Shown here: in pieces, positions 1 through 64,000 of the stretch
How positions within the stretch are numbered: position 1 is the stretch's first letter
Layout of the letters: the number at the start of each line of letters is the position of its first letter
Source of the DNA: Escherichia coli
Lineage (GTDB): Bacteria > Pseudomonadota > Gammaproteobacteria > Enterobacterales > Enterobacteriaceae
DNA length: 64,000 nucleotides
Assembly: GCF_003334255.1 (NCBI RefSeq)
Contig: NZ_QOWU01000009.1
Reading direction: 5' to 3' (one strand)
The notes under the pieces: generated by a model
What the model saw: only the letters and a program-made list of their open reading frames with translations
Database searches by the model: none
Told to the model about the DNA's origin: nothing
Made by a program: the position numbers and the translations under genes

Positions 1-408
1 CAGTGCTTTAGTCAGCGGAGGCAGAATAGTGTTGATATATTCGTCAGTGGTCTGCTTGATCTTATTAGCAATATCTTCAGCAGCACCCAGCGCATATTCA
101 AAGAAGCTAATCTGTAAACGCAGGTCATTCAGGCTTACATCGAGAGTGGAATACGTATTAGCGAACGCGTACAACGGCAGGTTCTCGTTCATTTTGCTAA
201 TTTCTTCGCACAGCTCGAGATTATATTTATCCCAGTCAAAAATAACGCCGCACAGACGCGCATTGTTTTCGATCAGTTTTAATAAGTCGTCACGGTCGTT
301 CGGGTAAACAATCTGGAAGTTCAGACGTTCAAGCGCGCGATGAAGTTCACGGATGGGTTCTTCTTTAAAATAAACCCCCATGTGATTCAATATTGCAATA
401 ACGTTCAT
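1..408 (-). CDS. cadA: Inducible lysine decarboxylase, first 136 codons only (gene continues off the left edge)
   Basis: Reverse-strand reading from CAT at 406-408 gives MNVIAILNHMGVYFKEEPIRELHRALERLNFQIVYP..., recognised as the CadA N-terminus. It stays open to position 1 and lies directly downstream of cadB. Confidence 0.9.
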   Translation of the reverse strand, partial: MNVIAILNHMGVYFKEEPIRELHRALERLNFQIVYPNDRDDLLKLIENNARLCGVIFDWDKYNLELCEEISKMNENLPLYAFANTYSTLDVSLNDLRLQISFFEYALGAAEDIANKIKQTTDEYINTILPPLTKAL

Positions 409-487
409 AGTCATATCTCCAGGTAAAAAAGGCCCCTCCCAACACATGGGACAAAATGAAAGGAGGAGCCTCGGAAAATACTTTTAA

Positions 488-1822
488 TTAATGTGCGTTA
501 GACGCGGTGTGGTTATCCATTGAGTGGCTCTGGCGCTCGTGCATTTTGCGAGCGTAGAACATCAGGATAATCAGGCTGACGATGAAGGTACCTGCCAGCT
601 CGAAGGAGCTTGCGCCCATCAGCGCGATGAAGCAGAACACGCAACCCAGTACAGAGCAGATCAGGCTGACAAAGTTGCGGATGTTAACGCCTTCAAAACG
701 AATCAGGTCAACGCAAGAGTAGAAATACGGCAGCATAGTCAGCAGTACTGCGATACCGGTCAGTTCACCGAACAGGTCAGATGCTTTACCACCGGCAGAG
801 TTCATCAGAGTGATAAGGATCATCAGGGCAGTCATTTTCACTGCAGCCAGCAGCAGACCTTTTTTCGGAATACCGTTGCTGTCGACTTCACCATAAACTT
901 TCGGGAAGTTACCGTCGTTAGCGGCACGTACACCTGCCTGGCCTACCAACATCATCCAGGAGCCCAGAGAAGTCAGGCACGCAAAGGCGGTGAATGCAGA
1001 AACCAGCGGCGCAGCCCAGTTACCGAGGATAGTTGAAGCACTGATTGCAAACGGAGCACCGGAAGCCGCCATTACAGAAGACGGATACATACCGGAAAGC
1101 ACCTGAGTCGCAGCGATGTAAACAATACCTGCTAAACCAGTACCCAGCATGGTTGCCAGCGGAACGGTACGTTTCGGGTTTTTAACCATACCAGTACTTA
1201 CAGCTGCGGATTCAACACCCACGAAGGCCCACAGGCAGAGCAGAATACTTTTAATGATCGCATGACCATCAGTGGTATCCGCAGTATTCCAGTTAGCTGC
1301 ATAAGTTGCTGCATCAAACCAATGCCAGCCAACAATAGCAGTCATCACCACAGGAATAAGAACCAGCACCAGACCAATAGTGGTTAAACGGCTTACCCAA
1401 GTACCGCCGAGCATATTTACAAAGGTAAATACCCAGACGATAGCAATACAGGCGATACCCGCCGGAACAGGATCATTTAATACTGGGAAGAAGGTGGAAA
1501 GATAAGATACAGCGGTAATACCAATCGCCAGGTTACCAATCCAGTTAGCATGGTAATAAAGAACACCTGTCTGAAAACCAAATGCAGGGGAAATTTCTCC
1601 GGCATAAGCAATTGGGCCACCTTGTTGCGGGTTTTTTGTTGCCAGTCGGGCATATACATACGCCAGCGACATTGCACCAATAATAGAGATAATCCAACCC
1701 CAGATAGCAATACCACCGATACTTGCTAGGTTCGCAGGTAATAATGCAATACCGCTCCCCATCATATTACCGGCAACAACACCGGTACAGGCAAATAGCC
1801 CGATCTTCTTGGCAGAACTCAT
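488..1822 (-). CDS. cadB: Lysine:cadaverine antiporter (APC family)
   Basis: 444-aa ORF, polytopic membrane protein starting MSSAKKIGLFACTGVVAGNMMGSG. Length and sequence match my recollection of CadB, and it sits between cadC and cadA. Confidence 0.95.
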   Translation of the reverse strand: MSSAKKIGLFACTGVVAGNMMGSGIALLPANLASIGGIAIWGWIISIIGAMSLAYVYARLATKNPQQGGPIAYAGEISPAFGFQTGVLYYHANWIGNLAIGITAVSYLSTFFPVLNDPVPAGIACIAIVWVFTFVNMLGGTWVSRLTTIGLVLVLIPVVMTAIVGWHWFDAATYAANWNTADTTDGHAIIKSILLCLWAFVGVESAAVSTGMVKNPKRTVPLATMLGTGLAGIVYIAATQVLSGMYPSSVMAASGAPFAISASTILGNWAAPLVSAFTAFACLTSLGSWMMLVGQAGVRAANDGNFPKVYGEVDSNGIPKKGLLLAAVKMTALMILITLMNSAGGKASDLFGELTGIAVLLTMLPYFYSCVDLIRFEGVNIRNFVSLICSVLGCVFCFIALMGASSFELAGTFIVSLIILMFYARKMHERQSHSMDNHTASNAH

Positions 1823-2081
1823 GCTCTTCTCCTAATTTCATTTTTGAATTTGGAGTCCGGGTCATGATGTATAACTATTTCCTGACCAGACCAAACTGGC
1901 GATAAGATTACTCACGAAAAAAGGATTAATCCTAAAGATTAGGTGAAATAACACAAAAGTTTCTGTAAGTGAGAACTTGAGGTTTTTTATTAACACATCA
2001 GGATCGCAAGTTGATATCATGAAAAGATAAACATTTAATGTTTACAATGGATTGCGTGACATTCTCTGGTTAAATTTATGT

Positions 2082-2113
2082 AATAAAAATTATGCGGCAA
2101 ATAAATTGCCGCA
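2082..2113 (-). terminator. Rho-independent terminator downstream of cadC
   Basis: Minus strand reads TGCGGCAA-TTTAT-TTGCCGCA followed by TAATTTTTATT. It lies about 75 nt past the cadC stop codon. Confidence 0.7.
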
Positions 2114-2186
2114 ACATATTATACCAACAGGAACATACAAAAACTCAACAACAAATATTTCCGAGCATAAATCAACCCGGAGTTAC

Positions 2187-3725
2187 TTATTCTGAAGCAA
2201 GAAATTTGTCGAGATAAGGTACAACATAAGGAACAGAAGTCTGGAATATACCATTTTCAATCCAGTAAAGGGTGTTTGCCCCTGGGCGTAAATTAAAGGC
2301 GGTGAGATATGCATCAGCTGCTTCCCGGTTCATCCCCTTCATTTCATAAACCTTGCCAAGCAACACATAATTTAGCCAGGACATTTCAAGATCAATGCCA
2401 GTATTTATCGCCTGGTAAGACTCATCTGTTTTACCTTTTACCAGAGCACTGACCGCTTTTATTTGATATATAATGGACAGGTTGTTCAATTCCGGCAGTG
2501 TAACAATGTTATCTATTTCTGTGTTCAGTGCTGCTAATTGTTTTTCATCTAAAGGATGTTGAGAATGGCGCACGATATCAACTAATGCTTTTTCTGCTCT
2601 CGCGTAGGTAAATTCTGGGGATGATTGAACAATCTCACCTAATAATTCACTGGCACGGTTCAATGATTTATCATCGCCATGCAGTAAATAATCATGTGCC
2701 TGATAAAAATTAGTTAATAACGCACCACGATGCGGCAAAATTTTCTGGAGCGTCTCCTGCATTCGTTGTGGCCACGGTTGGTTTAACGCTTTTGATAAAC
2801 TCTCCAGTAAATCATTTTGAATCGCCAGCTGATTACCGTTAGTGATGACATAACGTTTATCCAGCATGGTTGAACCATCTGCATTGTCTACCAATTTTAT
2901 CGACATAAAGCATTGTTGAGCACGGTATTGGCGCTGATTAACAAACGCAATAGATAATGTTTTACCGGAACTGCTCGGTTCATCAATGTTGTAGTTGATT
3001 TTGTCATGCACCATAAAGGTGGAGAAGGTGTTAAGTGATGTCGCCACCAAATCACCCACGCCTATCGCGTAAGAGAGCTGATACGGGGAACTCCAGCTGT
3101 TACAACTTTTATTTACCATATTAATGTCAATATCGCGTGGATTGAGCAAAATACGCGATTTGCTCATAGGAAGACGTGTATCAAGACTTGAAAACGCTAC
3201 CAGTGCTACACAGATACCTAACGACAACAGGAAAAAAAACCATACCCAAAAGGTAGTGAATCGTTTGCTTTTAACTGGGGATTGTTCAGGTGGCGTTGCG
3301 GTGTTTTGAATGTTAAGACTGTGGGAGGGAGAATCTGTGGCAGGAACCGCCTCTGGTATAGGGGGAGGCGAAGATAGCATTATTTCCTCTCCCTCTTCTT
3401 CGCTGTACCAGATAACCGGCACCATTAATTTATAGCCGCGCTTTGGTACAGTAGCGATATAGACAGGACTATCTTCATCATTATCTTTTAATGACTTACG
3501 TAGTTCTGAGATACTCTGCGTCACAACGTGATTGGTGACAATACTTCTCTTCCAGACATTATCGATAAGTTCATCCCTGCTAAGTACTTCGCCACTGTGT
3601 TGAGCAAAGAAAACCAGAAGATCGATTAATCTCGGCTCAAGGGTAAGTTGACGCCCATTGCGGCTAATTTGGTTTATGGACGGAGTAACAAGCCATTCGC
3701 CAACGCGAACTACAGGTTGTTGCAT
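2187..3725 (-). CDS. cadC: ToxR-like membrane-integrated transcriptional activator of cadBA
   Basis: 512-aa ORF with an N-terminal winged-helix OmpR/ToxR-like domain, a single hydrophobic segment (FWVWFFFLLSLGICVALVAF) and a periplasmic sensor domain. It carries the PPPIP motif at residues 120-124. Confidence 0.95.
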   Translation of the reverse strand: MQQPVVRVGEWLVTPSINQISRNGRQLTLEPRLIDLLVFFAQHSGEVLSRDELIDNVWKRSIVTNHVVTQSISELRKSLKDNDEDSPVYIATVPKRGYKLMVPVIWYSEEEGEEIMLSSPPPIPEAVPATDSPSHSLNIQNTATPPEQSPVKSKRFTTFWVWFFFLLSLGICVALVAFSSLDTRLPMSKSRILLNPRDIDINMVNKSCNSWSSPYQLSYAIGVGDLVATSLNTFSTFMVHDKINYNIDEPSSSGKTLSIAFVNQRQYRAQQCFMSIKLVDNADGSTMLDKRYVITNGNQLAIQNDLLESLSKALNQPWPQRMQETLQKILPHRGALLTNFYQAHDYLLHGDDKSLNRASELLGEIVQSSPEFTYARAEKALVDIVRHSQHPLDEKQLAALNTEIDNIVTLPELNNLSIIYQIKAVSALVKGKTDESYQAINTGIDLEMSWLNYVLLGKVYEMKGMNREAADAYLTAFNLRPGANTLYWIENGIFQTSVPYVVPYLDKFLASE

Positions 3726-4045
3726 AATAGAAACTCATTCGAAAAGGGAATGATGCAATGATAATTGCCACAACCTATTTTTACCATCTATAGATGGGTT
3801 TATTTACATATTATTGGTGAATGCAAGACGTTATTTTTACCAGCCATAAACTTCTTGATTACATAGTATTACGAAAGGATTTTACTGAGAACCAGAAGTA
3901 ATATTCCTTACCATCAAAATTCATCATCTTTGCCAAAGAAAAATGTTCAGAAAATAATCCATGGAAAATTGTCCGGAGCACTTACTATTTTAATGGATTG
4001 TTAGTCTTTGCATGAGCAAGCGAACTGATACATTTCTCTTTGTTC

Positions 4046-4298
4046 TCATTCAGAAAATCTCATCAGTCGCCGTTCAGACCGGTGTTGTGCTTTATGGATG
4101 CGTTACGCTCCTGATGACGTCATTTGACGTTCAACAGCATCACGGGGCCGCACGACATTTCACGTCAGTTAGTGCTATAGCTCAGGAACAAATTTTCCCG
4201 AATTGGGATATGCCCGCAAATTGCTGGTGATGTGGGGAGAATCTGGTTGAGTTCGGTAGAATTGATTTGGAGGCAGAACGCTTAAATCGTGGCGTCCT
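4046..4298 (-). pseudogene. Decayed C-terminal remnant of a P4/CP4-type tyrosine integrase next to the 3' end of pheU
   Basis: My minus-strand translation gives ...PRFKRSASKSIL... in one frame. A second frame gives NVVRPRDAVERQMTSSGA*RIHKAQHRSERRLMRFSE*. These resemble the conserved ...GFR..A...L / DAIERQL.H / YIH..EH.EERR.M block of CP4-like integrases as I remember it. The remnant is interrupted by stops and a frame change. K-12 annotation lists an integrase remnant here, by recollection. Confidence 0.45.
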
Positions 4299-4302
4299 GA
4301 AA

Positions 4303-4332
4303 CGAAAAACGGACCTCCGTGGAGGTCCGTTT
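4303..4332 (-). terminator. Rho-independent terminator of pheU
   Basis: Minus strand reads AAACGGACCTCC-ACGGAGGTCCGTTTTTCGTTT, immediately 3' of the tRNA. Confidence 0.85.
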
Positions 4333-4341
4333 ATATGAATT

Positions 4342-4417
4342 TGGTGCCCGGACTCGGAATCGAACCAAGGACACGGGGATTTTCAATCCCCTGCTCTACC
4401 GACTGAGCTATCCGGGC
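4342..4417 (-). tRNA. pheU: tRNA-Phe (anticodon GAA)
   Basis: 76-nt reverse-strand sequence GCCCGGATAGCTCAGTCGGTAGAGCAGGGGATTGAAAATCCCCGTGTCCTTGGTTCGATTCCGAGTCCGGGCACCA. It has cloverleaf arms, a GAA anticodon in the loop and an encoded CCA. Confidence 0.95.
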
Positions 4418-4427
4418 AACGGGGCGC

Positions 4428-4456
4428 ATTAAACCGTAATCTGCACATCTCGTCAA
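4428..4456 (-). promoter_or_regulatory. pheU promoter (sigma70, stringent-type)
   Basis: Minus strand reads TTGACG, a 17-nt spacer, then TTTAAT. A GC-rich discriminator GCGCCCC follows, a few nt before the mature tRNA 5' end. Confidence 0.7.
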
Positions 4457-4523
4457 CCTAATTTCAGTAAAAGCGATTCAACTGCTTAAGATTGCGGCAA
4501 ATCGCTTCTTTTCTGTGTTTCTG

Positions 4524-5099
4524 TCAGGTCAATGCACCACCCTGGCGGCAGCGGGCGAAGCGCAGGATATCTTCCGCCAGCCGATGTGCAGTGTCGACAT
4601 CCGCCTGGCTACGATTCACCAGCATTCGGCTTAAACAGCCTTCCAGCACCAGTTCCATCTGCTTTGCTACCATCGCCGGATCGTCAACTTCCAGTGTGGT
4701 TAACAGTTCGTGGGTGAAATCGTAGGCCGCGCTTTTTTGCTGATCGGCCAGTTGATGAATAGGGTGGCCAGGATCGGGATAAAACGTACAGGCAGCGATA
4801 AATAGACAGCCCGGATAGCGGTTGTTTTTAACGCACTCCGATAACGCCTGATAACGTGCCAGCAGCTTTTGTTCGGCGGTTTGCGTTTCGTCCAGCATCA
4901 GCTGACGACGCCAGACATCTATCTGTTGGCTAAGATAACGCAGCGCATCGTAGAGGATTGCCTCTTTGTCTGGCCAGAAGCGGCGTAGCTCGTCCAGTGG
5001 ATAATCCACACGTTCAGCAACCATCTCCAGCGTGGTGTTGGCAATCCCTTGTAATTCTAATAATTTCAGGGCTTCTCCCAGTACATCTTCACGTTGCAC
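4524..5099 (-). CDS. yjdC: TetR-family transcriptional regulator (191 aa from the GTG start)
   Basis: The ORF-track entry is 199 aa. The internal GTG at 5097-5099 is preceded by GGAGG at the right spacing and gives the remembered 191-aa protein. It has an N-terminal TetR-type HTH ([15 protein letters not shown]). Confidence 0.85.
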
Positions 5100-5135
5100 G
5101 CTATTTTCCTCCGTCTTTCCCACTGCAAGTGTCGT

Positions 5136-6833
5136 TCACGGTTGGCGATCGCGCAAATGTGCGCTGAAGGTTTCAGCATCCATAAAGCCCGTGACGCGTG
5201 CTTGTGGATGCTCCTGGCCTTGTCCGTCAAAAAAGAGAATTGTCGGTAGGCCAAGGACATTAAGATGCTTTAACAGCGCCACATCTTGTGCGTCGTTGGC
5301 CGTGACGTTGGCCTGAAGTAAGACCGTGTCTGCTAACGCTTTTTGCACCTGCGGGTCGCTGAAGGTGTATTTCTCAAACTCTTTACAGGCGACGCACCAG
5401 TCGGCATAAAGATCTAACATCACCGGTTTGCCTTTGGCTTCAACGAGCGCCTGATTTAACTCATCTACCGTTTTGATTTGTGTAAAGTTGAGATGCGTCT
5501 GAGTTTGCGCGGTATGCGTCGCACCAAATGCCCAATCCTGAAGTGGGCGCACGCTAACCAATGCCGCTGCCAGCAGAATAATTTGCACAATACGCATCCA
5601 GCCGCGTTTAGCCTGTAGGCTGGTGATAAAGGCCCAGCCAAAGAATGCGACACCCAGCGCCGACCACAAGCGTAATCCCCATACATCACCAATCACTCGC
5701 TCCAGCAGGAAGACCGGCAGTGCGAGGATCACAAAACCAAACGCGGTTTTGACTTGTTCCATCCACGGGCCGCTTTTCGGCAGCAAGCGGTTACCAAAGA
5801 CGGTAATTAGCATCAGCGGCAGGCCCATGCCCAACGCATAGAGATAAAGCGTGCCGCCGCCCAGCCACATGTTCCCGCTTTGGGCGATATACAGCAGAAT
5901 CGCGCTAAGCGGTGCGGTGGTGCATGGTGAACAGATCAGTCCGGCAATCGCCCCCATAACAAACACACCGCCAGGTGAGCCGCCCTGTTGGCGATTGCTC
6001 ATCAACGTGAGACGTGTTTGCAGCGAAGAGGGGAGTTGCAGGGTAAACAAGCCAAACATTGACATCGCCAGCAAGGTAAAGACGATGGCGAGGCCAATGA
6101 GCACGTATGGGTGCTGTAGCGCCGCCTGGAACTGTAACCCTGCGGCGGCAACCACCAGACCCAGCGCCGTGTAGGTCAGCGCCATCCCCTGCACATAAAT
6201 AAAGGTCAGCAACAATGCTCTGGCAGTGGAGAGCCGCTGTTTACCACCCAGCACGATGCCAGAAATCAGTGGGTACATTGGCAGCACGCATGGCGTAAAG
6301 GCGATACCAATACCGATCAACAACGCCCAGAGCGCGGAAAAGGGCAATTGCGCGGTGGGCTGCTCTTGCTGCGGAACAGACACAGGCTGTGGCGCTGCGT
6401 TGTTGGCGACCACTTCGCTTAACGGAACGGTTTTGGTTTCTGGCGGATAACAGAAACCGGCATCAGCACAGCCCTGGTAGGTGACAGTTAACGTCGCTCC
6501 CGCACTCGCCTGGTTGATGGTGACGGGAAGCGTCAGCCGATCGCGGTAAATCTCGCTTTTGCCGTAAAACTCATCTTCATGCCAGACGCCTTGCGGCAGC
6601 TGCACGTCGGCAATTTTCGCGTGTTCCGGCGTAATGCGGATCTGTTTACGGTAGAGGTAGTAACCGTCTTTGATCTGCCAGGTCAGATTAAGGTCATGTT
6701 GGTTTTGCTGAAAATCAAAAGCAAAGGCTTGATCCGCGGGGACAAATTGTGAACGTCCCGGCGCGTCGAATAATCCGGCAAAAACGGAAGTGCTGCAAAG
6801 TAGCAGGATCAGCGTAAAGATGCGTTGAGCCAT
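5136..6833 (-). CDS. dsbD: Thiol:disulfide interchange protein DsbD (565 aa)
   Basis: The ORF-track entry is 592 aa. The ATG at 6831-6833 gives [20 protein letters not shown] (signal peptide), a central polytopic domain and a C-terminal thioredoxin fold with WCVAC. Confidence 0.95.
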
Positions 6834-7147
6834 GAGAGGTAATCTGTGTCTCCGTGTGTAACAGGTAAAACCAGAAGTTCCGGGGTTTGATATGGATGAT
6901 GAGACTTCAGGCATTCCAGCAGTGCCTGCTGGTGAGATACGGTAGTTTTTAAAATCATCTGCACTTCGTATTCTTGCTCCAGCTTACCTTCCCAGTAATA
7001 GAGAGAGGTAGCGCCGGGGATCAAGGTCGCGCAGGCCGCCAGTTTTTCCGCCAGCACTTTGGCGGCTAAATCCTGGGCTGTCGCTTCATCTGGTGCCGTA
7101 CATAGCACCACGACAGACGCGGTATTCGAACTTTTTTCATCAAGCAT
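6809..7147 (-). CDS. cutA: Divalent-cation tolerance protein CutA (112 aa)
   Basis: The ORF was trimmed to the ATG at 7145-7147 ([25 protein letters not shown]...). Its stop overlaps the dsbD start by 25 nt. Confidence 0.9.
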
Positions 7148-7226
7148 AAACACCTCGCAAGAACAGATGGAACCGCAAGAGAGAGGTCACTATACAACGG
7201 ACGGGGGAAGGATGTTAGTCGGCGGG

Positions 7227-7253
7227 AAAGAAAGCGGGGCGTGAACGCCCCGC
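7227..7253 (-). terminator. Terminator downstream of dcuA
   Basis: Minus strand has the GC hairpin GCGGGGCGTTCACGCCCCGC followed by TTTCTTTCCC, starting 10 nt past the dcuA stop. Confidence 0.7.
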
Positions 7254-7262
7254 GATTGATCA

Positions 7263-8564
7263 TTACAGCATGAAGCTACCCAGCACGAAGCCGAAGCAAA
7301 CGGCCAGGGCAACACCCAGAGTACCCGGGATGAAGAACGGATGGTTGAAGACGAATTTACCGATACGGGTAGTACCCGTGTCATCCATCTGTACCGCAGC
7401 AACCAGCGTCGGGTAGGTCGGCAGAATGAACAGACCAGACACCGCAGCGAAAGAAGCAACAGCGGTCAGCGGTGAAACGTTCAGTGCCAGAGCCATCGGC
7501 ATCAGTGCTTTTGCGGTTGCAGCCTGAGAGTACAGCAGAGCAGAAGCAAAGAAGAAGATGACGGCCAGCAGCCACGGATGACCCTGAATCACTTCACCAG
7601 CGGTATCTTTGATCCAGTCGATGTTGTTGGAAACGAAAGTATCGCCCAGCCACGCAACACCCAGGATACAAATACAGGCGCTCATACCTGCTTTGAAGGT
7701 GCTGGAGTTGAGGATGTTGTCGGTATCGACTTTACAGATAACGGTGGTCAGAGTTGCAACGCTGAGCATGATGATCAGGATTGCGTTGGTGGTGTTCATC
7801 AGCGGTTTTTCAACCAGACCCATGCTTGGGCTGTTGATGATTGCATAGATAACCACGCCAACTACGCCCAGCAGGAACAGCCAGACGGACGTTTTTGCAC
7901 CGGATTTGATTTCAATCTGCTTTTCACCGCGCAGTTCAACCAGGCCCTCTTCCAGACGCTTGCGATAAATCGGATCGTCAGAGAGTTTGGAGTTGAACAG
8001 CATAGTGACCAGGAAGGACATCACCAGAACCGCCAGCAGGGTGGACGGGATGACCACGGAGAGCAGATGGAGGTAGCTGATACCATGACCTTCCATCACG
8101 GAAGACATGTAAACCACTGCCGCTGAGATTGGCGATGCGGTGATCGCAATCTGCGCGGATACCACTGCAGTAGACAGCGGACGGCAAGGTTTAACGCCTT
8201 GTTCCTTCGCAACTTCAGCGATAACTGGCAGTGTCGCCAGAGAGATGTTGCCAGTACCAGCAAAGATAGTCAGGAAATAGGTCACGATCGGTGCGAGGAT
8301 CGTGATGTATTTCGGGTTACGGCGCAGCAGCTTTTCTGTCTGATGAACCAGATAGTCCAGACCGCCAGCAACCTGCATGGCAGAAATAGCGGCGATAACC
8401 GCCATGATAATGGAGATGACATCGAACGGGATGTTACCGGGTTTAACGCCAATAGCGGCAAGAACCAGCACCCCCAATCCGCCTGCAAAACCAATACCTA
8501 TTCCCCCCAATCTGGCGCCCAAGAAGATCGCCAGCAAAACTATGATGAGTTCTACAACTAGCAT
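7263..8564 (-). CDS. dcuA: Anaerobic C4-dicarboxylate transporter DcuA
   Basis: 433-aa polytopic ORF (MLVVELIIVLLAIFLGARLGGIGIGFAGG...), recognised as DcuA and located downstream of aspA. Confidence 0.95.
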   Translation of the reverse strand: MLVVELIIVLLAIFLGARLGGIGIGFAGGLGVLVLAAIGVKPGNIPFDVISIIMAVIAAISAMQVAGGLDYLVHQTEKLLRRNPKYITILAPIVTYFLTIFAGTGNISLATLPVIAEVAKEQGVKPCRPLSTAVVSAQIAITASPISAAVVYMSSVMEGHGISYLHLLSVVIPSTLLAVLVMSFLVTMLFNSKLSDDPIYRKRLEEGLVELRGEKQIEIKSGAKTSVWLFLLGVVGVVIYAIINSPSMGLVEKPLMNTTNAILIIMLSVATLTTVICKVDTDNILNSSTFKAGMSACICILGVAWLGDTFVSNNIDWIKDTAGEVIQGHPWLLAVIFFFASALLYSQAATAKALMPMALALNVSPLTAVASFAAVSGLFILPTYPTLVAAVQMDDTGTTRIGKFVFNHPFFIPGTLGVALAVCFGFVLGSFML

Positions 8565-8626
8565 ATTAGCCTTCCTTGTTTTTTAACAAGTTGATATTAG
8601 ATTGTTATTTTTAAGTTACTGCTCAC

Positions 8627-8657
8627 AAGAAAAAAGGCACGTCATCTGACGTGCCTT
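8627..8657 (-). terminator. Terminator downstream of aspA
   Basis: Hairpin AAGGCACGTC-AGAT-GACGTGCCTT is followed on the minus strand by TTTTTTCTTG, about 25 nt after the aspA stop. Confidence 0.8.
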
Positions 8658-8681
8658 TTTTATTTGTACTACCCTGTACGA

Positions 8682-10118
8682 TTACTGTTCGCTTTCATCA
8701 GTATAGCGTTTTGCTTTGTAAGCCGGGTGCATCAGATTCTGTACGGAGAAAATATCGTCAAGTTCCGCTTCAGTCAACAGACCGCGTTCCAGAACGACTT
8801 CACGTACACTCTTACCGGTTTCGGCACAGATTTTACCCACGATGTCACCGTTGTGGTGACCGATGAACGGGTTCAGGTAAGTAACGATACCGATAGAGTT
8901 GTAAACGTAACCTTCGCACACTTCTTTGTTAGCAGTGATGCCGTTAATGCATTTTTCCAGCAGGTTGTAGCAAGCGTTGGTCAGAATGTGAACGGATTCG
9001 AACATGGCCTGGCCAATGACCGGCTCCATAACGTTCAACTGCAGCTGACCTGCTTCTGCTGCCATGGTAACAGTGGTGTCGTTACCGATGACTTTGAAGC
9101 ATACCTGGTTAACCACTTCCGGAACAACCGGGTTTACTTTAGCTGGCATGATGGAAGAGCCCGCCTGCAGTTCCGGCAGGTTGATCTCGTTCAGGCCGGC
9201 ACGTGGGCCTGAAGAGAGCAAGCGCAGGTCGTTACAGATTTTGGACATCTTCACAGCCAGGCGTTTCAGCGCGCCGTGAACCATAACATAAGCGCCGCAG
9301 TCAGAGGTCGCTTCGATCAGGTCTTCAGCCGGTACGCATGGGAAGCCAGTAACTTCAGCCAGTTTTTTCACTGCCAGCGGAGAGTACTCTTTCGGCGTGT
9401 TCAGACCAGTACCGATTGCTGTTGCACCAAGGTTAACTTCCAGCAGCAGTTCAGCGGTACGTTGGATGTTTTTCACTTCTTCTTTCAGCAGGATGCTGAA
9501 AGCGCGGAATTCCTGACCGAGGGTCATCGGTACTGCGTCCTGCAGCTGGGTACGACCCATTTTCAGGATGTCCTGGAATTCGACAGCTTTACGTTCAAAG
9601 CCTTCACGCAGTTGGTTAATCGCATCTACCAGCTTAATCAGGGAAGAGTAAACTGCGATACGGAAACCGGTCGGGTAGGCGTCGTTAGTGGACTGACATT
9701 TGTTAACATGGTCGTTCGGGTTCAGGTACTGATATTCACCTTTTTGGTGACCCATCAGTTCCAGACCGATATTGGCCAGCACTTCGTTGGTGTTCATGTT
9801 TACGGAAGTACCTGCGCCGCCCTGGTAGACGTCTACCGGGAACTGATCCATGCATTTTCCGTTGTTCAGGACTTCATCACATGCGGCAATGATGGCATTC
9901 GCTACACTTTTAGGAATGGTTTGCAGCTCTTTGTTTGCCATAGCTGCGGCTTTTTTAACCATTACCATACCGCGAACAAATTCAGGAATATCACTGATTT
10001 TGTTGTTGCTGATATAGAAGTTTTCAATCGCTCTCAGAGTGTGAACACCATAGTAGGCATCAGCTGGAACTTCCCTGGTACCCAACAGATCTTCTTCGAT
10101 ACGAATGTTGTTTGACAT
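8682..10118 (-). CDS. aspA: Aspartate ammonia-lyase (478 aa)
   Basis: The ORF-track entry is 493 aa. The ATG at 10116-10118 gives [30 protein letters not shown]. It carries the fumarase/aspartase family signature [10 protein letters not shown]. Confidence 0.95.
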
Positions 10119-10305
10119 GTGAACCTTCTTTTTCAAGCTGCCAATGATTTGCTTTAAACACACAGAATATATGTGGTTTCGAATGTTTTTCGACCGACGA
10201 TTATCCCCTGCATCGACCGAATACCCGAGATCATATGCTGCTTGAGGATTTCTACCGTAATCTGGATCACTTTAAGTGTCGGTTTTTACCCCTTAATTAT
10301 TAATT

Positions 10306-10321
10306 TGTGAAATAGATCACC
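10306..10321. promoter_or_regulatory. CRP-like site in the aspA/fxsA divergent control region
   Basis: TGTGA-AATAGA-TCACC matches TGTGA-N6-TCACA at 9 of 10 core positions, about 190 nt upstream of the aspA ATG. The role is inferred and was not tested. Confidence 0.45.
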
Positions 10322-10454
10322 GCTTTGGGATTACTACCAAAAATAGTTGCGCAAACATCTTGAAATTTTGCTAATGACCACAATATAAGCTAAACGCGAT
10401 TCGCAACCCATTCAGGTAGCCGGGGTTAACCGGCTGCTATTACAGGAGAAACCT

Positions 10455-10931
10455 TTGCGCTGGTTACCTTTTATTGCCATTTTCCTTTATGTCTATATTG
10501 AGATTTCAATCTTTATTCAGGTTGCCCATGTATTGGGGGTATTGCTGACCCTCGTGCTGGTTATATTCACGTCAGTTATCGGTATGTCACTGGTACGTAA
10601 CCAGGGCTTTAAGAATTTCGTGCTGATGCAGCAAAAAATGGCGGCGGGTGAAAACCCAGCGGCGGAGATGATTAAAAGTGTTTCGCTGATCATTGCTGGT
10701 TTGCTGCTTTTATTACCGGGCTTTTTTACCGACTTCCTCGGTCTTCTACTTTTATTGCCGCCGGTGCAAAAGCATCTGACAGTGAAGTTGATGCCGCATT
10801 TGCGCTTTTCTCGCATGCCTGGCGGCGGTTTTAGCGCCGGGACCGGTGGCGGTAATACTTTTGATGGTGAGTACCAGCGAAAGGATGATGAGCGCGACCG
10901 CCTTGATCATAAAGACGATCGCCAGGATTAA
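10455..10931 (+). CDS. fxsA: Inner-membrane protein FxsA (TTG start)
   Basis: 158-aa ORF with hydrophobic N-terminal segments and an acidic/basic C-terminal tail (DDERDRLDHKDDRQD). It matches the remembered FxsA. Confidence 0.85.
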   Translation: MRWLPFIAIFLYVYIEISIFIQVAHVLGVLLTLVLVIFTSVIGMSLVRNQGFKNFVLMQQKMAAGENPAAEMIKSVSLIIAGLLLLLPGFFTDFLGLLLLLPPVQKHLTVKLMPHLRFSRMPGGGFSAGTGGGNTFDGEYQRKDDERDRLDHKDDRQD

Positions 10932-10946
10932 TGTCGAAACGCCGGA

Positions 10947-12203
10947 TTATGTGGTTATGCCATTTTCCGGCGTTTTTCGTTTTGGCAGCAACAGCCATAA
11001 CCCCGCCAGCATGATCAGCGCATAGAGACTTTTCCAGCCGACCATTGCCAGTAACAGAACGCATAACAGCCCGCCAACCACCGCCAGTAGTCGATAACGT
11101 CCTTGCAATAATTTACAGCCTGCCAGCATGCATAACAGATAAATCATAATAAAGATGCCATTGGCATAAATAATAAGAGCGTCCAGATTGATCTCTAAAG
11201 CATGAATCACCAAAGTGCTCACCACACAGCAGCCGAGCACCGCATTGAGGGCATTATTCGGGATATGGCGAGAAGAGAGGCGTGCCAGGTAGTGGTCAGG
11301 ATTATGTTGCGCCTGCGACCAGACCAGGCGGGCGAAGCTCTGTATATAAATGTTGAGACTGGCAAAGCAGGCCAGATAGCCAATCACGCAGGCAATCCAT
11401 AACGCTCCTACACCGAACAACTGCACTACAATTTTTGGAAGCGATGCTGCCGCCGCCATTTTTTCACCATAGGCGTCGAAGTGTAAGACGACTACCGTAC
11501 AGCCCCAGTAGACTAATCCTGCCAGCAGCAGACCAATCATCAAAGCACGAGGAAAATCACGCTCTGGATTTTTAAATTCCGAGGCGAGATGGGCAAATGC
11601 CTCCAGACCGACAAAACACCAGAACATCACTGATAACGCAGCAAATAACCCGGTAAGTTCGATATTACCAGGTGCCGGAAAGGGGATATTCGCAGGTTTG
11701 ATATCGCCCGCCCACCAGATAGCGACAATCAGCGCGACGATAAGTCCGGCAATAACGGTTTGTAGATTAGCACTGGAACTGGCACCGCGAGTACCGATAT
11801 ACCACACCAGCGCCAGCGTACCGAGTTCTGCCAACAACAGTTGCCAGCTATGCCAGCCAAACATCGCCTGGCCGAACCCGGCGGCAATTTGTAGTGCGGC
11901 AGGCAAACCCACGGGAATGACCGATAAAAACAGCCAGCCGGTGACTCGCTCAAGCCGCGAACCAAACGCCATACCGACGAAGTGCGCGACGCCGCCTGCG
12001 CTGGGATAGTGGCGACCCAGAATCGCAAACACAATCGCAATCGGGAACACTAAGATAATCAAAACGGGCCACGCCCACAGGCTGTTATTGCCCGCTACCA
12101 GCGCAGCTAACGCAGGAACGGCAAACACGCCAGTGCCTAATAATGACGTCGATAGCAGGCCAATGCCCTGGGCCAGCCCCAGTTCTTGTTTGAGTCCACT
12201 CAT
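10947..12203 (-). CDS. yjeH: APC-family amino-acid exporter (418 aa)
   Basis: The ORF-track entry is 438 aa. The ATG at 12201-12203 gives MSGLKQELGLAQGIGLLSTSLLGTGVF. It is a polytopic membrane protein. Confidence 0.85.
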   Translation of the reverse strand: MSGLKQELGLAQGIGLLSTSLLGTGVFAVPALAALVAGNNSLWAWPVLIILVFPIAIVFAILGRHYPSAGGVAHFVGMAFGSRLERVTGWLFLSVIPVGLPAALQIAAGFGQAMFGWHSWQLLLAELGTLALVWYIGTRGASSSANLQTVIAGLIVALIVAIWWAGDIKPANIPFPAPGNIELTGLFAALSVMFWCFVGLEAFAHLASEFKNPERDFPRALMIGLLLAGLVYWGCTVVVLHFDAYGEKMAAAASLPKIVVQLFGVGALWIACVIGYLACFASLNIYIQSFARLVWSQAQHNPDHYLARLSSRHIPNNALNAVLGCCVVSTLVIHALEINLDALIIYANGIFIMIYLLCMLAGCKLLQGRYRLLAVVGGLLCVLLLAMVGWKSLYALIMLAGLWLLLPKRKTPENGITT

Positions 12204-12365
12204 GGGTTGATGTCCGATTGCGCCCAAATTTTGGGCAACTGCGTAGATTTTCGATGGTAGCACAATCAGATTCGCTTATGACGGCGATGAAGAAATTGCG
12301 ATGAAATGTGAGGTGAATCAGGGTTTTCACCCGATTTTGTGCTGATCAGAATTTTTTTTCTTTTT

Positions 12366-12399
12366 CCCCCTTGAAGGGGCGAAGCCTCATCCCCATTTC
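12366..12399 (+). promoter_or_regulatory. groESL heat-shock (sigma32) promoter
   Basis: CCCCCTTGAA, a 14-15 nt spacer, then CCCCATTTC. This matches the sigma32 consensus CTTGAAA-N13-15-CCCCATNT, about 80 nt upstream of groES. Confidence 0.8.
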
Positions 12400-12427
12400 T
12401 CTGGTCACCAGCCGGGAAACCACGTAA

Positions 12428-12772
<345 letters not shown>

Positions 12773-12803
12773 TCCGCGCACGACACTGAACATACGAATT
12801 TAA

Positions 12804-14462
<1,659 letters not shown>

Positions 14463-14488
14463 TTGCCCTGCACCTCGCAGAAATAAAC

Positions 14489-14525
14489 AAACCCCCGGGC
14501 AGAAATGTCTGGGGGTTTTTCTTTT
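14489..14525 (+). terminator. groESL terminator
   Basis: AACCCCCGGGCA-GAAA-TGTCTGGGGGTT hairpin followed by TTTTTCTTTT. Confidence 0.8.
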
Positions 14526-14599
14526 GGTCATCTTTCTAGTATAAGATTCAGACACGGACGACGCGAGTGGCGTCCAGCTCATTGATTATGGGGAATAAC

Positions 14600-14953
14600 A
14601 TGCACGTAAAATACTTAGCAGGGATTGTCGGTGCCGCGCTACTGATGGCGGGTTGTAGCTCCAGCAACGAATTGAGTGCTGCCGGTCAGAGTGTACGCAT
14701 TGTGGACGAGCAGCCAGGCGCAGAGTGCCAGCTGATTGGTACTGCGACAGGTAAGCAAAGCAACTGGCTTTCCGGGCAACACGGAGAAGAAGGCGGTTCT
14801 ATGCGCGGCGCAGCAAACGATCTGCGCAACCAGGCGGCTGCAATGGGCGGTAACGTGATTTATGGCATCAGTAGCCCGTCGCAGGGAATGTTGTCCAGTT
14901 TTGTCCCGACGGATAGCCAGATTATCGGTCAGGTTTATAAGTGCCCGAACTGA
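14600..14953 (+). CDS. yjeI: Small lipoprotein of unknown function (117 aa)
   Basis: The ORF was trimmed to the ATG at 14600. Signal peptide with lipobox LMAGC (MHVKYLAGIVGAALLMAGCSSS). Confidence 0.8.
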   Translation: MHVKYLAGIVGAALLMAGCSSSNELSAAGQSVRIVDEQPGAECQLIGTATGKQSNWLSGQHGEEGGSMRGAANDLRNQAAAMGGNVIYGISSPSQGMLSSFVPTDSQIIGQVYKCPN

Positions 14954-14987
14954 TGTGATCCAGAGGCTGGGTGACAAACGTATAATT

Positions 14988-15087
<100 letters not shown>

Positions 15088-15155
15088 TGACCAACGATCA
15101 CGTTATCAGTCATTTCAGGCTGGATGGCTCCAGCCTCGCATTAGCAAAGATGAGA

Positions 15156-16025
15156 TTATTTCGCCTGTGGTGCAGTTTTGCTGGTGGATTGAACACGTAA
15201 GTGATGCAGCGCGCGTAAGCATTGATCCTGGGTTAGCGGTTGGGCGTTATTCGCCGCTACGGTGCGAACATAGACCTGACATGGCACACCCGCGAGTTTT
15301 TTCAGTCGTGGGCTGAAATCAAGCATTCGGCGAGTGATCGCTTCTATTTCTTTACCCGGCGTTGCTTCACGCGTTTTCACCACTGCGCCGCTAAATTGTT
15401 CTTTGCCACTTTCATCTTTAAAGCGGTAAAGCACCGCCAGATAATGGTCGAACAAGTTATGTTTCCATTCCGGTTGGGAATAGGTGTCATATTCCAGATT
15501 GCCATTGTCCTGGCAGTCAACGTCGTATAACGGCAGGAAATCTAACAGTGAGGTAATACGTAATGCCAGTTCACGCATTTCCGCATTATTAATTGCATGA
15601 ATGATTGCTCGCGCCAGCATTTCAATCTGCAACTCATTGACGACTAACTCACATTTGCTACCGTCATGTAGCGTTAATACGAAGGTAAGATTTTCGCCTT
15701 GATTATCGGTAAGTTCCAGCGTGTTAACCCGACGATTAATATCGGCATTTTTAAGCTCATCAACCAGAATTTCTGGGATGTTTTCTGCCATTTTCTTAAT
15801 GACTTTATCGCGAGCTTGCTCATACTGAAGGTGTGCAGCAGCATCCAGTTTATGCTTTTGATGCAGACGACTTTCCAGCGCAATCAGCAGGTCGCGCAGT
15901 TCCATGACAGACATAAAGAACAACGATTCTTTATTGCGAGGTTCTTTAATTTTCAGCGCCAGTGCAATGAAATTATTACTCTTGCGAATAACACCGGTAT
16001 TAACACCCTTGATGCTTATGGCCAT
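15156..16025 (-). CDS. yjeJ: Hypothetical protein, no recognisable domain (289 aa)
   Basis: Clean 289-aa ORF with a very AT-rich upstream region (16026-16260). It matches the K-12 orphan yjeJ by position and length. I know of no function for it. Confidence 0.75.
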   Translation of the reverse strand: MAISIKGVNTGVIRKSNNFIALALKIKEPRNKESLFFMSVMELRDLLIALESRLHQKHKLDAAAHLQYEQARDKVIKKMAENIPEILVDELKNADINRRVNTLELTDNQGENLTFVLTLHDGSKCELVVNELQIEMLARAIIHAINNAEMRELALRITSLLDFLPLYDVDCQDNGNLEYDTYSQPEWKHNLFDHYLAVLYRFKDESGKEQFSGAVVKTREATPGKEIEAITRRMLDFSPRLKKLAGVPCQVYVRTVAANNAQPLTQDQCLRALHHLRVQSTSKTAPQAK

Positions 16026-16288
16026 GTAGGTTCTCCCTAACCATTTCTCAATTAAATAATTAATTTTAATTTATAAGCCAGATAAATGGGCTTGGTAGTA
16101 ATAGTTGTTAAAATAACATAAATAGCCGTACTCACTCTATATAAACAGAAAAGAAAGGTTAATTATTGGTGTTAGCTATATAAAAAGTAACAACAGCAAT
16201 GCATATGAATAATTAAAGGTTATGCAACGGGCAAAGATTAAACTTCCCAGTTTAATGACAGGTTGCTGTACTTGCGTTTGTTGCTCTT

Positions 16289-16387
16289 GCCGGATGCAGC
16301 GTAAACGCCTTATCCGGCCTACAGTTCATTGCAAATCCATTCAATTTCAATGCACGATGTAGGCCTGATAAGCGTAGCGAATCAGGC
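16289..16387. repeat. BIME/RIP-type element (two inverted REPs)
   Basis: GCCGGATGCAGCGTAAACGCCTTATCCGGCCTAC at 16289-16322 and GTAGGCCTGATAAGCGTAGCGAATCAGGC at 16359-16387. The REP types are in the opposite order to the 14988-15087 element. Confidence 0.85.
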
Positions 16388-16419
16388 AATTTTAATGTTT
16401 AACTTCCCTGTTTAATCAG

Positions 16420-17448
16420 TTACTGCTGGCGTAGCTGGAGATCCAGCGGCGTTTTGCTGGGTTCGCCGCCAATTTCTCGCGCCAGTTTCGGCACCAGATA
16501 TCCCGACACCAGTGTCAGCAACTCACGCATAATCTGCCGTGCTTCGTCATCACTCACCATAAAATGCGCCGCGCCCTGTACTTTATCGAGCACATGCAGG
16601 TAATACGGCATTACGCCGGCATCGAACAACGCATTACTCAGGTTTGCCAGCGTTTGTGCGTTATCGTTCACATCACGTAACAGAACGCTCTGGTTCAGCA
16701 AAGTAACGCCTACCCGGCGCAACTTAGCCATCGCCTGACGGAATGTTTCATCTACCTCATTGGCATGGTTGATGTGATTCACCAGCAAGATTTGCAGCGT
16801 AGAACGGGCAAAGCATTCAACCAGCGCCTCGGTGATACGTGCCGGGATCACAATCGGCAGACGGCTGTGAATCCGCAGACGTTTTATATGCGGGATGGCT
16901 TCCAGTTGTGTGAGCAACCAGTCCAGCTCGTGATCTTTCGCCATCAGCGGATCGCCGCCGGAGAAAATCATCTCGTCCAGTTCCGGATGCGCAGCAACAT
17001 ACTCAAGTGCAGTTTGCCAGTTACGCTTGTTGCCCTGATTTTCGGCATAGGGGAAGTGACGACGGAAGCAATAGCGGCAATTTACCGCGCAGCCGCCTTT
17101 GACCAGCAAAAGCGCCCGGTTGTGGTATTTATGCAACAAACCAGGCACTACGCTGTGCTGTTCTTCCAGTGGGTCGGTGGAGAATCCGGGCGCGATGACA
17201 AACTCATCTTGCGAGGTAAGTACCTGACGCAAAAGAGGATCGTCCGGATTGCCTTTCTCCATGCGATCGATAAATGAGCGGGGCACACGCAGGGCAAAAA
17301 GCTTTTTGGCGCTGCGTCCGGCTAACAGTTTTTCCTCCGCGTCTATATTCAAAAGACGCAGAAGTTCATCAGGATCGGTCACAACATCGGCAAGTTGCGT
17401 TAACCAATCTTCTCTGGATGGGGTATTTAGGGTTACAATATGCGCCAT
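16420..17448 (-). CDS. epmB: EF-P beta-lysylation pathway lysine 2,3-aminomutase (radical SAM)
   Basis: 342-aa ORF with the CxxxCxxC motif (CAVNCRYCFRR). It is recognised as YjeK/EpmB and is divergent from efp. Confidence 0.92.
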   Translation of the reverse strand: MAHIVTLNTPSREDWLTQLADVVTDPDELLRLLNIDAEEKLLAGRSAKKLFALRVPRSFIDRMEKGNPDDPLLRQVLTSQDEFVIAPGFSTDPLEEQHSVVPGLLHKYHNRALLLVKGGCAVNCRYCFRRHFPYAENQGNKRNWQTALEYVAAHPELDEMIFSGGDPLMAKDHELDWLLTQLEAIPHIKRLRIHSRLPIVIPARITEALVECFARSTLQILLVNHINHANEVDETFRQAMAKLRRVGVTLLNQSVLLRDVNDNAQTLANLSNALFDAGVMPYYLHVLDKVQGAAHFMVSDDEARQIMRELLTLVSGYLVPKLAREIGGEPSKTPLDLQLRQQ

Positions 17449-17489
17449 TTTGTGGCTTAGCTACCAATTAACAAATTTCAGAGGGCCTT

Positions 17490-18056
17490 ATGGCAACGTA
17501 CTATAGCAACGATTTTCGTGCTGGTCTTAAAATCATGTTAGACGGCGAACCTTACGCGGTTGAAGCGAGTGAATTCGTAAAACCGGGTAAAGGCCAGGCA
17601 TTTGCTCGCGTTAAACTGCGTCGTCTGCTGACCGGTACTCGCGTAGAAAAAACCTTCAAATCTACTGATTCCGCTGAAGGCGCTGATGTTGTCGATATGA
17701 ACCTGACTTACCTGTACAACGACGGTGAGTTCTGGCACTTCATGAACAACGAAACTTTCGAGCAGCTGTCTGCTGATGCAAAAGCAATTGGTGACAACGC
17801 TAAATGGCTGCTGGATCAGGCAGAGTGTATCGTAACTCTGTGGAATGGTCAGCCGATCTCCGTTACTCCGCCGAACTTCGTTGAACTGGAAATCGTTGAT
17901 ACCGATCCGGGCCTGAAAGGTGATACCGCAGGTACTGGTGGCAAACCGGCTACCCTGTCTACTGGCGCTGTGGTTAAAGTTCCGCTGTTTGTACAAATCG
18001 GCGAAGTCATCAAAGTGGATACCCGCTCTGGTGAATACGTCTCTCGCGTGAAGTAA
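17490..18056 (+). CDS. efp: Translation elongation factor P
   Basis: 188-aa [48 protein letters not shown], including the modified-lysine loop PGKGQA. Confidence 0.97.
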
Positions 18057-18065
18057 TGCGGTTGT

Positions 18066-18087
18066 GGTGCGGCCTGCAGGCTGCACC
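18066..18087 (+). terminator. Stem-loop after efp (possible weak terminator or attenuator before ecnA)
   Basis: GGTGCGGCC-TGCA-GGCTGCACC forms a 9-bp stem with one G-U pair. There is no clear U-run (ATCACTTATT), so read-through into ecnA is plausible. Confidence 0.45.
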
Positions 18088-18107
18088 ATCACTTATTCAG
18101 GTCAGAG

Positions 18108-18233
18108 ATGATGAAACGCCTTATCGTTCTTGTTTTGCTTGCCAGCACGCTGCTCACGGGCTGTAACACCGCTCGCGGTTTCGGCGAAGACATCAAACAT
18201 CTCGGCAACTCCATCTCTCGCGCTGCCAGCTAA
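18108..18233 (+). CDS. ecnA: Entericidin A, 41-aa lipoprotein (below the ORF-track size cut-off)
   Basis: Hand translation gives [41 protein letters not shown]. Lipobox LLTGC. Confidence 0.85.
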
Positions 18234-18343
18234 TTTTTCTTCTCTTCCGAAAAATCATCAGATTCCCATCATTTTTGGCGATGTTGTCTATTATTAATTT
18301 GCTATAGGCAAACATAAATAACATTACCTAAAAGGAAGACGTT

Positions 18344-18490
18344 ATGGTGAAGAAGACAATTGCAGCGATCTTTTCTGTTCTGGTGCTTTCAACAGTATTA
18401 ACTGCCTGCAACACCACGCGTGGCGTTGGTGAAGACATTTCTGATGGCGGTAACGCGATTTCTGGCGCAGCAACGAAAGCGCAGCAATAA
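18344..18490 (+). CDS. ecnB: Entericidin B, 48-aa lipoprotein (below the ORF-track size cut-off)
   Basis: Hand translation gives [57 protein letters not shown] lies 6 nt upstream. It is a paralogue of ecnA. Confidence 0.85.
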
Positions 18491-18496
18491 GCAATA

Positions 18497-18531
18497 ACGG
18501 TACGACAGCTGTGTCGTGCCGTTTGTTTTTT
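18497..18531 (+). terminator. ecnB terminator
   Basis: ACGGTACGACA-GCTG-TGTCGTGCCGT (11-bp stem) followed by TTGTTTTTTC. Confidence 0.85.
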
Positions 18532-18601
18532 CTGCGATAGTCACAAAGGTAATAGTTGAAATTCCCCTGCCACCTGGCAAAATATCCGTTCAACCATCAG
18601 C

Positions 18602-18647
18602 TTTGCAGGACGACCTGCAAACGCCTCTTTTCACCGGGGACGGCCCC
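18602..18647 (+). promoter_or_regulatory. Guanidine-II (mini-ykkC) riboswitch in the gdx leader
   Basis: Two hairpins with ACGR tetraloops. The first is TTTGCAGG-ACGA-CCTGCAAA at 18602-18621. The second is GGGG-ACGG-CCCC at 18636-18647. The linker is 14 nt. SD GGAG is at 18656-18659 and the gdx ATG at 18666. Confidence 0.75.
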
Positions 18648-18665
18648 AATTCTCCGGAGCCTGAT

Positions 18666-18983
18666 ATGTCCTGGATTATCTTAGTTATTGCTGGTCTGCT
18701 GGAAGTGGTATGGGCCGTTGGCCTGAAATATACCCACGGCTTTAGTCGTTTGACGCCGAGTGTTATTACTGTGACGGCGATGATTGTCAGTATGGCGCTA
18801 CTTGCCTGGGCGATGAAATCGTTACCAGTAGGGACGGCTTATGCCGTGTGGACGGGTATTGGCGCAGTCGGCGCGGCCATAACCGGCATTGTGCTGCTCG
18901 GTGAGTCCGCTAACCCGATGCGCCTGGCGAGTCTGGCGTTAATCGTATTGGGGATTATTGGTCTGAAACTCAGCACTCACTAA
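18666..18983 (+). CDS. gdx: SMR-family guanidinium exporter (105 aa)
   Basis: The ORF-track entry is 155 aa. The ATG at 18666 gives [26 protein letters not shown], a 4-TM SMR protein (formerly sugE). Confidence 0.9.
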
Positions 18984-19513
18984 CTACCAGGCTGCTGTAC
19001 CCAAATAAATTTACTGACATCAAACCCTTCCCGGGTCGCGACTGCCAGCATCTCCTGTTTCACTTCGTCAGAAATGGTTGGCGTGCGGGAGAGTATCCAC
19101 AGGTAGTCGCGGTCCGGGCCGCAAACCAGCGCATGGCGGTATTCCCGATCGAGTGCAATAACGTTATAACCGCCATAGAAAGGACCAAAGAATGACACTT
19201 TCAGCGCAGCGCGAGTTGGTGCGCCGGTAAAGTACGCTTTCCCTTCACTCTGCTGCCACATTCCTCTGTCAGGGTTATAGCCTTTATTAATGACATTCAG
19301 GCCGCCGTCATCACGCAGGCTGTATGTTGCGGTGACTTTTTCCAGTCCACGTTCAAAGCGGTGATCAAAACGGGCAATCTCATACCAGGTACCGAGATAA
19401 CGTTTGGCGTCGAAATTATTTACTACGGTCACGCCACGCGGCGGCGTAGGAGAACTGCAGGCAACGACCAGAAATGCAGCTGTCGCTGCGGCAACGAGAG
19501 GGAGCAGGCGCAT
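18980..19513 (-). CDS. blc: Outer-membrane lipocalin lipoprotein Blc
   Basis: 177-aa ORF with lipobox VVACSS and lipocalin motifs ([10 protein letters not shown]). Confidence 0.92.
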
Positions 19514-19601
19514 AAATGTTTCCTTACTGGTTTTTTTCTAAGTGTAGATGACAGCAAGGAAAAGCGGAGAAAAGGTCCGAAAATTCGGACCCGATGGAAT
19601 T

Positions 19602-21157
<1,556 letters not shown>

Positions 21158-21167
21158 CTCAGGCTCC

Positions 21168-22300
<1,133 letters not shown>

Positions 22301-22308
<8 letters not shown>

Positions 22309-24109
22309 TCGCCTTCTCCTTCTTATTGGCTGCTTCCGCCTTATCGGCTGCATCCGCTTCGCCACCGTAAACGCGTTTAGCTGGCGGCAGCGTAGTAATC
22401 TTCACGTCGCTGTACTCCAGGCGAGTCGTGCCATCAGCATCGCGGAAGGCGAGGGTGTGTTTGAGGAAGTTGACGTCGTCACGCTCGGTGCAACCTTCGT
22501 CCAGACGCTGGTGCGCGCCGCGGGACTCTTTACGTGCCATTGCGGAGTGCGCCATACATTCAGCAACGTTCAGACCGTGGCCCAGTTCAATGGTGTAGAG
22601 CAGGTCGGTGTTGAACACGCTGGAAGTGTCGGTGATGCGCACGCGCTTGAAGCGTTCCTGCAGCTCTGCCAGCTTGTCGATGGTTTTCTGCATCAGTTCC
22701 GGCGTACGGTAGATACCGCAGCCTTCTTCCATAGCCAGGCCCATTTCGTCGCGGATCTTCGCCCAGTTTTCGCCGCCATCCTGGTTAACCAGATCTTTCA
22801 GACGTTGTTCAACGCCAGCTGCCTGCGCTTCAATTGCCGCTTCGTTGCCATTACCGGCAGTTGCTGCACGCTCTGTCGCTTGTTCACCGGCCAGACGGCC
22901 GAAGACCACCAGTTCCGCCAGGGAGTTAGAACCCAGACGGTTTGCACCGTGCAGACCAACAGAGGAACATTCACCCACGGCGAACAGACCTTTAATGCGG
23001 GTTTCACAGTTCTGATCGGTTTCGATACCGCCCATGGTGTAGTGTGCGGTCGGACGTACCGGAATCGGTTCTTTAACCGGATCGACGCCAACGTACGCTT
23101 TCGCCAGTTCGCAGATGAACGGCAGACGTTCATGCAGTTTTTTCTCGCCGAGGTGACGCAAGTCGAGATAAACCACATCGCCACGCGGCGTGGAGATGGT
23201 GTTGCCTTTACGCCATTCGTGCCAGAAGGCCTGAGAGACTTTGTCGCGTGGACCCAGTTCCATATATTTGTTTTTCGGCTCGCCCAGCGGAGTTTCCGGG
23301 CCCATGCCGTAATCTTGCAGATAACGGTAGCCATTTTTGTTGACCAGAATACCGCCTTCACCGCGGCAACCTTCGGTCATCAGGATACCGGAACCTGGCA
23401 GACCGGTTGGGTGATACTGAACGAATTCCATGTCACGCAGCGGAACGCCGTGGCTTAGCGCCATACCCATACCGTCACCGGTAACGATGCCGCCGTTGGT
23501 GTTGTAACGATAAACGCGACCCGCACCGCCAGTAGCCATAACGACCGCGTTAGCACGGATCTGCACCAGCGTGCCTTCCATCATGTTCATTGCTACCAGG
23601 CCGCGAACATGACCATCATCAACCAGAATATCCAGCACGAAATGTTCGTCAAAACGCTGGATCTGCGGGAATTGCAGAGAGGTCTGGAACAGCGTGTGCA
23701 GCATATGGAAGCCGGTCTTATCGGCGGCGAACCAGGTGCGCTCGATTTTCATGCCGCCGAAGCGACGTACGTTGACGCTACCATCCGGGCGACGGCTCCA
23801 TGGGCATCCCCACAGTTCCAGTTGGGTCATTTCGGTTGGGCAGTGGTGGACGAAATAATCCACGACATCCTGCTCACACAACCAGTCGCCACCCGCTACT
23901 GTATCGTGAAAGTGATATTCGAAGCTGTCATGATCCTGCGCGACAGCGGCGGAGCCCCCTTCTGCAGCAACGGTATGGCTACGCATCGGGTATACTTTTG
24001 AGATTAGTGCGATTTTTGCATTCGGATTTGCCTGCGCGGCAGCAATTGCAGCACGTAATCCCGCGCCACCGGCGCCTACAATGGCAAGATCGGCTTGAAA
24101 GGTTTGCAC
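22301..24109 (-). CDS. frdA: Fumarate reductase flavoprotein subunit (GTG start)
   Basis: 602-aa ORF with an N-terminal FAD fold ([25 protein letters not shown]) and the covalent-FAD His region SHTVAAEGG. Confidence 0.96.
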
Positions 24110-24433
24110 GACATTCCTCCAGATTGTTTTTATCCCACAGCCACGTACTTCAGGGTAAGTACCTGAAAGTTACGGTCTGCGAACGCTATTCCACTGCTCC
24201 TTTATAGGTACAACAGTATAGTCTGATGGATAAGTCTGAAATTTGACGAGATCGATTTTTTTAGTGCGCAAGAGGGCTAAATTATCACTGAAGATGATTA
24301 ATTTAATTACTAAACCATCAGATCGTGCTTTTTTTAGTCACTGCCCACCGCTGTTTGATTCCTGCGTAAAATTTGTCTCGCCGTCGCGTTGCGAGTAGAC
24401 TTCGTGCCCTTGTCAAAAACTGGAGATTTAACT

Positions 24434-25411
24434 ATGAGCGAAACGGCATCCTGGCAGCCGAGCGCATCCATTCCTAACTTATTAAAACGCGCGGCGATTA
24501 TGGCGGAGATCCGTCGTTTCTTTGCCGATCGTGGAGTGCTGGAGGTGGAGACGCCTTGTATGAGCCAGGCGACGGTAACCGATATTCATTTGGTCCCGTT
24601 TGAGACACGTTTCGTTGGCCCCGGGCATTCGCAGGGGATGAATCTCTGGTTAATGACCAGCCCGGAATACCATATGAAACGCCTGCTGGTTGCCGGTTGT
24701 GGGCCGGTATTCCAGCTGTGCCGCAGCTTCCGTAATGAAGAGATGGGGCGTTATCACAACCCTGAGTTCACTATGCTGGAGTGGTATCGACCGCACTATG
24801 ATATGTACCGGTTGATGAACGAGGTGGACGATCTCTTACAACAGGTGCTGGACTGCCCGGCAGCAGAAAGCCTTTCTTATCAACAAGCTTTCTTGCGTTA
24901 TCTGGAAATTGACCCGCTCTCTGCCGACAAAACGCAACTGCGGGAAGTCGCAGCGAAACTGGATTTGAGCAATGTTGCTGATACCGAAGAAGACCGCGAC
25001 ACGCTGCTACAATTGCTGTTTACCTTTGGCGTAGAGCCAAATATTGGCAAAGAAAAACCGACCTTTGTGTACCACTTTCCAGCCAGCCAGGCATCACTGG
25101 CGCAAATCAGTACCGAAGATCATCGGGTCGCTGAACGCTTTGAGGTTTATTATAAAGGTATTGAGCTGGCGAATGGTTTCCATGAATTGACGGATGCCCG
25201 TGAGCAGCAACAACGCTTTGAACAAGATAACCGTAAGCGCGCGGCGCGCGGTTTGCCGCAGCACCCCATTGACCAGAATCTGATTGAAGCCTTGAAAGTC
25301 GGTATGCCTGACTGTTCCGGCGTGGCATTAGGTGTTGATCGTCTGGTGATGTTGGCGCTGGGCGCGGAGACACTGGCTGAAGTCATCGCCTTTAGCGTTG
25401 ACCGGGCATAA
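24434..25411 (+). CDS. epmA: EF-P-lysine lysyltransferase, class II LysRS paralogue (325 aa)
   Basis: The ORF-track entry is 340 aa. The ATG at 24434 gives [41 protein letters not shown] (PoxA/YjeA/GenX). Confidence 0.93.
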
Positions 25412-25629
25412 TTCTGAAAAATTACTGAATTAACAGCGAAGAATGGCGTGATAAGCGCCATTCTGTAGCATATGTTTTCATTTTTCCGTTAAAGGCCACA
25501 ATTTAAGACTGGATATTTGATATCATCCAGGTATCAATTCTGTATTGGTTTTTACGCTGCCTGCTCAATGTTGCGCAGTGCAGTTCAGTGGGCACGTGTT
25601 ATACACGCGCTGAAATGAAGGATGGTTTC

Positions 25630-27132
25630 ATGCCTCACACGATAAAAAAGATGAGTCTGATAGGACTCATATTGATGATCTTTACTTCCGTATTTGGATT
25701 TGCCAATAGCCCATCGGCTTATTACTTAATGGGTTATAGTGCGATTCCCTTTTATATATTTTCTGCATTGTTATTCTTTATTCCATTCGCCTTAATGATG
25801 GCTGAAATGGGAGCTGCTTATCGCAAAGAAGAAGGCGGTATCTATTCCTGGATGAATAATAGTGTCGGACCACGTTTTGCCTTCATTGGTACGTTTATGT
25901 GGTTTTCCTCTTATATCATCTGGATGGTGAGTACCTCCGCGAAAGTTTGGGTACCGTTCTCAACATTCCTCTATGGTAGCGACATGACCCAGCACTGGCG
26001 TATTGCCGGACTGGAGCCTACGCAGGTGGTTGGTCTGCTGGCTGTGGCATGGATGATTCTGGTCACCGTCGTTGCTTCTAAGGGGATTAATAAAATTGCC
26101 CGCATTACTGCGGTGGGCGGTATTGCAGTAATGTGTCTGAATTTAGTATTGCTGTTAGTAAGCATTACTATTTTGTTATTAAATGGTGGGCATTTCGCGC
26201 AGGATATTAATTTCCTTGCATCACCGAACCCGGGTTATCAGTCCGGTCTGGCAATGCTATCGTTTGTGGTATTTGCCATTTTTGCCTATGGCGGAATTGA
26301 AGCGGTTGGTGGTCTGGTCGATAAAACGGAAAATCCAGAAAAGAACTTTGCCAAAGGTATTGTTTTTGCCGCTATTGTTATTTCAATCGGTTATTCGCTG
26401 GCAATATTTTTATGGGGCGTCAGCACAAACTGGCAGCAGGTATTAAGTAATGGTTCCGTTAACCTCGGCAATATTACCTATGTGCTGATGAAGAGCCTTG
26501 GGATGACGCTGGGTAATGCACTGCATTTGTCACCTGAAGCGTCATTGTCGCTGGGCGTATGGTTTGCGCGTATTACTGGACTTTCGATGTTCCTCGCCTA
26601 TACCGGTGCGTTCTTTACGCTTTGCTATTCACCGTTGAAAGCCATCATCCAGGGGACGCCGAAAGCATTGTGGCCGGAACCGATGACGCGCCTGAATGCG
26701 ATGGGGATGCCGTCTATCGCCATGTGGATGCAGTGCGGGTTGGTTACTGTCTTCATCCTGCTGGTTTCGTTTGGTGGCGGTACCGCATCGGCGTTCTTTA
26801 ACAAGCTGACGCTGATGGCGAACGTGTCTATGACGCTTCCTTACCTGTTCCTCGCGCTGGCTTTCCCGTTCTTTAAAGCACGTCAGGATCTCGACAGACC
26901 GTTTGTGATTTTCAAAACGCATTTGTCGGCAATGATTGCGACAGTGGTTGTCGTACTGGTGGTGACATTTGCGAACGTCTTCACCATCATTCAACCTGTG
27001 GTTGAAGCCGGAGACTGGGACAGCACATTGTGGATGATTGGCGGCCCTGTCTTCTTCTCGCTGTTAGCGATGGCGATTTACCAGAACTATTGCAGCAGAG
27101 TGGCAAAAAATCCGCAGTGGGCGGTGGAATAA
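25630..27132 (+). CDS. yjeM: Putative APC-superfamily transporter (500 aa)
   Basis: The ORF-track entry is 514 aa. The ATG at 25630 gives MPHTIKKMSLIGLILMIFTSVFGF. It is polytopic, and the substrate is unknown to me. Confidence 0.85.
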   Translation: MPHTIKKMSLIGLILMIFTSVFGFANSPSAYYLMGYSAIPFYIFSALLFFIPFALMMAEMGAAYRKEEGGIYSWMNNSVGPRFAFIGTFMWFSSYIIWMVSTSAKVWVPFSTFLYGSDMTQHWRIAGLEPTQVVGLLAVAWMILVTVVASKGINKIARITAVGGIAVMCLNLVLLLVSITILLLNGGHFAQDINFLASPNPGYQSGLAMLSFVVFAIFAYGGIEAVGGLVDKTENPEKNFAKGIVFAAIVISIGYSLAIFLWGVSTNWQQVLSNGSVNLGNITYVLMKSLGMTLGNALHLSPEASLSLGVWFARITGLSMFLAYTGAFFTLCYSPLKAIIQGTPKALWPEPMTRLNAMGMPSIAMWMQCGLVTVFILLVSFGGGTASAFFNKLTLMANVSMTLPYLFLALAFPFFKARQDLDRPFVIFKTHLSAMIATVVVVLVVTFANVFTIIQPVVEAGDWDSTLWMIGGPVFFSLLAMAIYQNYCSRVAKNPQWAVE

Positions 27133-27138
27133 CCCGAT

Positions 27139-27165
27139 GCCCTATCGTCTACCTGACGATAGGGC
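27139..27165 (+). terminator. Perfect 11-bp stem-loop between yjeM and yjeN
   Basis: GCCCTATCGTC-TACCT-GACGATAGGGC, 7 nt after the yjeM stop. No U-run follows (GTAAAGAC), so it may be an RNA-stability element or a weak terminator. Confidence 0.45.
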
Positions 27166-27183
27166 GTAAAGACAGGAAATGTT

Positions 27184-27498
27184 ATGGATGACACCAGCCG
27201 GGACCCGGCAATAACCGAAGATGAAATCAGGGCGCTGCAATTTTCTGCCGGGGATGTAGCGGAAATAGAGCAGACGATTCTCTCTTTTGTCGATGCCTGC
27301 CACACCCGTAAAGTGGCGATGGTGGTGGGTAGCACCATTAACACCCTCAAAGATCGCGATGGTAAACGGTGGGGAAACCTGCCGGATATTTATTGCGCTT
27401 ATCTTATCCGATGTCTGGTTTTTCGCGGGGAATTAGTGGGATACGGCGATTTGTTTCGTATGCGCTATAGCGAAATTAAGCGACCGGTTACCTTATGA
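27184..27498 (+). CDS. yjeN: Hypothetical cytoplasmic protein (104 aa)
   Basis: 104-aa ORF with SD AGGAAA upstream. Its stop overlaps the yjeO ATG (ATGA at 27495-27498). Confidence 0.75.
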   Translation: MDDTSRDPAITEDEIRALQFSAGDVAEIEQTILSFVDACHTRKVAMVVGSTINTLKDRDGKRWGNLPDIYCAYLIRCLVFRGELVGYGDLFRMRYSEIKRPVTL

Positions 27499-27809
27499 GT
27501 GCGCGCATGTTTGTCTTATGCTGCATCTGGTTTATTGTGGCGTTCCTCTGGATAACCATCACTTCCGCGCTGGACAAAGAGTGGATGATTGATGGACGCG
27601 GGATTAACAACGTCTGCGATGTGTTGATGTATCTCGAAGAAGACGATACCCGTGATGTTGGTGTGATAATGACGTTACCGCTCTTTTTCCCTTTTCTCTG
27701 GTTCGCTTTGTGGCGAAAAAAACGCGGCTGGTTTATGTACGCCACCGCGCTGGCTATTTTCGGCTACTGGCTGTGGCAGTTTTTTCTGCGCTATCAGTTT
27801 TGTTTGTGA
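27495..27809 (+). CDS. yjeO: Small inner-membrane protein (104 aa, about 3 hydrophobic segments)
   Basis: 104-aa ORF MSARMFVLCCIWFIVAFLWITITSAL..., apparently translationally coupled to yjeN. Confidence 0.75.
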   Translation: MSARMFVLCCIWFIVAFLWITITSALDKEWMIDGRGINNVCDVLMYLEEDDTRDVGVIMTLPLFFPFLWFALWRKKRGWFMYATALAIFGYWLWQFFLRYQFCL

Positions 27810-27837
27810 GCCGGATTGGTTCATCCGGCACACAAAC

Positions 27838-30800
27838 TTACAAACTTCCCGCCTGACGACCTTTGCCCGCAGACGTCAGCGTTCTCCCCGTTTGTTTACC
27901 GTTGAGGCTTTCCAGACGCATCTGGAAGGGCGGGAATGGCATATCGATACCGTGGGCATGGAAGCCAGCCAGAATCAGCTGGTGGATCTCATGGCGTAGC
28001 GGCATACGGTGACCCATCTCAGCGGCGTAAATACGCAGCTCGAAAATCTGAATCCCCTGTTGCAGATCCACCAGGAAGACTTCCGGTGCCGGGTTGTCGA
28101 TCACCAGCGAGCAGCGACGCGCTGCGGTGAGCAGGATTTCCGTCACTTCTTCGCTATTGGCATCGGCAGGGGCCGGTATCGTCAACACCACGCGCGTGAC
28201 CGAGTCAGAGAGCGACCAGTTGATAAACTGCTCGGTAATAAACGCCTTGTTCGGCACGATTATCTCTTTACGGTCCCAGTCGCTGATGGTGGTGGCGCGG
28301 GTGTTAATTTTCGTCACGCTACCGGTGAGATCGCGAATTGTCACCGTATCGCCAATGCGAATCGGTTTTTCGAACAGGATAATCAGACCAGAGATAAAGT
28401 TGGCGAAAATTTCCTGCAAACCAAAACCGAGACCAACACCGAGCGCGGCAACCAGCCACTGCAATTTCGACCACTCAATACCAATCATTGAGAAGCCGAC
28501 CAGCCCGCCAATCAGCATCAGCAGATATTTGGTGATGGTGGTGATGGCGTAACCCGTACCCGGCGTTAAATCCAGGTGCTGCAAAATCGCCAGTTCCAGC
28601 AGCGCGGGCAAGTTGCGCACCAGCTGCGTGGTGATGATAAACACCAGAATGGCAATCAGCACCGCACCGAGGGTAATTGGCTCCAGACTTTCTACGCCCT
28701 GTACCGTGGAGGTGACATCCCACAGCGAAATATTTTCGAGGAAGCCGAAAGCGGAATGGATTTCTGACCACAGCACAATGACAGAAAGCAGGGCGATCAA
28801 CATCAAAATTGAGCGCACCAGCCGCAAGGATTGCGCACTGATGGCATCGAGATCGACTTCGCTTTCATCGACTTCAATTGCTCCTTCCGGGCTACTGTGA
28901 TGATGCGCTTCCTCTTCGCCACGCGCACGTTGCGCTAACATCTCTGCCCGGCGATGCTTCGCCCGATCAAACGCCAGCCTGCGGCGCTGGATCAGCATCC
29001 AGCGGCGGATAACGTGATAAACCACCAGTAGCAGGAACCAGATGGCAACCGAGGTTTCAAGCCTCGCTAACAGCGCCTGTGCCGTTGCCAGATAACCCAC
29101 CGCCGACGCCAGAATGGCAACCAACGGCGCGCCAATCATCATGTTCCACAGCATATGGTTGGTAATGTTGTCGCCGCTGCCCTCTTTGTTGAGATACAGC
29201 GGAATCCCGGCCTTTTTCAGGCTGAGGGTGACCACCGCCAGCGCACCGCAAATGAGGATAAAGCAAAGCCGTCCCAGCGAACCGGAGAATTCACGGTCGT
29301 CGAGGTTATCGAACATCATCAGCGCCATAATCAGCGGCACAATAAGCCCGATGCTCATCAGGTAGTAGCGCATCCCACGGGAAACACGTTCGCGCGGCCA
29401 GCCAAAATGAGCGATAAACAAGCCGTTCGGGCGGGCAAAGGTGGCGCAAATCATCACTACCCACAGCAGCGGCACGGTGGCCGTTACACCATCGCCAATC
29501 GCGACCGCCAGCGGATAAGGCCACGCCTCGCGCAAGCCGTAACCCAGCGTCATCCACAGCACCGGTAACGGTGACGCGACGAGAATCGACCAGAAAAGAG
29601 TGCGCAACGTCAGCCAGAAGTGATCCTGAGTCACTTTGCCAACTTTCGCCGCCGAACGTTCAAGAAAACGGGTGAAATAGCGGCGCGAGTAAATACTGCA
29701 ACCGACCAGAATCAACGCGCCAAACAGCGGCAAAATTGTCTCTTTGCTGGTCAGCATCATCACACTGGCTTTGCCCAACTGACTGAAGGTGTCCAGCGAA
29801 ATGAGACGACGCAGATCCTGGGCGATTTCCAGCGGCCAGGCGATGGTCATCGGGCGCACGTCAGAGGTCCAGAACAGATAGCGGTGCGTTGCTTCGTTCA
29901 CCTCTTTCAGCGCATCCTCCAGTTGCCCGTTGGAGACTTTCAGCTTGGTCAGTTCCAATAGTAGCGTGTCGCCACCCTGCAACAATGAGTTCAGCAACTC
30001 ACGCTGAGTGCGCAGTTGTGCTTCCAGAATACGGTTTTGCTCGGCAGTCAGCGGCTGACCGTCGGCCTGATGAATTTGCCGTAGCAGCGGCTGTTTATTA
30101 AGCAGATCCTCATAACGTAACCGTTGCACACGCAACTGCGCCATTTCGGTATCAAGCTGTTGTGGTTTCGGCATTTCCGGCAGCCGTGCCACCTGCGCCC
30201 GCAGCGCTTCGCCGAGCAGATTGGACGATCCCAGCCATTGCGACTGTTCACGCAGCGTATTCAACGCCTGCCGGACCTGTAACGTCTGGCTGGCAGCCTG
30301 ACGCTGTTGCGAGGCAACGAGATCCATCCGCTGCGCCTGTTGATTCAAAGCCGCCGATAGTTCGCGGTTAATTTTGAATTGCGCGACGATATCTTTCGGC
30401 AAATCGGCGCTGTTTTCTGCCAGCAATTCGGTACTTTCCAGCGCCCGCTCCGCCTCAAGCTGACGTTGGCTGTTTAATTGATTACGCAAGGCCTGCAAAT
30501 ACGCATCCAGTTGCTGGCTCTCTTTTTCCGCCAGCTCTGAGCGTAAGCGCGCTAATTCCTGGCGGTTATTGGCAGACAGCTGCGCCAGCTCCAGTTCATC
30601 AACGAGCGCCTTAAGACGTGCAGAGTCAGACTGCAACGCGAAATTTTGTGCCTGATTGAGCGGAGTATTGCCGGTAAGCGTTCCCAGGCGGCGCTCGATC
30701 TCATTTAACTGACGGCGGGCGTCGGTTTGCTGTTGCGGCAGTTGATTCAGCGAATCGGCAATCTCGCGGGCGCGCTCCTGCTCTTGCTGGGCCTGACGGC

Positions 30801-31161
30801 TTTTATCCAGCAACTGGCTGCTGACCTGGAGAATTTCCTGATTCAGCGCGTCGGTAGACATTCCCGGCGACACGCTGCGCGGCTCGTCACGCATGTTGTT
30901 TAATTGTGCGCGCAGAGTAGCGGAGAGTTTCGGATAATTATCGATAACTTGCTGATATTGTTTGATGCGCTCAAGGGAACCTTTTCGTTCCTCAAGCGCA
31001 TTTAAGGCAGACTGGAGCGCCTCTACGACTTCCGGCTGTGCGGGTTTCGCCGCTTTTGCCTGCTCCAGTTCCTGAGTGATTTGTTTGCTATCGGGGGCCG
31101 TCGCGGCGTACGCCCCCCAACTGAGGCACCAGGCCATCAGAAAAGTGATAATCAGGCGCAC
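27838..31161 (-). CDS. mscM: Miniconductance mechanosensitive channel, MscS family with a large N-terminal domain
   Basis: 1107-aa ORF with a signal peptide, a long Q/L/A/E-rich coiled-coil region of about 270 aa, multiple TM segments and a C-terminal MscS-like domain (formerly YjeP). Confidence 0.9.
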   Translation of the reverse strand: MRLIITFLMAWCLSWGAYAATAPDSKQITQELEQAKAAKPAQPEVVEALQSALNALEERKGSLERIKQYQQVIDNYPKLSATLRAQLNNMRDEPRSVSPGMSTDALNQEILQVSSQLLDKSRQAQQEQERAREIADSLNQLPQQQTDARRQLNEIERRLGTLTGNTPLNQAQNFALQSDSARLKALVDELELAQLSANNRQELARLRSELAEKESQQLDAYLQALRNQLNSQRQLEAERALESTELLAENSADLPKDIVAQFKINRELSAALNQQAQRMDLVASQQRQAASQTLQVRQALNTLREQSQWLGSSNLLGEALRAQVARLPEMPKPQQLDTEMAQLRVQRLRYEDLLNKQPLLRQIHQADGQPLTAEQNRILEAQLRTQRELLNSLLQGGDTLLLELTKLKVSNGQLEDALKEVNEATHRYLFWTSDVRPMTIAWPLEIAQDLRRLISLDTFSQLGKASVMMLTSKETILPLFGALILVGCSIYSRRYFTRFLERSAAKVGKVTQDHFWLTLRTLFWSILVASPLPVLWMTLGYGLREAWPYPLAVAIGDGVTATVPLLWVVMICATFARPNGLFIAHFGWPRERVSRGMRYYLMSIGLIVPLIMALMMFDNLDDREFSGSLGRLCFILICGALAVVTLSLKKAGIPLYLNKEGSGDNITNHMLWNMMIGAPLVAILASAVGYLATAQALLARLETSVAIWFLLLVVYHVIRRWMLIQRRRLAFDRAKHRRAEMLAQRARGEEEAHHHSSPEGAIEVDESEVDLDAISAQSLRLVRSILMLIALLSVIVLWSEIHSAFGFLENISLWDVTSTVQGVESLEPITLGAVLIAILVFIITTQLVRNLPALLELAILQHLDLTPGTGYAITTITKYLLMLIGGLVGFSMIGIEWSKLQWLVAALGVGLGFGLQEIFANFISGLIILFEKPIRIGDTVTIRDLTGSVTKINTRATTISDWDRKEIIVPNKAFITEQFINWSLSDSVTRVVLTIPAPADANSEEVTEILLTAARRCSLVIDNPAPEVFLVDLQQGIQIFELRIYAAEMGHRMPLRHEIHQLILAGFHAHGIDMPFPPFQMRLESLNGKQTGRTLTSAGKGRQAGSL

Positions 31162-31182
31162 GTCAGCGTTTCCTTTGATGGA

Positions 31183-32151
31183 TTAGACCTGGTCTTTTTT
31201 GTCGTCAACCAATGGGCTGGCGTCGTGTTCTGCTTCGATCTCTTCAGCAGGAAGCGGGGCAGGTTCAGCGTCTGGCGTAACAAAGGTTTCGGTAGATACT
31301 GCCAGCGGCTGGCCAATTTTCGTGACAGACAGGCTTTCCAGTTGCTCAACCAGATTCACTTTACCCGGTGCAAACAGGTTGATAACGGTGGAACCGAGTT
31401 TAAAGCGACCCATTTCCTGGCCTTTCAGCAGTGCCACAGAACCGTCGTTTTCCCCGGCAGGCCAGGTCCAGCGCTTGATGATACCTTCGCGCGGCGGCGT
31501 AATGGTGCCCGCCCAGACCGTCTCAATGCTGCCAACAATCGTCGCTCCGACCAGAATCTGCGCCATTGGGCCAAATTCGGTATCGAAAAGGCAAATCACG
31601 CGTTCGTTACGGGCAAACAGATTCGGCACGTTCTGAGCCGTGAGATGGTTAACGGAGAAGAGATCGCCCGGCACGTAGATCATCTCACGCAGAATACCGT
31701 TGCACGGCATGTGTACGCGGTGGTAGTCACGCGGGGAGAGGTAAGTGGTCACAAACGTACCGTTGCGGAACAGGTCCGCCATCAGATAGTTGCCTGCCAG
31801 CAGGGCTTCGAGGCTGTAGTTGTGGCCTTTGGCTTGCAGGATTTTATCTTCTTCGATTTTACCCAACTGGCTGATAACGCCATCGGCAGGCATGACCAGT
31901 ACATTCGGATCGGTATCGATTGGGCGTACTTCGTCACGCAGCGGACGGACAAAGAATTCGTTAAAGGTGCGGTAGCTGGCGGTGTCCGGCTTTTGCGCCT
32001 CTTTCATGTCGACCTTGTAGTATTTAACGAACAGATCGATAACCAGTTTTGTCAGCCATCCTGCCCGCTTGCTTGCGCCCCAACCCGCCAGGCGAGTAAG
32101 CCATAGTTTCGGCAGAATGTACTGTAGCGAAAGTTTAAATGAATTTAACAA
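31183..32151 (-). CDS. psd: Phosphatidylserine decarboxylase proenzyme
   Basis: 322-aa ORF containing the self-cleavage LGST motif ([12 protein letters not shown]). Confidence 0.95.
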
Positions 32152-32247
32152 GGTAGCCTCCAGGCCATTGTTTTGTCGTTCCTGATCCGGCCTACATGCC
32201 GGATCCTGAAAAAAAGGGGACGATTCTAACGACGGTTAGCTTAATTG

Positions 32248-33300
32248 TCAGTCATCCGTATCAGAAAAGTTTTTACGCGTTTTTACCTGCGCCATGCTTT
32301 CCAGAATACGGTGATAGTTTTCGAAACGGGTTTCCGCGATTTTCCCTTCCTCAACCGCTTCCCGGATAGCGCAGCCCGGATCGGTATCGTGTTTGCAATC
32401 GCGATATTTACACAGACCTAAATAGTCATGGAATTCGACAAAGCCCTGAGTGATTTGTTCCGGCTCCAGGTGCCAGAGGCCGAACTCACGCACTCCTGGG
32501 GAGTCAATCACATCACCGCCGTGCGGGAAGTGATACAGCCGAGCGGCGGTCGTGGTGTGCTGACCGAGCCCCGAGTTGTCAGAGATATCGTTGGTCAGGA
32601 TCTCTTTTTGCAGCCCCAGCAACGCATTCAGCAGGCTGGATTTGCCGACGCCAGACTGCCCGGCAAAAATGCTGATGCGCCCGGTCAACGCCTCTTCCAG
32701 CGGTTTTAGCCCATCCTGAGTATGGCTGGAAACCATCAATACGCGATAACCGATATTGCGGTAGATATCCATCTGCTCGTTGACGAACGCCATGCCTTCG
32801 TCGTCCAGCAGGTCTATCTTGTTGAGCACAATAATCGGCTCAATCTGCAAGGTTTCGCAGGCCACCAGGTAACGGTCGATAATATTGAGCGACAGCTCCG
32901 GCAAAATGGCGGAGACAATGACAATCTGGTCGATGTTGGCGGCAATAGGTTTTACGCCGTCGTAGAAATCCGGACGCGTCAACACCGAGGTACGCTCATG
33001 CACCGCTTCCACGATCCCTTTGACATTTACGCCTTCCGCCGCCGGTTTACCCGGACGCCAGACTACGCGGTCGCCGGTTACCAGCGAACGGATGGTACGG
33101 CGAATATTGCAGCGGTGAACGTCGCCATCGGCGGATTCCACATCAGCGTGCATACCAAAGCGGCTGATGACGATACCTTCATCAGGCTCGCCAAACAGAT
33201 TGTCGTCGTAGTCGGGCTTCTCCTTAGACGTTTTAAGACGACGCTGGTGATTGGCGTTCACGCGGCGCTGCTGGCCTTTGGAGAGTTTATTTTTACTCAA
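32248..33300 (-). CDS. rsgA: Ribosome small-subunit biogenesis GTPase RsgA (350 aa, TTG start)
   Basis: The ORF-track entry is 361 aa. The TTG at 33298-33300 gives (M)[21 protein letters not shown]. It has a circularly permuted GTPase fold (NKIDL ... GQSGVGKSS) and a C-terminal Zn-ribbon cysteine cluster. Confidence 0.9.
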
Positions 33301-33394
33301 TCGTACAGACTCCTGGTCGCCCCTGATGGGCAAAACATCTATGATACACGCAATTGTGGATCAATATAGTCACTGTGAATGGGTGGAAAATAGC

Positions 33395-33940
33395 ATGAGT
33401 GCCAATGAAAACAACCTGATTTGGATCGATCTTGAGATGACCGGTCTGGATCCCGAGCGCGATCGCATTATTGAGATTGCCACGCTGGTGACCGATGCCA
33501 ACCTGAATATTCTGGCAGAAGGGCCGACCATTGCAGTACACCAGTCTGATGAACAGCTGGCGCTGATGGATGACTGGAACGTGCGCACCCATACCGCCAG
33601 CGGGCTGGTAGAGCGCGTGAAAGCGAGCACGATGGGCGATCGGGAAGCTGAACTGGCAACGCTCGAATTTTTAAAACAGTGGGTGCCTGCGGGAAAATCG
33701 CCGATTTGCGGTAACAGCATCGGTCAGGACCGTCGTTTCCTGTTTAAATACATGCCGGAGCTGGAAGCCTACTTCCACTACCGTTATCTCGATGTCAGCA
33801 CCCTGAAAGAGCTGGCGCGCCGCTGGAAGCCGGAAATTCTGGATGGTTTTACCAAGCAGGGGACGCATCAGGCGATGGATGATATCCGTGAATCGGTGGC
33901 GGAGCTGGCTTACTACCGCGAGCATTTTATCAAGCTGTAA
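33395..33940 (+). CDS. orn: Oligoribonuclease (181 aa)
   Basis: The ORF-track entry is 229 aa. The ATG at 33395 gives [29 protein letters not shown] (DEDDh exonuclease motifs). Confidence 0.95.
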
Positions 33941-34065
33941 AATTTTTCCTGGTCACGTAAGCGCCGGAATCCACTTGCGGCGGCGTGATTTTGACGCTAA
34001 ATTGAACGTCTTGCTGATAATTTCAGCACTTGAGATAAAAACGCAAAAAAAACTTTTTTGGGGGG

Positions 34066-34093
34066 TTGCAGAGGGAAAGATTTCTCGTATAAT
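34066..34093 (+). promoter_or_regulatory. glyVXY promoter (sigma70, stringent-type)
   Basis: TTGCAG, a 16-nt spacer, then TATAAT. The GC-rich discriminator GCGCCTCCC follows, and an A/T-rich UP-like tract (AAAACGCAAAAAAAACTTTTTT) precedes. The first tRNA starts about 57 nt downstream. Confidence 0.65.
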
Positions 34094-34150
34094 GCGCCTC
34101 CCGTAACGACGCAGAAATGCGAAAATTACGAAAGCAAAATTAAGTAGTAC

Positions 34151-34226
<76 letters not shown>

Positions 34227-34262
34227 AAATTTGAAAAGTGCTGCAAAGCACAGACCACCCAA

Positions 34263-34338
<76 letters not shown>

Positions 34339-34374
34339 AAATTTGAAAAGTGCTGCAAAGCACAGACCACCCAA

Positions 34375-34450
<76 letters not shown>

Positions 34451-34468
34451 AATTCTTCTCTCAATAAA

Positions 34469-34718
34469 ATATCCACAGCGACGCGATGCGTTATTGCTGG
34501 TTTTTGTTGTCTCTGACAAACTCTTGTAAACAGAGTTATCCACAGCCTCAGGCTGTAATCTTAATTTCAAAGAAACTTCGCACGGTGAATAGTATTTTTT
34601 TAACCTATTGATAGATAAGTTAAAAATTAAGATTCCGTTTTGTCGAGTCGATCACTTGACGATTTTATTCGTCTTGAATTGCAATGCGTTTTTATTTTTA
34701 TTCACAAGCTGTGGATGA
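34469..34718. other. datA: datA core: DnaA-box cluster with a central IHF site (DnaA-ATP inactivation/titration locus)
   Basis: DnaA boxes: ATATCCACA at 34469-77, perfect TTATCCACA at 34536-44, TTATTCACA at 34698-706, and TCATCCACA on the minus strand at 34710-18. An IHF consensus TAACCTATTGATA sits at 34601-13. A further 8/9 box (CTATTCACA, minus strand) lies at 35091-99 inside queG. The position between glyVXY and queG matches datA as I recall it. Confidence 0.7.
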
Positions 34719-34719
34719 A

Positions 34720-35857
34720 TCAGGCGTCACGCGGTAACCCTTTTTCAATCACCCGAACCAGACGCTGTTTTTTCGGCAATTGCACTTCGACTATGCACGC
34801 ATTTCGTCTCTCTATTTGCTGCGCAATCGCCCACGCTATGTGCTCATCGAGAAGTGGGTGCTCACCTTTACGACTTTCCAGCGCTGTCAAAATCGTTTCA
34901 TCCCAAGGGGCATTGCCTAATGCTACGGCGATATTACGCAGCCAACGCAGGTGACCAATACGACGAATCGCCGATCCTTCCGTGACTTTTAAAAACTTCT
35001 CTTCGTTCCAGGCGAATAACTCAATGAGTTCCGGTGCGTGTAGCGGCTTACGCGGGCTGAAATCCTCTTCTGTGGTGAGTTGTGAATAGCGATTCCACGG
35101 GCAGATAAGCTGGCAGTCATCGCAACCGTAAATACGGTTTCCCATTAACGGTCGCAACTCTTCCGGGATCGCCCCTTCAAGTTCGATGGTGAGATAAGAG
35201 ATACAGCGGCGAGCATCGACGGTATATGGCTCGACGATGGCACCGGTCGGGCAAATCGTCATACAGGCCACGCATTTGCCGCATCCTTCCTCGACTGGTT
35301 GATCCACGGGCAGCGGAATATCGACCAGCAATTCGCCTAAAAAGAAGAACGAACCGGCCTCGCGATTGAGGATAAGTGAGTGCTTACCTGTCCAGCCGAG
35401 CCCAGCTTTTTCAGCTAACGGGCGCTCGAGAATAGGCGCAGAATCGACAAACGGTCTAAAATTCAGCGAAACACAATGTTGCTGAATCATCTCGCCCAGC
35501 TTTTTGAGTCGGTTGCGCAGAAGTTTGTGATAGTCACGGCCCAGCGCATAACGGCTAACATAGCCGAGTTTGGGGTTTTTCAGCGTGCTGGCAAATGCGG
35601 CGTTAGCAGGAAGGTAATTCATCCGCACGCTGATCACGCGCAGCGTACCGGGCAATAACTCATGAGGGCGAGCGCGCAGCATACCGTGACGTGCCATCCA
35701 GTCCATTTCGCCGTGGTATTGTTTGTCCAGCCATGCTTGCAGTTTGGGCTCGGACTCGCTGAGATCGGTATCGGTAATACCTACCTGCTGAAAGCCCAGT
35801 TCCAGCCCCCACTGTTTAATTTTTTGCGCTAACTGATTGAGATCGAGGGGCTCTGAC

Positions 35858-35859
<2 letters not shown>
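34720..35859 (-). CDS. queG: Epoxyqueuosine reductase (379 aa)
   Basis: The ORF-track entry is 415 aa. The ATG at 35857-35859 gives MSEPLDLNQLAQKIKQWGLELGF. It has two 4Fe-4S ferredoxin Cys motifs (CGKCVACMTICP, CDDCQLICP). Confidence 0.9.
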
Positions 35860-37838
<1,979 letters not shown>

Positions 37839-37856
37839 CCTTTGAAAGGTGGCGGG

Positions 37857-39194
37857 ATGATGTATCGCATCAGAAATTGGTTGGTAGCGACGCTGCTGCT
37901 GCTGTGCACGCCGGTGGGTGCCGCGACGCTCTCTGATATTCAGGTTTCTAACGGTAATCAACAGGCGCGGATAACGTTGAGTTTTATTGGCGATCCTGAT
38001 TATGCGTTTAGCCATCAAAGCAAACGCACCGTGGCGCTCGATATCAAACAAACGGGCGTGATTCAGGGACTGCCGTTGTTGTTCAGCGGCAATAATCTGG
38101 TGAAGGCGATTCGCTCTGGAACGCCTAAAGATGCACAAACGCTACGGCTGGTGGTCGATCTTACCGAAAACGGTAAAACCGAAGCGGTGAAGCGGCAGAA
38201 TGGCAGCAATTACACTGTCGTCTTTACGATTAACGCCGATGTGCCGCCACCGCCTCCTCCGCCGCCCGTGGTTGCGAAACGCGTTGAAACGCCTGCGGTT
38301 GTCGCACCGCGCGTCAGCGAACCGGCGCGCAATCCGTTTAAAACGGAAAGTAACCGCACTACGGGTGTTATCAGCAGTAATACGGTAACGCGTCCGGCAG
38401 CGCGCGCGACGGCTAACACTGGCGATAAAATTATCATCGCTATTGATGCCGGACACGGCGGTCAGGACCCTGGCGCTATCGGCCCCGGTGGTACGCGGGA
38501 GAAAAATGTCACCATCGCCATCGCGCGTAAATTGCGTACTTTGCTCAATGACGATCCGATGTTTAAAGGCGTTTTAACCCGTGACGGGGATTACTTTATC
38601 TCGGTGATGGGGCGCAGTGATGTGGCACGTAAGCAAAACGCCAATTTCCTCGTGTCGATTCACGCTGATGCCGCACCGAACCGCAGTGCGACTGGCGCTT
38701 CCGTATGGGTGCTCTCTAACCGTCGCGCCAACAGTGAAATGGCCAGCTGGCTGGAGCAGCACGAGAAACAGTCGGAGCTGCTGGGTGGGGCGGGTGATGT
38801 GCTGGCGAACAGTCAGTCTGACCCCTATTTAAGCCAGGCGGTGCTGGATTTACAGTTCGGTCATTCCCAGCGGGTAGGGTATGATGTAGCGACCAGTATG
38901 ATCAGTCAGTTGCAACGCATTGGCGAAATACATAAACGTCGACCAGAACACGCCAGCCTTGGCGTTCTGCGCTCGCCGGATATCCCATCAGTACTGGTCG
39001 AAACCGGTTTTATCAGCAACAACAGCGAAGAACGTTTGCTGGCGAGCGACGATTACCAACAACAGCTGGCAGAAGCCATTTACAAAGGCCTGCGCAATTA
39101 CTTCCTTGCGCATCCGATGCAATCTGCGCCGCAGGGTGCAACGGCACAAACTGCCAGTACGGTGACGACGCCAGATCGCACGCTGCCAAACTAA
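37857..39194 (+). CDS. amiB: N-acetylmuramoyl-L-alanine amidase AmiB (445 aa)
   Basis: The ORF-track entry is 450 aa. The ATG at 37857 gives [25 protein letters not shown] (signal peptide). It has an AMIN domain, a P8 linker and an amidase_3 catalytic domain. Confidence 0.93.
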
Positions 39195-39203
39195 GGACGA
39201 TTG

Positions 39204-41051
39204 ATGCCAATTCAGGTCTTACCGCCACAACTGGCGAACCAGATTGCCGCAGGTGAGGTGGTCGAGCGACCTGCGTCGGTAGTCAAAGAACTAGTGGAAA
39301 ACAGCCTCGATGCAGGTGCGACGCGTATCGATATTGATATCGAACGCGGTGGGGCGAAACTTATCCGCATTCGTGATAACGGCTGCGGTATCAAAAAAGA
39401 TGAGCTGGCGCTGGCGCTGGCTCGTCATGCCACCAGTAAAATCGCCTCTCTGGACGATCTCGAAGCCATTATCAGCCTGGGCTTTCGCGGTGAGGCGCTG
39501 GCGAGTATCAGTTCGGTTTCCCGCCTGACGCTCACTTCACGCACCGCAGAACAGCAGGAAGCCTGGCAGGCCTATGCCGAAGGGCGCGATATGAACGTGA
39601 CGGTAAAACCGGCGGCGCATCCTGTGGGGACGACGCTGGAGGTGCTGGATCTGTTCTACAACACCCCGGCGCGGCGCAAATTCCTGCGCACCGAGAAAAC
39701 CGAATTTAACCACATTGATGAGATCATCCGCCGCATTGCGCTGGCGCGTTTCGACGTCACGATCAACCTGTCGCATAACGGTAAAATTGTGCGTCAGTAC
39801 CGCGCAGTGCCGGAAGGCGGGCAAAAAGAACGGCGCTTAGGCGCGATTTGCGGCACCGCTTTTCTTGAACAAGCGCTGGCGATTGAATGGCAACACGGCG
39901 ATCTCACGCTACGCGGCTGGGTGGCCGATCCAAATCACACCACGCCCGCACTGGCAGAAATTCAGTATTGCTACGTGAACGGTCGCATGATGCGCGATCG
40001 CCTGATCAATCACGCGATCCGCCAGGCCTGCGAAGACAAACTGGGGGCCGATCAGCAACCGGCATTTGTGTTGTATCTGGAGATCGACCCACATCAGGTG
40101 GACGTCAACGTGCACCCCGCCAAACACGAAGTGCGTTTCCATCAGTCGCGTCTGGTGCATGATTTTATCTATCAGGGCGTGCTGAGCGTGCTACAACAGC
40201 AACTGGAAACGCCGCTACCGCTGGACGATGAACCCCAACCTGCACCGCGTTCCATTCCGGAAAACCGCGTGGCGGCGGGGCGCAATCACTTTGCAGAACC
40301 GGCAGCTCGTGAGCCGGTAGCTCCGCGCTACACTCCTGCGCCAGCATCAGGCAGTCGTCCGGCTGCCCCCTGGCCGAATGCGCAGCCAGGCTACCAGAAA
40401 CAGCAAGGTGAAGTGTATCGCCAGCTTTTGCAAACGCCCGCGCCGATGCAAAAATTAAAAGCGCCGGAACCGCAGGAACCTGCACTTGCGGCGAACAGTC
40501 AGAGTTTTGGTCGGGTACTGACTATCGTCCATTCCGACTGTGCGTTGCTGGAGCGCGACGGCAACATTTCACTTTTATCCTTGCCAGTGGCAGAACGTTG
40601 GCTGCGTCAGGCACAATTGACGCCGGGTGAAGCGCCCGTTTGCGCCCAGCCGCTGCTGATTCCGTTGCGGCTAAAAGTTTCTGCCGAAGAAAAATCGGCA
40701 TTAGAAAAAGCGCAGTCTGCCCTGGCGGAATTGGGTATTGATTTCCAGTCAGATGCACAGCATGTGACCATCAGGGCAGTGCCTTTACCCTTACGCCAAC
40801 AAAATTTACAAATCTTGATTCCTGAACTGATAGGCTACCTGGCGAAGCAGTCCGTATTCGAACCTGGCAATATTGCGCAGTGGATTGCACGAAATCTGAT
40901 GAGCGAACATGCGCAGTGGTCAATGGCACAGGCCATAACCCTGCTGGCGGACGTGGAACGGTTATGTCCGCAACTTGTGAAAACGCCGCCGGGTGGTCTG
41001 TTACAATCTGTTGATTTACATCCGGCGATAAAAGCCCTGAAAGATGAGTGA
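39204..41051 (+). CDS. mutL: DNA mismatch repair protein MutL (615 aa)
   Basis: The ATG at 39204 gives [39 protein letters not shown] (GHKL ATPase). Confidence 0.96.
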
Positions 41052-41994
41052 TATCAGTAAGGCGAGCCTGCCTAAGGCGATTTTTTTGATGGGGCCGACG
41101 GCCTCCGGTAAAACGGCGTTAGCCATTGAGCTGCGTAAAATTTTACCAGTAGAGTTGATAAGCGTTGATTCTGCCCTTATTTACAAAGGGATGGATATCG
41201 GGACGGCGAAGCCGAACGCTGAAGAGTTACTCGCCGCGCCGCACCGATTGCTGGATATTCGCGATCCGTCGCAGGCTTACTCGGCTGCTGATTTTCGCCG
41301 CGATGCGCTGGCGGAAATGGCCGATATCACCGCGGCGGGGCGGATCCCACTGTTAGTGGGCGGTACGATGTTGTATTTCAAGGCATTGCTGGAAGGGTTG
41401 TCGCCGCTACCGTCGGCAGACCCGGAAGTACGGGCCAGAATTGAGCAACAGGCGGCAGAGCAAGGTTGGGAGTCATTGCATCGTCAACTTCAGGAGGTAG
41501 ATCCGGTTGCGGCAGCAAGGATTCATCCAAATGATCCACAAAGGCTTTCCCGGGCACTGGAAGTTTTTTTCATTTCGGGTAAAACTTTAACGGAACTGAC
41601 GCAAACGTCAGGAGACGCTCTACCGTATCAGGTGCATCAGTTCGCCATCGCCCCGGCGAGCCGTGAACTGCTCCATCAACGCATTGAGCAGCGTTTTCAT
41701 CAGATGTTGGCTTCAGGTTTTGAAGCAGAAGTCCGGGCGCTTTTTGCCCGAGGAGATTTGCATACGGACTTGCCTTCCATTCGTTGCGTGGGTTATCGCC
41801 AGATGTGGTCTTACCTTGAAGGCGAAATCTCATACGATGAAATGGTTTATCGAGGTGTTTGCGCCACGAGACAGTTGGCGAAGCGGCAGATAACCTGGCT
41901 GCGTGGTTGGGAAGGGGTTCACTGGCTTGACAGTGAAAAACCAGAACAGGCGCGTGACGAAGTATTACAGGTTGTTGGTGCTATCGCAGGCTGA
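41044..41994 (+). CDS. miaA: tRNA dimethylallyltransferase
   Basis: 316-aa ORF with P-loop GPTASGKT. The start overlaps the mutL stop by 8 nt. Confidence 0.95.
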
Positions 41995-42067
41995 ATGTGT
42001 ACAATTGAGACGTATCGTGCGCAATTTTTTCAGAATCGAAAGGTTCAAAGTACAAATAAGCATATAA

Positions 42068-42388
<321 letters not shown>

Positions 42389-42463
42389 GGTTTCGGGCTG
42401 TTTTTTTACACGGGGAGCCAGCGATCCTGCGTTCCCCGCTGATCTATTTAGAGGGTTATACGC

Positions 42464-43744
42464 TTGTTTGACCGTTATGATGCTGGTGAGCAGGCGGTAC
42501 TGGTACACATCTATTTTACGCAAGACAAAGATATGGAAGACCTCCAGGAGTTTGAATCTCTGGTCTCTTCCGCCGGTGTCGAAGCATTGCAGGTGATTAC
42601 CGGTAGCCGTAAAGCGCCGCACCCAAAGTATTTTGTAGGTGAAGGTAAAGCAGTTGAAATTGCGGAAGCTGTCAAAGCGACGGGTGCTTCGGTCGTTCTT
42701 TTTGACCATGCCCTGAGCCCGGCGCAAGAGCGTAACCTGGAGCGTTTGTGCGAGTGTCGTGTTATCGACCGCACCGGCCTTATTTTAGATATTTTCGCCC
42801 AACGTGCGCGTACCCATGAGGGTAAGTTGCAGGTTGAGCTGGCGCAGCTGCGCCATCTGGCTACGCGCCTGGTGCGTGGCTGGACCCACCTTGAAAGACA
42901 GAAAGGCGGGATAGGTTTGCGTGGTCCGGGTGAAACCCAGCTCGAAACCGACCGTCGTTTGTTGCGTAATCGCATCGTGCAGATACAGTCGCGCCTGGAA
43001 AGAGTTGAAAAGCAGCGTGAGCAGGGGCGGCAATCGCGTATCAAAGCCGACGTTCCTACTGTTTCGCTGGTGGGATATACCAACGCCGGTAAATCTACCC
43101 TTTTCAATCGCATCACCGAAGCGCGGGTCTACGCGGCAGACCAGTTGTTTGCCACCCTCGACCCGACGTTGCGGCGTATTGACGTTGCAGATGTCGGTGA
43201 AACCGTACTTGCAGATACCGTAGGGTTTATTCGCCACCTGCCGCACGATCTGGTGGCGGCATTTAAAGCCACGTTACAAGAGACGCGGCAAGCCACATTA
43301 CTGCTGCACGTCATTGATGCGGCGGATGTGCGTGTACAAGAAAACATCGAAGCGGTGAATACGGTTCTTGAAGAGATCGACGCTCACGAGATCCCAACCC
43401 TGCTGGTGATGAACAAGATCGATATGCTGGAAGATTTCGAACCGCGTATTGATCGGGACGAAGAGAACAAACCGATCCGTGTCTGGCTTTCCGCACAGAC
43501 CGGAGCGGGGATACCACAGCTTTTTCAGGCTTTGACGGAGCGGCTTTCCGGCGAGGTGGCGCAGCATACATTGCGTCTGCCACCGCAGGAAGGGCGTCTG
43601 AGAAGTCGTTTTTATCAGCTTCAGGCAATAGAAAAAGAGTGGATGGAGGAGGACGGCAGCGTAAGTCTGCAAGTTCGTATGCCGATCGTTGACTGGCGTC
43701 GCCTCTGTAAACAAGAACCGGCGTTGATCGATTACCTGATCTAA
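42464..43744 (+). CDS. hflX: Ribosome-associated GTPase HflX (TTG start)
   Basis: 426-aa ORF with G-domain motifs [14 protein letters not shown] and NKID. Confidence 0.94.
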
Positions 43745-43829
43745 CGGCGTAGCGTCTGAAGCGTGGAGTCATATCCTCTGGCGTCGAAAGACAACAGGGA
43801 TCACCGCATAACAAATATGGAGCACAAAC

Positions 43830-45089
43830 ATGGCGTGGAATCAGCCCGGTAATAACGGACAAGACCGCGACCCGTGGGGAAGCAGCAAACCTGGCGGCAA
43901 CTCTGAGGGAAATGGAAACAAAGGCGGTCGCGATCAAGGGCCACCTGATTTAGATGATATCTTCCGCAAACTGAGCAAAAAGCTCGGTGGTCTGGGCGGC
44001 GGTAAAGGCACCGGATCTGGCGGTGGCAGTTCATCGCAAGGCCCGCGCCCGCAGCTTGGCGGTCGTGTCGTTACCATCGCAGCGGCAGCGATTGTCATTA
44101 TCTGGGCGGCCAGTGGTTTCTATACCATTAAAGAAGCCGAACGCGGCGTGGTAACACGCTTTGGTAAATTCAGCCATCTGGTTGAGCCGGGTCTGAACTG
44201 GAAACCGACGTTTATCGACGAAGTCAAACCGGTGAACGTGGAAGCCGTGCGTGAACTGGCCGCTTCTGGTGTGATGCTGACGTCGGACGAGAACGTAGTG
44301 CGCGTTGAGATGAACGTGCAGTACCGCGTCACCAATCCGGAAAAATATCTGTATAGCGTGACCAGCCCGGATGACAGCCTGCGTCAGGCTACCGACAGCG
44401 CCCTGCGTGGAGTTATCGGTAAATACACCATGGACCGCATTCTGACGGAAGGTCGTACCGTGATTCGTAGCGATACTCAGCGCGAACTGGAAGAGACGAT
44501 TCGTCCGTATGACATGGGTATCACGCTGCTGGACGTCAACTTCCAGGCTGCTCGTCCGCCGGAAGAAGTAAAAGCGGCGTTTGACGATGCGATTGCCGCG
44601 CGTGAAAACGAACAGCAATACATTCGTGAAGCAGAAGCGTATACCAACGAAGTTCAGCCGCGTGCGAACGGTCAGGCGCAACGTATCCTCGAAGAGGCGC
44701 GTGCGTACAAGGCCCAGACCATCCTGGAAGCTCAGGGTGAAGTGGCGCGCTTTGCTAAACTTCTGCCGGAATATAAAGCCGCGCCGGAAATTACTCGCGA
44801 GCGTCTGTATATCGAGACGATGGAAAAAGTGTTGGGTAACACCCGCAAAGTGCTGGTTAACGATAAAGGTGGCAACCTGATGGTTCTGCCGTTAGACCAG
44901 ATGCTGAAAGGTGGTAACGCCCCTGCGGCGAAGAGCGATAACGGTGCCAGCAATCTGCTGCGTCTGCCGCCAGCCTCTTCCTCCACAACCAGTGGAGCAA
45001 GCAACACGTCGTCCACCAGTCAGGGCGATATTATGGACCAACGCCGCGCCAACGCGCAGCGTAACGACTACCAGCGTCAGGGGGAATAA
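43830..45089 (+). CDS. hflK: FtsH modulator HflK (SPFH/band-7)
   Basis: 419-aa ORF with a Gly-rich N-terminus, one TM segment and an SPFH domain. Confidence 0.95.
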   Translation: MAWNQPGNNGQDRDPWGSSKPGGNSEGNGNKGGRDQGPPDLDDIFRKLSKKLGGLGGGKGTGSGGGSSSQGPRPQLGGRVVTIAAAAIVIIWAASGFYTIKEAERGVVTRFGKFSHLVEPGLNWKPTFIDEVKPVNVEAVRELAASGVMLTSDENVVRVEMNVQYRVTNPEKYLYSVTSPDDSLRQATDSALRGVIGKYTMDRILTEGRTVIRSDTQRELEETIRPYDMGITLLDVNFQAARPPEEVKAAFDDAIAARENEQQYIREAEAYTNEVQPRANGQAQRILEEARAYKAQTILEAQGEVARFAKLLPEYKAAPEITRERLYIETMEKVLGNTRKVLVNDKGGNLMVLPLDQMLKGGNAPAAKSDNGASNLLRLPPASSSTTSGASNTSSTSQGDIMDQRRANAQRNDYQRQGE

Positions 45090-45091
45090 CG

Positions 45092-46096
45092 ATGCGTAAG
45101 TCAGTTATCGCGATTATCATCATCGTGCTGGTAGTGCTTTACATGTCTGTCTTTGTCGTCAAAGAAGGTGAGCGCGGTATTACGCTGCGTTTTGGTAAGG
45201 TACTGCGTGACGATGACAACAAACCTCTGGTTTATGAGCCGGGTCTGCATTTCAAGATACCGTTCATTGAAACGGTGAAAATGCTCGACGCACGTATTCA
45301 GACCATGGACAACCAGGCCGACCGCTTTGTGACCAAAGAGAAGAAAGACCTGATCGTCGACTCTTACATCAAATGGCGCATCAGCGATTTCAGCCGTTAC
45401 TACCTGGCAACGGGTGGTGGCGACATTTCGCAAGCGGAAGTGCTGTTGAAACGTAAGTTCTCTGACCGTCTGCGTTCTGAAATTGGTCGCCTGGACGTGA
45501 AAGATATCGTCACCGATTCCCGTGGTCGTCTGACCCTCGAAGTACGTGACGCGCTGAACTCCGGTTCTGCGGGTACAGAAGATGAAGTTACTACCCCGGC
45601 GGCAGATAACGCCATTGCCGAAGCGGCAGAGCGCGTAACGGCTGAGACGAAGGGCAAAGTTCCGGTCATCAACCCGAACAGTATGGCGGCGCTGGGTATT
45701 GAAGTTGTCGATGTGCGTATCAAGCAGATCAACCTGCCGACCGAAGTGTCTGAAGCGATCTACAACCGTATGCGCGCCGAGCGTGAAGCGGTAGCGCGTC
45801 GTCACCGTTCACAAGGTCAGGAAGAAGCGGAAAAACTGCGCGCGACTGCCGACTATGAAGTGACCAGAACGCTGGCAGAAGCTGAGCGTCAGGGCCGCAT
45901 CATGCGTGGTGAAGGCGATGCCGAAGCAGCCAAACTGTTTGCTGATGCATTCAGTAAAGATCCGGACTTCTACGCATTCATCCGTAGCCTGCGTGCTTAT
46001 GAGAACAGCTTCTCTGGCAATCAGGACGTGATGGTCATGAGCCCGGATAGCGATTTCTTCCGCTACATGAAGACGCCGACTTCCGCAACGCGTTAA
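45092..46096 (+). CDS. hflC: FtsH modulator HflC (SPFH/band-7)
   Basis: 334-aa ORF starting 2 nt after the hflK stop, with an N-terminal TM segment and an SPFH domain. Confidence 0.95.
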   Translation: MRKSVIAIIIIVLVVLYMSVFVVKEGERGITLRFGKVLRDDDNKPLVYEPGLHFKIPFIETVKMLDARIQTMDNQADRFVTKEKKDLIVDSYIKWRISDFSRYYLATGGGDISQAEVLLKRKFSDRLRSEIGRLDVKDIVTDSRGRLTLEVRDALNSGSAGTEDEVTTPAADNAIAEAAERVTAETKGKVPVINPNSMAALGIEVVDVRIKQINLPTEVSEAIYNRMRAEREAVARRHRSQGQEEAEKLRATADYEVTRTLAEAERQGRIMRGEGDAEAAKLFADAFSKDPDFYAFIRSLRAYENSFSGNQDVMVMSPDSDFFRYMKTPTSATR

Positions 46097-46125
46097 TATA
46101 ACGACTGCGGTACAGGTCAATAAAG

Positions 46126-46162
46126 CCACCGCATCCTCAGGGATGTCGGTGGTTTTCTTTTT
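46126..46162 (+). terminator. Terminator after hflC
   Basis: CCACCGCATCC-TCAG-GGATGTCGGTGG (11 bp with one bulge) followed by TTTTCTTTTTCT. Confidence 0.8.
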
Positions 46163-46177
46163 CTATAAGGATAATGA

Positions 46178-46375
46178 ATGAATTCGACAATCTGGCTGGC
46201 GCTTGCCCTGGTTTTGGTACTGGAAGGTTTAGGGCCGATGCTTTACCCGAAGGCATGGAAGAAGATGATCTCTGCGATGACCAATTTGCCCGATAATATT
46301 TTACGTCGTTTTGGCGGTGGACTTGTGGTTGCGGGCGTTGTGGTCTACTACATGTTGAGGAAAACGATTGGCTGA
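46178..46375 (+). CDS. yjeT: Small membrane protein (65 aa, two hydrophobic segments)
   Basis: 65-aa ORF MNSTIWLALALVLVLEGLGPMLYPKAWKKM..., at the K-12 yjeT position. Confidence 0.75.
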   Translation: MNSTIWLALALVLVLEGLGPMLYPKAWKKMISAMTNLPDNILRRFGGGLVVAGVVVYYMLRKTIG

Positions 46376-46475
46376 ACAAAAAACAGACTGATCGAGGTCA
46401 TTTTTGAGTGCAAAAAGTGCTGTAACTCTGAAAAAGCGATGGTAGAATCCATTTTTAAGCAAACGGTGATTTTGA

Positions 46476-47777
<1,302 letters not shown>

Positions 47778-47981
47778 TTCTGGTACGCCTGGCAGATATT
47801 TTGCCTGCCGGGCGAACAGTGTGATACATTGCTGTGTCGGGTAAGCCATTACGCTATCCGACACAGTGTTAAATCCTCGCTTTTTTCCTTCCCCGAACTG
47901 AAATAAATTAGCGACACAGCTTGTGGCTGGTTTATCATCAATATAAATGTATTTTTTCCCGATTTCCCTTTTGAGGTTGAT

Positions 47982-48407
47982 GTGCAGTTAACGAGTTTCA
48001 CTGATTACGGATTACGTGCGCTGATCTACATGGCGTCATTGCCAGAAGGGCGGATGACCAGTATTTCTGAAGTGACTGACGTCTACGGCGTCTCCCGTAA
48101 TCATATGGTCAAAATAATCAATCAACTTAGTCGTGCCGGCTACGTGACTGCTGTTCGTGGAAAAAATGGCGGCATTCGCCTGGGTAAACCGGCGAGTGCG
48201 ATACGTATTGGTGATGTGGTGCGCGAGCTGGAGCCCTTATCGCTGGTGAATTGCAGCAGTGAGTTTTGCCACATTACACCTGCCTGTAGGTTGAAACAGG
48301 CACTTTCTAAGGCCGTGCAAAGTTTTCTTACGGAACTGGATAACTACACGCTTGCCGATTTGGTTGAAGAGAATCAACCGCTTTATAAATTATTGCTGGT
48401 GGAGTGA
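47982..48407 (+). CDS. nsrR: Nitric-oxide-sensing Rrf2-family repressor NsrR (GTG start)
   Basis: 141-aa ORF with an Rrf2 wHTH and three C-terminal Cys residues (C91, C96, C102) for the Fe-S cluster. Confidence 0.92.
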
Positions 48408-48445
48408 CGAAAATCTTCATCAGAGATGACAACGGAGGAACCGAG

Positions 48446-50887
48446 ATGTCACAAGATCCTTTCCAGGAACGCGAAGCTGAAAAATACGCGAATCCCATCC
48501 CTAGTCGGGAATTTATCCTCGAACATTTAACCAAACGTGAAAAACCGGCCAGCCGTGATGAGCTGGCGGTAGAACTGCACATTGAAGGCGAAGAGCAGCT
48601 TGAAGGCCTGCGTCGCCGCCTGCGCGCGATGGAGCGCGATGGTCAACTGGTCTTCACTCGTCGTCAGTGCTATGCGCTGCCGGAACGCCTCGACCTGGTG
48701 AAAGGTACCGTTATTGGCCACCGTGATGGCTACGGCTTTCTGCGGGTTGAAGGGCGTAAAGATGATTTGTATCTCTCCAGCGAGCAGATGAAAACCTGCA
48801 TTCATGGCGATCAGGTGCTGGCTCAGCCGCTGGGTGCTGACCGTAAAGGTCGTCGTGAAGCGCGTATTGTCCGCGTACTGGTGCCAAAAACCAGCCAGAT
48901 TGTTGGTCGCTACTTTACCGAAGCGGGCGTCGGCTTTGTGGTTCCTGACGACAGCCGTCTGAGCTTCGATATCTTAATCCCGCCCGATCAGATCATGGGC
49001 GCGCGGATGGGCTTTGTGGTCGTAGTCGAACTGACTCAGCGTCCGACTCGCCGCACCAAAGCGGTGGGTAAAATCGTCGAAGTGCTGGGCGACAATATGG
49101 GCACCGGCATGGCGGTTGATATCGCTCTGCGTACCCATGAAATTCCGTACATCTGGCCGCAGGCTGTTGAGCAACAGGTTGCCGGGCTGAAAGAAGAAGT
49201 GCCGGAAGAAGCAAAAGCGGGCCGTGTTGATCTGCGCGATTTACCGCTGGTCACCATTGATGGCGAAGACGCCCGTGACTTTGACGATGCAGTTTACTGC
49301 GAGAAAAAACGCGGCGGCGGCTGGCGTTTATGGGTCGCGATTGCCGACGTCAGCTACTATGTGCGTCCGTCAACGCCGCTGGACAGAGAAGCGCGTAACC
49401 GTGGCACGTCGGTGTACTTCCCTTCGCAGGTTATCCCGATGCTGCCGGAAGTGCTCTCTAACGGCCTGTGTTCGCTCAACCCGCAGGTAGACCGCCTGTG
49501 TATGGTGTGCGAGATGACGGTTTCGTCGAAAGGCCGCCTGACGGGCTACAAATTCTACGAAGCGGTGATGAGCTCTCACGCGCGTCTGACCTACACCAAA
49601 GTCTGGCATATTCTGCAGGGCGATCAGGATCTGCGCGAGCAGTACGCCCCGCTGGTTAAGCATCTCGAAGAGTTGCATAACCTCTATAAAGTGCTGGATA
49701 AAGCCCGTGAAGAACGCGGTGGGATCTCATTTGAGAGCGAAGAAGCGAAGTTCATTTTCAACGCTGAACGCCGTATTGAACGTATCGAACAGACCCAGCG
49801 TAACGACGCGCACAAATTAATTGAAGAGTGCATGATTCTGGCGAATATCTCGGCGGCGCGTTTCGTTGAGAAAGCGAAAGAACCGGCACTGTTCCGTATT
49901 CACGACAAGCCGAGCACCGAAGCGATTACCTCTTTCCGTTCAGTGCTGGCGGAGCTGGGGCTGGAACTGCCGGGCGGTAACAAGCCGGAACCGCGTGACT
50001 ACGCGGAGCTGCTGGAGTCGGTTGCCGATCGTCCTGATGCAGAAATGCTGCAAACCATGCTGCTGCGCTCGATGAAACAGGCGATTTACGATCCAGAAAA
50101 CCGTGGTCACTTTGGCCTGGCATTGCAGTCCTATGCGCACTTTACTTCGCCGATTCGTCGTTATCCAGACCTGACGCTGCACCGCGCCATTAAATATCTG
50201 CTGGCGAAAGAGCAGGGGCATCAGGGCAACACCACTGAAACCGGCGGCTACCATTATTCGATGGAAGAGATGCTGCAACTGGGTCAGCACTGTTCGATGG
50301 CGGAACGTCGTGCCGACGAAGCAACGCGCGATGTGGCTGACTGGCTGAAGTGTGACTTCATGCTCGACCAGGTAGGTAACGTCTTTAAAGGCGTAATTTC
50401 CAGCGTCACTGGCTTTGGCTTCTTCGTCCGTCTGGACGACTTGTTCATTGATGGTCTGGTCCATGTCTCTTCGCTGGACAATGACTACTATCGCTTTGAC
50501 CAGGTAGGGCAACGCCTGATGGGGGAATCCAGCGGCCAGACTTATCGCCTGGGCGATCGCGTGGAAGTTCGCGTCGAAGCGGTTAATATGGACGAGCGCA
50601 AAATCGACTTTAGCCTGATCTCCAGCGAACGCGCACCGCGCAACGTCGGTAAAACGGCGCGCGAGAAAGCGAAAAAAGGCGATGCAGGTAAAAAAGGCGG
50701 CAAGCGTCGTCAGGTCGGTAAAAAGGTAAACTTTGAGCCAGACAGCGCCTTCCGCGGTGAGAAAAAAACGAAGCCGAAAGCGGCGAAGAAAGACGCGAGA
50801 AAAGCGAAAAAGCCATCGGCGAAAACGCAGAAAATAGCTGCAGCGACCAAAGCGAAGCGTGCGGCGAAGAAAAAAGTGGCAGAGTGA
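48446..50887 (+). CDS. rnr: Exoribonuclease R (813 aa)
   Basis: The ORF-track entry is 827 aa. The ATG at 48446 (SD GGAGG upstream) gives [23 protein letters not shown]. It has an RNB domain, an S1 domain and a Lys-rich C-terminal tail. Confidence 0.95.
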
Positions 50888-50944
50888 TCAATACCCTCTT
50901 TAAAAGAAGAGGGTTAGATTGCTGACAAAATGCGCTTTGTTCAT

Positions 50945-51042
50945 GCCGGATGCGGCGTGAACGCCTTATCCGGCCTACATAATCACGCAAATTCAATATA
51001 TTGCAGAGATCATGTAGGCCGGATAAACGTAGTGCATCAGGC
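50945..51042. repeat. BIME (two inverted REPs) between rnr and rlmB
   Basis: GCCGGATGCGGCGTGAACGCCTTATCCGGCCTAC at 50945-78 and GTAGGCCGGATAAACGTAGTGCATCAGGC at 51014-42. Confidence 0.85.
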
Positions 51043-51066
51043 AAAACGTAAACAACGAGTACATTA

Positions 51067-51798
51067 ATGAGCGAAATGATTTACGGCATCCACGCAGTGC
51101 AGGCCCTGCTGGAGCGCGCCCCTGAACGTTTTCAGGAAGTCTTTATTTTAAAAGGCCGTGAAGATAAACGTCTGTTACCGCTGATTCACGCCCTTGAGTC
51201 TCAGGGCGTGGTTATCCAGTTGGCAAACCGCCAATATCTCGACGAGAAAAGCGACGGTGCCGTGCATCAGGGCATTATCGCCCGCGTGAAGCCAGGACGT
51301 CAGTATCAGGAAAACGATCTGCCGGATCTGATCGCTTCGCTCGATCAACCGTTCCTGCTGATCCTCGACGGCGTAACCGATCCGCACAACCTCGGCGCGT
51401 GCCTGCGTAGTGCGGACGCCGCAGGCGTTCATGCGGTGATTGTGCCGAAAGATCGCTCCGCACAGCTCAACGCTACGGCGAAAAAAGTAGCCTGCGGCGC
51501 GGCAGAAAGCGTTCCGCTGATTCGGGTGACTAACCTTGCGCGCACCATGCGTATGTTGCAGGAAGAGAATATCTGGATCGTCGGTACGGCAGGCGAGGCG
51601 GATCATACACTCTATCAGAGCAAAATGACCGGACGCCTGGCGCTGGTGATGGGTGCGGAAGGTGAAGGTATGCGTCGCCTGACTCGTGAACATTGCGATG
51701 AGTTGATCAGCATCCCGATGGCTGGAAGCGTTTCTTCCCTGAACGTTTCGGTTGCGACCGGAATTTGCTTATTTGAAGCGGTGCGCCAGCGCAGCTAA
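51067..51798 (+). CDS. rlmB: 23S rRNA (Gm2251) 2'-O-methyltransferase (SpoU/TrmH family)
   Basis: 243-aa [33 protein letters not shown] with SPOUT motifs. Confidence 0.93.
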
Positions 51799-51818
51799 TT
51801 TCTCAGAATTATGAAAAG

Positions 51819-51844
51819 CCATCCAGATTTGGATGGTTTTTTTT
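51819..51844 (+). terminator. rlmB terminator
   Basis: CCATCC-AGATTT-GGATGG followed by TTTTTTTT. Confidence 0.85.
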
Positions 51845-51923
51845 GTCTATAGCTGGTAAGATAATTACGTATTGCAAATATTCATTTTATTAATATTTAA
51901 ACTTAATCTATATGGAATAATAT

Positions 51924-52325
51924 ATGACATGGAATCCGTTGGCGCTAGCGACGGCGCTGCAAACTGTACCTGAACAAAATATTGATGTAACAAATAGCGA
52001 GAACGCATTAATTATTAAAATGAATGATTATGGCGATTTGCAAATCAATATTCTTTTTACTTCCCGCCAAATGATTATCGAAACCTTTATTTGTCCGGTG
52101 AGTAGTATCAGCAATCCAGATGAATTTAATACCTTCTTATTAAGAAATCAGAAGATGATGCCGTTGTCATCGGTAGGGATCTCCAGCGTACAACAGGAAG
52201 AGTATTACATTGTTTTCGGGGCGTTATCGCTTAAATCTTCTCTTGAAGATATCCTGCTTGAGATAACCTCGCTGGTAGATAACGCATTGGATCTGGCTGA
52301 AATTACAGAAGAATATTCACACTAA
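51924..52325 (+). CDS. yjfI: Small acidic protein of unknown function (133 aa)
   Basis: 133-aa ORF, the first gene of the tightly spaced yjfI-C cluster. I recognise no catalytic motif. Confidence 0.8.
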   Translation: MTWNPLALATALQTVPEQNIDVTNSENALIIKMNDYGDLQINILFTSRQMIIETFICPVSSISNPDEFNTFLLRNQKMMPLSSVGISSVQQEEYYIVFGALSLKSSLEDILLEITSLVDNALDLAEITEEYSH

Positions 52326-52343
52326 TTACAAGGACGGGTATTT

Positions 52344-53042
52344 ATGGGAATTTTAAAAAGTTTATTTACGCTGGGGAAATCGTTTATCTCCCAGGCGGAA
52401 GAATCCATTGAAGAAACCCAGGGCGTGCGCATGCTGGAACAGCATATTCGTGACGCTAAAGCTGAACTCGATAAAGCCGGAAAATCTCGCGTTGATCTGC
52501 TGGCGCGGGTGAAATTAAGTCACGATAAGCTGAAAGATTTACGTGAGCGCAAAGCCAGTCTGGAAGCCCGTGCGCTGGAAGCGTTAAGCAAGAACGTTAA
52601 TCCGTCGTTGATTAACGAAGTTGCTGAAGAAATCGCGCGCCTTGAGAATCTCATTACCGCTGAAGAGCAAGTGTTGTCGAATCTGGAAGTCTCCCGTGAT
52701 GGCGTGGAAAAAGCAGTTACAGCGACAGCGCAGCGTATCGCTCAGTTTGAGCAGCAAATGGAAGTCGTTAAAGCCACTGAAGCCATGCAGCGTGCACAAC
52801 AGGCTGTAACAACCTCTACCGTTGGCGCATCTTCCAGCGTTTCGACAGCGGCAGAATCCTTAAAACGCCTGCAAACGCGTCAGGCCGAACGTCAGGCTCG
52901 CCTGGATGCTGCCGCACAGTTGGAGAAAGTCGCAGACGGTCGCGACCTTGACGAAAAGCTGGCGGAAGCCGGAATTGGCGGTAGCAATAAAAGTAGCGCC
53001 CAGGATGTATTAGCAAGACTGCAACGCCAACAGGGCGAGTAA
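52344..53042 (+). CDS. yjfJ: PspA/IM30 (ESCRT-III-like) family protein (232 aa)
   Basis: 232-aa ORF, almost entirely helical with heptad-like character (QAEESIEETQGVRMLEQHIRDAKAELDKAGKSRVDLLARVKL...). The family assignment is from recollection of YjfJ. Confidence 0.85.
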   Translation: MGILKSLFTLGKSFISQAEESIEETQGVRMLEQHIRDAKAELDKAGKSRVDLLARVKLSHDKLKDLRERKASLEARALEALSKNVNPSLINEVAEEIARLENLITAEEQVLSNLEVSRDGVEKAVTATAQRIAQFEQQMEVVKATEAMQRAQQAVTTSTVGASSSVSTAAESLKRLQTRQAERQARLDAAAQLEKVADGRDLDEKLAEAGIGGSNKSSAQDVLARLQRQQGE

Positions 53043-53047
53043 TTTTT

Positions 53048-53074
53048 TTGCCAGCCTCGCTAAAAGGCTGGCAA
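53048..53074 (+). terminator. Intercistronic stem-loop between yjfJ and yjfK (possible attenuator or processing site)
   Basis: TTGCCAGCC-TCGCTAAAA-GGCTGGCAA (9-bp stem) followed by CTATTTT, then the yjfK SD/ATG 19 nt later. Confidence 0.45.
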
Positions 53075-53092
53075 CTATTTTAAGGATAAAAT

Positions 53093-53752
53093 ATGTCTGG
53101 TTTTTTCCAGCGTCTGTTTGGCAAGGATAATAAGCCAGCTATCGCTCGTGGTCCGCTGGGACTTCATCTCAATAGTGGCTTTACGCTCGACACGTTAGCG
53201 TTTCGTTTGCTGGAAGATGAATTGCTGATTGCGCTGCCGGGTGAGGAATTTACGGTAGCCGCCGTCAGCCACATCGATCTGGGCGGCGGTAGTCAGATTT
53301 TCCGCTACTACACTTCAGGCGATGAGTTTCTGCAAATCAATACCACCGGCGGCGAAGATATTGATGACATTGATGATATCAAGCTCTTTGTCTATGAAGA
53401 GAGCTACGGTATCAGTAAAGAGAGTCACTGGCGCGAGGCGATCAACGCCAAAGCGATGGGAGCAATGACCTTAAACTGGCAGGAAAAACGCTGGCAGCGA
53501 TTTTTTAACAGCGAAGAACCGGGAAATATCGAACCCGTCTACATGCTGGAAAAAGTAGAAAATCAAAACCATGCCAAATGGGAGGTCCATAATTTTACCA
53601 TGGGCTACCAACGGCAAGTAACCGAAGATACTTACGAATATTTGCTGCTAAATGGTGAGGAATCTTTTAACGATCTCGGCGAGCCAGAGTGGTTATTTTC
53701 GCGCGCGTTGGGTGTCGATATCCCGCTGACATCACTTCATATTATTGGTTAA
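53093..53752 (+). CDS. yjfK: Acidic protein of unknown function (219 aa)
   Basis: 219-aa ORF with a DIDDIDDI acidic tract and no motif I can assign. Confidence 0.8.
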   Translation: MSGFFQRLFGKDNKPAIARGPLGLHLNSGFTLDTLAFRLLEDELLIALPGEEFTVAAVSHIDLGGGSQIFRYYTSGDEFLQINTTGGEDIDDIDDIKLFVYEESYGISKESHWREAINAKAMGAMTLNWQEKRWQRFFNSEEPGNIEPVYMLEKVENQNHAKWEVHNFTMGYQRQVTEDTYEYLLLNGEESFNDLGEPEWLFSRALGVDIPLTSLHIIG

Positions 53753-53769
53753 TTACAAGGACGTTTACA

Positions 53770-54168
53770 ATGCATATACTGGATTCACTTCTTGCCTTTA
53801 GCGCCTATTTTTTTATTGGCGTGGCTATGGTGATTATTTTTCTGTTTATCTATTCTAAAATTACACCGCACAACGAATGGCAGTTAATCAAAAACAATAA
53901 TACCGCGGCGTCACTGGCGTTCAGCGGTACATTGTTGGGTTACGTTATCCCCTTATCCAGTGCGGCAATCAATGCGGTGAGTATTCCAGACTATTTCGCC
54001 TGGGGCGGGATTGCACTGGTGATTCAGTTACTCGTTTTTGCTGGTGTCAGACTTTATATGCCCGCATTAAGCGAAAAAATTATTAATCACAATACCGCAG
54101 CAGGAATGTTTATGGGAACCGCCGCGCTGGCTGGCGGTATTTTTAACGCAGCTTGTATGACATGGTAA
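53770..54168 (+). CDS. yjfL: Small inner-membrane protein with four hydrophobic segments (132 aa)
   Basis: The ORF-track entry is 159 aa. The ATG at 53770 gives MHILDSLLAFSAYFFIGVAMVIIFLFIY. Confidence 0.8.
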   Translation: MHILDSLLAFSAYFFIGVAMVIIFLFIYSKITPHNEWQLIKNNNTAASLAFSGTLLGYVIPLSSAAINAVSIPDYFAWGGIALVIQLLVFAGVRLYMPALSEKIINHNTAAGMFMGTAALAGGIFNAACMTW

Positions 54169-54177
54169 TGGACGATC

Positions 54178-54816
54178 ATGGCCAGAAAACGCAAATCAAG
54201 AAATAACAGTAAAATTGGTCACGGAGCGATTAGTCGCATTGGTAGACCGAATAATCCTTTTGAACCGCGTCGCAATCGCTACGCACAAAAATACTTAACG
54301 TTGGCGCTAATGGGCGGTGCCGCTTTTTTCGTATTGAAAGGTTGTAGCGATAGTAGCGATGTCGATAACGACGGCGACGGAACGTTTTACGCGACAGTGC
54401 AGGATTGTATTGATGACGGTAATAATGCCGACATTTGCGCGCGTGGCTGGAACAACGCCAAAACGGCATTTTATGCCGATGTTCCGAAGAATATGACTCA
54501 GCAGAACTGTCAGTCTAAGTACGAAAATTGCTACTACGACAATGTTGAACAGAGTTGGATCCCGGTCGTTTCTGGATTTTTGTTAAGCCGGGTTATTCGT
54601 AAAGATCGCGATGAGCCGTTTGTTTATAACAGCGGCGGTTCCTCTTTTGCTTCGCGCCCAGTCTGGCGCAGCACTTCTGGTGATTACTCTTGGCGCTCCG
54701 GTTCTGGCAAAAAAGAGTCTTACTCTTCGGGCGGCTTTACCACCAAAAAAGCGTCTACCGTTTCTCGCGGCGGCTATGGTCGTTCTTCCAGCGCCCGTGG
54801 GCATTGGGGAGGCTAA
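54178..54816 (+). CDS. yjfM: Membrane-anchored or lipoprotein-like protein of unknown function (212 aa)
   Basis: 212-aa ORF with a basic N-terminus (MARKRKSRNNSK), one hydrophobic segment ending LKGC, a Cys-containing middle region and a G/S/R/Y-rich C-terminal tail. Confidence 0.8.
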   Translation: MARKRKSRNNSKIGHGAISRIGRPNNPFEPRRNRYAQKYLTLALMGGAAFFVLKGCSDSSDVDNDGDGTFYATVQDCIDDGNNADICARGWNNAKTAFYADVPKNMTQQNCQSKYENCYYDNVEQSWIPVVSGFLLSRVIRKDRDEPFVYNSGGSSFASRPVWRSTSGDYSWRSGSGKKESYSSGGFTTKKASTVSRGGYGRSSSARGHWGG

Positions 54817-54818
54817 TC

Positions 54819-55982
54819 ATGCTGAGACACAACGTTCCTGTGCGACGGGATCTGGACCAGATCGCCGCTGACAACGGTTTCGACTTTCATATCATCGACA
54901 ATGAAATCTATTGGGATGAGAGTCGGGCTTACCGTTTTACTCTGCGCCAGATTGAAGAGCAGATCGAAAAACCGACTGCGGAACTGCATCAGATGTGCCT
55001 TGAGGTGGTGGATCGCGCGGTAAAAGATGAAGAGATCCTGACGCAACTGGCGATCCCGCCGTTGTACTGGGATGTGATCGCTGAAAGCTGGCGCGCCCGC
55101 GATCCTTCGCTGTATGGACGGATGGATTTTGCCTGGTGTGGCAATGCGCCGGTGAAGCTGCTGGAGTACAACGCCGATACGCCAACTTCATTGTACGAGT
55201 CGGCTTATTTCCAGTGGCTGTGGCTGGAGGATGCCCGGCGCAGCGGCATTATTCCGCGTGATGCCGATCAGTACAATGCTATTCAGGAACGCCTGATTTC
55301 ACGCTTTAGCGAGCTTTACAGTCGGGAACCGTTTTATTTTTGCTGCTGTCAGGACACCGATGAAGACAGGAGTACCGTGCTGTACTTGCAGGACTGCGCC
55401 CAGCAGGCAGGGCAGGAGTCGCGGTTTATCTACATTGAAGATCTCGGTTTGGGCGTCGGCGGCGTACTGACCGATCTTGATGATAATGTCATCCAGCGTG
55501 CATTTAAGCTGTATCCGCTGGAGTGGATGATGCGTGACGATAACGGTCCGCTGCTGCGCAAGCGTCGCGAGCAATGGGTGGAGCCGTTATGGAAAAGTAT
55601 CTTGAGTAATAAAGGGCTAATGCCGCTGCTTTGGCGCTTCTTCCCTGGTCATCCTAACCTTCTTGCATCCTGGTTTGAGGGTGAAAAATCGCAGATTGCC
55701 GCTGGCGAAAGCTATGTGCGTAAACCGCTCTACTCGCGCGAAGGCGGAAATGTCACCATTTTCGACGGCCAGAATAACGTCGTTGACCACGCTGATGGTG
55801 ATTACGCCGATGAACCGATGATCTACCAGGCGTTTCAACCTCTGCCGCGGTTTGGCGATAGCTACACACTCATCGGTAGCTGGATTGTCGATGATGAAGC
55901 GTGCGGAATGGGGATCCGTGAAGATAACACACTGATCACCAAAGACACCTCACGTTTCGTTCCGCATTACATTGCTGGATAA
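54819..55982 (+). CDS. yjfC: Glutathionylspermidine-synthase-like ATP-grasp protein (387 aa)
   Basis: The ORF-track entry is 430 aa. The ATG at 54819, 2 nt after the yjfM stop, gives MLRHNVPVRRDLDQIAADNGFDFHIIDNEIYWDE. The family call is from recollection of YjfC. Confidence 0.85.
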   Translation: MLRHNVPVRRDLDQIAADNGFDFHIIDNEIYWDESRAYRFTLRQIEEQIEKPTAELHQMCLEVVDRAVKDEEILTQLAIPPLYWDVIAESWRARDPSLYGRMDFAWCGNAPVKLLEYNADTPTSLYESAYFQWLWLEDARRSGIIPRDADQYNAIQERLISRFSELYSREPFYFCCCQDTDEDRSTVLYLQDCAQQAGQESRFIYIEDLGLGVGGVLTDLDDNVIQRAFKLYPLEWMMRDDNGPLLRKRREQWVEPLWKSILSNKGLMPLLWRFFPGHPNLLASWFEGEKSQIAAGESYVRKPLYSREGGNVTIFDGQNNVVDHADGDYADEPMIYQAFQPLPRFGDSYTLIGSWIVDDEACGMGIREDNTLITKDTSRFVPHYIAG

Positions 55983-56065
55983 GAATGTTTTAGCAATCTC
56001 TTTCTGTCATGAATCCATGGCAGTGACCATACTAATGGTGACTGCCATTGATGGAGGGAGACACA

Positions 56066-57691
56066 GTGCACTGGCAAACTCACACCGTTTTTAATCAACC
56101 TATACCATTAAATAACAGCAACTTATACCTGTCTGATGGCGCGCTCTGCGAAGCGGTAACGCGTGAAGGTGCTGGCTGGGATAGCGATTTTCTAGCCAGT
56201 ATTGGTCAGCAGTTAGGAACGGCTGAATCCCTTGAACTGGGGCGGCTGGCGAATGTGAATCCGCCTGAATTATTGCGCTACGATGCGCAAGGACGCCGTC
56301 TGGACGATGTGCGTTTTCACCCCGCCTGGCACCTGCTGATGCAGGCGCTATGTACCAATCGGGTGCACAATCTTGCCTGGGAAGAAGACGCTCGCTCCGG
56401 CGCATTTGTGGCGCGCGCGGCGCGTTTTATGTTACATGCGCAGGTTGAGGCAGGGTCGTTATGTCCGATAACCATGACCTTTGCCGCCACGCCATTGTTG
56501 TTACAGATGTTACCCGCGCCGTTTCAGGACTGGACCACGCCGCTATTGAGCGATCGCTACGATTCTCACTTATTGCCAGGTGGGCAAAAACGCGGTTTGT
56601 TGATTGGCATGGGAATGACGGAAAAGCAGGGCGGTTCCGATGTTATGAGCAACACCACCCGTGCAGAGCGTCTGGAAGATGGCTCTTATCGGCTGGTGGG
56701 GCATAAATGGTTTTTCTCGGTTCCGCAAAGCGATGCGCATCTGGTGCTGGCGCAGACCGCGGGTGGTCTGTCCTGCTTTTTTGTGCCGCGCTTTTTGCCT
56801 GACGGGCAACGCAACGCGATTCGCCTCGAGCGGCTGAAAGATAAGCTGGGTAATCGCTCTAACGCCAGTTGCGAAGTGGAGTTTCAGGATGCCATTGGTT
56901 GGTTGTTGGGGCAGGAAGGGGAAGGAATTCGTCTGATCCTGAAAATGGGTGGGATGACGCGTTTTGATTGCGCCCTGGGTAGCCATGCCATGATGCGCCG
57001 TGCATTTTCGCTGGCGATTTATCATGCACATCAACGCCATGTTTTTGGTAATCCATTGATCCAACAGCCCCTTATGCGTCATGTCTTAAGTCGCATGGCA
57101 CTTCAGCTTGAAGGGCAAACGGCGTTGCTGTTTCGTCTTGCGCGAGCGTGGGACCGGCGTGCCGATGCCAAAGAAGCCCTGTGGGCGCGTTTATTTACGC
57201 CTGCGGCAAAATTTGTGATCTGCAAAAGAGGTATGCCGTTTGTGGCCGAAGCGATGGAGGTGCTGGGCGGCATTGGTTATTGCGAGGAGAGCGAGCTGCC
57301 GCGGCTTTACCGGGAGATGCCGGTAAACAGTATTTGGGAAGGTTCCGGCAATATTATGTGCCTGGATGTGTTGCGCGTTCTCAATAAGCAAGCGGGCGTA
57401 TACGACTTATTGTCGGAAGCATTTGTGGAAGTGAAAGGGCAGGATCGCTATTTTGATCGCGCGGTTCGTCGTTTACAGCAGCAGCTGCGTAAGCCAGCTG
57501 AAGAACTGGGGCGAGAGATTACTCATCAGCTATTCCTGCTGGGCTGCGGTGCGCAAATGTTGAAATATGCTTCTCCGCCAATGGCGCAGGCGTGGTGTCA
57601 GGTGATGTTAGATACGCGCGGCGGCGTACGGTTGTCAGAGCAGATCCAGAATGATTTATTGCTGCGGGCGACGGGGGGAGTGTGTGTGTAA
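56066..57691 (+). CDS. aidB: Adaptive-response acyl-CoA-dehydrogenase-like protein AidB (541 aa, GTG start)
   Basis: The ORF-track entry is 547 aa. The GTG at 56066 gives (M)HWQTHTVFNQPIPLNNSNLYLSDGAL. It has an ACAD fold. Confidence 0.92.
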   Translation: MHWQTHTVFNQPIPLNNSNLYLSDGALCEAVTREGAGWDSDFLASIGQQLGTAESLELGRLANVNPPELLRYDAQGRRLDDVRFHPAWHLLMQALCTNRVHNLAWEEDARSGAFVARAARFMLHAQVEAGSLCPITMTFAATPLLLQMLPAPFQDWTTPLLSDRYDSHLLPGGQKRGLLIGMGMTEKQGGSDVMSNTTRAERLEDGSYRLVGHKWFFSVPQSDAHLVLAQTAGGLSCFFVPRFLPDGQRNAIRLERLKDKLGNRSNASCEVEFQDAIGWLLGQEGEGIRLILKMGGMTRFDCALGSHAMMRRAFSLAIYHAHQRHVFGNPLIQQPLMRHVLSRMALQLEGQTALLFRLARAWDRRADAKEALWARLFTPAAKFVICKRGMPFVAEAMEVLGGIGYCEESELPRLYREMPVNSIWEGSGNIMCLDVLRVLNKQAGVYDLLSEAFVEVKGQDRYFDRAVRRLQQQLRKPAEELGREITHQLFLLGCGAQMLKYASPPMAQAWCQVMLDTRGGVRLSEQIQNDLLLRATGGVCV

Positions 57692-57748
57692 GCGTATACG
57701 ACTGATGCGACGCTGGTTTCGATTAACTAAATGAAATATGTGAAAATT

Positions 57749-57783
57749 GTAGGCCGGACAAGGCGCTCGCGCCGCATCCGGCA
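57749..57783. repeat. Single REP element between aidB and yjfN
   Basis: GTAGGCCGGACAAGGCGCTCGCGCCGCATCCGGCA. A truncated REP-like half (CTGATGCGACGC) lies at about 57702-57713. Confidence 0.8.
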
Positions 57784-57807
57784 TTGTTCATTTGCTGTAG
57801 ATGACAC

Positions 57808-58083
57808 TCATGCATACAGTATCGCCTGTACGCGCCAGTTATCAGGCTGCTGGTCTTCGTACATGGTAATAATGCGGTACCATGACGCACCTTGTTCATC
57901 GGCCTTTAACGCCACGATACGTTCCACGTCCTGCGGATCCCCTGAAATATTGCTAACTGAGATCTGACCTATTTCATTCAGGCCCGTCACGCAGTCAGCA
58001 CTGGCGAATTCTGCAGACTGTGCCGTGGCGCTCGCAGGATAAGTCACTAATTGCAGCGAGGGTGAGGCAAGTAATTGTTTCAT
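57808..58083 (-). CDS. yjfN: Small secreted YhcN/BhsA-family (DUF1471-type) protein (91 aa)
   Basis: The ORF was trimmed to the ATG at 58081-83 (MKQLLASPSLQLVTYPASATAQS). Its C-terminus ...WRVQAILYA resembles that of bsmA. Confidence 0.8.
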   Translation of the reverse strand: MKQLLASPSLQLVTYPASATAQSAEFASADCVTGLNEIGQISVSNISGDPQDVERIVALKADEQGASWYRIITMYEDQQPDNWRVQAILYA

Positions 58084-58231
58084 CGTCAGCTCCATTTTTC
58101 GTTTCCCCACATGTTGCAGGGCATTCCATCGCGGTAATAAACGCCCAGGCTTCCAGCCGGTAATTTATTGTGCACAGGTAAACGCATAGGGACGCAAAGC
58201 AATGTAAAGCTGACTATGTAAGTTGTCTGAT

Positions 58232-58561
58232 TTATTTACGGTACAAAATGGCTTGTGAATACCACTGTCCTGTCACGATGGTTTCGTCCACCATGACGAC
58301 AACGTAATAATCAGCTTTTGCAGCGACAGCTTTCGCTTTGATTTCTGCTAATGCGTCATCCGGAGAACCCCGAACCATCGTGCTTACGCTACCTATTCGC
58401 TGTAACCCTTGCGTCTGGTCGCGGCGAATCTCTTGCGGATGGTCCGTTACTGGCGGTGCTGGCTGTGGCGTACCTTGCAGTGCGCTACAGGCACTTAACA
58501 TCAACACCAATAATAAACTGGCAAACCGGTAAATAACGCTATTACGTTTCCTGCTAACCAT
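58232..58561 (-). CDS. bsmA: Biofilm/stress lipoprotein BsmA (109 aa)
   Basis: The ORF-track entry is 142 aa. The ATG at 58559-61 gives MVSRKRNSVIYRFASLLLVLMLSACSALQ (lipobox LSAC). Its C-terminus is ...WYSQAILYRK. Confidence 0.85.
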   Translation of the reverse strand: MVSRKRNSVIYRFASLLLVLMLSACSALQGTPQPAPPVTDHPQEIRRDQTQGLQRIGSVSTMVRGSPDDALAEIKAKAVAAKADYYVVVMVDETIVTGQWYSQAILYRK

Positions 58562-58742
58562 AGTGTAGTGCCTTATTAATTTAACTTTGGGGGAATGTTC
58601 CCGAATTGTTACCTGGTACGCGATTTTCGAATGAAAACGTGACGAAAGCGTAACCCACATCTCAACATTATGAACTAATACCGCCAGCAGAAACTTGTGC
58701 TAAGGATTTCTTCATGTCATACCAGACAAAAAGGAGAGACAG

Positions 58743-59492
58743 ATGATTGAAATAGAATCACGCGAGCTGGCAGATATTCCCGTTCTTCATGCTTATCCTG
58801 TCGGACAAAAAGATACCCCGTTACCGTGCGCGATTTTTTATCACGGCTTTACTTCGTCCAGTCTGGTGTATAGCTATTTTGCCGTTGCGCTGGCGCAGGC
58901 TGGTTTGCGGGTGATCATGCCGGATGCGCCCGATCACGGTAGTCGTTTTAGTGGCGACGCAGCGCGGCGGTTAAATCAATTCTGGCAAATCTTGCTACAA
59001 AGTATGCAGGAATTCACTACTTTACGTGCGGCAATAGCCGAAGAAAAGTGGCTGCTTGATGACCGTCTGGCAGTCGGTGGTGCGTCGATGGGCGCGATGA
59101 CGGCACTGGGGATTACCGCTCGCCACCCCACGGTGAGATGTACCGCCAGCATGATGGGATCGGGCTATTTTACATCGCTCGCCCGTTCACTGTTTCCACC
59201 GCTGATACCTGAAACGGCAGCACAACAGAATGAATTCAATAACATTGTCGCGCCGCTGGCAGAGTGGGAAGCGACAAACCACCTGGAACAACTTGGTGAC
59301 AGACCTCTACTGCTGTGGCATGGCCTCGACGATGACGTTGTGCCTGCCGATGAATCACTACGTTTGCAGCAGGCCTTAAGCGAGACGGGACGGGATAAAC
59401 TGCTAACCTGTTCATGGCAGCCAGGCGTGCGTCACCGCATTACGCCTGAGGCGTTAGATGCTGCAGTGACATTTTTCCGCCAGCATCTTTAA
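58743..59492 (+). CDS. yjfP: Alpha/beta-hydrolase esterase
   Basis: 249-aa ORF with the nucleophile elbow GASMG. Confidence 0.88.
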
Positions 59493-60244
59493 ACACGCAG
59501 AATGCTGACCCCTTGCGCTTCCAGTTGTTGCAGGATTTCCGGGTTAGCATTTTTGCCGGTGATCAGCATATCAATTTGATCGGCACGGCTAAAAAGCATT
59601 CCCGCGCGTTCGCCAATCTTACTGCTATCAACCAGTACCACCAGTTTCCCTACCACGCTCAGCATCTTCTGCTCTGCCATTGCCGTCAGCATATCGGTTT
59701 TATACAACCCTTCTGCTGTCAGTCCTTTGCCGCTGGTAAACATCCAGTGCCCGGCATAGAGACTGTTTTCGCTGCCCTGCGGGCTTAAAGTGATGGACTG
59801 ACTTTTGTTGTACTGTCCGCCCATAATGATCACGCTGTCATGTTCTTGATCGATCAGGTAATTTGCCAGCGGTAGATAATTAGTGATGATTTGCACTGGC
59901 TTGCCACACATTTCCCGCCCAAGCAGAAACGCGGTGGAGCCGCAGTTGATGACTACGCTTTCGCCCGGATTAACCAGCTGCGAGGCCGCTTTAGCGATAC
60001 GTACTTTTTCATCGTGATTCTGCGCCTGATGCAGATTCATCGGCGTCCAGCGCGGGCGCTGTTGGGTAATAGCTTCTGCGCCATTGCGCACTTTTTTCAG
60101 TTTGCCGCTTTCGTCAAGTTTATTGATATCGCGTCGCGCAGTGGCAGGCGAAATTCCCAGACGCTCAACGACTTTCTCAACGGTCACAAAGCCCAATTGT
60201 GCGAGCATTTCCAGGAGGATTTGATGTCTTTGTGCTTCAGTCAT
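59489..60244 (-). CDS. ulaR: DeoR-family repressor of the ula regulon
   Basis: 251-aa ORF with an N-terminal DeoR HTH and a C-terminal sugar-phosphate-binding domain. Confidence 0.93.
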
Positions 60245-60305
60245 GAGCTATTCCGATAAAATTTGATTTTTTTAGATGATATTTGAAATAGCCAGGAAAT
60301 ACTAC

Positions 60306-60339
60306 GCCGGATAGCGCGAACTACTCCACGCTATCCGGT
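60306..60339 (-). terminator. Stem-loop downstream of ulaG
   Basis: GCCGGATAGCG ... CGCTATCCGGT forms a 10-11 bp stem with a 12-nt loop, 13 nt past the ulaG stop. The U-run on the minus strand is only weak. Confidence 0.5.
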
Positions 60340-60351
60340 ATAAACGACAGA

Positions 60352-61416
60352 TTACAGGAATGACTTGAACGGCAGATCCGGTTCAATAGTGAAGCAATCA
60401 TCGAAACCACGCGGATAGTGGTACTCGAAGTTGTCTTTATCCAACGGCCAGGTAAATTTGCCGCCAACCTGCCAGATAAACGGCTTGAAGCCATACTTCA
60501 GGCGATCTTTTTTCATCTCCCACAGCACGCGGATCTCTTGCGGATCGGCCTGGAAGTTTGACCAGATATCGTGGTGGAACGGGATAACCACTTTCGCATT
60601 CAGGGCTTCACCCATACGCAGCATATCGGCGCTGGTCATTTTGTCGGTGATACCGCGCGGGTTTTCGCCGTATGAACCTAAAGCCACGTCGATCTGATGT
60701 TCGTTACCGTGCTTCGCATAATAGTTAGAGTAGTGGGAGTCGCCGCTGTGATACAGGGAGCCGCCAGGCGTTTTGAACAGATAGTTCACCGCGCGATCGT
60801 CCATGCCGTCCGGCAGTACGCCAGCCGCTTTTTGATCGGCAGGCAGGGTGATCAGTGCAGTACGGTCGAAAGCGTCAAGCGCATGAATTTCAATGTCTTT
60901 CACTTTTACAACATCGCCCGGTTTGACCACGATGCAACGCTCTTTCGGTACGCCCCAGCCAATCCACAAATCCACACAGGTTTTCGGTCCAATGAACGGT
61001 ACGTCATCAGCACAGTTCTGCATCACAGCAGCAGCGACGTTGACGTCGATATGATCGTTGTGATCGTGAGTCGCCAGTACCGCGTCGACCTGGCGAATCG
61101 CAAACGGATCAAGAACAAACGGGGTGGTGCGCAGGTTTGGCTGCAGTTTTTTCACGCCAGCCATGCGCTGCATTTGGTGACCCTGTTTCATTAACGGGTT
61201 ACCGTGACTTTGTTTGCCAGTGCCGCACCAGAAATCAACGCAAACGTTGGTGCCACCTTCCGATTTTAACCAGATCCCGGTGCAGCCAAGCCACCACATC
61301 GCAAATGTGCCAGGAGCGACCTGTTCTTGTTCAATTTCTTCATTCAACCAGCTACCCCACTCCGGGAAAGTGCTCAGGATCCAGGATTCACGGGTGATAC
61401 TTTTCACTTTACTCAT
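60352..61416 (-). CDS. ulaG: L-ascorbate-6-phosphate lactonase (metallo-beta-lactamase fold, 354 aa)
   Basis: The ORF was trimmed to the ATG at 61414-16 ([23 protein letters not shown]). It has the motif THDHNDH. Confidence 0.93.
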
Positions 61417-61713
61417 CGCCATTTACCTTCATGATAGTTCAATTTGAATCAATATGTGATTGGTTTTGATTAATCCTGACACTATTTTTTCAGGAAGGCA
61501 ATGACCATTTTTTGACTTTTTGCCAGGGAAGTTGTTGTTGATTTTGAGTGTGGAAAGATTTAATGGAATGTGTAGTTAAATTAACTAAATGAATTTAAAT
61601 AAATAATTGTTTCGTTATGTGAATCCCACTCTATCCGTGTGGAATTATTTGCGGGTCGCGTCACATTTAATCATAAATAATCTTGTTGTGATTACTTTTG
61701 AAAATTAGAGTGA

Positions 61714-63168
<1,455 letters not shown>

Positions 63169-63183
63169 TAAGGAGTTTTGATT

Positions 63184-63489
63184 ATGACCGTACGTATTCT
63201 GGCTGTGTGTGGCAACGGACAAGGCAGTTCCATGATCATGAAGATGAAAGTGGACCAGTTTTTAACCCAATCAAACATTGACCACACGGTAAACAGCTGC
63301 GCGGTTGGCGAATACAAAAGCGAGTTGAGCGGCGCGGATATCATCATCGCTTCTACGCACATTGCGGGCGAAATCACCGTGACCGGCAACAAATACGTGG
63401 TTGGTGTGCGCAACATGCTCTCTCCTGCCGACTTTGGCCCGAAACTGCTGGAAGTGATCAAAGAGCATTTCCCGCAGGATGTGAAGTAA
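63184..63489 (+). CDS. ulaB: Ascorbate-specific PTS EIIB component (101 aa)
   Basis: The ATG at 63184 gives [22 protein letters not shown], with the phospho-Cys in VCGNG. Confidence 0.93.
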
Positions 63490-63498
63490 GGACGCGCC

Positions 63499-63963
63499 AT
63501 GAAATTACGTGATTCGCTGGCGGAGAATAAATCCATCCGCCTGCAGGCTGAAGCTGAGACATGGCAGGACGCAGTAAAAATCGGCGTTGACCTGCTGGTG
63601 GCGGCGGATGTTGTCGAGCCGCGTTACTACCAGGCGATTCTGGATGCGGTTGAACAGCACGGTCCGTACTTTGTGCTCGCACCAGGCCTGGCAATGCCGC
63701 ACGGTCGCCCGGAAGAGGGCGTTAAGAAAACCGGTTTTGCGCTGGTGACGCTGAAAAAGCCTCTGGAGTTCAACCACGAAGATAACGACCCGGTGGATAT
63801 CCTCATCACCATGGCGGCGGTCGATGCCAACACGCACCAGGAAGTGGGCATCATGCAGATCGTCAACCTGTTTGAAGATGAAGAAAATTTCGACCGTTTA
63901 CGTGCCTGCCGTACCGAGCAGGAAGTACTGGATCTCATTGACCGCACCAACGCGGCAGCTTAA
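63499..63963 (+). CDS. ulaC: Ascorbate-specific PTS EIIA component
   Basis: 154-aa ORF with a PTS EIIA type-2 fold ([10 protein letters not shown]). Confidence 0.93.
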
Positions 63964-63976
63964 GAAGGAATTGAAG

Positions 63977-64000
63977 ATGTCATTACCGATGTTACAAGTC
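63977..64000 (+). CDS. ulaD: 3-keto-L-gulonate-6-phosphate decarboxylase, first 8 codons (runs off the right edge)
   Basis: ATG TCA TTA CCG ATG TTA CAA GTC gives MSLPMLQV, with SD AAGGAA upstream. It matches the remembered UlaD N-terminus and the operon order. Confidence 0.75.

Follow-up and report, generated by a model that had tools for sequence, protein, structure and literature searches.

Few non-coding elements of the chromosome are known to control how active the replication initiator is, and the locus datA is one of them. It turns ATP-DnaA into ADP-DnaA after initiation, and ties tRNA transcription to the cell cycle. In E. coli K-12, datA is located at 94.7 min and acts in the DDAH system (Kitagawa 1996/1998, Nozaki 2009, Kasho & Katayama 2013, and Kasho 2017, as cited in PMC5742627 and PMC10950094). 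The locus is intergenic, downstream of glyV-X-Y and next to queG (PMC10950094, PMC10380432, PMC5742627). DnaA boxes 2, 3, and 7 are required, with a single IHF site present between boxes 2 and 3 (PMC10950094, PMC5742627, PMC10380432); box 4 is stimulatory in vitro, but non-essential (PMC5742627, PMC10380432). The published order is box 1, box 2, IHF site, box 3 (PMC4585315), with the order of box 2, the IHF site, and box 3 also given in PMC5742627, and every essential box points in one direction (PMC5742627). Reviews place minimal functional datA at 183-262 bp, the 183-bp version holding boxes 7 and 2, the IHF site, and box 3 (PMC5742627). DnaA-ATP hydrolysis at datA is IHF-dependent and catalytic, requires DnaA Arg285 and Arg334, and is stimulated by negative supercoiling, while HU cannot substitute for IHF (PMC5742627). 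Deletion of datA alters the ATP-DnaA level and the synchrony of initiation (PMC4585315, PMC5742627). Read-through transcription that starts at the glyV-X-Y promoter crosses datA (PMC10950094).

Several other DnaA-box clusters have been compared with datA. The left half of oriC (box R1, an IHF site, R5M, and a low-affinity array) is similar in that its IHF site lies between boxes of the same direction, and in that head-to-tail ATP-DnaA oligomers are formed on IHF-bent DNA (PMC5742627). In datA, however, the boxes lie much farther apart (box 3 is 162 bp after box 2), and the outcome is ATP hydrolysis instead of unwinding, with no replacement of IHF by HU (PMC5742627). DARS1 and DARS2 are also non-coding chromosomal clusters of DnaA boxes, and DARS2, too, is under timed IHF binding, but their action is opposite to that of datA: ADP is released and ATP-DnaA is regenerated. 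They have a tight core of boxes I-III, plus Fis sites (PMC5742627). Clusters of non-origin DnaA boxes that, as cited in PMC5742627 and PMC10950094, repress untimely initiation in Bacillus subtilis and Streptomyces coelicolor share this general property with datA; they differ from it in being non-homologous in sequence and position, and neither IHF dependence nor ATP hydrolysis is described for them in these two papers.

The window analyzed here, a 64-kb stretch of E. coli DNA, is matched by all 5426 complete E. coli genomes. In it, ARAGORN and Rfam tRNA matches identified three tRNA-Gly(GCC) genes of identical sequence (34151-34226, 34263-34338, and 34375-34450), and the last of them is separated from queG by a gap of 269 nt (34451-34719; Table 1). 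This gap is 100% identical to MG1655 positions 4392659-4392927, and the flanking genes are also the same; outside of the functional region, the differences from MG1655 are two substitutions plus one indel in the spacer between glyX and glyY, and a single base in queG. The position directly downstream of glyV-X-Y, adjoining the 3' end of queG, is the published place of datA. The sequence at 34601-34613 is identical to the MG1655 datA IHF site, printed as TATCAATAGGTTA in Supplementary Figure S11 of PMC4585315, and the primer ChdatAsubIBS (PMC10950094) alters the TTGATA of this site (34608-34613). The subDnaAbox2_L/R primers (PMC10950094, Table 2) flank and swap exactly TTATCCACA at 34536-34544, while the primers delter_L/delteronly_R from the same paper delete ~34468-34493, which maps box 1 together with the terminator to ~34468-34499. 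Thus, the flanks, the sequence of the IHF site, and box 2 are the same in K-12 datA and in the window, and there is no difference anywhere in the functional region. A single-copy 195-bp datA core is present in 5426/5426 complete E. coli genomes.

Since the gap is identical to MG1655, since the published IHF site and primers map here, and since the location, elements, and mechanism are described in the literature, we are nearly certain that the glyY-queG gap is datA, the site at which DnaA is inactivated on the E. coli chromosome. The original prediction had named this locus, and the published coordinates and primers map here and not elsewhere; its statement that IHF-dependent DnaA-ATP hydrolysis at the site limits re-initiation describes the published DDAH mechanism. 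Nothing in the sequence argues against the datA identity. It was also correctly anticipated that the element, though known, is unmarked by annotation: MG1655 and PGAP list only yjeV or a "hypothetical protein" at this place. The datA element of the window was known before and is ordinary in E. coli, and its identification brings no new biology. For a genome scan, its value is that of a positive control, a characterized regulatory element having been recovered from raw sequence.

Table 1. Features of the glyV-X-Y/queG region (positions are those of the window).
Feature	Position	Strand	Evidence and remarks
glyV, glyX, glyY (tRNA-Gly(GCC) x3)	34151..34450	+	ARAGORN, Rfam, MG1655 annotation
DnaA box 1, ATATCCACA, 1 mismatch	34469..34477	+	sequence scan; overlaps glyV-X-Y terminator
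glyV-X-Y intrinsic terminator/attenuator: hairpin CAGCGACGC-GAU-GCGUUAUUGCUG, then GUUUUUGUUG (U-tract)	34476..34509	+	agrees with published terminator deletion
DnaA box 7 candidate, TTGTAAACA, 2 mismatches	34524..34532	+	inferred
DnaA box 2, TTATCCACA, perfect, high affinity, essential	34536..34544	+	scan; published substitution primers
IHF site, TAACCTATTGATA (= TATCAATAGGTTA on minus), perfect WATCAANNNNTTR, A/T-tract flanks	34601..34613	-	scan
GATC (Dam site), sole one in gap, inside conserved block GATCACTTG	34650..34653		
yjeV (b4670), annotated 17-codon ORF, MRFYFYSQAVDESGVTR	34684..34737	+	MG1655; PGAP "hypothetical protein"
DnaA box 3, TTATTCACA, fits TTATNCACA, high affinity, essential	34698..34706	+	scan; published order
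DnaA box 4, TGTGGATGA (= TCATCCACA on minus), 1 mismatch	34710..34718	-	scan; numbered by order
queG (epoxyqueuosine reductase), flanking gene	34720..35859	-	stop codon 34720-34722
DnaA box inside queG, TGTGAATAG (= CTATTCACA on minus), 1 mismatch	35081..35089	-	scan

Four DnaA 9-mers had been predicted, at 34469, 34536, 34698, and 34710, and a sequence scan found all of them there, which gives the gap two boxes that are perfect and two that have one mismatch. Box 1, which the glyV-X-Y terminator overlaps (PMC10950094), is reported to be dispensable for DnaA-ATP hydrolysis. Box 3 is located on the same strand as box 2, 162 bp downstream of it. The predicted head-to-head pair is formed by boxes 3 and 4, which are inverted with respect to each other and converge across 3 bp; 1 nt lies between the end of box 4 and the stop codon of queG. 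Because of the published order and the shared direction of the essential boxes, 34698-34706 was taken as box 3 and the inverted 34710-34718 as box 4. The three packed boxes of a DARS-type core were not seen, as only boxes 3 and 4 are close and no third box with two or fewer mismatches lies beside them; of the oriC-type features, neither repeated 13-mers nor an unwinding element was seen, and one GATC is present in 34400-34800. In one E. coli genome, that of strain P276M, boxes 3 and 4 are altered, an apparent loss of both.

The candidate for essential box 7 (34524-34532) is absent from the list given in the original prediction. Box 7 has been published as a low-affinity box with 2-3 mismatches that overlaps PyjeV (PMC10950094), and the -35 element of the putative yjeV promoter is at the glyV-X-Y terminator. 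Between the terminator and box 2, TTGTAAACA, located at 4392732-4392740 in MG1655, is the only plus-strand box with two or fewer mismatches, and the span that it delimits together with box 3 (34524-34706) is 183 bp, equal to the published length of minimal datA. Based on this sole candidacy, the 183-bp span, the published description, and conservation (see below), we infer that TTGTAAACA at 34524-34532 is the low-affinity essential box 7. A fifth box with one mismatch was expected within queG at 35091; the 9-mer at that point, GATTCCACG, has four mismatches, and the real box is ten bases away, at 35081-35089. In MG1655 it corresponds to 4393289-4393297, and it is likely to be the non-essential box 5 of the historical ~1-kb datA. 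The numbers of boxes 3, 4, 5, and 7 are those suggested by order, direction, and the 183-bp arithmetic. The proposed extension of datA into the 3' end of queG is correct only for the non-essential box(es) of the ~1-kb fragment, which lie in queG, while minimal functional datA lies wholly inside the glyY-queG gap, with no part of it in queG. Deletion of the interval 34460-34720, as put forward in the original prediction, would also take out the glyV-X-Y terminator together with one base of the stop codon of queG.

The full IHF consensus expected at 34601-34613 is present there as a perfect WATCAANNNNTTR; it is the only match in the gap and is placed between boxes 2 and 3. The fold of 34466-34512, which includes the terminator, has an energy of -9.6 kcal/mol, which alone is not better than that of shuffled sequences. 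A terminator scan revealed two weak hairpins, at 34542-34556 and 34640-34662, neither of which is conserved; the former, which overlaps box 2, folds better than shuffles (z = -3.0), and the latter does not. The gap holds a single GATC (34650-34653), and GATC sites are marked in loci of this type in the figure legends of PMC10380432. The gap had been described as not explained by any ORF. Annotated yjeV (34684-34737) does in fact cover boxes 3 and 4, as well as the queG stop codon, but its ATG is poorly conserved: of the 19 sequences in the alignment, only those of Citrobacter, Pluralibacter gergoviae, and the window have it. Thus, yjeV is probably not a conserved gene, and because its ATG is not kept beyond close relatives, conservation over yjeV reflects the DnaA boxes. 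A scan of 33900-35200 for the sigma-70 consensus found no promoter-like site, in the gap or elsewhere, and for this reason the conserved TTGACG/TTGAAT blocks could not be called promoters.

queG loci from 80 species were collected, and sequences from 19 genera of Enterobacterales, including Escherichia, Morganella, Hafnia, Yersinia, Pantoea, and Edwardsiella, were aligned. The order of tRNA-Gly, gap, and queG is retained in Enterobacterales. Box 2 is invariant in 19/19 genera. In box 3, the eight specified positions are invariant save for one alignment gap in Morganella, and the N position is variable (T in nine genera, G in seven, and A in three). Variation in the IHF site is mainly at the NNNN positions. 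Identity is 84% for box 7 and 50% for box 4, with values of 41-47% for the spacers; box 4 is kept in Enterobacteriaceae/Erwiniaceae and lost in Yersiniaceae/Hafniaceae. The distances are equally stable: box 3 follows box 2 at 159-163 bp, mostly 161, and the IHF site follows box 2 at 64-66 bp in all sequences that retain the strict consensus. A box located 66-68 bp upstream of box 2 is present in many Enterobacterales. Judged from this alignment, conserved sites with conserved spacing are the pattern left by protein-binding sites for which helical phasing is important, and both the sites and their spacing are under strong purifying selection. The fixed distances agree with published spacing mutants which, as cited in PMC4585315, indicate that spacing matters.

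A conserved RNA element was considered and rejected. An Rfam search of 33900-35000 at E <= 1 returned the three tRNAs and sub-threshold noise, leaving the gap empty, and RNAalifold, applied to the 19-genus alignment on both strands for 34530-34600 and 34630-34700, gave no consensus structure (energy 0). Since there is neither an Rfam family nor a conserved RNA structure, we conclude that the constraint acts on DNA.

The mechanism of datA was published for the MG1655 sequence, to which the window is identical here, and occupancy and ATP hydrolysis in the strain of the window are taken from that literature. According to this mechanism, ATP-DnaA would assemble on the same-direction boxes 7, 2, and 3, with help from box 4. 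After initiation, IHF would bind between boxes 2 and 3 and sharply bend the DNA, and the bend would bring DnaA molecules on the two arms into head-to-tail contact through Arg285, with ATP hydrolysis then depending on the sensor-2 residue, Arg334. ADP-DnaA would dissociate, allowing the site to turn over catalytically, and the potential for re-initiation would decrease. Timing would be set by the occupancy of datA by IHF. The terminator, together with DnaA bound at box 2, is reported to attenuate glyV-X-Y read-through, which bound IHF blocks afterwards (PMC10950094). Negative supercoiling and early duplication, datA being near oriC, would raise the activity. In a genome-wide IHF map, datA was not substantially detected, which its authors attribute to dynamic binding (PMC8407004); a missing steady-state IHF ChIP-seq peak would therefore not refute datA. 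According to PMC11331064, cells without all extrinsic DnaA-ATP/ADP regulators are nearly normal, and because of this the physiological weight of datA is modest.

Other readings of the cluster were weighed against a catalytic site for DnaA-ATP hydrolysis. The motifs might be chance matches in an intergenic spacer which, at 35% GC versus 51% for the window, is AT-rich, and because of this composition box statistics were obtained from dinucleotide-preserving shuffles of the gap itself (n = 20000). At least four boxes were found in 3/20000 of the shuffles and at least two perfect boxes in 4/20000. Apart from the two in the gap, the 64-kb window has no perfect TTATNCACA site, and the gap is the only 270-bp stretch of the window with at least three boxes at one mismatch or fewer. 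The IHF consensus, taken alone, is weak evidence and not significant (806/20000 shuffles, or 4%; four matches in the window versus 2.6 expected); it is the conserved position alone that makes it convincing. The invariance of sites and spacing across an order of bacteria, together with the shuffles, rules out chance matches altogether.

A functional cluster could still be, as in the original datA model, mainly a passive sink that titrates DnaA and not a site of catalytic hydrolysis. In the accounts that PMC5742627 and PMC3937223 give of it, datA was first described as a locus that binds DnaA with exceptional capacity, and initiation is delayed when extra copies are present; the two perfect boxes and two one-mismatch boxes in the sequence are in line with this. 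Yet four to six sites hold few DnaA molecules, and a pure sink would not need box 2, the IHF site, and box 3 to keep a fixed spacing and a common direction across Enterobacterales. In addition, half-helical-turn changes in spacing are reported to abolish datA function without reducing DnaA binding, and reviews report that hydrolysis is IHF-dependent and catalytic, with a requirement for Arg285 and Arg334 (PMC5742627). We therefore regard a mainly passive sink as very improbable. The boxes and the IHF site could also be mainly transcription elements, either a protein roadblock or attenuator that ends glyV-X-Y read-through and thereby keeps antisense transcription from queG, or regulators of yjeV, with a secondary effect on replication. 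The overlap of box 1 with the terminator hairpin and of box 2 with the small hairpin at 34542-34556 speaks for such a role, which is partly true, as the sites do act as roadblocks. Transcription is, however, treated in PMC10950094 as a regulator of IHF occupancy and not as the output, and deletion of datA changes the level of ATP-DnaA and the synchrony of initiation; the start codon of yjeV is not conserved, and the gap has no sigma-70 consensus promoter. As the main function of the cluster, a role in transcription is given almost no credence here.

The order-wide fixed sites and spacing, three further conserved blocks, and a variant cluster in Vibrionaceae are possibly useful to the datA field. 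The three blocks lie between the IHF site and box 3, and in Enterobacterales each is conserved far above the spacer level: GATCACTTG at 34650-34658, TTGA..CAA at 34674-34685, and a T-tract, TTTTTATTT, at 34689-34697. The T-tract adjoins box 3 and contains one TTATT motif; a second TTATT opens box 3 at 34698. No published assignment was found for these blocks. These might represent additional low-affinity ATP-DnaA sites, an easily melted tract sensitive to supercoiling, or a site bound by the "unknown factor" that was proposed to time IHF release. In Vibrionaceae, the tRNA-Gly/queG spacer holds a remodelled DnaA-box cluster, ACAGAS-TTATCCACA-N10-TGTGGRTAA; the literature found on Vibrio datA contains only analogies to RctB sites and does not deal with the tRNA-Gly/queG cluster. 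We tentatively propose, as something possible though rather doubtful, that datA has more functional elements than the boxes and the IHF site published so far and, separately, that a Vibrionaceae homologue of datA resides in the same spacer. If true, the Vibrionaceae cluster would extend datA-type control to that family.

An alignment of 19 Enterobacterales genera revealed three blocks in the interval of datA between the IHF site and DnaA box 3 whose conservation was well above that of the spacers (41-47% identical). The sole GATC falls within the GATCACTTG(ACG) block. A TTATT motif lies inside the T-tract, and another forms the start of box 3 at position 34698. No consensus promoter was present at these blocks, no conserved RNA structure was detected at them in the 19-genus comparison, and no assignment for any of the three was found in the literature. 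The small GC-rich hairpin at box 2 folds better than 200 of 200 shuffled sequences (z = -3.0) and was not conserved among the other genera compared.

Features in and around datA (window coordinates unless stated otherwise)
Feature	Position	Strand	Remarks
Hairpin ACAGCC-TCA-GGCTGT	34542-34556		begins inside DnaA box 2, at its 3' end
Weak DnaA-box match CTATTCACC	34584-34592	minus	2 mismatches; between box 2 and IHF site
Block GATCACTTG(ACG)	34650-34658		75% conserved, 19 Enterobacterales genera
Block (C)TTGAAT..CAA	34674-34685		68% conserved, 19 Enterobacterales genera
T-tract TTTTTATTT	34689-34697		adjoins box 3; 82% conserved, 19 Enterobacterales genera
P276M divergent stretch	34676-34735		L083 (P276M locus) 2428-2735
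Weak DnaA-box match TTATCCTCA	35367-35375	minus	1 mismatch; within queG

Outside the Enterobacterales, the spacer between tRNA-Gly and queG was analyzed in 16 Vibrionaceae loci (Vibrio, Photobacterium, Aliivibrio, and Enterovibrio; within the retrieved set L028-L063). All 16 contain, ca. 200-450 nt beyond the queG stop codon, a cluster of the form (A/C)ACAGA(G/C)-TTATCCACA-N10-TGTGG(A/G)TAA, which constitutes an inverted box pair with an offset fixed at 19 bp; only the left flank of the Aliivibrio fischeri cluster, AACCAAC, deviates. The left half of the cluster resembles the block formed by boxes 7 and 2 in Enterobacterales. Further along, an IHF-like TAAnnnnTTG(A/T)T element is found at +120 to +125 in nine of the 16 loci (the strict consensus in six), and TGTG(T/A)TTAA is found at +214 to +233 in every one. 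A cluster of this type was absent from the Alteromonadales, Aeromonadales, and Shewanella loci compared, and a literature search returned no paper describing the one in Vibrionaceae.

Either of the two weak DnaA-box matches listed in the table could correspond to the published "box 6"; of the two, CTATTCACC is retained in close relatives only. Divergence from position 34676 onwards was observed in a single genome, that of P276M (NZ_CP044293.1), out of 5426 complete E. coli genomes. In this strain, boxes 1, 7, and 2 are unaltered, as is the IHF site, while the sequence is TTATTTTGG at box 3 and TTTGGATGA at box 4; neither of these two consensus boxes is kept. The divergence may have arisen through recombination at the end of queG, or may be an assembly error.

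In the window strain, the glyX-glyY spacer (34339-34374) is identical to the glyV-glyX spacer, and differs from its MG1655 counterpart by one additional A and two substitutions. These two observations suggest gene conversion among the tandemly repeated tRNA genes. In some E. coli genomes, the locus has just two copies of tRNA-Gly. A match to the Rfam family YrlA (Y RNA-like) that spans glyV-glyX (34176-34315) falls below threshold (40 bits versus a gathering score of 69) and most likely reflects the tRNA-like module of this family.

Follow-up and report, generated by a model that had tools for sequence, protein, structure and literature searches.

The 64,000-nt stretch of Escherichia coli DNA analysed here (the window) almost certainly carries the yjfIJKLMC gene cluster with a modular architecture. 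This cluster is the E. coli version of a conserved proteobacterial operon type that has been published before and is already catalogued as a membrane-stress/polyamine operon. Comparison across genomes reveals that it is assembled from nested modules: the core is a DUF1190 gene with a ligase gene only a few bases behind it (yjfM–yjfC), a DUF350 gene (yjfL) joins this core in about half of the contexts, and the set of yjfI, yjfJ and yjfK, often with a K+ channel gene, joins in about one-third. In the explanation that we consider best overall, to which we assign a probability of roughly 0.4, YjfC would amidate the tail of YjfM with a polyamine, with the PspA module linked to this reaction. To the known picture we add the nested modularity, the loss of the K+ channel gene in E. 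coli and the [W/F/M]-G-G end of DUF1190 proteins; the question of the ligase target thereby becomes testable, with the DUF1190 Gly-Gly end as the candidate.

Layout and conservation of the cluster

The ORF coordinates agree with an earlier note made from the letters of this DNA, which had described six + strand genes separated by gaps of 18, 50, 17, 9 and 2 nt (Table 1). A Pfam profile search returned a single full-length family per protein (DUF2170, PspA/IM30, DUF2491, DUF350, DUF1190 and glutathionylspermidine (GSP)-synthase-type ATP-grasp), all well over the curated cut-offs, and bore out the protein assignments of that note throughout. The cluster was matched in 5,426 of 5,426 complete E. 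coli genomes (at least 80% coverage in 5,327), and the K-12 copy differs from that of the window at 19 of 4,269 aligned positions. The statement that these genes have no established function is outdated, given the YjfC structures and RefSeq name, the published operon type, the Pseudomonas phenotypes and a link to heat tolerance; a functional characterization, which the note had listed among the findings that would speak against it, does exist.

Table 1 Features of the yjf region (positions in the window)
Feature	Position	Strand	Description
rlmB intrinsic terminator	51819-51844	+	hairpin 51819-51836, then T8 tract 51837-51844
Spacer	51845-51923	+	79 nt, 80% A+T, upstream of yjfI
yjfI	51924-52325	+	133 aa
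yjfJ	52344-53042	+	232 aa
Hairpin	53048-53074	+	perfect 10-bp stem, 7-nt loop, then CTATTTT; in the 50-nt yjfJ–yjfK gap
yjfK	53093-53752	+	219 aa
yjfL	53770-54168	+	132 aa; start is an ATG within a longer GTG ORF
yjfM	54178-54816	+	212 aa
YjfM conserved-tail codons	54766-54813	+	R197-G201 (RGGYG) to W210-G211-G212 C-terminus; proposed ligase acceptor site
yjfC	54819-55982	+	387 aa; start is an ATG within a 430-aa TTG ORF
Inverted repeat	56017-56048	+	8+5 pairs, downstream of yjfC

A DUF1190–ligase pair is the core of a nested operon

To describe the gene context, same-strand genes upstream of the ligase gene were counted at 80 ligase loci from species-representative genomes. DUF1190 was found at 76 of them, followed by DUF350 (37), DUF2491 (25), PspA (25), DUF2170 (24) and a K+ channel (18), and the DUF1190 stop and ligase start were mostly 0–9 nt apart; in the window, yjfC starts 2 nt past the yjfM stop codon. 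The M–C pair stood alone at 39 of the 80 loci and yjfLMC occurred without yjfIJK at 12, among them that of Citrobacter sp. NCU1, where rnr-rlmB is directly followed by yjfLMC and the rnr-rlmB and aidB flanks are those of E. coli. Where the PspA/chaperone dyad lay near the ligase gene, it was collinear with K-L-M-C and on their strand in 23 of 25 loci from Gamma- and Alphaproteobacteria. Gene order is conserved far outside Enterobacteriaceae; its absence there was among the findings that the note had listed as speaking against it.

Ravi et al. (mSystems 2024, PMC11237479) have described an operon class in which a dyad of a CesT/Tir-like protein and PspA is combined with polyamine-metabolism genes. 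In the passages of that paper considered here, the families of this class are those of the yjf cluster: DUF2170 (typified by E. coli YjfI), a yjfJ-type PspA, a Gss-related ATP-grasp protein, the 4TM DUF350, a DUF1190 lipoprotein and DUF2491. The same passages list the K+ channel, which is present at 18 of our 80 loci and missing from the E. coli copy; they make no mention of the DUF1190 C-terminus or of module nesting.

A close relative is the biofilm-associated bacABCDEF cluster of P. aeruginosa, in which BacA is a YjfI homologue and BacB is of the PspA type; two Pseudomonas loci in our set (L061 and L072) carry the I-J-K-L-M-C families in the E. coli order. The bac genes are reported to form one operon with coordinated protein levels: RT-PCR joined all six as co-transcribed, and in a bacA mutant five proteins rose 6- to 13-fold. 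A sigma-54 promoter has been proposed for bacABCDEF, whereas a sigma-54-like TGG-N9-TGC motif was not found in the 79-nt spacer upstream of E. coli yjfI. The biofilm, rhamnolipid and virulence phenotypes of the Pseudomonas cluster have no known E. coli counterpart, and the DUF1190 tails of the Pseudomonas loci end in SSS rather than in the GG of E. coli.

The second DUF1190–ligase pair of E. coli, ygiB–ygiC, sits behind tolC and is paralogous to yjfMC, with the same order and similarly tight spacing; YgiC matches YjfC over its full length (433.5 bits, E 6e-129). YgiB-type tails end in [M/F/L]-G-G, with residue -3 usually Met rather than Trp, and, unlike the yjf cluster, ygiBC has no DUF350, DUF2491 or PspA/chaperone partners. 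Joint loss of ygiBC and yjfMC is reported to worsen the growth defect of a tolC mutant, which points to functional redundancy of the two pairs. We consider it highly probable that the DUF1190 protein and the ligase work in one pathway.

YjfC, a reported peptide-spermidine ligase, and its candidate substrate YjfM

YjfC is an ATP-grasp protein of the glutathionylspermidine-synthetase family (PF03738, 3.3e-149). It shares this synthetase domain with Gss and trypanothione synthetase, as well as a chemistry in which a carboxylate is amidated with spermidine, and it differs from Gss in having no amidase domain (387 versus 619 aa). Crystal structures of YjfC (PDB 7UK6 and 7UK7) and also of YgiC have been solved, and the K-12 RefSeq product name is peptide--spermidine ligase. 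In-vitro peptide-spermidine ligase activity is attributed to both proteins (Pederick 2023, as cited by others), and Gsp synthetase activity is reported to be absent from YjfC. In the alignment, YjfC R101/D103/E116/N118 correspond to Gss R316/D318/E330/N332, and Gss S335, S337 and C338 correspond to YjfC T121, T123 and S124; YjfC thus retains the Gss catalytic residues but not the Gss glutathione pocket. The earlier reading of YjfC as a GSP-synthase-type ATP-grasp ligase therefore holds, the catalytic residues whose loss would have spoken against it being kept. According to a 2025 review, no physiological substrate of the ligase has been established.

YjfM belongs to DUF1190 (PF06693, 2.9e-17, with the match reaching the last profile position) and combines a basic N-terminus and an LKGC-bearing signal-like segment with a Cys-containing domain and a disordered S/G/R tail; the basic character (pI 9.6), five Cys residues and LKGC segment noticed earlier were all confirmed. 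When DUF1190 proteins were clustered at 50% identity, 95 of the 121 cluster representatives terminated in GG and 14 in GS; at residue -3, 66 had W and 15 had F. The ligase-locus set has the same pattern. A few tails, including those of the Pseudomonas loci, end in SSS. Across the family the extreme C-terminus is the most conserved part of the tail, and no invariant Gly end was found in the remaining proteins of the operon.

In Gss, the carboxylate that is activated is that of the glycine in glutathione. YjfC may analogously activate the invariant C-terminal glycine of YjfM ([W/F/M]-G-G) and join it through an amide bond to spermidine or to a polyamine related to it. The modification would probably take place on the YjfM precursor, before or during export, aided by translational coupling of yjfM and yjfC, and the envelope lipoprotein would end up with a polycationic tail. 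Under the same stress, YjfJ would protect the inner membrane, with YjfI holding or regulating it in the way predicted for BacA–BacB, and polyamine status would thereby be tied to envelope maintenance.

Other enzymes also act on the carboxylate at a protein C-terminus. RimK modifies the C-terminus of ribosomal protein S6. Like the reaction proposed for YjfC, those of RimK and of ubiquitin/SUMO involve ATP-dependent activation of a protein C-terminus; RimK differs in adding glutamates to a cytoplasmic target, and modification of YjfM is at this stage a proposal. The Gly-Gly ends of ubiquitin and SUMO have been conjugated to spermidine in vitro, so that this case shares both the Gly-Gly end and the acceptor with our proposal; ubiquitin-like activation proceeds through E1/E2 thioesters, as opposed to the ATP-grasp acyl-phosphate proposed for YjfC.

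Several features weigh against the acceptor role. A lipobox is present in 107 of the 121 representatives; since most DUF1190 proteins thus have a lipoprotein signal, the mature tail should be periplasmic, and because no signal or hydrophobic segment was found in the YjfC sequence, YjfM would have to be modified before export. This predicted export topology argues against the YjfM C-terminus as acceptor, as do the SSS-ending tails and the atypical lipobox of E. coli YjfM (L-K-G-C). That the C-terminal glycine is the physiological acceptor, an idea built on analogy with Gss, is accordingly graded as doubtful.

About as possible is that YjfC makes a soluble, glutathionylspermidine-like peptide-polyamine conjugate with which pools of polyamines or peptides are buffered, stored or signalled. 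YjfM and YjfL would then serve not as substrates but at a later step, in binding, export or sensing, and the operon would adjust the state of the membrane to the concentration of polyamines, a proposal made in the parts of the PSP comparative-genomics paper considered here. The cited in-vitro activity is on peptides, the closest characterized relatives (Gss and trypanothione synthetase) use a tripeptide, and a cytoplasmic YjfC fits a soluble substrate. Moreover, related operon variants in those parts (PMC11237479) carry genes for AdoMet decarboxylase, polyamine oxidase or spermidine-synthase-like proteins, and ygiBC adjoins the efflux channel gene tolC. However, a soluble conjugate leaves unexplained why tail conservation is strongest at the extreme DUF1190 C-terminus and why the DUF1190 and ligase genes are near-constantly adjacent, often a few bases apart, and no such metabolite is reported in the literature covered.

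The PspA module and its possible link to the ligase

Members of the PspA/IM30 family remodel membranes as peripheral proteins and are not channels. YjfJ is a divergent member of this bacterial ESCRT-III-like family, as the earlier note had proposed: it matches PF04012 over its full length (196.7 bits; cut-off 33.9), and a profile built for its family aligns with solved Vipp1/PspA across positions 1–225 (E ~1e-10). With the single YjfJ sequence as query no solved PspA was found, and YjfJ reportedly does not assemble into the rings that typify PspA, both of which set it apart from classical PspA. The pspF-pspABCDE system likewise combines a PspA/IM30 member with presumed membrane protection; Pfam gave no homologue of PspB/C/D/E or PspF in the yjf cluster, which also has no sigma-54 motif.

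YjfI is small and acidic (pI 4.05), as had been noted, belongs to DUF2170 (PF09938, 1.5e-44) and matches the solved crystal structure of P. aeruginosa BacA (PDB 8Q8O, 1.1e-16); its match to the NCBIfam BacA model (1e-26) lies under the cut-off. The BacA fold has been likened to type-III-secretion (CesT/Tir-like) chaperones, and AlphaFold2 predicts a BacA–BacB interaction (0.981). YjfK (DUF2491) has the acidic composition (pI 4.56) and DIDDIDDI tract seen earlier; its structure model is confidently all-beta, and a search for a solved structural relative found none. YjfL belongs to DUF350 (PF03994, 1.3e-33) and ends in a conserved NAAC(M/I)T[Y/W]; it is, as suggested, a small, strongly hydrophobic multi-pass membrane protein with hydrophobic segments (GRAVY 0.95), the four-segment reading having been made by eye from the sequence.

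We put the chance of a functional link between the PspA and ligase modules at about even. Coupling is not obligatory, because Citrobacter sp. NCU1 lacks yjfIJK and ygiBC works without a PspA partner. The E. coli RNA-seq co-regulated set comprises yjfIJKL without yjfMC, and this, together with the missing YjfJ rings, counts against our best explanation. The earlier suggestion of a membrane-stress module joined to an amide ligase is upheld in part: the same idea appears in published comparative genomics and the gene context is compatible with it. The picture of a single compact six-gene unit is too simple given a hairpin after yjfJ, the RNA-seq set and the separability of the parts elsewhere.

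This hairpin (dG -17.1, z -3.0), absent from the earlier note, may be a partial terminator or attenuator. It lies where relatives carry the K+ channel gene, which E. coli has lost at this position. An unlikely reading is that yjfIJ and yjf(K)LMC are two unrelated adjacent units with no joint mechanism: a PspA-type membrane protector with its chaperone, which would owe part of its expression to read-through from rnr-rlmB and stop at the hairpin with its partial T-run, and a separate ligase unit. One paper names a "yjfIJ operon", and the loci with the M–C pair alone or with yjfLMC lacking yjfIJK, including Citrobacter with its E. coli-like flanks, point the same way. Against this stand the same-strand collinearity of the dyad with K-L-M-C, the reported co-transcription and joint protein rise in Pseudomonas, and an RNA-seq module that spans the hairpin by including yjfK and yjfL; the hairpin itself may be a by-product of K+ channel gene loss and not a designed boundary.

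Upstream, the cluster is bounded by the strong terminator that the note had described (dG -16.4 kcal/mol, z -3.8; none of 200 shuffles folded equally well), followed by the AT-rich spacer, likewise as described, in which a consensus sigma-70 site was not found. The T8 tract of the rlmB terminator lies 80 nt ahead of the yjfI ATG; K-12 has T9, and heat-evolved E. coli strains carry a (T)9->8 mutation in this tract (intergenic +47/-80), alongside which yjfIJKL is up-regulated. When the yjfIJKL module was activated by plasmid, growth at 42 °C was 1.21 times as fast. The heat-evolution paper suggested that YjfJ, YjfK and YjfL act as pores or as added membrane protein mass, stiffening the envelope or exporting misfolded proteins at high temperature. 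The strong up-regulation of yjfIJKL in heat-adapted strains, the faster growth at 42 °C and the membrane location of YjfL speak for this. We regard it as very improbable, because no signal peptide or hydrophobic segment was found in the YjfK sequence and the authors of that paper could not place YjfK in a membrane, because PspA/IM30 proteins are peripheral, and because the ligase pair is left unexplained.

Codon usage and the downstream repeat

The E. coli yjfM gene ends TGG GGA GGC TAA TC ATG, placing GGAGG 7 nt ahead of the yjfC start, and the Gly-Gly end could in principle be kept only because GGN GGN codons supply the ligase-gene Shine-Dalgarno sequence. Synonymous variation largely refutes this and makes it the least credible of the alternatives: all four Gly codons are used (penultimate GGC 27, GGT 19, GGA 12 and GGG 8; last GGC 40, GGT 18, GGA 7 and GGG 1), GGAG or GAGG occurs in only 12 of 66 tails, GG is retained at gaps of 37–60 nt and in one locus (L079) with no ligase gene behind, and the codons for the hydrophobic residue -3 (W, F or M) are unrelated. 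The [W/F/M]-G-G end is thus conserved as amino acids, not codons.

The 13-bp inverted repeat reported downstream of yjfC is present and forms the core of a larger stem (55998-56060; dG -32.9, z -5.1). Lacking a T-run and pairing with the aidB Shine-Dalgarno, this stem differs from a typical terminator, and the repeat is better assigned to the aidB leader than to the yjf cluster.

Gene layout and boundaries

The six plus-strand ORFs of yjfIJKLMC are separated by 18, 50, 17, 9 and 2 nt, as the earlier note had it, and Pfam profile searches of all six proteins returned one full-length family for each; the note's statements on protein composition also agreed with the translations. Upstream, the terminator that it had placed before yjfI was recovered as a hairpin followed by T8 (-16.4 kcal/mol, z -3.8), and the 79-nt spacer behind it is 80% A+T. 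Downstream, the inverted repeat taken for the end of the cluster exists and forms the centre of a longer stem (-32.9 kcal/mol, z -5.1) that lacks a T-run and pairs with the aidB ribosome-binding region. This stem looks more like an aidB leader than a terminator of yjfC, and suggests that it controls aidB, at the level of translation or transcription, and does not terminate yjfC. The structure after yjfC spans 78 nt in all, with an outer stem in which CUCUUUCUGUCA is paired to GGAGGGAG just 5′ of the aidB start. Overlooked previously was a perfect 10-bp hairpin in the yjfJ–yjfK gap (-17.1 kcal/mol, z -3.0), followed by CTATTTT. A terminator-like site within yjfL (54118-54138) was rejected, being no better than shuffles (z -0.46), and an Rfam search of 51700-56200 found no family. 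All 5426 complete E. coli genomes gave a match to the cluster region, which departs from the K-12 sequence at 19 of 4269 aligned positions.

Features of the yjf cluster in window coordinates
Feature	Position	Strand	Type and family
rlmB terminator hairpin	51819-51836		hairpin
rlmB terminator U-tract	51837-51844		T8
yjfI	51924-52325	+	ORF, DUF2170 (Pfam)
yjfJ	52344-53042	+	ORF, PspA_IM30 (Pfam)
yjfJ–yjfK gap	53043-53092		50 nt
hairpin in the gap	53048-53074		perfect, 10 bp
yjfK	53093-53752	+	ORF, DUF2491 (Pfam)
yjfL	53770-54168	+	ORF, DUF350 (Pfam)
yjfM	54178-54816	+	ORF, DUF1190 (Pfam)
yjfC	54819-55982	+	ORF, GSP_synth (Pfam)
long stem after yjfC	55998-56060		without T-run
inverted repeat	56017-56048		core of the long stem

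A known operon type

The cluster belongs to an operon type already in the literature and is not a discovery as described. The view that none of its genes has a demonstrated role is outdated, as structures, a RefSeq ligase name, a published operon class, and bac and heat/tolC phenotypes exist; the accompanying interpretation, a membrane module coupled to an ATP-dependent ligase, stands in outline and falls short on the state of knowledge. The parts drawn on here of a PSP comparative-genomics study (Ravi et al. 2024, mSystems, PMC11237479) describe the same operon class, propose a link between polyamine status and membrane dynamics, and are the source, in place of our 80 loci, for its occurrence across phyla. 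With this CesT/Tir-PspA and polyamine-ligase class the window shares co-linear DUF2170, PspA, DUF2491, DUF350, DUF1190 and ATP-grasp ligase genes, but not the K+ channel with an intracellular ligand-sensing domain. It differs from the classical Psp regulon (pspF-pspABCDE) in that the five neighbours of yjfJ belong to Pfam families other than PspB/PspC-type partners, and no sigma-54 motif TGG-N9-TGC was found in 51701-51930. PADLOC models of anti-phage defence gave no match for the cluster except weak coiled-coil matches of YjfJ.

Pseudomonas loci hold the six yjf families in an order identical to that of E. coli. The P. aeruginosa biofilm-associated cluster bacABCDEF is reported to be co-transcribed; in a bacA mutant the other five Bac proteins accumulate 6- to 13-fold, bac mutants show defects in biofilm formation, rhamnolipid secretion and virulence, and a BacA–BacB complex was predicted in an AlphaFold2 screen. 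In E. coli, combined loss of yjfMC and ygiBC, the second DUF1190–ligase pair, is reported by citing papers (primary source Dhamdhere 2010) to aggravate the growth defect of tolC.

YjfC retains the catalytic residues of an ATP-grasp ligase

YjfC matched the GSP_synth domain PF03738 with 497.5 bits. In a profile alignment, R101, D103, E116 and N118 of YjfC, invariant among 12 relatives, stand opposite R316, D318, E330 and N332 of the glutathionylspermidine synthetase/amidase Gss, residues that we take to hold Mg-ATP/acyl-phosphate, so the earlier assignment to the ATP-grasp ligases holds. In the same alignment, S335, S337 and C338 of Gss are replaced by T121, T123 and S124; judged from these positions, the glutathione pocket of Gss is lost in YjfC and the catalytic residues are retained. 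The protein has 387 aa, its alignment begins at about Gss residue 250, without the N-terminal amidase domain, and it falls outside glutathionylspermidine synthetase proper (EC 6.3.1.8). The pocket replacements fit what is cited for YgiC and YjfC, namely absence of glutathionylspermidine synthetase activity and ligation of spermidine to peptides (primary source Pederick 2023, through citing papers), and RefSeq lists the K-12 product as peptide--spermidine ligase YjfC. Structures are available for YjfC itself (7UK6/7UK7; 7UK6 chain A, E 4e-273) and for its paralogue YgiC (7UK8/7UKA). Citing papers also give linkage to AdoMetDC genes (primary source Li 2019). The window YjfC differs from that of K-12 by D287E, P291S, I304L and K318Q.

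The companion proteins

YjfI matched PF09938 (DUF2170; 151.6 bits), and its residues 3-128 are homologous to BacA of P. aeruginosa, a protein of solved structure (PDB 8Q8O, E 1.1e-16) whose fold is described as like that of type-III-secretion (CesT/Tir-like) chaperones. Residues 2-232 of YjfJ matched profile positions 1-220 of PF04012 with 196.7 bits (cut-off 33.9). A single-sequence search of solved structures with YjfJ gave none at E 0.01, and a profile of 12 YjfJ-type sequences matched Vipp1/PspA chains over positions 1-225 (E 1e-10 to 4e-10). On these profile matches YjfJ is a divergent member of the PspA/IM30 (bacterial ESCRT-III-like) family; a review reports that it does not assemble into rings or rods. 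The predicted structure of YjfK is all-beta and confident (pLDDT 90.1), and a search for a solved structural relative found none; its polar residues R71, Y73, Q81, E153, R174, E182 and E189, conserved among 26 diverse homologues, would fit a role in ligand binding or as an enzyme. At the YjfL C-terminus (window 54148-54165), the DUF350 proteins of the loci end in N-A-A-C/S-M/I-T/S-[Y/W], the last residue being Y in 28 of 39 and W in 5 of 39.

The ligase and DUF1190 form the core of a nested system

The best 80 ligase loci, one genome per species, were retrieved with an alignment of YjfC relatives and annotated with an HMM for each family, made from the window proteins together with their matches in the first round; they come almost entirely from Gamma-/Alphaproteobacteria, with proteobacterial names on all but one. 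The DUF1190–ligase pair is constant across these loci, and the upstream gene counts and architectures together reveal a nested system, with DUF1190 and the ligase as the core, to which a membrane protein and then the PspA set are added. The conserved gene upstream of most loci with the pair only is presumably tolC.

Composition of the best 80 ligase loci (I, J, K, L, M and C, homologues of yjfI to yjfC in operon order; channel, Ion_trans_2 + TrkA_N)
Feature	Loci
DUF1190, same strand, upstream of ligase	76/80
DUF350, same strand, upstream of ligase	37/80
DUF2491, same strand, upstream of ligase	25/80
PspA, same strand, upstream of ligase	25/80
DUF2170, same strand, upstream of ligase	24/80
K+ channel, same strand, upstream of ligase	18/80
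Architecture M-C only	39/80
Architecture I-J-channel-K-L-M-C	13/80
Architecture I-J-K-L-M-C	10/80
Architecture L-M-C	7/80
Architecture channel-L-M-C	5/80
Architecture orphan ligase	3/80

In Salmonella enterica (L081 3958-5028) the K+ channel gene lies between yjfJ and yjfK and encodes a GFGD selectivity filter and an RCK-type domain; in the genome sampled it is split into two frames and not called as a gene. A tblastn search of the window with the channel returned nothing (E above 3), and E. coli has only the hairpin-bearing gap at this position.

Several loci depart from these arrangements or carry further genes. In Citrobacter sp. NCU1 (L001 8565-11167), rnr-rlmB is followed directly by yjfL-yjfM-yjfC-aidB, with yjfIJK absent and flanks as in E. 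coli. A Brevundimonas MAG (L079 6512-11164) has K-L-M on one strand, divergent from I-J-ligase, and its DUF1190 protein still ends in GG. In Alteromonadales-type loci a small DUF6471 gene lies divergently upstream of the yjfI homologue, and a rhomboid protease gene lies 3′ of the ligase in six loci; in Pseudoalteromonas a PilZ-domain gene lies 5′ of the yjfL homologue. The positions noted for these further genes are L008 5662-5961 and similar, L011 11234-11803 and L025 8249-8623.

The DUF1190 proteins end in Gly-Gly

DUF1190 proteins adjoining the ligase carry a tail made of an RGGFG motif, an S/R-rich stretch and a terminal [W/F/M]-G-G. A sample independent of the ligase loci was made up of 121 cluster representatives (50% identity) no shorter than 150 aa. 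The final two residues are GG in 95 of them and GS in 14, position -3 is occupied by W in 66 and by F in 15, and the exceptions are mostly E. coli-like frameshifted fragments. Because the terminal codons of E. coli yjfM contain GGAGG, we asked whether the GG end is merely a Shine-Dalgarno sequence for the coupled ligase gene. This explanation was rejected: each of the two positions draws on all four Gly codons, GGAG or GAGG occurs in only 12 of 66 DUF1190 tails, and GG is retained where the gap to the ligase gene is 37-60 nt and also in the Brevundimonas locus, in which DUF1190 is not followed by the ligase gene. By codon usage and gene spacing, it is the protein sequence of the free Gly-Gly end that is conserved. 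None of the other operon proteins had a conserved Gly C-terminus, YjfK ending in G in only 11 of 26.

A loose lipobox pattern matched 107 of the 121 representatives, and DUF1190 proteins of most loci have typical MKR...L(A/S)(G/A)C signals; against the lipobox [LVI][ASTVI][GAS]C, E. coli YjfM has an atypical L-K-G-C after a 38-residue basic extension. Residue 31 in this extension (window 54268-54270) is Cys in K-12 and Arg in the window strain. The yjfC frame is open for 43 codons upstream, over the yjfM tail (window 54690-54818), and database entries of 548-601 aa, one cluster of which has 130 member sequences, are yjfM–yjfC fusions through a frameshift after ...GGFTTKK; the frameshift would delete the RGGYG...WGG tail, and the fusions are either real alleles or homopolymer sequencing errors.

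A candidate substrate for the ligase

In the reaction of glutathionylspermidine synthetase, the carboxylate of the glycine in glutathione is activated and joined to spermidine by an amide bond. By analogy, we tentatively suggest that YjfC and YgiC act on the C-terminal glycine of YjfM and YgiB as Gss does on glutathione. The fuller proposal, to which we give a probability of roughly one in four, is that ligases of this type amidate the invariant C-terminal Gly of the adjacent DUF1190 lipoprotein with spermidine, YjfC acting on YjfM and YgiC likewise on YgiB. The reaction would place a polycationic tail on an envelope lipoprotein, and in the yjf version it would also be tied to a membrane-repair module of the PspA type. 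Topology is the chief difficulty: the DUF1190 tail is expected to end up in the periplasm and the ligase is cytoplasmic, so amidation would have to precede export. Literature searches, in which Pederick 2023 was represented by citing papers, found no account of YjfM or YgiB as ligase substrate.

The main rival, a soluble peptide-polyamine product of YjfC, is in our view about as likely as ligase action on the C-terminal glycine. The near-obligate DUF1190–ligase adjacency and the Gly-Gly end are what make the question of the ligase target testable. That the PspA and ligase modules are merely neighbours is unlikely: 23 loci of other genera keep the I-to-C gene order of the window, and this co-linearity, like the co-expression reported in Pseudomonas, speaks for coupling; any coupling would be loose, because the modules also occur separately and the E. 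coli RNA-seq module comprises yjfIJKL only.

The residual interest of the cluster lies in its function, namely the cellular target of the YgiC/YjfC ligases and the reason for the wiring of PspA to polyamine chemistry, together with a testable substrate hypothesis. If true, amidation of the DUF1190 lipoprotein would be a C-terminal polyamination of a ribosomally made protein of a kind not previously described in bacteria. It would add a protein modification to those of the Gram-negative envelope and offer a way into the phenotypes reported for tolC, heat tolerance and Pseudomonas biofilms.

Expression and the rlmB terminator

RNA-seq of heat-evolved E. coli strains is reported to show yjfIJKL as one co-regulated module with strongly raised expression, and activating the module from a plasmid increased growth rate 1.21-fold at 42 °C. 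The mutation credited with activation in heat-evolved K-12, (T)9→8 at +47/-80 between rlmB and yjfI, falls in the U-tract of the rlmB terminator, and would act through either terminator read-through or a promoter effect. A promoter scan gave no site upstream of yjfI, with total sites no more than in shuffles. The tract is T9 in K-12 and T8, the evolved allele, in the window, so the window strain may express yjfIJKL at a higher level, or the T8 may be a homopolymer assembly error. With 72- and 73-nt queries, the exact T8 context was present in 53 complete E. coli genomes and the exact T9 context in 1412, counts that are open to the same assembly error and leave aside genomes that differ elsewhere in the query. 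In one complete E. coli genome (NZ_CP182159.1), an IS1 transposase is annotated within the yjf cluster.
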